Virus record (IMG/VR): IMGVR_UViG_3300032335_000855
Location: 1-31,388 of that record
Source of the DNA: a virus
Taxonomy: Duplodnaviria > Caudoviricetes
DNA: 31,388 nucleotides
Strand: one strand, 5' to 3'
The notes beneath the pieces were generated by a model. It did no database searches. It was not told where the DNA came from and worked only from the letters and a program-made list of their open reading frames with translations. The position numbers and the translations under genes are program-made. Of this stretch, positions 1 to 31,388 are shown piece by piece (within the stretch, counting starts at the first letter, position 1; every line of letters starts with the position of its first letter).

Positions 1-74
1 CCGATCTGTGTTCTTCGTGGTGTTTCTGTAGGAATTGACCCACTCCGGGTTGATGCCGGCGGGGGATAGGGGGA

Positions 75-398
75 TTAGTTGATTGGTTTGTTACCGCGTT
101 GGCCGTTGCATGACCGGTGTGCGGCTTTCAGCTCGCTGGTGGCGCTGCCAGGCTCGATGTGATCGGCCTCGAACGGGTCATTGAATCTTGGGCCGTCACC
201 GCATAGATGGCAGACGGTTGCCATTGCTCTTACTTGAGCGGCGCGTTTGCGGTAGTCGCCTGAGTATTGACCGGTTTGTTTTTTGATGAGATCGCGTTTG
301 ATGTTGTGAAGTTTGTCTTCGATGGCTTGATGGTAGTCACAAAGATTACCTAGTGAGAGTTGGCCACAAACCCTGCATGGTTTAGGGAATCGGCCCAT
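75..398 (-). CDS. HNH endonuclease, probably packaging-associated (HK97 gp74-like)
   Basis: CHLC...ADHIEP...AHRSCNGQRG HNH motif; last gene before terS if the genome is circularised. Confidence 0.85.
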   Translation of the reverse strand: MGRFPKPCRVCGQLSLGNLCDYHQAIEDKLHNIKRDLIKKQTGQYSGDYRKRAAQVRAMATVCHLCGDGPRFNDPFEADHIEPGSATSELKAAHRSCNGQRGNKPIN

Positions 399-583
399 CA
401 GCCCTTGCCCTTATCGGTGGTATAGAAACCTTTACCTTTGAAAGTTATTGCGACACCGCCCAACACCTGGTGCATGGGGGATAGACATTCAGGGCATGCG
501 ACTACGGCCGGCTCATCCTCATGGATCGAGCGCACAGTCTGCATAGTGTGACCATTACTGCAGCGATACTCATACAACGGCAT
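398..583 (-). CDS. FmdB-family zinc-ribbon protein
   Basis: MPLYEYRC..GH...CPEC...FKGKGFYTTD signature. Confidence 0.85.
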   Translation of the reverse strand: MPLYEYRCSNGHTMQTVRSIHEDEPAVVACPECLSPMHQVLGGVAITFKGKGFYTTDKGKG

Positions 584-585
584 GG

Positions 586-702
586 TTACTTGGATACTCG
601 CTTAGCAAACTCTTTGATTGCTACAGCCTCACGCTCAGCACCTAGTTTCATCAGCTCGATGTAATAAGCGTTTAGCGCCTCGAGTAGTTGTTTAGCATCC
701 AT
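586..702 (-). CDS. small hypothetical protein (38 aa, MDAKQLLEALNAYY...)
   Basis: Hand-translated; fills the gap between neighbours, purine-rich AAAGAAAGAAAAG upstream. Confidence 0.6.
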   Translation of the reverse strand: MDAKQLLEALNAYYIELMKLGAEREAVAIKEFAKRVSK

Positions 703-719
703 TCTTTTCTTTCTTTGGC

Positions 720-1118
720 CTAGCCTCTACCTACTCGGCAAATTCTGCACTCACAGTTGAGGCCATCGCGTTTCTTACGATCGATACCAAAAGCCTCTAA
801 CGGTTTCGGCTGGTTACAGCGTGAGCATTCTTTAGTAACGGCATCCGTTATTACGCTCTCGATGTGATCCAGGTTGATGCAGTCCGAGTATCCACAGAGT
901 CTAATACCGGGCCGGTACAACTCGCCCAGCCTAGTGAGTGGCCGGTTATCGTCATCCAGCTCTAACTGGTGCGGCTCACAAATACCGTAATCGGTTGTGA
1001 GTCTAGTTTGCTTACCAGCCCGACACTCTTTACAGCCCCACATGTCGCGGCCACGCTTAGCCCTCTGTTGCGCCGTATCATCTTTCATTGCGCAACCGCA
1101 CCGCGCACACTCAGCCAT
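720..1118 (-). CDS. Cys-rich zinc-binding protein, paralogue of 6173..6442
   Basis: Several CxxC pairs plus RLCGYSDCINLDHI segment. Confidence 0.7.
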   Translation of the reverse strand: MAECARCGCAMKDDTAQQRAKRGRDMWGCKECRAGKQTRLTTDYGICEPHQLELDDDNRPLTRLGELYRPGIRLCGYSDCINLDHIESVITDAVTKECSRCNQPKPLEAFGIDRKKRDGLNCECRICRVGRG

Positions 1119-1635
1119 TTACTCTCACGAATCTCATCTTTGTATTTTTTACGCTGGCCGAATCTAAGTCAAGTATGGATGTTGTTTGACCGCGCTTGAA
1201 CCCTGCATGGATTACTTGGCCGTTGCCAATGTAGATGCTGGCGTGAAAGAAAGTGTTAGTGCCTTTGTAACCGAATAGCACCAGGTCGCCAATCGCCGGC
1301 GATGAAACCTTTACACCTGAGCGCGCTTGCTTATTCGCTGAGTGAGGCAACTCAACACCGATCTGCTCATAAGCCCAACGCGTTAGGCCCGAGCAATCCC
1401 AGCCTCGAGGTGTCGAACCGCTAAACACATACCAGGTTTTGCCGATGCGTTTCTTGAGCTGCTTGACTACCTTAGCCATGCGAAACTCTTGAGCATCTTG
1501 CATAACGATGGTCATGAAATCAGGGTTTGTTTTTACGATGGCCTGTGGCGCTGGTGTCTGCGCGGCCGTTGCCGATGATGTGCATCCGGCGAGAATAGCC
1601 CCCAAAGTTGTGAGAGCGATTAGTTGTTTCTTCAT
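1111..1635 (-). CDS. NlpC/P60 (C40) cell-wall peptidase, predicted lipoprotein
   Basis: Signal peptide with LAG|C lipobox; WDCSGLT catalytic Cys, GDLVLF, HASIY..G..IHA. Confidence 0.9.
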   Translation of the reverse strand: MKKQLIALTTLGAILAGCTSSATAAQTPAPQAIVKTNPDFMTIVMQDAQEFRMAKVVKQLKKRIGKTWYVFSGSTPRGWDCSGLTRWAYEQIGVELPHSANKQARSGVKVSSPAIGDLVLFGYKGTNTFFHASIYIGNGQVIHAGFKRGQTTSILDLDSASVKNTKMRFVRVNG

Positions 1636-1695
1636 TTAGCCACTTACCTTTCTTGAGGTTAGTTGGGTGGTTTATTGTCGAACGATATTCAGTTT

Positions 1696-1777
1696 TAGTG
1701 GATCATCAGGGAATCGAACCCTGCTCTGACGGATGCGCCTGAGCGCCTTGACCGGCATCGAAACCAGATTATGACCC
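1696..1777 (-). ncRNA. minimal tmRNA-like RNA (tRNA-like domain only)
   Basis: GGGUCAU/AUGAUCC acceptor stem with G3.U70, discriminator A, stemless D-loop AAUCUGGUUUCGA, T-arm CAGGG-UUCGAUU-CCCUG, no anticodon loop or tag ORF. Confidence 0.75.
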
Positions 1778-2946
1778 TAGAGCTTGAGAACCGCACCTTG
1801 ATAGGGAATGCCTTTAGACAATTCTAGGCATGTGATGCCCGGTGCTGAATCCTCGCCCGAGATGCGCCTGAACCAGCCTGAACCGTTGTCGCTGGTCGAA
1901 GTCTGCACCCAGTAGCGTGAACCGCCGTTGTGACTTGCACCAGCCTCGATAACTCTGAGATGGTGAAAATGTGCGGTGAGTAGCAACGATGCCGATGCGA
2001 TCGTTTGATTGCCGAAAGTGTTTTGCCGCCACCAGGTAAGAGCATTCTCGGGCCTCGAGTACTGATGCCCATGAGCAATGCCAACCAGGTGATAGCCATC
2101 ACCGAAAGCATCAAACACTAGCGATTCTTCATCAGGGTTTGGAATCAAGAAAGTGATCGGCAACCCAACCTCTACGGCTAGGCGGCGCACCTGCTGCAGA
2201 ATCACAATGCCCCAGTCATCCAAGCCAGGCTTACCGATCTGCTGGCGATTCACGCGCCATTGGCAATGATTCGAGCCGATGCTGGCATAAGTCACCGGCG
2301 CATACTTTGTGGCCATCTTGAGAAAATCCCAGATAAGAGCTGCAGCCAAATCAACCTGCTGCATAACGCTCAGGTCATTGCCCTGCAACTGATTCATGCT
2401 GCTCGCGTTATCGATGCCCTCGATTATGTCGCCCAAGTCCAGCGCGTAGATGTGCTGATACTTACCGGCTTTTAGTTGAGCCTCGATGCGATCGTAAGAT
2501 TCCAGGATGCGCTGCACCAGGCTTTCGGTGTTGCCACGATGATCTACTTTGCCCACCTGAAAATCTGCCAGGCAGACAACAAATACTTTGTCCGACTGAG
2601 TTTGCTTAGTTGCTGGCTTTCTTGTTTTCTTTGCGTTGGCATACAGCGTTGGCAGATCAGGCACAGACCCGATGCGCTTGCGAAAGTGGAAACGCCACGA
2701 AGATAACCATTGAGGCTCAAGCGGAAACGGTCGCGCCACCTGCCAGCGGCTAGTGCGAGGCGTGCCAACAATCTCATACTCATCAGGTGAAAAGCCTTGC
2801 TCTTTTAGAAACTCATCAAAGTTAGGCAGCTCATCATCGGGGATGGCTGGCAGCGTTGCCGTACCGTTAGTGCCATCAAACTCGAGGGCCGGTCGCCAAT
2901 CTTTCGGCGCATCAATCTTCGGTGCTGGCTGCAGATCATCAAGCAT
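1777..2946 (-). CDS. calcineurin-like metallophosphoesterase (Mre11/SbcD-like fold)
   Basis: ADFQVG, GDIIEG, SNH, HGH, AHFHH metal-binding motifs. Confidence 0.8.
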   Translation of the reverse strand: MLDDLQPAPKIDAPKDWRPALEFDGTNGTATLPAIPDDELPNFDEFLKEQGFSPDEYEIVGTPRTSRWQVARPFPLEPQWLSSWRFHFRKRIGSVPDLPTLYANAKKTRKPATKQTQSDKVFVVCLADFQVGKVDHRGNTESLVQRILESYDRIEAQLKAGKYQHIYALDLGDIIEGIDNASSMNQLQGNDLSVMQQVDLAAALIWDFLKMATKYAPVTYASIGSNHCQWRVNRQQIGKPGLDDWGIVILQQVRRLAVEVGLPITFLIPNPDEESLVFDAFGDGYHLVGIAHGHQYSRPENALTWWRQNTFGNQTIASASLLLTAHFHHLRVIEAGASHNGGSRYWVQTSTSDNGSGWFRRISGEDSAPGITCLELSKGIPYQGAVLKL

Positions 2947-3176
2947 TAGTTAATCTTCCCACATGAGCATGACCCTTTACGGTGTTGCGCAATCGCACCA
3001 TCCGAAAGAACCAAGCCACGCTGCTTTAGCGCATTGCTTAGAGTGCGAGCCGGCCACAAATCGAAAGACTGAATGGCAACCTCGAAAATCTTTTTATCTT
3101 TGGCATCCAGCGTTTCCAACACCGAGCGAACCCGGCAACTGAAAACTCTCTTAGGTGGCTCTAGTCCATCAAGCAT
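2946..3176 (-). CDS. hypothetical protein, possible zinc-bound HTH-like DNA binder
   Basis: 76 aa ORF coupled to phosphoesterase; C...H..G.CSC. Confidence 0.65.
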   Translation of the reverse strand: MLDGLEPPKRVFSCRVRSVLETLDAKDKKIFEVAIQSFDLWPARTLSNALKQRGLVLSDGAIAQHRKGSCSCGKIN

Positions 3177-3178
3177 CG

Positions 3179-3385
3179 TTACCCTTTCAACGGCTCTAAG
3201 TCTGCCAGAGTTTTCGATAGAACCACAACCGTTGGCATCGGGTGAGTTTGGCGCGACTCATGCTTGAGAACCTGAGCCAAATCCTGCCGAATGGCCTCAA
3301 AGTCATCAGACCACACCAGGTTGTTATCTTTTACCAGCTCATAGGCTCGAGTGACCATCTCACGATCTGAGCGAATCCAGGTCAT
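3179..3385 (-). CDS. hypothetical protein
   Basis: Fits the tightly packed operon. Confidence 0.65.
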   Translation of the reverse strand: MTWIRSDREMVTRAYELVKDNNLVWSDDFEAIRQDLAQVLKHESRQTHPMPTVVVLSKTLADLEPLKG

Positions 3386-3465
3386 TCTTCATCCCTTTGC
3401 CTCATGTAAGCCACAATGAAAGTGCATACCGCTATCAGCGCCAAACCCCATAGAAATACATCCAT
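3382..3465 (-). CDS. small membrane peptide (27 aa, MDVFLWGLALIAVCTFIVAYMRQRDEE)
   Basis: Hand-translated; start/stop overlaps on both sides; one hydrophobic helix. Confidence 0.55.
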   Translation of the reverse strand: MDVFLWGLALIAVCTFIVAYMRQRDEE

Positions 3466-3860
3466 CAGTTATCGCCACCCTTGAGCAGACCCATAACGGC
3501 GCTCTCGATCGCGGCATGGGCATGACCGCCCTCAGCATCATGGGCTGGCGCGATGCTATCAAAATAGGCTTTCACCGCATCGTAAAGTTTCTCGCGCTCA
3601 ATCTGTGCAGCTCTAACTTTGTAATCCTCGAGCAACGCCGGCGACATGGTGAGTTGCCGGTAATCCATGCCCTCATCAATCATCCGGTAAATGTCCACCC
3701 AATCCCAGCGCAGATTCAAATCCCAATCTCTCAAGATGGCGATGATGCGTTTGCGCTCATAGTCGCGGCCCTTGAAGAAACCCTGAGTGTAATCGTTATG
3801 ATTCTTTTGCGGTTGAAACCACGCTGGATCAACATCCCTGCTCATGCCAGGCTCAAGCAT
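3465..3860 (-). CDS. hypothetical protein with ERxRII motif
   Basis: ORF track 3465..3935; start moved to ATG 3860 overlapping the upstream stop. Confidence 0.65.
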   Translation of the reverse strand: MLEPGMSRDVDPAWFQPQKNHNDYTQGFFKGRDYERKRIIAILRDWDLNLRWDWVDIYRMIDEGMDYRQLTMSPALLEDYKVRAAQIEREKLYDAVKAYFDSIAPAHDAEGGHAHAAIESAVMGLLKGGDN

Positions 3861-3957
3861 TCCCAAACCCTTTACGGCGTGAACGGCGCAGACGGCGGCG
3901 AACGGCCGCTTTCCTACGATGCGTTGGCCAAGCAATGAAGTTGCTACTCATACCCAT
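3853..3957 (-). CDS. Arg-rich 34-aa peptide
   Basis: MGMSSNFIAWPTHRRKAAVRRRLRRSRRKGFGNA behind AAGGAG RBS. Confidence 0.55.
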   Translation of the reverse strand: MGMSSNFIAWPTHRRKAAVRRRLRRSRRKGFGNA

Positions 3958-3961
3958 TTTG

Positions 3962-4240
3962 TTACTCCTTTGTTTTCTCTAAAGCGTTGATGGCCGAAAA
4001 GTAAGCCAGCGCATCATTAGGGTTAGTTGTATTGAATAAAATTGTGATGTTTAGTGAGTTGCACGCATAACATGGCACATCCTCAAAGCATGAATCGGTC
4101 AAAACCTCAGCCACGCCATTGATAAGCATTGGCAGCATCGTCATCGATCTGACGCTGCCACAATCCAGGCATCTGTAAGCACCATGCCGAGTACCCTCGA
4201 GATTGCGCCAAAACGCTTTCTCTTTCTCATCCATTGGCAT
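3962..4240 (-). CDS. hypothetical zinc-ribbon protein
   Basis: CLDC...CYAC; start trimmed to remove long overlap. Confidence 0.6.
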   Translation of the reverse strand: MPMDEKEKAFWRNLEGTRHGAYRCLDCGSVRSMTMLPMLINGVAEVLTDSCFEDVPCYACNSLNITILFNTTNPNDALAYFSAINALEKTKE

Positions 4241-4475
4241 TTGATTCCAATCGGTCGATGAGCTGCAGTAAGTCGGTGCATTTGCCACCATGATGAGCGC
4301 AGCGCCCAACCACTTCAGGATGCGCCTCGCGCACGCTAGTTGGCAACGCCGCGTGATCTGCCAGCGCATCAAAACATACCCGGCGCTTTATCAGCTCAAT
4401 GATGCGGTCGCGCTCTCGCGCCTCACCCTGCCGGCGATAATTCTCGCGCACCGGCTCACCATGCGGATCAATCAT
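4227..4475 (-). CDS. hypothetical protein with ERxRII motif
   Basis: MIDPHGEP start at 4475 after AAGGGTGAGGAG; QGEARERDRIIELI. Confidence 0.65.
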   Translation of the reverse strand: MIDPHGEPVRENYRRQGEARERDRIIELIKRRVCFDALADHAALPTSVREAHPEVVGRCAHHGGKCTDLLQLIDRLESNANG

Positions 4476-4701
4476 CCACAAACTCCTCACCCTTGATAAG
4501 CGCAATACATTGAGCAACCACGCGCCCACGCGCCGTAGACCGCTTAGCATTACACTCGCGGCGAAACATGTCCAACTGGCGCACAATGCGAGTTTCAGTC
4601 ACAACCGCAACCCGATCAAGCTCTTGAGCGTAATTCATCTTGCCAGCCTCAATACCCAAAAGGTAAGCCTGGCGCACATCAGGTTTCGTTAGGTCAATCA
4701 C
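4468..4701 (-). CDS. hypothetical protein
   Basis: Overlapping start/stop with neighbours. Confidence 0.65.
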   Translation of the reverse strand: MIDLTKPDVRQAYLLGIEAGKMNYAQELDRVAVVTETRIVRQLDMFRRECNAKRSTARGRVVAQCIALIKGEEFVDD

Positions 4702-4889
4702 TTCAAACCACCGCGCAAACGCTCAATGATTAGATCGAGTCCAGGTTTAGCCGGGTGCAACTGCATCGACTCAAGAAACTTGATAATGCGCTGCTCGCAC
4801 TCCAACTGGCCCATCTCATAGGCGGTGTTAGATGCCTCGCGAACAGCCAGCGACACTTGCTCATAAGTAAAAGTAGTTTCAGTAGCCAT
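4698..4889 (-). CDS. hypothetical protein with EQRII motif
   Basis: AYEMGQLECEQRIIKFLE; coupled to neighbours. Confidence 0.65.
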   Translation of the reverse strand: MATETTFTYEQVSLAVREASNTAYEMGQLECEQRIIKFLESMQLHPAKPGLDLIIERLRGGLK

Positions 4890-5071
4890 CAGCGGTTTCT
4901 CTTAGCTCTCGATGATCGCATTGAGTGAATCTGAGCTGCAAAAAGAAATACGCCAATACCGATTAGGCCAATCGCGCCAACTACCGGCGCAAATCCGTTA
5001 TCGCCCAACCAAAGAGCCAGACCCATAACAACGGTCATGCCCACAACAATAAGTACATCTGTAAGTTTCAT
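4889..5071 (-). CDS. small two-TM membrane protein
   Basis: Two hydrophobic stretches, basic tail, AGAAAGATAGG leader. Confidence 0.7.
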   Translation of the reverse strand: MKLTDVLIVVGMTVVMGLALWLGDNGFAPVVGAIGLIGIGVFLFAAQIHSMRSSRAKRNR

Positions 5072-5122
5072 GATTCCTATCTTTCTGCCGGCCCTATACC
5101 GACAATCCCCAGATTATGCCTG

Positions 5123-5149
5123 AAACGGCATCGAGTCAAACATTTACAC
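5123..5149 (-). promoter_or_regulatory. putative promoter of the accessory operon
   Basis: TTGACT-N15-CATAAT (short spacer) in an intergenic gap. Confidence 0.4.
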
Positions 5150-5177
5150 GCCCGAAAATCAGGCCGTTATCTAACCG

Positions 5178-5627
5178 TTACAAACGCCACAATTCGATGG
5201 TTGCGCCTGGCTCGGGCTTAGTTGTCGGGCCACACCAGACCTTTTCAGCCTGAATCTTCACAATCAGGGCATCATCGGCAATCAGGCCACCAATCGTGAG
5301 AGCATCGCCCACCGCGCGAATGTAATGATCCAGGTCGGGTTTGCCACCTGGATAAACTTTCCACTTTGGCTGCTTAGGTCGCTCGAGAAAGAAAGTCATC
5401 CGCACCTTGACCGGCTCAACAAACTTCGACACATCCTCAGTATCGGCAAACAGTTTCTTGACCGCCAGAATAATGTCTGCGCGCCACGCTGGTAGATGCT
5501 TGCTCGCCTCAACCATTACAGCTCGCTTACCAATCACAAAAGCGTTTTTAGACCCTTGCGGTGCTGGTCGGCCATCCACAAACAACAACGCATGTGAACG
5601 GCCCGACTCAACAACCTCAACCATCAT
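5178..5627 (-). CDS. rusA: RusA-like Holliday junction resolvase
   Basis: PAPQGSK, KPDLDHY..AVGDAL....DDALIV acidic motifs. Confidence 0.85.
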   Translation of the reverse strand: MMVEVVESGRSHALLFVDGRPAPQGSKNAFVIGKRAVMVEASKHLPAWRADIILAVKKLFADTEDVSKFVEPVKVRMTFFLERPKQPKWKVYPGGKPDLDHYIRAVGDALTIGGLIADDALIVKIQAEKVWCGPTTKPEPGATIELWRL

Positions 5628-5785
5628 CGAGCCTTAGCCAGAAAACCTGCAGCGGTGAAAATGTTTAGCGCCAACAACAAAAACGCCAAGAACCTCACCG
5701 GGATAGGCAACGCCTCGTTATCGACCGACAACCACATGAAAATCGCGTTGGCGATGAAGAACAGTAAAACAGTTATCTTGACCAT
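5624..5785 (-). CDS. small membrane protein (53 aa, MVKITVLLFFIANAIF...)
   Basis: Hand-translated; two hydrophobic helices; overlaps both neighbours' start/stop. Confidence 0.6.
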   Translation of the reverse strand: MVKITVLLFFIANAIFMWLSVDNEALPIPVRFLAFLLLALNIFTAAGFLAKAR

Positions 5786-6141
5786 TAGAACGGTGTCGCG
5801 CCAAAGCCAGAGAGTAGATCAGCGCCGTTAGTTGCGCTAGGGTTGCCGGCTTTCGCTAGTCGCTCAGCGGTTGCTTTAGTGACCCAGAAAGAAACCTGAG
5901 TTTCGCCAGCATCGTTTTTCCACTTGCTAATCTTCAGCTCGCCGGTGATCTTGTAAAGATTATCTTTCACCAGGCCCAAGTCATCGAGCGCAACATTGAA
6001 GTAATGCTTTTCGATGGTTTCCCATTCGCCGGCATCATTCTTGCGATTCACCGGTACAGGAATGACCACATACTGCCCGGCCTTTGATTCTTTGACCTCG
6101 CCAGCGTAGCCCGTAATTGTTACTAATAGATTTTTAGCCAT
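5785..6141 (-). CDS. ssb: single-stranded DNA-binding protein
   Basis: OB-fold pattern (ITG...GEWET...ITGELKISKW), C-terminal PF. Confidence 0.8.
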   Translation of the reverse strand: MAKNLLVTITGYAGEVKESKAGQYVVIPVPVNRKNDAGEWETIEKHYFNVALDDLGLVKDNLYKITGELKISKWKNDAGETQVSFWVTKATAERLAKAGNPSATNGADLLSGFGATPF

Positions 6142-6169
6142 GATTCACCTTTTCGTTAGAGATTCTCTG

Positions 6170-6192
6170 ATTCTATTTATTGCCACCGACAA
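6170..6192 (-). promoter_or_regulatory. RecA-NDp/PafBC-type promoter upstream of ssb
   Basis: TTGTCGG-TGGCAATAAA-TAGAAT fits TGTCGG-N10-TANNNT. Confidence 0.7.
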
Positions 6193-6442
6193 TGTGAGCC
6201 TGAGCAACACAGTCGGAATGATTACAAATACGATCACCAGGCATGAAAAGAACGCCATCAACAATGGGCCGATCAAAGCGGTCAAATTTGCCATGAAACG
6301 GTACACAAATCTCGCCATTGTATTTCACCATCTTTGCTGGTTTAGCCCGGCAACTGGCACAGTATTGAGCCAGGTGTTTCTTCTTAGGCACAACAACCCA
6401 AATAAAGCCGCACTTGCGGCATTGCACTTGGTTTTCTTCCAT
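6173..6442 (-). CDS. Cys-rich zinc-binding protein, paralogue of 720..1118
   Basis: CRKC..CASC..RICNHSDCVAQAHI; start trimmed to MEENQ. Confidence 0.65.
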   Translation of the reverse strand: MEENQVQCRKCGFIWVVVPKKKHLAQYCASCRAKPAKMVKYNGEICVPFHGKFDRFDRPIVDGVLFMPGDRICNHSDCVAQAHIVGGNK

Positions 6443-6452
6443 CGGCCCAACA

Positions 6453-7694
6453 TTATCGGCTTTCTGTGACTCTCGCAAACAACCCATCGAACCTGAGCGC
6501 CAGATACCCAGTCTTGCCATGCCTATTTTTGGCGATGTGGAACACCATCTTGCTTTTCTCATCCTTGCCATCCTTGTCGGATTGCTCACGATTTAGCAGA
6601 ATCACAACATCGGCATCCTGCTCGATAGCGCCAGAGTCGCGCAAATCGCTCAAGCCTGGCGATGTATCTTTTCGGCCCTCGATCTGCCGGTTGAGCTGCG
6701 CCAATGCGATTACAGGCACATCAAGATCGCGAGCCATAATCTTCAGGCCGTTAGAGATGGCCGTAACCGATTCATAACGGCTGCGACCGCGCTCAGTATC
6801 CTGCATGAGCTGCAGATAGTCCACAACGATAGCGACCAGCTTTTGCTTGCGCCCAACCTGCCTGGCAAACGCCCTAACCTCTGAGAGTGTCTGACCCGAC
6901 TTATCTGCGATGGCGATAGGCCGACCAACCTTTTCACGATTCGACCGAATTCTTTCCCAATCCACATCGGTGAGCTTGCGATTCTCGAGGTGATCCATGC
7001 TCACATTGCACACGCTGGCAAACAAACGATTCATGATCTCGCGCTTGCTCATCTCAAGCGAATGGAAACTAACCGCGCCATGCTTAGCCAACCCAAAAGC
7101 CATGTTTACGGCAACAACAGACTTGCCCACCGCTGGCCTCGCGCCAATGATGTACAGCGCACCAGGCCTAAAACCGCCAATGAAACTATTGAGCAGCGCC
7201 CAATCAGATGCAAAATAATCAGGCTCACTATCCAAGTGTTTGACCGATGGCAACACGAGGTCGCTCACAAACTCGACCTCAGACCGCAACCTGCCAACAG
7301 TCACCTGCTCGATACGATCGCCGGCTTTATCAAGAGCCAAATCAACATCGGAATCGACCGCGTTACCGGCAGACTGTAGCTCATGGCCCACCTGCACCAG
7401 CGCCCAGCGCGCATTGCGGTCATGAATCAGTTGCTCATAAAATGTTGCATTACGCCAAGTCGGTGTTTCTGCAGTAGCCTCATGCAAATAAGCGGTTTGC
7501 TCGGGAATCTTCGACCCAACCGTTACGGTATCGATGCCCTCACCATTGCGGCGCATCTGCACCATAATGGCAAAAATCTTTTGATTGCGCTCATTAGTGA
7601 AGTCGCTCGAGATCAGATTGCAATCATCCAGGTAAGCGCCCTCACTCAAAAGAATTGAGCCGATAAGAATTTTCTCAGCGTTGGCCTCATACAT
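6453..7694 (-). CDS. dnaB: DnaB-like replicative helicase
   Basis: GARPAVGKS Walker A, SLEM, VVDYLQL, AQLNR, DLRDSGAIEQDAD, KNRHG. Confidence 0.95.
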   Translation of the reverse strand: MYEANAEKILIGSILLSEGAYLDDCNLISSDFTNERNQKIFAIMVQMRRNGEGIDTVTVGSKIPEQTAYLHEATAETPTWRNATFYEQLIHDRNARWALVQVGHELQSAGNAVDSDVDLALDKAGDRIEQVTVGRLRSEVEFVSDLVLPSVKHLDSEPDYFASDWALLNSFIGGFRPGALYIIGARPAVGKSVVAVNMAFGLAKHGAVSFHSLEMSKREIMNRLFASVCNVSMDHLENRKLTDVDWERIRSNREKVGRPIAIADKSGQTLSEVRAFARQVGRKQKLVAIVVDYLQLMQDTERGRSRYESVTAISNGLKIMARDLDVPVIALAQLNRQIEGRKDTSPGLSDLRDSGAIEQDADVVILLNREQSDKDGKDEKSKMVFHIAKNRHGKTGYLALRFDGLFARVTESR

Positions 7695-8386
7695 TAGAAA
7701 TCACCTAGAATGTTGCGCTCGGGTTGCGCCGGTTGCTTTTCGGCAGCCCACTTCTGCGCTCGATTCATCCATGACTGATACGCCAAATCCCAATCAACAA
7801 ATCTCGAGCCTTTACCGCGATGGTAGAGCATAAATGCCTCAGTTTCATCAGCGGCTTTTAGTAGCGGCCACTTAGTTGCAAACATGGCCAATAACTTTTC
7901 ATTAGGTTGCCAAGTTTCTTGCAAAAGTTGTTTTGTCTTAAAAGTTTCTTTTAAAGGTTTCTTTAAGGTTTCTATATACGGTTCATCTGAAGTAGGGTTC
8001 AGGGTATCTGCGACAGAGTTCATGGTTTCATGCACAGAGTTCATGGTTTCGTGCGACAGAGTTCGTGGTTTGCCAATTCGGTGATTCGTTGTGCCATCGC
8101 AATCATCCGGGCATGAAATGTTGATCCAATAACGATTCGACTTATTGCCACCGCTGCTTTTGCCACCTCGAGCATCAACACGCAACTCGCCCAACTCGAT
8201 CAGCTCATTCACCGCATCGTGAACATAACGCTCGCTGCAGTTTGCATAACTGGCTAACTTAGCCTGGCTGGGCCAAGCGCCATCATTATCCGGGTTAATG
8301 TGATTAGCGATGCCAATCAGGATGAGTTTTACCGCGCCTTTTGCTTGCGAGTGATTCAGTACAACGGTGAGAGCTTCGATGCTCAT
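7694..8386 (-). CDS. replication initiator (lambda O-like, N-terminal HTH)
   Basis: AWPSQAKLA..ANCSER HTH, internal iterons, C-terminal DWDLAYQSW, adjacent to dnaB. Confidence 0.8.
   Translation of the reverse strand: MSIEALTVVLNHSQAKGAVKLILIGIANHINPDNDGAWPSQAKLASYANCSERYVHDAVNELIELGELRVDARGGKSSGGNKSNRYWINISCPDDCDGTTNHRIGKPRTLSHETMNSVHETMNSVADTLNPTSDEPYIETLKKPLKETFKTKQLLQETWQPNEKLLAMFATKWPLLKAADETEAFMLYHRGKGSRFVDWDLAYQSWMNRAQKWAAEKQPAQPERNILGDF
7923..8071. repeat. putative replication origin: iterons plus AT-rich tract
   Basis: ACAGAGTTC(A/G)TGGTTT at 8013, 8034, 8056, degenerate copy near 7994; AT-rich 7923-7978. Confidence 0.75.
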
Positions 8387-8453
8387 TTTTTACTGCCTTT
8401 TCTTCGGCAAACCTAGTATTCTAGGTATCGCCGATAGTCTAGTTATCGGTATC

Positions 8454-8491
8454 GCGGTCACAGGGTTCTCACGCTCTGTGGCCGCTCTTTT
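8454..8491 (+). terminator. intrinsic terminator on the antisense strand
   Basis: GCGGTCACAGGG/CTCTGTGGCCGC stem (two G.U pairs valid only on +) then TCTTTT. Confidence 0.6.
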
Positions 8492-8502
8492 ATTCTATCG
8501 TG

Positions 8503-8865
8503 CTAAGACAATACACCCTTGCCGTAGTTATGCAACTCAATTCGCGAAAAGTCATCGCCCAAAATGCAATAAACCTGCTTAGGCCCATCCCACACCGGCA
8601 CAACAGTCGGATCAGCCCACCGCGATAGTTTCCAACCAAACAACCTGGCGCGAGCTGCAAAATCGGCATCAAACTCCATCAAAAAATTAGCCTGGCTACA
8701 CATCACAATAAGATTCGAGGGCTTATTGAACTTTGACCCGGTGCTTGCGCCACCGAAACCACGATTCGCCCGATGTTGCGGAATCAGATCATCGCCGGTG
8801 CTACCACAATGCCAACACCTGCCACCATCACGCTCGAGCAGTCGCAGAAACTCTTTCGGCCTCAT
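8503..8865 (-). CDS. HNH-like endonuclease
   Basis: RDGGRCWHCG...PQHR...SNLIVMCSQAN. Confidence 0.75.
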   Translation of the reverse strand: MRPKEFLRLLERDGGRCWHCGSTGDDLIPQHRANRGFGGASTGSKFNKPSNLIVMCSQANFLMEFDADFAARARLFGWKLSRWADPTVVPVWDGPKQVYCILGDDFSRIELHNYGKGVLS

Positions 8866-9092
8866 TCATCGCCCCAGCCAGGCTTATCCGGCAACTCGAT
8901 GTTGAGTGACTTCATCTGAAAGCCAATACGCTCACTCGAGGTTTCCGCCGAAGTCATAATGTTAGTTTCGGTCACATCAGGGCTGGCCTCGCAACGATGA
9001 GTTTCGCGCCACTCGCGCCACAACCTGACCTCTTGATTGTGCGACACCTCAAACGATGACCCACAAAAACCGCAAGTGTTGCTAATCGACAT
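8862..9092 (-). CDS. hypothetical zinc-binding protein
   Basis: CGFC...HRC; ATGA overlap with next gene. Confidence 0.6.
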   Translation of the reverse strand: MSISNTCGFCGSSFEVSHNQEVRLWREWRETHRCEASPDVTETNIMTSAETSSERIGFQMKSLNIELPDKPGWGDE

Positions 9093-9101
9093 AATCCAAG
9101 A

Positions 9102-9437
9102 TTAGCCAGCGTTACGGTACATCAACTCCACCTGGCGACCAATACTCGCCGTCAAAACACCGGCATCAGCCAACTGCTTAGCCTTATTCTTGACCCGATT
9201 CAGCTCGGCTTTAGCCAACTCCAACTCAAACTTTTCATCAGCCGAATTGTACTTAGCCAGATTCTCACGATCGGCAACAGTACCCTGCGCATTCATAAAC
9301 TCGAGCGCGCTCTTACGGTCATAAGCCAACTGCTTATCGGCAACCACCTTTTCGGCATCATAAATCGCTTGAGGCGCTTTCGCAGCCTCACCAGTCAAAC
9401 GCTGAATCTCGCTAATTACCTGATCGGGTGTTATCAA
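9102..9437 (-). CDS. hypothetical coiled-coil protein in the recombination operon
   Basis: Helical 111-aa ORF, TTG start after GAGAGG. Confidence 0.7.
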   Translation of the reverse strand: MITPDQVISEIQRLTGEAAKAPQAIYDAEKVVADKQLAYDRKSALEFMNAQGTVADRENLAKYNSADEKFELELAKAELNRVKNKAKQLADAGVLTASIGRQVELMYRNAG

Positions 9438-9579
9438 GATGAGCCAACCTCTCTATTTGCAAATCAATCAGACCAGGCAGCAGATGGTGCTGGCCACTAA
9501 AAAACGCGTAATCAATCAACTCTTGCAGCTCAATGATCGAGGCTAAAAGAATTCTAAGGTTTGGCAACTTCTGATCCAT
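9412..9579 (-). CDS. small hypothetical protein (55 aa, MDQKLPNLRILLAS...)
   Basis: Hand-translated ORF filling the gap. Confidence 0.5.
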   Translation of the reverse strand: MDQKLPNLRILLASIIELQELIDYAFFSGQHHLLPGLIDLQIERLAHLDNTRSGN

Positions 9580-10114
9580 AGGCTTTGATTTTCTCTAAAA
9601 TCTTCGGCCCAGCATTGGCAGCCACCGCATCGGTGTAGAGCAACCGCAAACCATCAACATCATAAGTCAATGCTAGTTTGTCGGCCTCACCCAGCCAGTC
9701 GCGTTTCTTGTCGGTGTTGTCGGTGTTGTCGGTTTGCCTGGCAACCTTAGCCATTTCCTCACGCGAGGCACGCTTATTGCCCGAATAGCCGGCATTAGCC
9801 AACGCACGCCCGATCGCGCTAGTTTCAGCATTCTCAAGCGCCGAAGTTTTGTTAGCCATGCCCTGACCGTCAATCTCAAACGCCCAACCGGTCGCTTTCA
9901 GGTATGCACCAGGCATTTTAGAGAAATTGACTTTCTCAAGCTCGGGATTCTCGAACGGCAACCAAATCTCGGCTTTCACAACCCAAGTGCTAACGGCCCG
10001 ATCGGTTGGCGATGTTTTGTTTTTAGTGATGATGCGCCCATTCGGGTTATCGGTGTAGAAACGCTTTATGCGCTGCTCGACCGTTTCATAATCAGCCAGG
10101 TTGAAAGATGCCAT
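9554..10114 (-). CDS. single-strand annealing protein (Rad52/Sak/ERF-like)
   Basis: YETVEQRI...ATGWA...SALENAETSAIGRAL; downstream of exonuclease. Confidence 0.7.
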   Translation of the reverse strand: MASFNLADYETVEQRIKRFYTDNPNGRIITKNKTSPTDRAVSTWVVKAEIWLPFENPELEKVNFSKMPGAYLKATGWAFEIDGQGMANKTSALENAETSAIGRALANAGYSGNKRASREEMAKVARQTDNTDNTDKKRDWLGEADKLALTYDVDGLRLLYTDAVAANAGPKILEKIKAYGSEVAKP

Positions 10115-10329
10115 TACATCTCACCAGCTTTACATGCACAATGCCTACCGCACTTATCAGCGCCATGCTGATCCTTGATAAGTTTCAACACCGCATCACC
10201 GGTCATAACCGCGTGATTCTCTAACTCCTCGATGCGCTTGCGCATCAACTCATTGAGCTGCAACTGTGCGCTCAACGCTTTCTGCAACTCGCCAACCAGA
10301 TTTACCATCTGCTCAGTAATGTTAGACAT
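10114..10329 (-). CDS. hypothetical coiled-coil protein
   Basis: Coupled ORF with AAGAAAGG RBS. Confidence 0.65.
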   Translation of the reverse strand: MSNITEQMVNLVGELQKALSAQLQLNELMRKRIEELENHAVMTGDAVLKLIKDQHGADKCGRHCACKAGEM

Positions 10330-11194
10330 TTTTACCTTTCTTGATACTCAAAGAAACCACGCCATTACGGTTTACGGCCCGAGTGCAAACAACATACTGC
10401 TCACCGCTGACTTCAACATAACCGTACTTAGAATCGCCCAACGCATCAAGCGTGCGCGACTTCATCTCATTCAGGTGAGTCTGAGCCTCATCAAACTCAG
10501 ATTGTGCATTTTGTACACTTATGCCCAAATCACCCAAATCAACGCCCGAATCTTGCACACCTGGATTGAGCAACTTTACCGTTTCGAGAGTGTTGGCAGA
10601 CCCATCCCACTCAGGTTTCACATCATCCAACACACACTTGCGCCAACGCTCAACCGCGCTCAACATCCCAGCAAACTCAAAATCATCAAACTCAATGTCG
10701 AACTCTTTGAGATCGTTGCCGCTGAAAAGAGCCACCAGTTTTGCTTTACGCAAACCCATCACCCAGCAATACCACAACACCTGCGCCCGATAATTCAATG
10801 GCACTTCATCAAATGGCACACGCGCCGTTTTTATCTCGAGTACACCCATCGAACCATCAGGGTAAGTTAGCAACCCATCCGGGTTAGCTCGCGCCCAATC
10901 ATGATCGTCATGCGCAAAAGTGCCAACATCATCATGAATCACAAACTCAGGATTCAGCTCAGACCAAACCTGCTTTATGCCCGACTCAAACACCTGGCCG
11001 AAACGCATCGCGAGCGACTGCTTAACCTCGCTCGGAATCCTGCCGGTCGCTTTAGCCCACGCAGTAAACGGTGATTCCCATTGCGACCACCCACAAACAA
11101 TGCCGGCGAGCGTGCCAGTAACAACCGCATCGCCCTCACGCAACGCCAACCACTCAGCCGAACCCGACTCAAAGTTGCCTAATAGTTTTGCCAT
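10322..11194 (-). CDS. YqaJ-like (lambda exo family) exonuclease
   Basis: EWLALR, ANPDGLL, LEIKT, YRAQV PD-(D/E)xK motifs; start after GAAAGGG. Confidence 0.9.
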   Translation of the reverse strand: MAKLLGNFESGSAEWLALREGDAVVTGTLAGIVCGWSQWESPFTAWAKATGRIPSEVKQSLAMRFGQVFESGIKQVWSELNPEFVIHDDVGTFAHDDHDWARANPDGLLTYPDGSMGVLEIKTARVPFDEVPLNYRAQVLWYCWVMGLRKAKLVALFSGNDLKEFDIEFDDFEFAGMLSAVERWRKCVLDDVKPEWDGSANTLETVKLLNPGVQDSGVDLGDLGISVQNAQSEFDEAQTHLNEMKSRTLDALGDSKYGYVEVSGEQYVVCTRAVNRNGVVSLSIKKGKNV

Positions 11195-11220
11195 AAAATA
11201 CCCTTTCATTGGATACCCTA

Positions 11221-11243
11221 ATTATGTGCAAGACCACCGACAA
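11221..11243 (-). promoter_or_regulatory. RecA-NDp/PafBC-type promoter of the recombination operon
   Basis: TTGTCGG-TGGTCTTGCA-CATAAT. Confidence 0.65.
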
Positions 11244-11504
11244 ACGCAGAATGCGAAAGACCGCCTAATGGAATTAGTGCTGGAAACGCCTGGCGGTGTA
11301 CCCTGCGAACAGTCGCCCGATCTATTCTTTCCCGAAGATCAGCCCGATAGCATCATGCAACGCATGGCCGAGAAAATAGCAAAAGAGCTTTGTAAGACCT
11401 GCCCGGTTGTCGAGCAATGTCGCAACTATGGCATCATGGCTGCCGAGCCGTTTGGCATCTATGGCGGTTTATCGCCTGAAGATCGAGGCCGACTTATTTC
11501 TTAG
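11226..11504 (+). CDS. whiB: WhiB-family Fe-S transcription factor
   Basis: C...PDLFFP...AKELCKTCPVVEQC...GIYGGLSPEDR; start GTG 11226 or ATG 11268. Confidence 0.9.
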   Translation: MQDHRQTQNAKDRLMELVLETPGGVPCEQSPDLFFPEDQPDSIMQRMAEKIAKELCKTCPVVEQCRNYGIMAAEPFGIYGGLSPEDRGRLIS

Positions 11505-11784
11505 TTTCGTTAGCCTTTTGAACGGCATCCTGAGTGGCCCTGGCAACAGTTTCTTCAGTCGCCGCGCCAGTAGTCGCAATGGCATAACCAATCGCACCGA
11601 TAACGCCCAGCATCAAAGTCGCCCAAGCGATAAGAACGCCGGTCATCCAGTTGCCCACAACTACCGCGCCAGTACCTGCCGATGCACCCAAAATAAACAG
11701 AAACAAACCAAACCCACGCCACACAATAGCCCCTAAAACGCCGTATACGGCTCTTAGACGGCTTTTGATGTTATTTGAAGTCAT
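11494..11784 (-). CDS. holin-like membrane protein
   Basis: Two or three TM segments directly after endolysin. Confidence 0.6.
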   Translation of the reverse strand: MTSNNIKSRLRAVYGVLGAIVWRGFGLFLFILGASAGTGAVVVGNWMTGVLIAWATLMLGVIGAIGYAIATTGAATEETVARATQDAVQKANETKK

Positions 11785-11787
11785 CTG

Positions 11788-12261
11788 CTAACCCCTTTCA
11801 TTTACGGGCTTTAGATTGGCATCTATGTGCTTATGCACATCAACCAAATTTTCATACGGCGCTAAGTGAACATTCAGCGTGCCACGCGCCCCAGCCATGT
11901 GCAAATGAGCGCCAGTCGAAGCCGAGCCGCTAGGTGTTTTCTTACCGCCACCCACCAGGCCAACCACCGTCTGACCGCCAACCAAAACACTATTCAGCTC
12001 GAGGGCCGGCTTTACAGCCAAGTGAGCATACAACCAGTTGATCCCATCGCCACTCGACTGCACCAGGCAATGACCCAACACATCAGACCAAAAGATTTTC
12101 TTCACCCGGCCATTAGTAATCGCACGAATCGGCTGATTCTCGATCGCTTTACGAATGCCCCAATCCGAGCCTCGATGCGGCTGAGTGCGGTAAGAGGCAA
12201 AATTGCCCAACTCATCGCCACGATTCTTAGGAAACGGCTCAAAATACTGCATCGCGGTCAT
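11788..12261 (-). CDS. M23 peptidase endolysin
   Basis: HRGSD (HxxxD), YAHL, STGAHLH motifs. Confidence 0.85.
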   Translation of the reverse strand: MTAMQYFEPFPKNRGDELGNFASYRTQPHRGSDWGIRKAIENQPIRAITNGRVKKIFWSDVLGHCLVQSSGDGINWLYAHLAVKPALELNSVLVGGQTVVGLVGGGKKTPSGSASTGAHLHMAGARGTLNVHLAPYENLVDVHKHIDANLKPVNERG

Positions 12262-12467
12262 CAGGCCACAACCAAACGGATAATAACTGCAACAGCCGAT
12301 GAGCTGATAGCCGCCGAAAGCAACCCGGTAATCCAGGCAGACTTCCAACGCGCTTTCTCAAGCTCACGCACACGCAACTCAATATCGGCATAATTCTGAA
12401 CCATCGCCTTTACCTCAGCGATGTCGCGAACCAACTGAATCAGAATTTTATCGTTATTAGAATCCAT
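12261..12467 (-). CDS. lysis-cassette membrane protein (coiled coil plus C-terminal TM)
   Basis: ELRVRELEKARW followed by TM helix, upstream of endolysin. Confidence 0.65.
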   Translation of the reverse strand: MDSNNDKILIQLVRDIAEVKAMVQNYADIELRVRELEKARWKSAWITGLLSAAISSSAVAVIIRLVVA

Positions 12468-12523
12468 CAAACAAACTTTCTATCGAGCCGAAAGCGTGGA
12501 TTCGGTGAATAACTAAAGCTAGT

Positions 12524-12754
12524 TTAGCCGATGATAAGAGCGGCCTCATCAGCGGTCAAAACTTCGCCAGCGACCAGTTTCGCGCGTGCAGAAACCTTTA
12601 GGGCCTCGATGCGAGCAGCCTCAGTTTCACGCGCCTGGCGATCTAATTCTGCTTCAGCCTGATCAGCCTCGAGCTGAGCAATCTCATCAGCGGTCAATTC
12701 GACTACCTCAGTTACGCCAGTTTCGCAATTCACGATGATTTTTGTTAGAGCCAT
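12524..12754 (-). CDS. small tail-associated protein, possible fibre chaperone
   Basis: VNCETG...ELTADEIA...KL..G.LT.DEA at end of tail module. Confidence 0.55.
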   Translation of the reverse strand: MALTKIIVNCETGVTEVVELTADEIAQLEADQAEAELDRQARETEAARIEALKVSARAKLVAGEVLTADEAALIIG

Positions 12755-12775
12755 TTGTATTCCTTTGATTAGTTG

Positions 12776-13282
12776 TTATGAAACGGTTGCGCCGCCACTA
12801 CCCTTAAGCGTGCCATAAAGATAAGCGGATGAGTGCTGTGCAAAATTTGCCAAACTTACTGTGACCTGTGTGATTGCAGCAGTATTTGACCACATACCAC
12901 CAAAAATTTGAGCATAGGCAGTCGTGCCATTATTCTCGCTTACAGTATCAACCGAAAATGTTTTGTTTGCCGAACCAGCATAGTTTGGAATAACCACTTG
13001 CAAATTGCCAAAAGTGTTAGCCGTATCAGTGCTGATTGAAGAAGTGCCGATAAGTGTTGTAGAAGTCGTTGAGCTTGCCGCACTAGCGTTGCCCTCTAAA
13101 CGGCGACCAGTAAAGGATGCTGCCGATCCATTGAACGAAACGGTAATTGATGCTGTCGTGCTTGTAGCTCTTGGCGAAATTACCAAGACCAAATCGGTAT
13201 AAGTGCCAGGGATAGATGTGAAATCCATCGTGGCTGCACCGCCTACACCAACTGTCGCAGAAGCAATAAAAGCCTGGAACAT
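12776..13282 (-). CDS. tail-tip/receptor-binding paralogue 3
   Basis: FTSIP.TYTDL...WSNTAAIT...YLYG. Confidence 0.65.
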   Translation of the reverse strand: MFQAFIASATVGVGGAATMDFTSIPGTYTDLVLVISPRATSTTASITVSFNGSAASFTGRRLEGNASAASSTTSTTLIGTSSISTDTANTFGNLQVVIPNYAGSANKTFSVDTVSENNGTTAYAQIFGGMWSNTAAITQVTVSLANFAQHSSAYLYGTLKGSGGATVS

Positions 13283-13773
13283 TATGCACTCACCCCATAC
13301 AACGCAAAAGTTGAACCGGTGCGCCAAGTATTGCCACCAGCCCTGCTTACAACAACTTGAGTCACGGCAGCCGTGTTAGCCCACCGGCCAGTATAAGAAG
13401 CGACACCAGTTGTAGCAGCCCTAACTTTGTAAATGGCCATCTTGTGTTTATCCGTAGCAGAATAATCAAGCAACTGCATCTCGTAAACCGTGTTGCTTGT
13501 GCCAATGTCTTCAACCCAATAGTTGTAGTTACCATCTAAGGCTGTTGAGGTGTTTGAAGCCGCTGCTGCCGTTGATCCGTTTGCTTCCATACCAACCCAG
13601 GTGTAGCCGGAAGAACTGCCGTTGAAACGGTATTCAAAACTTGAGAAACTGCCACTGCCACCGGTAATAACCAAAATCAAATCACGATAAGCAGAACTAA
13701 TACTTGAAAAAGTCACAGAGTTGGCAGCCGACCCCAAAGTAACATTGGCTAATGCTGTAATTGCGCTGGGCAT
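13282..13773 (-). CDS. tail-tip/receptor-binding paralogue 2
   Basis: FSSIS.AYRDL...DYSATDKHK...WANTAAVT...FALYG. Confidence 0.65.
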   Translation of the reverse strand: MPSAITALANVTLGSAANSVTFSSISSAYRDLILVITGGSGSFSSFEYRFNGSSSGYTWVGMEANGSTAAAASNTSTALDGNYNYWVEDIGTSNTVYEMQLLDYSATDKHKMAIYKVRAATTGVASYTGRWANTAAVTQVVVSRAGGNTWRTGSTFALYGVSA

Positions 13774-14339
13774 TATGACCCCTTAATTCCATAGAGTGAG
13801 AAGCGCGAGCCGCTAACCAAATTCGTGCCAGCAACAGGTAACAAAGTTATAGATGTTATTGCGTTAGTCGAAAGCCAAACCCCAGAGTGCATACCATTAC
13901 GCGGATAAGTCCCACCAGTGCTAGAACCATAAATTGAGCGAATAGTTTTATTCTTAGTAGTCGCTTTGTAGTCCAAAACATCAATAACTGCTGACCCAAA
14001 AACACTGGCAGTAACAGAGGAATCAGGAATATAAGCAGAATAAATCCAAGTGTTTATTCCCAAATCAGTTGAAGTGATTGTTGATCCGTTGTTGTATAAA
14101 AAGTGCGCATTGTAGTTTGAGGTGCTATCTGCATTGAAGCGTAGGCCCAAAGTATCAACACCAAAGGCTCTATCAGACCTACTGGTAACTCTTATTTGCA
14201 AATGACTGTAAGTCGAAACAATAGAACTAAAAACTACAGAAGTAGCGTTTGCGCCGAGCGTCGTTGTGCTAATTAGCTCATAAGAACTAGGCGCAGCGAC
14301 ACCACCCTGACTGAGCAAGCCCAGCGGTAAGAGCGACAT
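13773..14339 (-). CDS. tail-tip/receptor-binding paralogue 1
   Basis: FSSIV.TYSHL...DYKATTKNK...WLSTNAIT...FSLYG. Confidence 0.65.
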   Translation of the reverse strand: MSLLPLGLLSQGGVAAPSSYELISTTTLGANATSVVFSSIVSTYSHLQIRVTSRSDRAFGVDTLGLRFNADSTSNYNAHFLYNNGSTITSTDLGINTWIYSAYIPDSSVTASVFGSAVIDVLDYKATTKNKTIRSIYGSSTGGTYPRNGMHSGVWLSTNAITSITLLPVAGTNLVSGSRFSLYGIKGS

Positions 14340-14869
14340 TAGGCCACCGCACCAATAACGCGGTATGAGTTAGCCGCAACCTTGATAACCGATGCCGCCG
14401 AGTACTGAGTACCCATCGCGAAACTCTTAGCAGTACCGGCAGTACCTGCACCGGCCCAAGTAGTCACACCAGTACCAGCGTTGATGCTGACCGTACCTGC
14501 ACCATCGCGCACAACATCGAACCGCTCACCGATCTCGAAAACATCCGGCACAACAATAGTTTGAGCTGCAGTCGAGGCCGAAACAAAAGTTTTGTTGTGA
14601 TCAGTAGCCGTAACCGTATAAGCAGAAACGGTTGAGTTGCTAACAGTTGTGTAGTTGAGTCCAGTCCAGCCCGAGCCGTTGTAATAGTCCAACAAACCAC
14701 CGGTAGTAATGAACGAAACCATACCGGCGCTAACCGCCGTACCCAACGCGCTAGACCTGGCAGCCGTAGTTGCATAAACCTGAACGGCCTGATCCTGTAA
14801 ATAGGTTTGAACCTGCGCAGCGGTCAAAACAGCGCCGCTAGTAAATGTGCGCCAACCTGCACCAGCCAT
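14339..14869 (-). CDS. minor tail / fibre-anchor protein
   Basis: FTSGAVLTAAQV N-terminus, YYNGSGW, Thr/Ala/Gly-rich. Confidence 0.65.
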   Translation of the reverse strand: MAGAGWRTFTSGAVLTAAQVQTYLQDQAVQVYATTAARSSALGTAVSAGMVSFITTGGLLDYYNGSGWTGLNYTTVSNSTVSAYTVTATDHNKTFVSASTAAQTIVVPDVFEIGERFDVVRDGAGTVSINAGTGVTTWAGAGTAGTAKSFAMGTQYSAASVIKVAANSYRVIGAVA

Positions 14870-14881
14870 AAAAACTCCTAA

Positions 14882-16111
14882 TTAAAAGGCAAGAATCCCT
14901 GAGTCAAGGATACCAAACGCCGGGTCATCCAAAACGAAAGTATTAGTTGTAAGCGTACCCAACCCGATGATCATGCGATGCTCAGTCAAAGTAGCCTGGT
15001 GAGTGATCGAGATAACTCGAGCAAACTTCACAATCGCCGGCGCAATGCCGTTAGGTGTAAAAGTGATTTTGCAGACCGACCCCAACTCAAGCCCAAAGAG
15101 CGAGTTTTGCTCAGCGGTTGAGAGTTGCGACATAAGCACCTCGACACCATCGAAACGGTACTCAGGCGCTGAGTATTGGCCCAAAAGCCAGTTGCCTAAC
15201 TCGGCAACTCGAGCATCAGTCTGACTAAGCAAATCGTTGATAGAAAGCGTGCGGATGCCGTAGTTGCTCTGAGCATCCAAATCATTGCTCTGAATGGTCA
15301 CAACCGAGTTACGGCGCTGCAGCTCAGTCTGAGTAAATAGCAACTCCGAGCCATAAACCACGCGCACACTCGAATAGCGCACACCGGTAGCATCATCACT
15401 CAAAACAACCGCAGCACTAGACGGTGCAACAGCGTTACGCGCCTGAAAAGTCAAGTTGCCAGACTTGCCAATAAACAACTCGCCAGGCTCAGTACTCTCA
15501 ATAGTCTGCAAATACTCCAACGCGTTAGCGCCCAACTCGACCGTATCGCCCTGCAAAGTTTCATCACCAGCACTAACAGACCTAGCACCAGCCGGCCACG
15601 CAACACCTGGATCGTCAAGAATGCGATTCACGCGCGCACCCGACAACTCAACCGGGTTAGTGGCGGCCGTCAAAGTTTGCTGAGAAAGAAACGCAAAACC
15701 GTCATAAGCACTCAGCACCGCAACCGAATCACCATTCGGCGCATAATTCAAATCCCAGTCATCAGTAGTACCCACATAAACAATCTGATCGTTAGACCAA
15801 ATTCGCACATCGCGGCGAGGCACAATCTGCCCATAAAACGGCGATGCCGTATAAGTCGGGTCAAAGTAGCGGTTACGGTTATTGAAAGTTACTCGGGCCT
15901 GGCCTGAGCTGTAACGATCGAGCGCACGCGACTTACCGCGCTGAATGCCAATCTCTTGCACATAGGCGCTCACATCGTAGAAGAATGAACCGCCACCCAG
16001 CACATAATCAATGTTGTCTAAAACACCCTGCACCGGGTCATCAAGCAAGAAAAAGTTACCTGGCCCATTTTCATCAAAACCAAGCTCGACTTTCTCAATT
16101 GGTAGAGCCAT
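14882..16111 (-). CDS. minor tail protein (distal tail/baseplate hub)
   Basis: Directly after tape measure; FxLDDP repeated at both termini. Confidence 0.7.
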   Translation of the reverse strand: MALPIEKVELGFDENGPGNFFLLDDPVQGVLDNIDYVLGGGSFFYDVSAYVQEIGIQRGKSRALDRYSSGQARVTFNNRNRYFDPTYTASPFYGQIVPRRDVRIWSNDQIVYVGTTDDWDLNYAPNGDSVAVLSAYDGFAFLSQQTLTAATNPVELSGARVNRILDDPGVAWPAGARSVSAGDETLQGDTVELGANALEYLQTIESTEPGELFIGKSGNLTFQARNAVAPSSAAVVLSDDATGVRYSSVRVVYGSELLFTQTELQRRNSVVTIQSNDLDAQSNYGIRTLSINDLLSQTDARVAELGNWLLGQYSAPEYRFDGVEVLMSQLSTAEQNSLFGLELGSVCKITFTPNGIAPAIVKFARVISITHQATLTEHRMIIGLGTLTTNTFVLDDPAFGILDSGILAF

Positions 16112-18303
16112 TATGCCGGTGTCCAAACAGCGCCATTGGCACGCTCATAACGCTTGATCTCATCAATAATCGACTGAGCCACGCTCTTGCCATCAGTACC
16201 CATGCCAGCGTTTACAGTAATGTTGATGCCAGCCTTAGTAGTCAAGAAACTCTGACCCATCGAGTCGCGGCGAATAAACGCATCCTGGCTATTCTTGAAA
16301 CCAAGTTGCGCCAACTGAGATGCCATGCCACCGCTCAACGGTGTAACAGTCGAACTCATAGGCACATTGACCGTTGGCGGCTGAATCTTAGCCAACTGCT
16401 CAGCCATGCCCACCGAAAGCCCGGTAGTAAATGTTGAAGTAAACGCATCAGCCAACGCCTGAGCCGCTTTCACCAGCGCAGAATCCTGATCCATCAACCC
16501 AGCAATAAAGCCGTTGCTAATGATCTCCTCACCGACCGAGTACATGATGTCGGTAGATGCCGATGCGATACCCTCAGCCGCATTATTCAGCTCTTTGAAA
16601 AGCCCATTCAACTCACTAATCGCAGAATCGCCACCCTCAACAATCGCCTGAGCAGTCTGCCCACCAGCCTCAAGGCCAGCACCCAAAATCTGAGCAAACA
16701 AATTCTTATCAAGCCCGGCTTTCTTGAGCGCCAAAAGATTCTTACCAAAAGCAACAGTCTTATCAATGATGCTACGGAAACCGCTAGTAATCTCAGCCGA
16801 AGTAGCACCCAAGTCGCTAATGCTCACATAGTCGCGAACCGTAGAAACCAAGTTTTTAGCAATGTCTATTTTCTTAGCAATGGCATCACGCTTAGCTGCA
16901 ATCTCATTCAGCACCTTAGCCTCACGCGCCGCATACTTCACCAGCGCATCATAAGTCGCAGCCGAAACCAACCCAGACTTCAGCGCCTCAGCAACCTTTT
17001 CTTGCACCTGAGTAAACGCATCGACCGATGCTTGCTCAAACTCGCCCACAATGCGCGTAGCGGTTTCCAACGGCCTAACACCCGACAAAACCTCACCCAT
17101 CGAGGCTTTGAATTCCTGCATACTTGCAGCCAGTTTCTGATACGCAGCCATAGCCGTAGCAGCGGCCTTAGCAGCCGAATCAGCGGCTTTTTGCGCCGGT
17201 GTTTTGCCCTTAGTTTCAGTTGGATCAGGCGGCGGTGTAATCAGGCTCGGATCGAAAGTATTTAGGTTGCTAACGCTAGTATCAAGCTCTTTTACATTCT
17301 CACCGATGTTGCCAATCATCTTGTCTAGTACAACGAAAGTACCGATACCTGCAGCCACCGCCGCAGCCGCAGCCGCGATCGCAGCCCAACCCTTAGCAGA
17401 CTCAGCACCTTTCATCGCCAGCGTAGTAAGAGCGGCCGCCTTTTGAGCGCCGTAAATGGCCTTAGTGACCAAGAAAATGTTTTTCCAAACCTTATACATC
17501 ACCAGCAAACCGGCAACAGTTTTCACCAGCCAAGTGTTGTCTAGCAAGAAACTAACCATGTTGCCAACGGCGATAACAATCGAACCAAAAGTTTTGGCGA
17601 TGGCCTGAAGTTTCTCTTGACCTGGCGGCGATGCCAACCACTTAGCGAAATCTTGCAGATACGGCAAAAGATAAGTACCAATGGCCTCTTGCAAATTGCC
17701 AAAGATAAGTTGCATACGCTGATACGGATCAAGATTGGCGGCCTCAGCTGCAGCACCAGCAAACTTTTCTTGCAAGAAACCAAACTTGTCTGTCGCATTA
17801 GCGATACCAGGCACTAAACGATTTAGGGCCGTACCTTGCCCTGCATACGCTTTAGCCAACGCAGCCGAAACCGTACTAACATCTTTACCAGTACCGGCAG
17901 CCACATCAAGCGCCAACTCCATCAACCCAGTCGCCTGAGTCACATCACCAGTAGCGCGAACCAAAGCAGCGAAAGCTGGGCGAATAACATCATCGGGAAT
18001 CGATGCCATCAACTCCATCTTGGAAATCGACTTTTCGACCGCCGAAATCTGAGCATCAGTCGCGCTTACGGTGTTACGCAGCGCGAGAGCCAACAAACCC
18101 TGCGACTTAGCATCTTCAGCCGCCGCTTTACCAGCACGATTCAACTGATTGACTAGCGCGCCAATACCAACGGTGAGGCCAACAGCGCCCAGCGTTTTCT
18201 TCATAGTCGAGCCAAGAGAACCCATGCTCTTTTGAGCCTCTTTAAAGCCCTTATCGTCAAATACCGCCTTTAACGGTATGTACAATCCACCAGCAGCCAT
18301 CAA
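16111..18303 (-). CDS. tape measure protein
   Basis: 730 aa Ala-rich helical protein, INITVNAG C-terminus, position. Confidence 0.9.
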   Translation of the reverse strand: MMAAGGLYIPLKAVFDDKGFKEAQKSMGSLGSTMKKTLGAVGLTVGIGALVNQLNRAGKAAAEDAKSQGLLALALRNTVSATDAQISAVEKSISKMELMASIPDDVIRPAFAALVRATGDVTQATGLMELALDVAAGTGKDVSTVSAALAKAYAGQGTALNRLVPGIANATDKFGFLQEKFAGAAAEAANLDPYQRMQLIFGNLQEAIGTYLLPYLQDFAKWLASPPGQEKLQAIAKTFGSIVIAVGNMVSFLLDNTWLVKTVAGLLVMYKVWKNIFLVTKAIYGAQKAAALTTLAMKGAESAKGWAAIAAAAAAVAAGIGTFVVLDKMIGNIGENVKELDTSVSNLNTFDPSLITPPPDPTETKGKTPAQKAADSAAKAAATAMAAYQKLAASMQEFKASMGEVLSGVRPLETATRIVGEFEQASVDAFTQVQEKVAEALKSGLVSAATYDALVKYAAREAKVLNEIAAKRDAIAKKIDIAKNLVSTVRDYVSISDLGATSAEITSGFRSIIDKTVAFGKNLLALKKAGLDKNLFAQILGAGLEAGGQTAQAIVEGGDSAISELNGLFKELNNAAEGIASASTDIMYSVGEEIISNGFIAGLMDQDSALVKAAQALADAFTSTFTTGLSVGMAEQLAKIQPPTVNVPMSSTVTPLSGGMASQLAQLGFKNSQDAFIRRDSMGQSFLTTKAGINITVNAGMGTDGKSVAQSIIDEIKRYERANGAVWTPA

Positions 18304-18935
18304 AAGCCTCTCATGTTGAATCGGCGCATCGCATCTTTCAGCACGCGATCAGTATCAGCAGTCAATTTAGGCAAACTAGCCTCAGCAGCCCGGTAAACAA
18401 TACGCGAGGGCCTGTTACCAATCTCGCGGTTTAGGCTCGCAATAAAAGTTTCACCCTTTTTGATGTTGGCATTACGGCGGCGCGTAGTCGGGCTGGCATT
18501 ATCGTTACGGCGACCCTTACCAATGTTTGCGCCCGAGCGCCCAGCCATGTCCATAATGATGACCGCCGGCGACCAAACCTTTACACGCAAAAGCGTAGTT
18601 GTTAGCGAACGGCCACCCATCGAAGTACGAAACTGAGTTGTTACCTTATTAGCGGCCACGCCATTATTCCAACCCAAACGCCCACGATCCGAGAGAAAAC
18701 CCGACAACGGCTCAATCGTGTTGATTGCCGACCTTATGTCGCTCTCAAGAGGCTTACCAATGTCTTTTATATCGCGCAGAAACTCGCGCCTAAAATTAGG
18801 GCCAGCCTCTTTCATTCGGCGCTGCAGCTCGCGCACATCCAAAACACTTACATCGTTAGCGCCAACATTCACGCCACCCCTATTGCTTAGGCGGCCAGTA
18901 AATTTGGCGATAGTAAGTGTGATTGGCTCAGGCAT
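18300..18935 (-). CDS. HK97 gp10-like tail completion/neck protein
   Basis: Basic protein with VRELQRRMK...IMDMAG; position in the tail module. Confidence 0.55.
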   Translation of the reverse strand: MPEPITLTIAKFTGRLSNRGGVNVGANDVSVLDVRELQRRMKEAGPNFRREFLRDIKDIGKPLESDIRSAINTIEPLSGFLSDRGRLGWNNGVAANKVTTQFRTSMGGRSLTTTLLRVKVWSPAVIIMDMAGRSGANIGKGRRNDNASPTTRRRNANIKKGETFIASLNREIGNRPSRIVYRAAEASLPKLTADTDRVLKDAMRRFNMRGF

Positions 18936-18942
18936 AACATCA

Positions 18943-18952
18943 ATTCTACCGC
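18943..18952 (-). promoter_or_regulatory. putative -10 element for a leaderless transcript
   Basis: GCGG-TAGAAT 7 nt before ATG 18935, no RBS; similar GCGG-TAAAAT near 21838-21847. Confidence 0.5.
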
Positions 18953-18991
18953 CGCCGTTACCAAACCGTTATGAAACGCAGCCGCCAAAAC

Positions 18992-19020
18992 TAGACAACC
19001 GCCACGCAAAACGACATACT
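18992..19020 (+). promoter_or_regulatory. sigma70-type promoter of the inverted cassette
   Basis: TAGACA-N17-CATACT, then AGAAAGATAGGG RBS. Confidence 0.6.
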
Positions 19021-19059
19021 TTTACTACCAGGCAACCGCCGGTAGAAAGATAGGGAATC

Positions 19060-19344
19060 ATGACTACAGCAACACTCACCGCCATCGCGAACCTAAAAGC
19101 TCACCTGGCACAAATCGAAAGCACACGCGCCACAACCAAATGCTGCATCTGGTGCGGTTACGGCGATCACTACACCGATGAGGTATTTACCAAAGATGGC
19201 GCATCAGTCGCCCATTGCTCAAAGGGTTGCGAGCATGATGCAACCGGGTACACCAGCGCCGATACTCACGAACCTGATGGCGACTACCGCCATGTGCGCG
19301 GCGAGTGCGAACTATTTGGCTGCAGCAACACCGAGTTGGCATAA
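19060..19344 (+). CDS. Cys/His-rich hypothetical protein
   Basis: CCIWC, CSKGC, CELFGC; clear promoter and RBS. Confidence 0.7.
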   Translation: MTTATLTAIANLKAHLAQIESTRATTKCCIWCGYGDHYTDEVFTKDGASVAHCSKGCEHDATGYTSADTHEPDGDYRHVRGECELFGCSNTELA

Positions 19345-19346
19345 TC

Positions 19347-19892
19347 ATGGGCATGATGAAATACATCGAAACCACGCTAGGCCAACCGCACATCTACAAC
19401 TACGGCGAATCGCAGGGTTTCTTTCTATACAACCCGGTCAAACCATTCAAAGATGATCATGGCCTAGTAGTCGCACAAACCATCTACCTCGAAGATGATG
19501 GCGACCTAACCATAAACAACTACTACTCGCGCGCATGGGCCTACTGGAACTTTATCGATGGCACACACTTTGAACTTACAGAGGCCGATGAGCTGATGCG
19601 CCTCGAGGCCAGCATGATGCCCGACGGATTAGTAGACGGCAAAATTAGCCAGGCTGAGCGCGTACTCATGTGGCTCGATCATGGGCTGATACCGATCGAG
19701 TCAGAGTTTTGGCAACGCCTAGTTGTATCACTCGCATACAACGCAATTACCGATTCAGAGTTTCTATCTGATCTGGCTGAAAACACCTGGTACGGTGTCG
19801 AGGCAGTCCAGGCGATGCTAGACAAAGCTGCCGGCGAGGTACTAAAACACCCCAACTTCAAACTCGCAGGTTTCGAGCAACTTACCCCCTAA
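19347..19892 (+). CDS. acidic hypothetical protein
   Basis: About 181 aa, follows previous stop, ends before terminator. Confidence 0.7.
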   Translation: MGMMKYIETTLGQPHIYNYGESQGFFLYNPVKPFKDDHGLVVAQTIYLEDDGDLTINNYYSRAWAYWNFIDGTHFELTEADELMRLEASMMPDGLVDGKISQAERVLMWLDHGLIPIESEFWQRLVVSLAYNAITDSEFLSDLAENTWYGVEAVQAMLDKAAGEVLKHPNFKLAGFEQLTP

Positions 19893-19900
19893 GTAGCCGA

Positions 19901-19939
19901 AAATAAGAAAGCCCTAGATCAAGTGTCTAGGGCTTTCTT
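19901..19939. terminator. bidirectional terminator
   Basis: AAGAAAGCCCTAGA-N7-TCTAGGGCTTTCTT perfect inverted repeat between convergent genes. Confidence 0.8.
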
Positions 19940-20097
19940 CATGCCTGGCTATTGTTGCGAGAAAGCAAAACTCGCTGCATAGTGAACAGCATTCGCGGCG
20001 ACTCATTCATCAACACACTAGGTGCAATGCCTAACTCCACCGCCAGTTGAGCAATAGTCCAATGTGCAGACTCATCGCCCAACGGCACTATTTTGGG
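19939..20097 (-). CDS. -1 frameshift extension of tail assembly chaperone (gpGT-like)
   Basis: C CCA AAA slippery site 20091-20097; open -1 frame KIVPLGDESAHWTIAQLAVELGIAP...SQA*. Confidence 0.75.
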   Translation of the reverse strand, partial: PKIVPLGDESAHWTIAQLAVELGIAPSVLMNESPRMLFTMQRVLLSRNNSQA

Positions 20098-20342
20098 TCG
20101 GCCTCACTCGCCGTAACCAACGAAACCGTATCAATGAAATCATCAAACGGCTTATCAGTCAGTTTCTGGCGGTGCAACGCAGCCCACGCGAGAAACACAA
20201 TGTAAGTCAGTTTCTGCTCTTTCTCAAGAGCCGAAATAGAAATAGAAAACTTTTCCTCGAACTTCAGCATGTCGGGCATTTGAACCGATACCGGATCAAC
20301 TGTGCGACCATCCAAAAACTCAACGCGTAGATTTAGTTTCAT
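20088..20342 (-). CDS. tail assembly chaperone (gpG-like)
   Basis: After tail tube gene; ends DPK at slippery site. Confidence 0.8.
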   Translation of the reverse strand: MKLNLRVEFLDGRTVDPVSVQMPDMLKFEEKFSISISALEKEQKLTYIVFLAWAALHRQKLTDKPFDDFIDTVSLVTASEADPK

Positions 20343-20379
20343 TATGTCTTTCTTTGTTTAGTTGTTTGCAAAAACCTTA

Positions 20380-20787
20380 TTAGGCGGTTGCGCGAGTTAC
20401 AGTACCCGAAGTCGGGAAAGTAACTGAGAGTGTAGCTGCATCGCCGACGCTCGACGCGAAGGGCTGGTATTGACTCACCAAAATCGGGATTGTGTACGCG
20501 GGATTCTGCGAAGTCACAGTACCTGAAGTTGGCTTGATGACGACAGTACCAATGGTGTTAATCAGCGGCCAGAGAGTTTGGTCCACCGATCCGTTTGCGA
20601 AGTCCTGGAAGAAGTTAAGCTGCAATGAGCCTGATCTCAATCCACCAACCATAGTTTTCCAACCGCCACCAAAAGTGGTAGTTTCTACTTCATCGCTCTG
20701 AATGGTGAGGTTTACAGACTGAAGCGCATCGCTTAGTGCTGTGCCATTCAAAGTGATTGAATAGTCTGTAGCAACAAATTTAGGCAA
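20380..20787 (-). CDS. major tail (tube) protein
   Basis: VETTTFGGGWKT.VGGL.SGS...SVGD.AT.SVTFP. Confidence 0.85.
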   Translation of the reverse strand: MPKFVATDYSITLNGTALSDALQSVNLTIQSDEVETTTFGGGWKTMVGGLRSGSLQLNFFQDFANGSVDQTLWPLINTIGTVVIKPTSGTVTSQNPAYTIPILVSQYQPFASSVGDAATLSVTFPTSGTVTRATA

Positions 20788-20800
20788 TTTATTTCCTTTA

Positions 20801-21208
20801 CTAATCAGCCTGTACGGTTAGATCAAATTCTGCCGCCAGGTAAGTGTTGTCGCCGATACTTAGACTCCCATAATTGCGCATCTGAGTAACGACACAATCA
20901 AACGCTTTCCCACCCAATGTGCGATCACTTTCAACTGCACCTCTAATACTACTAGAACCGGTGCTAGAGCAGAAAGCATCCAACGCATTCTGCCCTGAGC
21001 GCGCATCAGCTCGGCCCACAACCAAAGTAACAACGAAGTTGTAAGTCGTCATGCCGTTACGCATGGCCATGTGATAAGTCATCGATGACGGTGCGACAAT
21101 CGCAAACGGTGGATTCGGATTCTCGGGAATAGTAGCGCCGGTACGCAAACCTGCAATCGTTGCCAGGTTAGTTGCGATGCCGGCGCGTAGATCACTAATG
21201 AGAGCCAT
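20801..21208 (-). CDS. tail terminator-like protein
   Basis: Size, position, PPFAIV...DRTLGG. Confidence 0.6.
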   Translation of the reverse strand: MALISDLRAGIATNLATIAGLRTGATIPENPNPPFAIVAPSSMTYHMAMRNGMTTYNFVVTLVVGRADARSGQNALDAFCSSTGSSSIRGAVESDRTLGGKAFDCVVTQMRNYGSLSIGDNTYLAAEFDLTVQAD

Positions 21209-21813
21209 TATGCGAGAAACCTTGCCAGGCGGTACGGCTCAACCAGTTGCTGCACATCAGGATCGAGTCGAGTACCAACGCGGATGTAACCCAAGTCTGG
21301 TGCGCTCAAAACACCTAACGGCGAATCGAGGCGCTTGAAGATTCGGCTGGCTTGAATAACGGTTGCTTGCTTTACGGCAGTCGGTACGGCAGACCAACCC
21401 CAAGTGCCTGTTACCTTTACGCTGGCCTCGCCAACATTCTGAGCAAACACATAATCGCCAACGGCCCTGATGCGAGTGCGCGGCCAACCAGTCAAACCAT
21501 CGGCGCGACCATTCAACGGCTCAAGCTGGTAATCGGTAGCAGTCCAAGTCTGGTCAAACACGCCATCGAGATCGGCAGACACCTCAAGCGTTGTGAGCGT
21601 AATCAAGTCATCGATCTCGCAAACAATCATGTCGTCAGGTGTGAAGTATCGGGTTGCCGTACCATTCGGGTAAAAGTTGCGACCGGCGAAACCATCGACC
21701 AGGCGCGATGCCGATTCGATAGCCGTTTCCAGCAAACTATCATCGAGAGAATCTTGAATCCTGAGTGCGGCTTTCACCTCTGAAAGTGAGGCATAACCAT
21801 TTGTAATAGCCAA
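21208..21813 (-). CDS. head-tail adaptor (gp6/gp15-like)
   Basis: YASLSEVKAALRI..D...ASRLVD...GWSAVP.AVKQA. Confidence 0.8.
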   Translation of the reverse strand: MAITNGYASLSEVKAALRIQDSLDDSLLETAIESASRLVDGFAGRNFYPNGTATRYFTPDDMIVCEIDDLITLTTLEVSADLDGVFDQTWTATDYQLEPLNGRADGLTGWPRTRIRAVGDYVFAQNVGEASVKVTGTWGWSAVPTAVKQATVIQASRIFKRLDSPLGVLSAPDLGYIRVGTRLDPDVQQLVEPYRLARFLA

Positions 21814-21840
21814 AATGACTCCTAAAGTATTGTTTCTATT

Positions 21841-22260
21841 TTACCGCTTAGATAGTCGATGCTTGATGGCGGTAGTCGAGATGCCATCGGTATACGGAAT
21901 GTAAATCAAACCAATGCCGCGCTCATCCAACCAATCCTGATCGAAACCCATCTGGTAGTAGTAATCACGCCTAGCCCAGTCGCTGCCGATAATAATGTAG
22001 TCGGGTTTTACTTGCTCGATGGCAATGCGCGAATCTGCGCCACCAGCGTTAGGCACAACCTGGCTAACCCACTTACAACCCAACAGCACATCGCGACGCT
22101 CAGCGTAAGTCATCACCGGCGCTTTACCTTTGTACTCGACAATGAACTCATCCGTGTTTAGGGCCACAACCACCTCACCCAACTGAGCTGCGCGCCTAAG
22201 AAACGCCACATGCCCGGCATGAAATAGGTCAAAAGTGCCGCCTGTATAAATCAATCCCAT
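21841..22260 (-). CDS. cytidylyltransferase (TagD/glycerol-3-phosphate CT-like)
   Basis: GTFDLFHAGH, GSDW, YTDGISTT motifs. Confidence 0.9.
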   Translation of the reverse strand: MGLIYTGGTFDLFHAGHVAFLRRAAQLGEVVVALNTDEFIVEYKGKAPVMTYAERRDVLLGCKWVSQVVPNAGGADSRIAIEQVKPDYIIIGSDWARRDYYYQMGFDQDWLDERGIGLIYIPYTDGISTTAIKHRLSKR

Positions 22261-22898
22261 CGGTTTGCTCTCCTAGTTTGTAATGACCACAGAGATGCCT
22301 CTATACGGCCCTCAGCGGCTCTCTGAGCGTATAAACGCCCATTGTTGCTATAACTTACCGAATTGACGGCCTGAAAGCCGCTATGCAGCGTAGAACTGTT
22401 ATCGTGACCCATCTTGCAACCAATGCTTTTCTTAGGCACACCAGCCAAATCAACGCGACGCTCGAGATCATTATCATCAAAGTAAAGAGGGTAAAAATCC
22501 TCGCTATAAAGCCCGACTCGCTCAACCATGCCCTCACCGAAAACCACGCCCGACCATGCCGGGTAAATGTCGAGAAAATTGAGCGCCTGAGTATCGACCT
22601 GCTCGGGTATTAGCTGCATCTGGCCCGGCGGAAAATAGGCATCATCATTCACTAAAACCCAGTACGGCGCGTACGGTGTCGCTTTCACAATCAGATTCCA
22701 AGCGCCAACCAAACCCAAACCAAAGGGCACTTCAATGTGCCAAAGATTCTGCACCAAATCAGGTTTCTTAGGTTGCCAGGCTTTTGTGCCTGAATTGTTT
22801 ACGATCACCAAATGCTCAACCGGGTAATCGATGCTGGCCAGCAACCTCTCAGCCAAATCAAAACGCTTGAGAGTGCAAAAGCCAAGAACCGGAATCAT
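22251..22898 (-). CDS. GT2-family (GT-A) glycosyltransferase
   Basis: VIVNN, AWNLI, VNDDA, YFDDNDL; start MIPVLG by ATGA overlap. Confidence 0.75.
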   Translation of the reverse strand: MIPVLGFCTLKRFDLAERLLASIDYPVEHLVIVNNSGTKAWQPKKPDLVQNLWHIEVPFGLGLVGAWNLIVKATPYAPYWVLVNDDAYFPPGQMQLIPEQVDTQALNFLDIYPAWSGVVFGEGMVERVGLYSEDFYPLYFDDNDLERRVDLAGVPKKSIGCKMGHDNSSTLHSGFQAVNSVSYSNNGRLYAQRAAEGRIEASLWSLQTRRANRWD

Positions 22899-24076
22899 TT
22901 TAGAATTTGGGCCAACGCCGGCAACCAATACTCTTGCCACACATGCTCAGCACCATAACCCTTAGCAAACTCAATCGCCTTTTCAGACTTACCTCGAGGT
23001 CGTTCATACGCCTCATTCAAAGCTCTAACGGTTTGCGGAATGTTAGGCACGCTAAACCATGACCGCTGAGGCTCATCCCATAAGGGCTGGCACTCAACCA
23101 ACCAACCATCGCCGCACAACTCAGTACTCGCGCAAATGTCGCTTAATATCGTTGGCACTCCACATGCGGCGGCCTCGATAGACCCGACACCAAAACCCTC
23201 GCCATAGCTGATACCTAAATAAACATCCATCGCCGTATAAAACGCTGCCAGTTGCTCTTGCGAATAGCCATAACGGTAAGCGACCTGATCGCAGAAAATC
23301 ACCTGGTCTTTAGTCAAACCGCACGCAGTCAAAATGTGGTCAAGTTTCCAACCGCCGAAACTACCAAACATGTCGGTATGCAAATACAGCACCGCATTGG
23401 GCTTATCTTTCGCAAACAACGCAAAAGCTAGAAACGCCTCAGCGACCGCTTTACGATGAATCGCACCGCTGGCCTTATTAGCAAAATTCATCCCAACCAA
23501 GAAAGTGTCTGCATCGATGCCCATGTACTCGCGCGTAGGCACACCATCGACTTCATAAGTTGGCTGAAACACCGGCTCGACAGCATGAGGAATGTACAAA
23601 CTCTCAACGCCACGATTCTTGAGCTGCTCTTGACCCCAACGGCTCATCGCGATCGGTGTAACATTCGGCCGCTTGCACCATTCCAAAACCAACGGCGGTA
23701 TCGGGTTGTGATCGATAGGCACCCAACTAGCAATGTTTAGATCGGCATACTTATCGCCACGCATAATCCAAACATCATAAAGAGTGAAAAGCGCGTTAGG
23801 TTGCTTGCCCTTTTCTTTCTCTACATTGGCAACATGATGATTATGATTCAGCGGTGTAACATCCTGCGAATACGGCTCAGCGCCCCTAGCATACTCAGGC
23901 ACCTCACCGTACTTAGATTCCCAAGTGCCATTCACACCCTCGCGCCCATAGTTGCTCAAAACCGCAACATCGAGGCCATCGCGGATCATGCGATTCAAAA
24001 CCTGATTCGATTGCACGCCATACCCGGTTGGCGCAGTCGGTGAATTAGAAAACCAAGAAACCGTACCCTTTAGCAT
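22895..24076 (-). CDS. GT4-family (GT-B) glycosyltransferase
   Basis: TGYG, IPHAV, EGFGVGSIEAAACGVP (ExxxxxxxE). Confidence 0.85.
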   Translation of the reverse strand: MLKGTVSWFSNSPTAPTGYGVQSNQVLNRMIRDGLDVAVLSNYGREGVNGTWESKYGEVPEYARGAEPYSQDVTPLNHNHHVANVEKEKGKQPNALFTLYDVWIMRGDKYADLNIASWVPIDHNPIPPLVLEWCKRPNVTPIAMSRWGQEQLKNRGVESLYIPHAVEPVFQPTYEVDGVPTREYMGIDADTFLVGMNFANKASGAIHRKAVAEAFLAFALFAKDKPNAVLYLHTDMFGSFGGWKLDHILTACGLTKDQVIFCDQVAYRYGYSQEQLAAFYTAMDVYLGISYGEGFGVGSIEAAACGVPTILSDICASTELCGDGWLVECQPLWDEPQRSWFSVPNIPQTVRALNEAYERPRGKSEKAIEFAKGYGAEHVWQEYWLPALAQILK

Positions 24077-24107
24077 TTATGCCCTTTCGCGTAGATACCT
24101 AGATAAT

Positions 24108-24160
24108 AGCAAAACCCCGCCGGAAAGATAGGGGGAATCCGGCGAGGCTTTGACCTGAAA
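24108..24160 (-). ncRNA. candidate small RNA/terminator hairpin with anti-RBS loop
   Basis: CCUCGCCGGA-UUCCCCCUAUCUU-UCCGGCGGGG-UUUU; possible promoter TTGAAT-N17-AATACT just upstream. Confidence 0.45.
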
Positions 24161-24192
24161 AGTATTACACAGAAAAGCAACAAATTCAAGAT

Positions 24193-24235
24193 AAAAGAAA
24201 CGGCCCGGCAAATCCACGCGATGCCGAGCCGTTTC
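24193..24235 (-). terminator. intrinsic terminator after major capsid gene
   Basis: GAAACGGCUCGGCA/UGCCGGGCCGUUUC stem then UUUU. Confidence 0.8.
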
Positions 24236-24252
24236 AGTTTAGAACTTCGAGA

Positions 24253-25401
24253 TTAGCTTGCGCCACCCTTGAAGAATCCAATGTGGCTAGAAATCGTGAG
24301 TCCACCATCAACGCGAATGAGGCCCCTGTAGCTGGTCACATCGGTGTTGAAGTTGAAGTCAGTTGAACTAGCAACCTGAACGCCGCCAGCAACGCGTGCC
24401 TTGAACGATGGTAGGTGTCCGAATAGAACCGACTTAGCACCAGTAGCAACCGCTGGGATTTGTGGGTTTTCGTAAACCGAGTAACCAAGCAACTGAGCTG
24501 GCTGACCGTTTACAGCGTTGTCTAGCCAGATGTAGTTACCTGCGCCATCCTTTAGCTTGCGAGCAGCAGCGATACCGCTCTTAGCCATCATGAAGCCGAG
24601 TCCAGGTAGAACGCGTGCGCCATCAGCAATGCCGTAAACCAAGTCAATTAGGTTTTCGTAAGTAAACGCACCCGAAACACCAGTACCACCAGTAGTGACT
24701 GAACCAGCAGCAGCAACCAACTTGTCGGTTAGTGCGGTGTTAGCCTGTACACCCAGCGAAGTACCTAGCTGCTGAGCAATGTAGCTAGTGATGTTGAATC
24801 CAGCATCAGTAACCAACTCGTTTGCCAAGTTTACGATCGCGCCATACTTTACAGCGCCAAGAGTAATGCTTGAGAAAGTCGGGTTTGACTCTGCAACAGT
24901 ACCTGCCGCTGCAACTGAACCTGAAGTGCTGATTGCAGTTACGGTTGGGATTACTAGGTTTTCGCCTGATGCGGTGTTGAATACCTCAGAGGTCTGAAGC
25001 ATTGGGCCAACTAGGGTCGCAACCTGAAATACCTGGTCATAGAAAGAGGTCGGTACGGTGTTGCTCGATGGTGTGAGCGGTGCGCGAGTTTCGCGCATGA
25101 ATTCGTGCGAACGAACCTCACCGCGAGCAATAGCGCGAAGAACATCTGCCTCAGATGATGCTGGTGCAACTTCTGGTGCGAATGATCCGGCAGCCTCAGC
25201 AGCCTCAGCTGAACGCTGAGCAACTTTCTGAGCAGTAGCAATGGCAGCATCGCGCTGAGCAATATCAGCCTCGAGGCGGTCAATCTTTTGTGAGTCTTCA
25301 GCAGTTAGTCCGCCACGCTTTTCAGCGTCATCCAAAACTTCACGCATCTGTGAAATTAGGTTGTTGCGAACTTCAGCCTGACCCTTGATGAAATCAGACA
25401 T
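24253..25401 (-). CDS. HK97-fold major capsid protein
   Basis: Coiled-coil delta domain, VPTSF, LKDGAGNYIW, LLGYSV, RVDG. Confidence 0.95.
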   Translation of the reverse strand: MSDFIKGQAEVRNNLISQMREVLDDAEKRGGLTAEDSQKIDRLEADIAQRDAAIATAQKVAQRSAEAAEAAGSFAPEVAPASSEADVLRAIARGEVRSHEFMRETRAPLTPSSNTVPTSFYDQVFQVATLVGPMLQTSEVFNTASGENLVIPTVTAISTSGSVAAAGTVAESNPTFSSITLGAVKYGAIVNLANELVTDAGFNITSYIAQQLGTSLGVQANTALTDKLVAAAGSVTTGGTGVSGAFTYENLIDLVYGIADGARVLPGLGFMMAKSGIAAARKLKDGAGNYIWLDNAVNGQPAQLLGYSVYENPQIPAVATGAKSVLFGHLPSFKARVAGGVQVASSTDFNFNTDVTSYRGLIRVDGGLTISSHIGFFKGGAS

Positions 25402-25434
25402 GATTTCCTTTCAAATAGGTTAGATGAATTTTCT

Positions 25435-25477
25435 GCCGCGCTAACGCTGAACAGAGTTGGCCGCGCTAACGCTGAAC
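25435..25477. repeat. 18-bp perfect direct repeat in capsid leader
   Basis: GCCGCGCTAACGCTGAAC at 25435 and 25460. Confidence 0.9.
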
Positions 25478-25513
25478 CTAATAAAAGTTTAGCCACCGCA
25501 ATATAACAGCGGA

Positions 25514-25555
25514 AAGAAAAACCCTCTCGGCAAAAGGGTAAAAAGCCGAGAGGGT
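25514..25555 (-). terminator. intrinsic terminator before capsid gene
   Basis: ACCCUCUCGGC-13 nt loop-GCCGAGAGGGU then UUUUCUUU. Confidence 0.75.
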
Positions 25556-25569
25556 AAAACTCGAGAAAG

Positions 25570-25728
25570 TTAGCGAGTTTCTTTAGCCTCAGTAATCCGA
25601 ACTTCTTTAGCCGGTACTGAAGAATCTTTTAGCTCTTTGATTAGATCGGCAACCGGGCCAATAACAGGCGCACCAGCAACCTCATTGATTACCTTTACAG
25701 CGATCTCAATTTCTTCTTTAGTTGGCAT
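25570..25728 (-). CDS. small head-module protein (52 aa, MPTKEEIEIAVK...KETR)
   Basis: Hand-translated; TAATG coupling to protease stop. Confidence 0.7.
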   Translation of the reverse strand: MPTKEEIEIAVKVINEVAGAPVIGPVADLIKELKDSSVPAKEVRITEAKETR

Positions 25729-27605
25729 TACATTTCCTTTAGTAGTAGGTCGAGTTTCTTTTTCTTCAGCGCGAGAATGTCGCCCTGAACTTCTTGCACT
25801 TCTTCGGTCTTAGTTAGTTTTGCCACAACATCGGTAATGAGGGTCGCGTGAGATTCTTCTAACTCCTCGCCCGACTCCAGGCGCATGAGTGCATCAGCCA
25901 ACTGATCGGCATCGATGCCAGGTGCAGATGAGCGAACCGAGATCGTGCCGCTGGTAGCGGTATACGCTGGCCAAGAAACAACTGATGTTTCAAAAAGTCT
26001 GACCGCCTCAAGAGTGCGAACCTCGCCCTGCCACGAATCCTTGATAACAGAGAAACCAAAGCTCATAGAGTCAATAGTTTTAGAGCGAATCAGCTCAGCC
26101 ACATCGCGGCCTCGAGTGGTATTGGCTAGGGTAGCCTCAACGCGCAAACCAATCTCATCTTCAGTAAGTTTCAGAGTGCCACCACGAACCGATGCCAACG
26201 GCTCACCAGCATCGTGATTCCACAACAACTTGACCTCATTGCGCGACTGCAACGAACGCTTAAACGCACCAGGCGCGATTCGCTCGATGAACGGCAACGG
26301 CTCAGAGTCCGAATTGAAAACGGCGGCATAACCCGTAAACGCCATGCCATCAGCGGTTTCGCGAATCTCAAAATTAGTCGCGTGAATGCGCTGCTCTTGC
26401 TTGCTAGTCGAACGGCCCTCAGAGTCGCCGCCCTCGAGTTGATTCTTGATGCGCCAAGCAACATCAACCCATTTAGAACGCGTATTAGCAGTCATAGTTT
26501 CTCTTTCTTGCTCTGCCTCAATTCTAGCAACCACCGATTCTGCGAAAGCCATCGTGCGCTCAGCAGCTCTCTTAGTTGGGCCTGAACCCCAAAGTAAATG
26601 TGCGACAACACCGGCAGACGGATAGTTATCTGCACCAGGTTGAGCATCCGGCGCATCGAGGTCATCCATGTGCCTAGCGATCCAGGCAGCGATACGAATC
26701 CACTTATCATCGGTAACGCGGCCCTCAGCCATGTCGCGCGCCTCACGAATAGTGCGCTCAACCAAACCATCGCCACCCTGACCATCGGCATAGTACTCGA
26801 GGCCACGCCTAGCAGCCGCACGCATATAAGCCGGTGCATCCTGATTTATAGCCCGATCTTCAGGCACATCTGGCACATCCGCCGGCGCGATAGCGGTGAT
26901 GCCCAAACCTGAGTAAGCCTCACGAATGTCTGCACTATCATCCACCGCAACCATCACATTGTAAGTTTTCAACAAATCTTCAGCGGTAAGTTTCTTGAAC
27001 TCAGTCGAATCGGTATCGGCATCGGGTTTCATAATCAACTGGTCATAATCAATGTCCAAGTTTTCAAGCTCAGAAACCGTAGCCGTACGCTCAGACTCGA
27101 GGCGAGCCGTCACAATGATTATCTCGGTATCGTCAAAACTCTCGAGATAGGCATAAACCTTTTCATTACGATCGCCATCGAAAGTGATTAGCGTGCCATC
27201 AATGTCCGCGAGAACCGCCTGAGAGGTTGGATCAGAATCATCCATAGGCTCAGCCGATGGCAAATCAGCAATCTTAGTCAAATCGGCTAGAGGCACAACC
27301 GCAACCAAAAGCGACTCAACATAGACGCCATCTTCACCCTCATAAATTTTGACCTCAGCCTGATCGCCATCGATGCGGTAAATCTCGCCATAATAAGTTT
27401 CGCCACCGCGAACCCAAGTCACATAATCGCCAATCAACAGCGCGCGCTCACCCTCAAACGGCTCATCAGTCGCGATAGACAACGCAACAGCCTGATCGAT
27501 AGCCGACTGCTTACCAGCGTGGCAACCAAAAATCTCGCCGGCCGAATCAATAACAGCCCAGCCGCCAGCGCAACCCTCGCGGTCTTTAGCAATGAAGTAT
27601 GGCAT
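25728..27605 (-). CDS. HK97-type prohead protease fused to N-terminal domains including a HAD phosphatase
   Basis: C-terminal GYAAVFN, NHD, MSFGF, ETSVVSWPAY; HAD DIDGT/VTAR/K/DD at aa 134-223. Confidence 0.9.
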   Translation of the reverse strand: MPYFIAKDREGCAGGWAVIDSAGEIFGCHAGKQSAIDQAVALSIATDEPFEGERALLIGDYVTWVRGGETYYGEIYRIDGDQAEVKIYEGEDGVYVESLLVAVVPLADLTKIADLPSAEPMDDSDPTSQAVLADIDGTLITFDGDRNEKVYAYLESFDDTEIIIVTARLESERTATVSELENLDIDYDQLIMKPDADTDSTEFKKLTAEDLLKTYNVMVAVDDSADIREAYSGLGITAIAPADVPDVPEDRAINQDAPAYMRAAARRGLEYYADGQGGDGLVERTIREARDMAEGRVTDDKWIRIAAWIARHMDDLDAPDAQPGADNYPSAGVVAHLLWGSGPTKRAAERTMAFAESVVARIEAEQERETMTANTRSKWVDVAWRIKNQLEGGDSEGRSTSKQEQRIHATNFEIRETADGMAFTGYAAVFNSDSEPLPFIERIAPGAFKRSLQSRNEVKLLWNHDAGEPLASVRGGTLKLTEDEIGLRVEATLANTTRGRDVAELIRSKTIDSMSFGFSVIKDSWQGEVRTLEAVRLFETSVVSWPAYTATSGTISVRSSAPGIDADQLADALMRLESGEELEESHATLITDVVAKLTKTEEVQEVQGDILALKKKKLDLLLKEM

Positions 27606-27862
27606 TAATCAACTCGCATCCACGACAATTCGTGACTGCCTGATGCAGCAATCGCAAATAAGGCAGACAAAGGTGGCAAACTGATAGTCAAAGTCGAATT
27701 GGCGTGCAGATTGAAACCATCATCCTTAGTCACGCTGCTATTCCCCAAATAAATGGCGTTAGTGCCGCTGTTATGCAGAATAAGTTGATAAGGCGAATTG
27801 AATGTTCCGTCAATCTGCACCCGAGTTGTGCCAACGGTTACTTGCCCTGAACTTATCGGCAT
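27605..27862 (-). CDS. small beta-rich head-module protein
   Basis: LHNSGTNAIYLG; between portal and protease. Confidence 0.65.
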   Translation of the reverse strand: MPISSGQVTVGTTRVQIDGTFNSPYQLILHNSGTNAIYLGNSSVTKDDGFNLHANSTLTISLPPLSALFAIAASGSHELSWMRVD

Positions 27863-29190
27863 TAGTAAACCGCCGTTGGGTTTTCAGGGTCGATCATCGA
27901 TACCGGTTGCAACTGAGTCGATGGCACACCGGTGTGCGGAATCTCAGGCAGATTCAGGGCCGAAAGAGTTTCTTCAGGGCTGAAACCAACCTGGATCAGC
28001 ATCTGCGCCATCTTCACGCGCTTTTCATCCTCAATAACGGCGGTCTGCGCCAAGTCAATGTTGGCTAGTGGCACTCTAAACTGATCGCCATCGGCCACCG
28101 GCGACAAATCCTCGAGGCGGCGCACATCGTTTACCGACATGAAACCAGCCTGAGTACCGATACTGTATGAGGTCATACGCGACTGTAGATCGCCACGCAG
28201 CAACGCATTGAAGTTGAACTTGATGAAAGCCGATGGATTCGGTAGCAGCTTGCTATAACTCCACTCAATCTTCTCGAGGATGGGCCTAAGCGTGTGACTT
28301 ATGAACTGTAAGTTGTTATTCTCGACGCTGCTAAAACTTGATGAGCCTGGCACATCCATCATGTGCAACGGAATGTTGAACGCGCGAGCAATTTCCTCAA
28401 CCGCGAAACGGCGCGAGTCCAAGAACTGAGCCTGATCGTTAGGCACGCTAGTCGGGTTGTATTTTGCGCCACCCGACAACACACCAGTTTTGTGAGCTTT
28501 ACGCCAACCGCGATGGCGCGAGTCAAAGCCATCTACTAAATCGCGAGCCTGTTGCTGGGTGAGCGCACCAGGAAACTCAATCACGCCCTGAGTAGTCGCA
28601 CCCTGACCAAAGAATCTGGCCGCGTACGCTTGCAACGCAGTAGCAACGCCCAGCGCATCCTTGAGTTTGCTTACGCGCGAGATGCCAACCAAAGAGCCAG
28701 GCTCAGCCAAGTCAATGATGTGAATAATCTCATCGCTAGTAAGAGCCTTGCCCTCATTGCCGATAACAAAAGTTTTGCGGCCGATGCTATTGCGCTTTAC
28801 CTCAACGGTATTAGGGTCTAGCACAACCAGGTTTACAACCTCGCCGTTGTTGTCGCGAAATACGCGAGTGAATGAGTTGCCATGCACTAGCAACGATGTG
28901 ACTACCGCGCCGTAATGTGCCTGGCGAGTTGTATCAACATCGGGCTGATCTACCCAAGCCGGTCTAGGTCGCAACGGTCGGCGCTCACCATCCGAGCGAA
29001 TAAACGCATCACATGGCAGCGTAGAGATGGTGTCGCTGATAAGCGAAACCGCTGAAAAGAAAGCCACGATCTCGAAAGCGTTTTGGCCATTGATAGCAAC
29101 ACCAGCATTTGACTCAATGCCAGCCTCGATGCCCGATCCCCATACGGTTTGGAAACTTACAGCTCGCTGCTCGAAAAGATTATTTAGCAT
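27862..29190 (-). CDS. HK97-family portal protein
   Basis: LLVHGNSF, QFLDSR...EIARAFNIP, MSVNDVRRLEDL. Confidence 0.95.
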   Translation of the reverse strand: MLNNLFEQRAVSFQTVWGSGIEAGIESNAGVAINGQNAFEIVAFFSAVSLISDTISTLPCDAFIRSDGERRPLRPRPAWVDQPDVDTTRQAHYGAVVTSLLVHGNSFTRVFRDNNGEVVNLVVLDPNTVEVKRNSIGRKTFVIGNEGKALTSDEIIHIIDLAEPGSLVGISRVSKLKDALGVATALQAYAARFFGQGATTQGVIEFPGALTQQQARDLVDGFDSRHRGWRKAHKTGVLSGGAKYNPTSVPNDQAQFLDSRRFAVEEIARAFNIPLHMMDVPGSSSFSSVENNNLQFISHTLRPILEKIEWSYSKLLPNPSAFIKFNFNALLRGDLQSRMTSYSIGTQAGFMSVNDVRRLEDLSPVADGDQFRVPLANIDLAQTAVIEDEKRVKMAQMLIQVGFSPEETLSALNLPEIPHTGVPSTQLQPVSMIDPENPTAVY

Positions 29191-29330
29191 TATTTAGCGC
29201 CTCTTTCAATGGCCATACCGAAAAGCACCATACCAATACCTGCGACAACCAAACCAGCCGGCACAAACCAAAGCCCAACGCCAATGGCGACAACAGCCAC
29301 GCCGGTTGCTTGCATAATTGTTGCAATCAT
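29190..29330 (-). CDS. small membrane protein (46 aa) between terL and portal
   Basis: MIATIMQATGVAVVAIGVGLWFVPAGLVVAGIG...; TAATG coupling to portal. Confidence 0.7.
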   Translation of the reverse strand: MIATIMQATGVAVVAIGVGLWFVPAGLVVAGIGMVLFGMAIERGAK

Positions 29331-29340
29331 CTACACGCCT

Positions 29341-30855
29341 TTACATAAAGAACTCAGGTACAACCTGCGATTCTATTTTAGCCGATGCGCGGTCATAAGC
29401 AATCACCGCTGCAACGGCAGCATCGATTCGGCGGTTAGAGTTGCGGTTTTCTTTCACGATGCGCGGCCCTAGATTATCGATCTTGATTACCGCGTTAGTG
29501 AAGTGCCTGGCAACTAGCGGATCGCCATCATGAGTTAGACGGGCCTCAGTTACGGCATCGAAGAAACGGGCGCATGACTGAACCATACGGCGCGCCGATG
29601 TAGACGGATATTCAACGATGGGAATGCCCTGATCTTGCAACACCTCCATCGAGCGTTGCCAACGGAAAGGGTCGCACGCGACCTCGCGCACTTTGAAACG
29701 GCCACAAAACTTAGCAATCTCAAACTCGGCATCCTGAATGTCTACGCGCCATAAGTCATCAGCATCCACCGGCTTTTCCCAAGCCTTGACCAAAAAAATG
29801 TGCGCCGGTTTATCCTCAGTCGGAATAGAGCAGCCAACGATAACCGTTGTATCGCCACTAAATGACCCATCGAAACCCAAGATGTATTCGGCATCCGGGT
29901 CGAGCGGTTGTGGCTCGGCCAACGATTCCCAAACACCCGATGGCAACCAACTCATCTGCGAGCTAACCCATTGATTCAGGCGCTTAGTGCGAAACTCGGC
30001 CTCTGGTGTGCGCTTTACTGCAGACTCAAAATCCGCTTTAGAAACAATGTCGTCAAAACCTGGATTTGCAGATTCCCAAGTTTCAGGGTTGCGATGATCT
30101 GCCTCTGGCGCAGCTTCCCACCATGCCATAAAAAAATTCGGGTCATCAATTTCGCCAGTCGAAACTCGCTTGCCATAGTTGTATAGCGAATAGGCGATAG
30201 AGTCTTGCCCGGTCGAATCGGCTTTCACGCCAGCGGTTGTGATCGCGACCAGTTGCCCAATCTTGCCTCTGTTACCCATTGCGAGCGACATAACATCAAA
30301 CAATTCGCGGTTAGGTTGCGCGTGCAGCTCATCGATAATCACGCGGCTAGGGTTTAGACCCTCAGCGGCCCAACTCTCGGCGCTCATAACTTTCAGCACC
30401 GAGCCAGTTTCGGAAACAAACAAACTATCGCGATAAACCTGCACCATGTCTTTCAGCTCAGACTGCTCGACCATGCGCTTACACTCACCGAAGACAATGC
30501 GAGCCTGGTCGCGAGTCGCCGCGACAACGATGACCTCGCCACCATTGATGCCCTCGCCCAGTAGCGAATAGAGTCCGATCGCTGCACTCGAGAGCGCGCT
30601 CTTGCCATTCTTTCGCGGCATCCCAATCAGCGCCGTCTGAAACTGCAAACCGCCATCAGCATCGCGAGCATACAAATGAGCCAGCAACTCTTTCTGCCAG
30701 TCACGCAACGATAGTGATTCACCGGCTTTACCAGCGACACCATCTTTACCAACCGAGCCAAATGATTCAGCGAATAGGGCCGCAATGTCGCCATCACCGC
30801 GCCCAATCGACTCAGCATCAGCCGGCGTGATCCAGGCTGGCGGCCAACTAGCCAT
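29341..30855 (-). CDS. terL: terminase large subunit
   Basis: PRKNGKS Walker A, IIDELH Walker B, ITTAG, GFDGS, RIDAAVA. Confidence 0.95.
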   Translation of the reverse strand: MASWPPAWITPADAESIGRGDGDIAALFAESFGSVGKDGVAGKAGESLSLRDWQKELLAHLYARDADGGLQFQTALIGMPRKNGKSALSSAAIGLYSLLGEGINGGEVIVVAATRDQARIVFGECKRMVEQSELKDMVQVYRDSLFVSETGSVLKVMSAESWAAEGLNPSRVIIDELHAQPNRELFDVMSLAMGNRGKIGQLVAITTAGVKADSTGQDSIAYSLYNYGKRVSTGEIDDPNFFMAWWEAAPEADHRNPETWESANPGFDDIVSKADFESAVKRTPEAEFRTKRLNQWVSSQMSWLPSGVWESLAEPQPLDPDAEYILGFDGSFSGDTTVIVGCSIPTEDKPAHIFLVKAWEKPVDADDLWRVDIQDAEFEIAKFCGRFKVREVACDPFRWQRSMEVLQDQGIPIVEYPSTSARRMVQSCARFFDAVTEARLTHDGDPLVARHFTNAVIKIDNLGPRIVKENRNSNRRIDAAVAAVIAYDRASAKIESQVVPEFFM

Positions 30856-31291
30856 TCTTTTTGGCTTTCAACTCCATCAGCTCTTGCAACTTAGTTTTTG
30901 TCTTAGTGCTAATCAGCCCGAGCCTGGTGCGATCGGCTGGCGTGAATCCCAAGAGGCTCAGATTCTTTACAATCAAAACTTCAACATCGTTGAGCTGCTT
31001 AGTCATGTGCCATTGATCCGGGTTGGCCGCGACATACTCGCGCAGAGTTTCGCGGCGGTCAATCTGCTCGCAGATGAGCTGCACCAGTTGAGTATCAGTC
31101 TTGATACTTATCCACAATTCCCCAACACCGAAAATCGAATTCCAAAACTTTTCACCATGTTCGCCCAACGGTCGCAGCGGCTCGACATACCCATACTCGA
31201 GCGGCGCGATGCCGTCATTTGTGCGAATAGGCCGTTTGCCCGGATTGCCCTGTAGCAGCCTCAATTCAGCCGGCTTAGGTTGATTAGCCAT
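30848..31291 (-). CDS. terS: terminase small subunit (P27-like)
   Basis: PKPAELRLLQGNPGKRP and LGFTPADR motifs. Confidence 0.9.
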   Translation of the reverse strand: MANQPKPAELRLLQGNPGKRPIRTNDGIAPLEYGYVEPLRPLGEHGEKFWNSIFGVGELWISIKTDTQLVQLICEQIDRRETLREYVAANPDQWHMTKQLNDVEVLIVKNLSLLGFTPADRTRLGLISTKTKTKLQELMELKAKKNG

Positions 31292-31388
31292 AACCCAACA
31301 CCCAATCTCTCAAAGTCTGTTAGAGCGCCACACAGCGCGTTTAAAGCCTAACCCAGAAACTGCCCAACTGCGTATGTGTATGAAAAAG

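What the first reader, a model, noticed from the sequence alone, without database searches (positions are those of the whole stretch)
1696..1777. Phage-encoded 'mini-tmRNA': tRNA-like domain with no mRNA-like domain
Seen: the minus strand reads GGGUCAU AAUCUGGUUUCGA UGCCGG UCAAG GCGC-UCAG-GCGC AU CCGUCA GAG CAGGG-UUCGAUU-CCCUG AUGAUCC A CUA. It has a 7-bp acceptor stem with G3.U70 and A73, a 13-nt stemless D-loop, a helix-2a-like stem closed by a tiny hairpin, a 3-nt linker and a canonical T-arm. G1 is the last base of the phosphoesterase stop codon. Known: G3.U70 is the AlaRS identity element, and this architecture defines the SmpB-binding TLD of tmRNA (E. coli D-loop AUUCUGGAUUCGA, 11/13 identical from memory). 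Normal tmRNAs carry about 250 more nt with pseudoknots and a tag ORF, all missing here. Inference: an alanylatable SmpB/EF-Tu ligand that titrates SmpB, rescues stalled ribosomes without a degradation tag, or decoys tRNA/tmRNA-cleaving defences. The 3' end is ACUA, so CCA would have to be added after trimming.
Basis: partly seen in the sequence, partly recalled or inferred. Interest (0 to 1): 0.9.

Follow-up and report, generated by a model that had tools for sequence, protein, structure and literature searches.

The report
Phage tag-less mini-tmRNA (DS6A type)
This aquatic phage carries a conserved 82-base gene that copies only the tRNA-like, alanine-accepting end of the bacterial ribosome-rescue RNA tmRNA; the form is already known from mycobacteriophage DS6A, recurs unannotated in many phages, and likely competes with the host's rescue-and-tag system.

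Summary
Window 1777-1696 (minus) is a tmRNA tRNA-like domain (TLD) with no message: 7-bp acceptor with G3·U70 and A73, stemless D-loop (11/13 identical to E. coli ssrA), capped helix 2a, T-arm. It is not a new kind. Phage DS6A has a published TLD-only tmRNA with the same architecture, and a covariance model built without either sequence scores DS6A 63 bits and the window 58 bits. What I did not find in print is the family's breadth. A motif scan gave 102 distinct viral sequences from 18/64 of IMG/VR; all pair 7/7 in the acceptor with G3·U70, with compensatory changes. Unannotated copies sit in cultured phages phiPsal1 and BRock and in Poribacteria chromosomes. 17 of 19 close relatives keep it behind the same phosphoesterase gene. 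Most likely it is matured and alanylated by host enzymes, binds host SmpB and suppresses SsrA tagging; expression, charging and binding are untested. G1 overlaps the upstream stop codon, so RNase P maturation would leave a nonstop mRNA, but only 4 of 17 relatives share the overlap. This scan reported the same RNA kind on at least seven other genomes.

The parts
1696..1777 (-). TLD-only (CDS-less) tmRNA gene; predicted mature RNA runs from G1 (1777) to the discriminator A (1699), with CCA predicted to be completed after trimming
   Evidence: (57.7 bits with a model built without it)
1771..1777 (-). Acceptor stem, 5' strand; G3 at 1775; G1 is the last base of the upstream TAG
   Evidence: pairs 7/7 with 1700-1706
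1758..1770 (-). Stemless 13-nt D-loop; U17 (1761), C18 (1760), G19 (1759) match the SmpB-contacting bases of E. coli tmRNA; position 15 is U, not A
   Evidence: contacts from PMC8363625
1727..1757 (-). Helix 2a (1757-1752 with 1732-1727, one C·U mismatch), A-rich internal loop and 4-bp capping hairpin (1746-1735); stands where the message and pseudoknots of tmRNA would be
   Evidence: 6 of 6 helix-2a pairs change on both sides among 13 local sequences
1724..1726 (-). 3-nt linker; the middle A (1725) is the equivalent of E. coli A334
   Evidence: middle A in 74 of 74 homologues from scans that did not require it
1707..1723 (-). T-arm, 5 bp with a 7-nt loop
1696..1706 (-). Acceptor 3' strand (U70 at 1702), discriminator A73 (1699) and non-CCA end
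1672..1694 (-). Conserved 23-nt 3' trailer of unknown role (processing signal, or promoter/operator of the next gene)
   Evidence: nearly invariant in 13 of 13 aligned local sequences while the RNA itself diverges
1777..2946 (-). Upstream ORF, 389 aa, Mre11/SbcD-like metallophosphoesterase (phrog_284); its stop codon overlaps G1
   Evidence: (E 2e-53)
1111..1635 (-). Downstream ORF, 174 aa, NlpC/P60 peptidase with a hydrophobic N-terminus; likely co-transcribed
   Evidence: PF00877, E 3e-21

Best explanation
This is a selected phage gene for a tmRNA cut down to its tRNA-like domain, which is likely matured and alanylated by host enzymes, likely binds host SmpB and EF-Tu, and would thereby compete with full-length tmRNA and lower SsrA tagging during infection. 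Shown: the sequence, the fold by covariation, the invariant alanine-identity bases and conserved SmpB-contact bases, the absence of any tag reading frame, the absence of a phage smpB or full tmRNA, and membership in the DS6A-type family. Inferred: co-transcription with the phosphoesterase gene; 5' cut by RNase P, 3' trimming and CCA completion; charging by AlaRS; entry of the Ala-TLD/SmpB/EF-Tu complex into stalled ribosomes, where it can add alanine but supplies no tag and no stop codon. The inferred benefit is protection of phage proteins from tag-directed proteolysis, or disabling of a host quality-control step that limits the phage.
For: Covariation. Among 102 distinct viral hits chosen by a sequence motif with no pairing requirement, the three free T-stem pairs are 100% paired (47% when shuffled, maximum 55%), helix 2a 95% (49%), acceptor pairs 4-7 100% (60%). 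16 of 21 pairs change on both sides in a 34-sequence MAFFT alignment; 0 of 500 shuffles reach this, and slid controls give 39-53% pairing. In 13 local sequences 17 of 22 pairs change on both sides. Identity bases not in the search pattern: G3·U70 in 73 of 74, A73 in 74 of 74, linker A in 74 of 74. G3·U70 and A73 are the AlaRS determinants (PMC3968760 passages); U17, C18, G19 and A334 contact SmpB (PMC8363625 passages) and all four are kept here. No smpB and no full tmRNA in this 100%-complete record; no SmpB among 138 neighbouring ORFs of homologues. 9 of 10 bacterial genomes holding a mini copy also hold a full tmRNA, so it is an addition, not a replacement. Precedent: a DS6A-like TLD-only RNA strongly inhibits tmRNA, perhaps by titrating SmpB (Mao et al. 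2009 as cited in PMC4131195 and PMC11915505); TLD plus SmpB makes polyalanine without template in vitro (Shimizu and Ueda 2006 as cited in PMC3929946).
Against: No experimental evidence of a transcript, charging or SmpB binding for this copy. The cited inhibition was seen in E. coli and did not need charging (PMC4131195), so it does not explain why G3·U70 is invariant and may be an over-expression effect. Blocking ribosome rescue could hurt a phage that needs free ribosomes. The window copy departs from the family majority: C·U mismatch in helix 2a, linker GAG (4 of 101, against GAC in 72 of 101), no RF00023 hit, and a predicted minimum-energy fold without the T-arm. Two of 19 close relatives carry deviant copies lacking the D-loop motif, and none of 41 more distant relatives has one within 2 kb of the gene, so it is dispensable at this position.
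Confidence: 0.5

Rival explanations
1. Tag-free rescue: the charged RNA with SmpB takes over stalled nascent chains, adds one or more alanines, and the ribosome is then freed by drop-off or another release factor, so the phage gains ribosomes without losing protein (as proposed for CDS-less mitochondrial tmRNA).
For: Invariant G3·U70 and A73 imply that charging matters, which a pure sponge does not need (PMC4131195). Template-free polyalanine synthesis by TLD-SmpB in vitro (as cited in PMC3929946). CDS-less tmRNAs persist in mitochondria and plastids (PMC11915505). A chromosomal copy is kept beside a full tmRNA among housekeeping genes in Poribacteria. 17 of 70 viral copies have tRNA genes within the fetched flank.
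Against: The RNA has no stop codon to trigger release; the one cited in vivo test reports inhibition, not rescue.
Confidence: 0.22
2. Decoy or spare for host defences that cut or bind tmRNA or tRNA ends.
For: It mimics the tmRNA TLD closely. CoCoNuT systems carry SmpB-like domains predicted to engage tmRNA (PMC11090510 passages). Patchy presence among relatives and changing position are typical of counter-defence genes (inference).
Against: No defence system is shown to target the TLD; the CoCoNuT link is a prediction. A decoy cannot replace a cut tmRNA's message. The copies keep near-canonical sequence rather than escaping variants.
Confidence: 0.12
3. Cis-acting processing signal: a tRNA-like fold that has RNase P and 3' nucleases cut the polycistronic phage mRNA, setting the levels of the flanking genes (here also removing the upstream stop codon).
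For: No promoter-like site near the window copy. It abuts the upstream stop in this subclade. It lies next to prohead protease or capsid genes in 9 viral loci and in phiPsal1.
Against: Invariant G3·U70, D-loop motif and linker A are not needed for RNase P cleavage (own knowledge). 24 of 98 homologues have a TANNNT hexamer 6-16 nt upstream of G1 (5-15 in control windows), suggesting stand-alone transcription. Neighbours vary widely. The stop overlap is in only 4 of 17 relatives.
Confidence: 0.1
4. Non-functional relic: a decayed tRNA, or an attachment-site remnant of a host ssrA.
For: ARAGORN and Rfam miss this copy; ssrA is a common integration site (PMC11915505 abstract).
Against: Both ends are present and covary; there is no D-stem and no 7-nt anticodon loop; real tRNAs score at most 28 bits on the model against 57-84 for family members; no integrase among 52 window ORFs scanned.
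Confidence: 0.03

Closest known systems
TLD-only tmRNA of mycobacteriophage DS6A (tmRNA Website tmID 11587; Phage__Mycobacterium.9; JN698994.1 about 28478-28560)
   Same: Same order and size (83 vs 82 nt): G3·U70 acceptor, stemless D-loop, helix 2a with A-rich loop and small capping hairpin, 3-nt linker with middle A, T-arm, ACUA end, directly behind a phage ORF. Both score on model R1 (63.1 and 57.7 bits).
   Different: Different stem sequences. The window has the canonical D-loop motif (DS6A's deviates), a 4-bp cap instead of the family's commonest 3-bp cap, a C·U mismatch in helix 2a, and G1 inside the upstream stop codon (10-nt gap in DS6A). Likely host is an aquatic Microbacteriaceae, inferred from phiPsal1.
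Standard bacterial tmRNA (ssrA, Rfam RF00023)
   Same: TLD with AlaRS determinants and SmpB-contact bases; D-loop 11/13 identical to E. coli; 13 of 20 motif-matched loci tested pass the RF00023 gathering score.
   Different: About 280 nt missing: no pseudoknots, resume codon, tag frame or stop codon. This copy itself does not hit RF00023.
CDS-less organellar tmRNAs (mitochondrial RF02544; about 65-nt Mallomonadaceae plastid forms)
   Same: No tag reading frame; TLD retained (PMC11915505 passages).
   Different: Organellar forms are the compartment's only tmRNA and are mostly permuted; this one is one-piece, phage-borne and would coexist with a full host tmRNA.
Full-length phage tmRNAs (mycobacteriophages Bxz1 group, Streptomyces phages, Melnitz two-piece)
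   Same: Phage-encoded tmRNA-derived RNAs that rely on host SmpB.
   Different: Those carry a tag peptide frame; this one has none.

Membership tests
DS6A-type TLD-only (standard, no CDS) tmRNA | One-piece gene in standard order with 5' and 3' ends forming a 7-bp acceptor stem | tested here: met
   7/7 pairs; 102 of 102 homologues pair 7/7, best of 8 registers tried
DS6A-type TLD-only (standard, no CDS) tmRNA | G3·U70 wobble and A73 discriminator | tested here: met
   present at 1775/1702 and 1699; 73 of 74 and 74 of 74 in scans that did not require them
DS6A-type TLD-only (standard, no CDS) tmRNA | Stemless D-loop and linker with the SmpB-contact bases U17, C18, G19, A334 | tested here: met
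   all four present; position 15 is U, not A
DS6A-type TLD-only (standard, no CDS) tmRNA | Helix 2 closed by a short cap; no tag frame or pseudoknots | tested here: met
   31 nt between D-loop and linker, folded as stem, loop and hairpin
DS6A-type TLD-only (standard, no CDS) tmRNA | Recognised together with DS6A by one structural model | tested here: met
   model R1, built without either: DS6A 63.1 bits, window 57.7 bits, tRNAs at most 27.6
DS6A-type TLD-only (standard, no CDS) tmRNA | Expressed as a discrete RNA, alanylated, binds SmpB, inhibits host tagging | not testable with these tools
   needs bench work; precedent known only as cited in PMC4131195 and PMC11915505
Standard tmRNA (RF00023) | mRNA-like domain with tag frame and stop codon, with pseudoknots | tested here: not met
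   absent; total length 82 nt against 356-387 for host tmRNAs
Standard tmRNA (RF00023) | Scores above the RF00023 gathering threshold | tested here: not met
   no match for this copy
Two-piece (permuted) tmRNA | T-arm and CCA end precede the 5' end in the gene; a coding piece follows | tested here: not met
   order is standard and no second piece was found in the record
Canonical tRNA (RF00005) | D-stem and 5-bp anticodon stem with 7-nt loop | tested here: not met
   no D-stem, 4-nt cap loop; ARAGORN 0 genes, no RF00005 match
Prophage attachment-site fragment of ssrA | Only one end of the gene, next to an integrase | tested here: not met
   both ends present and covarying; no integrase among 52 ORFs scanned

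The most novel reading that the evidence does not exclude
Hundreds of phages, and at least one bacterial lineage (Poribacteria), use a message-less tmRNA as an active, template-free alanine-tailing and tag-free rescue RNA that hijacks host SmpB, a fourth route through stalled 70S ribosomes. In this subclade RNase P maturation also clips the phosphoesterase stop codon, so the RNA creates a nonstop mRNA and then governs whether its product is tagged and destroyed.
Probability: 0.18. Interest if true: 0.85.

Novelty: new member of a known kind. Interest (0 to 1): 0.52.

Why it matters
The 2025 tmRNA database lists only 9 'standard, no CDS' sequences among 97,179 and names one phage example (PMC11915505). 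One strict motif scan suggests about 440 stretches in IMG/VR, a lower bound because DS6A, BRock and phiPsal1 copies deviate from the motif. A curiosity thus becomes a widespread, selected phage RNA aimed at the main bacterial ribosome-rescue pathway, largely missed by ARAGORN. It also makes an old question testable: what a tmRNA without a message does (inhibit, or rescue without tagging), now with harmless cultured systems (Pontimonas phage phiPsal1, Streptomyces phage BRock).

Tried and rejected
ARAGORN and Rfam on the window: nothing but a weak mascRNA match (23.2 bits, threshold 42.5), rejected as generic T-arm likeness. blastn of the window copy against 50,697 cultured phage records: only short T-arm matches to tRNAs; homologues in cultured phages came only from another family member as query and from the model. 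Single-sequence folding was uninformative. Expression: no RNA holder listed; two runs laid as contigs, probably DNA, cover parts of the NlpC gene and a 35-nt T-arm match from other organisms, so nothing follows about expression. A conserved 'nonstop mRNA' mechanism is rejected as a family trait: among 17 close relatives the gap to the stop is -1 in 4, 0 in 1, 5 in 9 and 37 in 3; among 60 wider viral loci it is -1 in 1 (the window's own sequence) and 0 in 2. No conserved partner gene was found among 138 neighbouring ORFs. Rows dropped: in the two loose scans 110 of 184 distinct matches (147 of 239) failed the pairing filter, many being tRNA-Ser genes; in the genome scan 19 of 72 distinct matches had fewer than 7 acceptor pairs, among them 10 Synechococcus/Cyanobium-type matches that I read as two-piece tmRNA acceptor pieces (own knowledge; 31-36 bits for three tested). 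L474 (93% identity, only residues 1-183 matched) had no model hit and was left out of the 19. Mao et al. 2009 could not be read. The supplement search of PMC11915505 found none of three terms in the one file held, so I cannot say which family members the database already lists.

Full report
Observation. Against E. coli ssrA from NC_000913.3 the D-loop matches at 11 of 13 positions; U17, C18, G19 and the A334 equivalent are kept, and A15 is U. Those are the bases that contact SmpB in cryo-EM structures (PMC8363625, passages). G3·U70 and A73 are the AlaRS determinants (PMC3968760, passages). Standard tools miss this copy: ARAGORN finds no gene, Rfam gives only a weak mascRNA match, RF00023 has no match in the record, and single-sequence folding is not significant (z -1.71; the TLD fold is 3.6 kcal/mol above the minimum).

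The phage. The window is the whole virus record, 100% complete by CheckV, with HK97-type head genes, tail genes, DnaB, RusA and a RecE-like nuclease. No integrase appeared among 52 ORFs scanned, and there is no smpB and no full tmRNA. The closest cultured match of the upstream gene is Pontimonas phage phiPsal1 (46% identity, 31 kb, similar gene order), so the host is probably an aquatic Microbacteriaceae (inference). The RNA lies between an Mre11-like metallophosphoesterase (2946-1777) and an NlpC/P60 gene (1635-1111), on the same strand, with no sigma-70-like promoter nearby. It is therefore likely cut out of a longer transcript.

Homologues and selection. Two loose motif scans of IMG/VR (D-loop and T-loop only) gave 184 distinct matches, of which 74 passed a pairing filter. 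In these 74, bases not in the pattern are nearly invariant: G3·U70 in 73, A73 in 74, linker A in 74. A stricter motif with no pairing requirement gave 119 loci from 18 of 64 parts of the collection, about 440 in all by the tool's estimate; roughly 5 chance matches are expected per 1e11 bases. All 102 distinct sequences, one of them identical to the window's, pair 7/7 in the acceptor (best of 8 registers) with G3·U70. The three free T-stem pairs are 100% paired against 47% in shuffles, and helix 2a is 95% against 49%. In a 34-sequence MAFFT alignment 16 of 21 pairs change on both sides, 0 of 500 shuffles reach that, and slid controls fall to 39-53% pairing; these counts do not correct for relatedness. 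The arm ranges from 14 to 41 nt and never reaches message size. CCA is encoded in only 30 of 101, and 3 of 3 actinobacterial full tmRNAs examined also lack it, so the ACUA end is unremarkable. RF00023 recognises 13 of 20 motif-matched loci above threshold; ARAGORN called a tmRNA over only 1 of 70.

The local clade. Of 19 IMG/VR relatives with a full phosphoesterase match at 71% identity or more, 17 carry an intact copy right behind the gene (57-65 bits); L459 and L466 carry deviant tRNA-like copies without the D-loop motif. None of 41 relatives at 61% or less has one within 2 kb. Among 13 aligned local sequences 17 of 22 pairs change on both sides and G3·U70 never varies. The window's C·U mismatch is a standard pair in its nearest relatives. 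phiPsal1 itself carries an unannotated copy at another position, upstream of the capsid gene (5569-5650, 76.9 bits). Streptomyces phage BRock has one in its tRNA cluster (83.6 bits), and five further Streptomyces phages match a family member over 79% or more of its length. Neighbours vary: prohead protease or capsid in 9 viral loci, a DnaB-like helicase in 8, tRNA genes within the flank in 17 of 70. The RNA thus behaves as a mobile, self-contained unit.

Cellular genomes. The same motif gave 75 loci in GTDB genomes; 53 of 72 distinct matches pair 7/7. Some have phage genes next to them. 22 loci are in Candidatus Poribacteria; in 5 of 6 examined the RNA sits by a Na/Ca exchanger gene and other housekeeping genes, and 5 of 5 such genomes also hold a full-length tmRNA elsewhere. 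Four of five other genomes tested also have both (the fifth is a 1.7-Mb bin). The short form is an addition to the host tmRNA, not a replacement.

Comparison with what is known. PMC4131195 (part 2 of 5 of the text and passages) lists mycobacteriophage DS6A as 'TLD only' and says a similar molecule, chargeable or not, strongly inhibits tmRNA, perhaps by titrating SmpB. PMC11915505 (passages) counts 9 'standard, no CDS' sequences and says the DS6A form inhibits endogenous tmRNA in E. coli. Both cite Mao et al. 2009, which I could not read. I located the DS6A RNA: it has the same architecture and the same ACUA end, and a model built from 34 other sequences scores it 63.1 bits and the window 57.7, against at most 27.6 for tRNAs. 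The window RNA is therefore a member of that kind. It fails membership of standard tmRNA (no message), two-piece tmRNA (standard order) and tRNA (no D-stem or anticodon loop). Nine literature searches listed no paper describing a broad phage family; subscription journals are largely missing from the library, and the database's own sequence list was not seen. Passages of PMC9004378 and PMC12656738 report phage tmRNA genes but no message-less form. Earlier notes of this scan report the same kind on at least seven other genomes; I had reached the DS6A reading before that look-up.

Mechanism. Inferred steps: co-transcription, RNase P cut at G1, 3' trimming and CCA completion, alanylation, binding of host SmpB and EF-Tu. 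The complex could enter stalled ribosomes, since TLD plus SmpB makes polyalanine without template in vitro (Shimizu and Ueda 2006 as cited in PMC3929946, passages), but it offers neither tag nor stop codon. The best reading (0.5) is a charged competitor that lowers SsrA tagging during infection. Tag-free rescue (0.22) is favoured by the invariance of G3·U70, which a pure sponge does not need, and by the Poribacteria copy. A defence decoy (0.12) rests on predictions such as the SmpB-like domains of CoCoNuT systems (PMC11090510, passages). A cis-acting processing signal (0.1) is weakened by the invariant identity bases and by a promoter-like hexamer just upstream in 24 of 98 homologues, against 5-15 in control windows. 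A relic (0.03) is nearly excluded.

The stop-codon overlap. G1 is the last base of the phosphoesterase TAG, and the C-terminus is conserved in relatives, so this is the real stop. An RNase P cut at G1 would leave that mRNA without a complete stop codon, making it a substrate of the very pathway the RNA likely disturbs. The overlap is shared by only 4 of 17 relatives (gaps 0, 5 and 37 in the rest), so genome compaction is the simpler cause; it remains a cheap test.

Verdict. A real, selected RNA gene; a new member of a kind known from one phage. The interest lies in the unreported breadth, the cultured harmless test systems and the open function, not in this copy alone. Interest 0.52.

Noticed in passing
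L364, L366, L368, L373, L380, L381, L383, L384, L389, L395, L396, L398, L401, L403, L405, L408, L411, L413, L425, L431, L435, L437 (Candidatus Poribacteria): A chromosomal TLD-only RNA of about 86 nt, mostly beside a Na/Ca exchanger gene among housekeeping genes, in genomes that also have a full tmRNA (5 of 5 tested); a cellular, apparently vertically kept copy.
   Followed up: partly
L516 5569-5650 (Pontimonas phage phiPsal1, MG835450.1); L454 4991-5071 (Streptomyces phage BRock, KX925554.1): Unannotated family members in cultured phages of harmless hosts; blastn also points to LuckySocke, GiJojo, pSt2308, Shaeky and Alone3.
   Followed up: partly
L466 3177-3240 and L459 about 3188-3256: Deviant tRNA-like copies at the same position in close relatives: no D-loop motif and an unusual shared T-loop; L466 keeps G3·U70 and A73, L459 does not. 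Possibly a second, SmpB-independent form rather than decay.
   Followed up: partly
window 1672-1694, minus strand: A 23-nt trailer right after the RNA is almost invariant in 13 of 13 aligned relatives although the RNA stems differ; no consensus promoter or terminator called. Unexplained.
   Followed up: partly
L464, L465, L470, L471 (and phiPsal1 at neighbouring T-stem positions): The usually fixed G53-C61 pair of the T-stem is replaced by A-U in one subclade, with pairing kept.
   Followed up: no
L388 2110-3642 and L406 2304-3842: Two cellular copies lie directly behind a DUF2828/DUF7788 (VWA-containing) gene, which I recall as Ro60/TROVE-like; possible link to RNA-repair modules.
   Followed up: no
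L402 3823-3902 (Achromobacter bin): A short form that looks like a host ssrA with an internal deletion, between housekeeping genes; could show how such RNAs arise, or be a misassembly.
   Followed up: no
window 25728-27605, 21841-24076, 19060-19892: The prohead protease ORF carries an extra HAD/PNKP-like phosphatase domain; two glycosyltransferases and a cytidylyltransferase sit between capsid and connector genes; possible plus-strand ORFs without family matches interrupt the tail operon.
   Followed up: no
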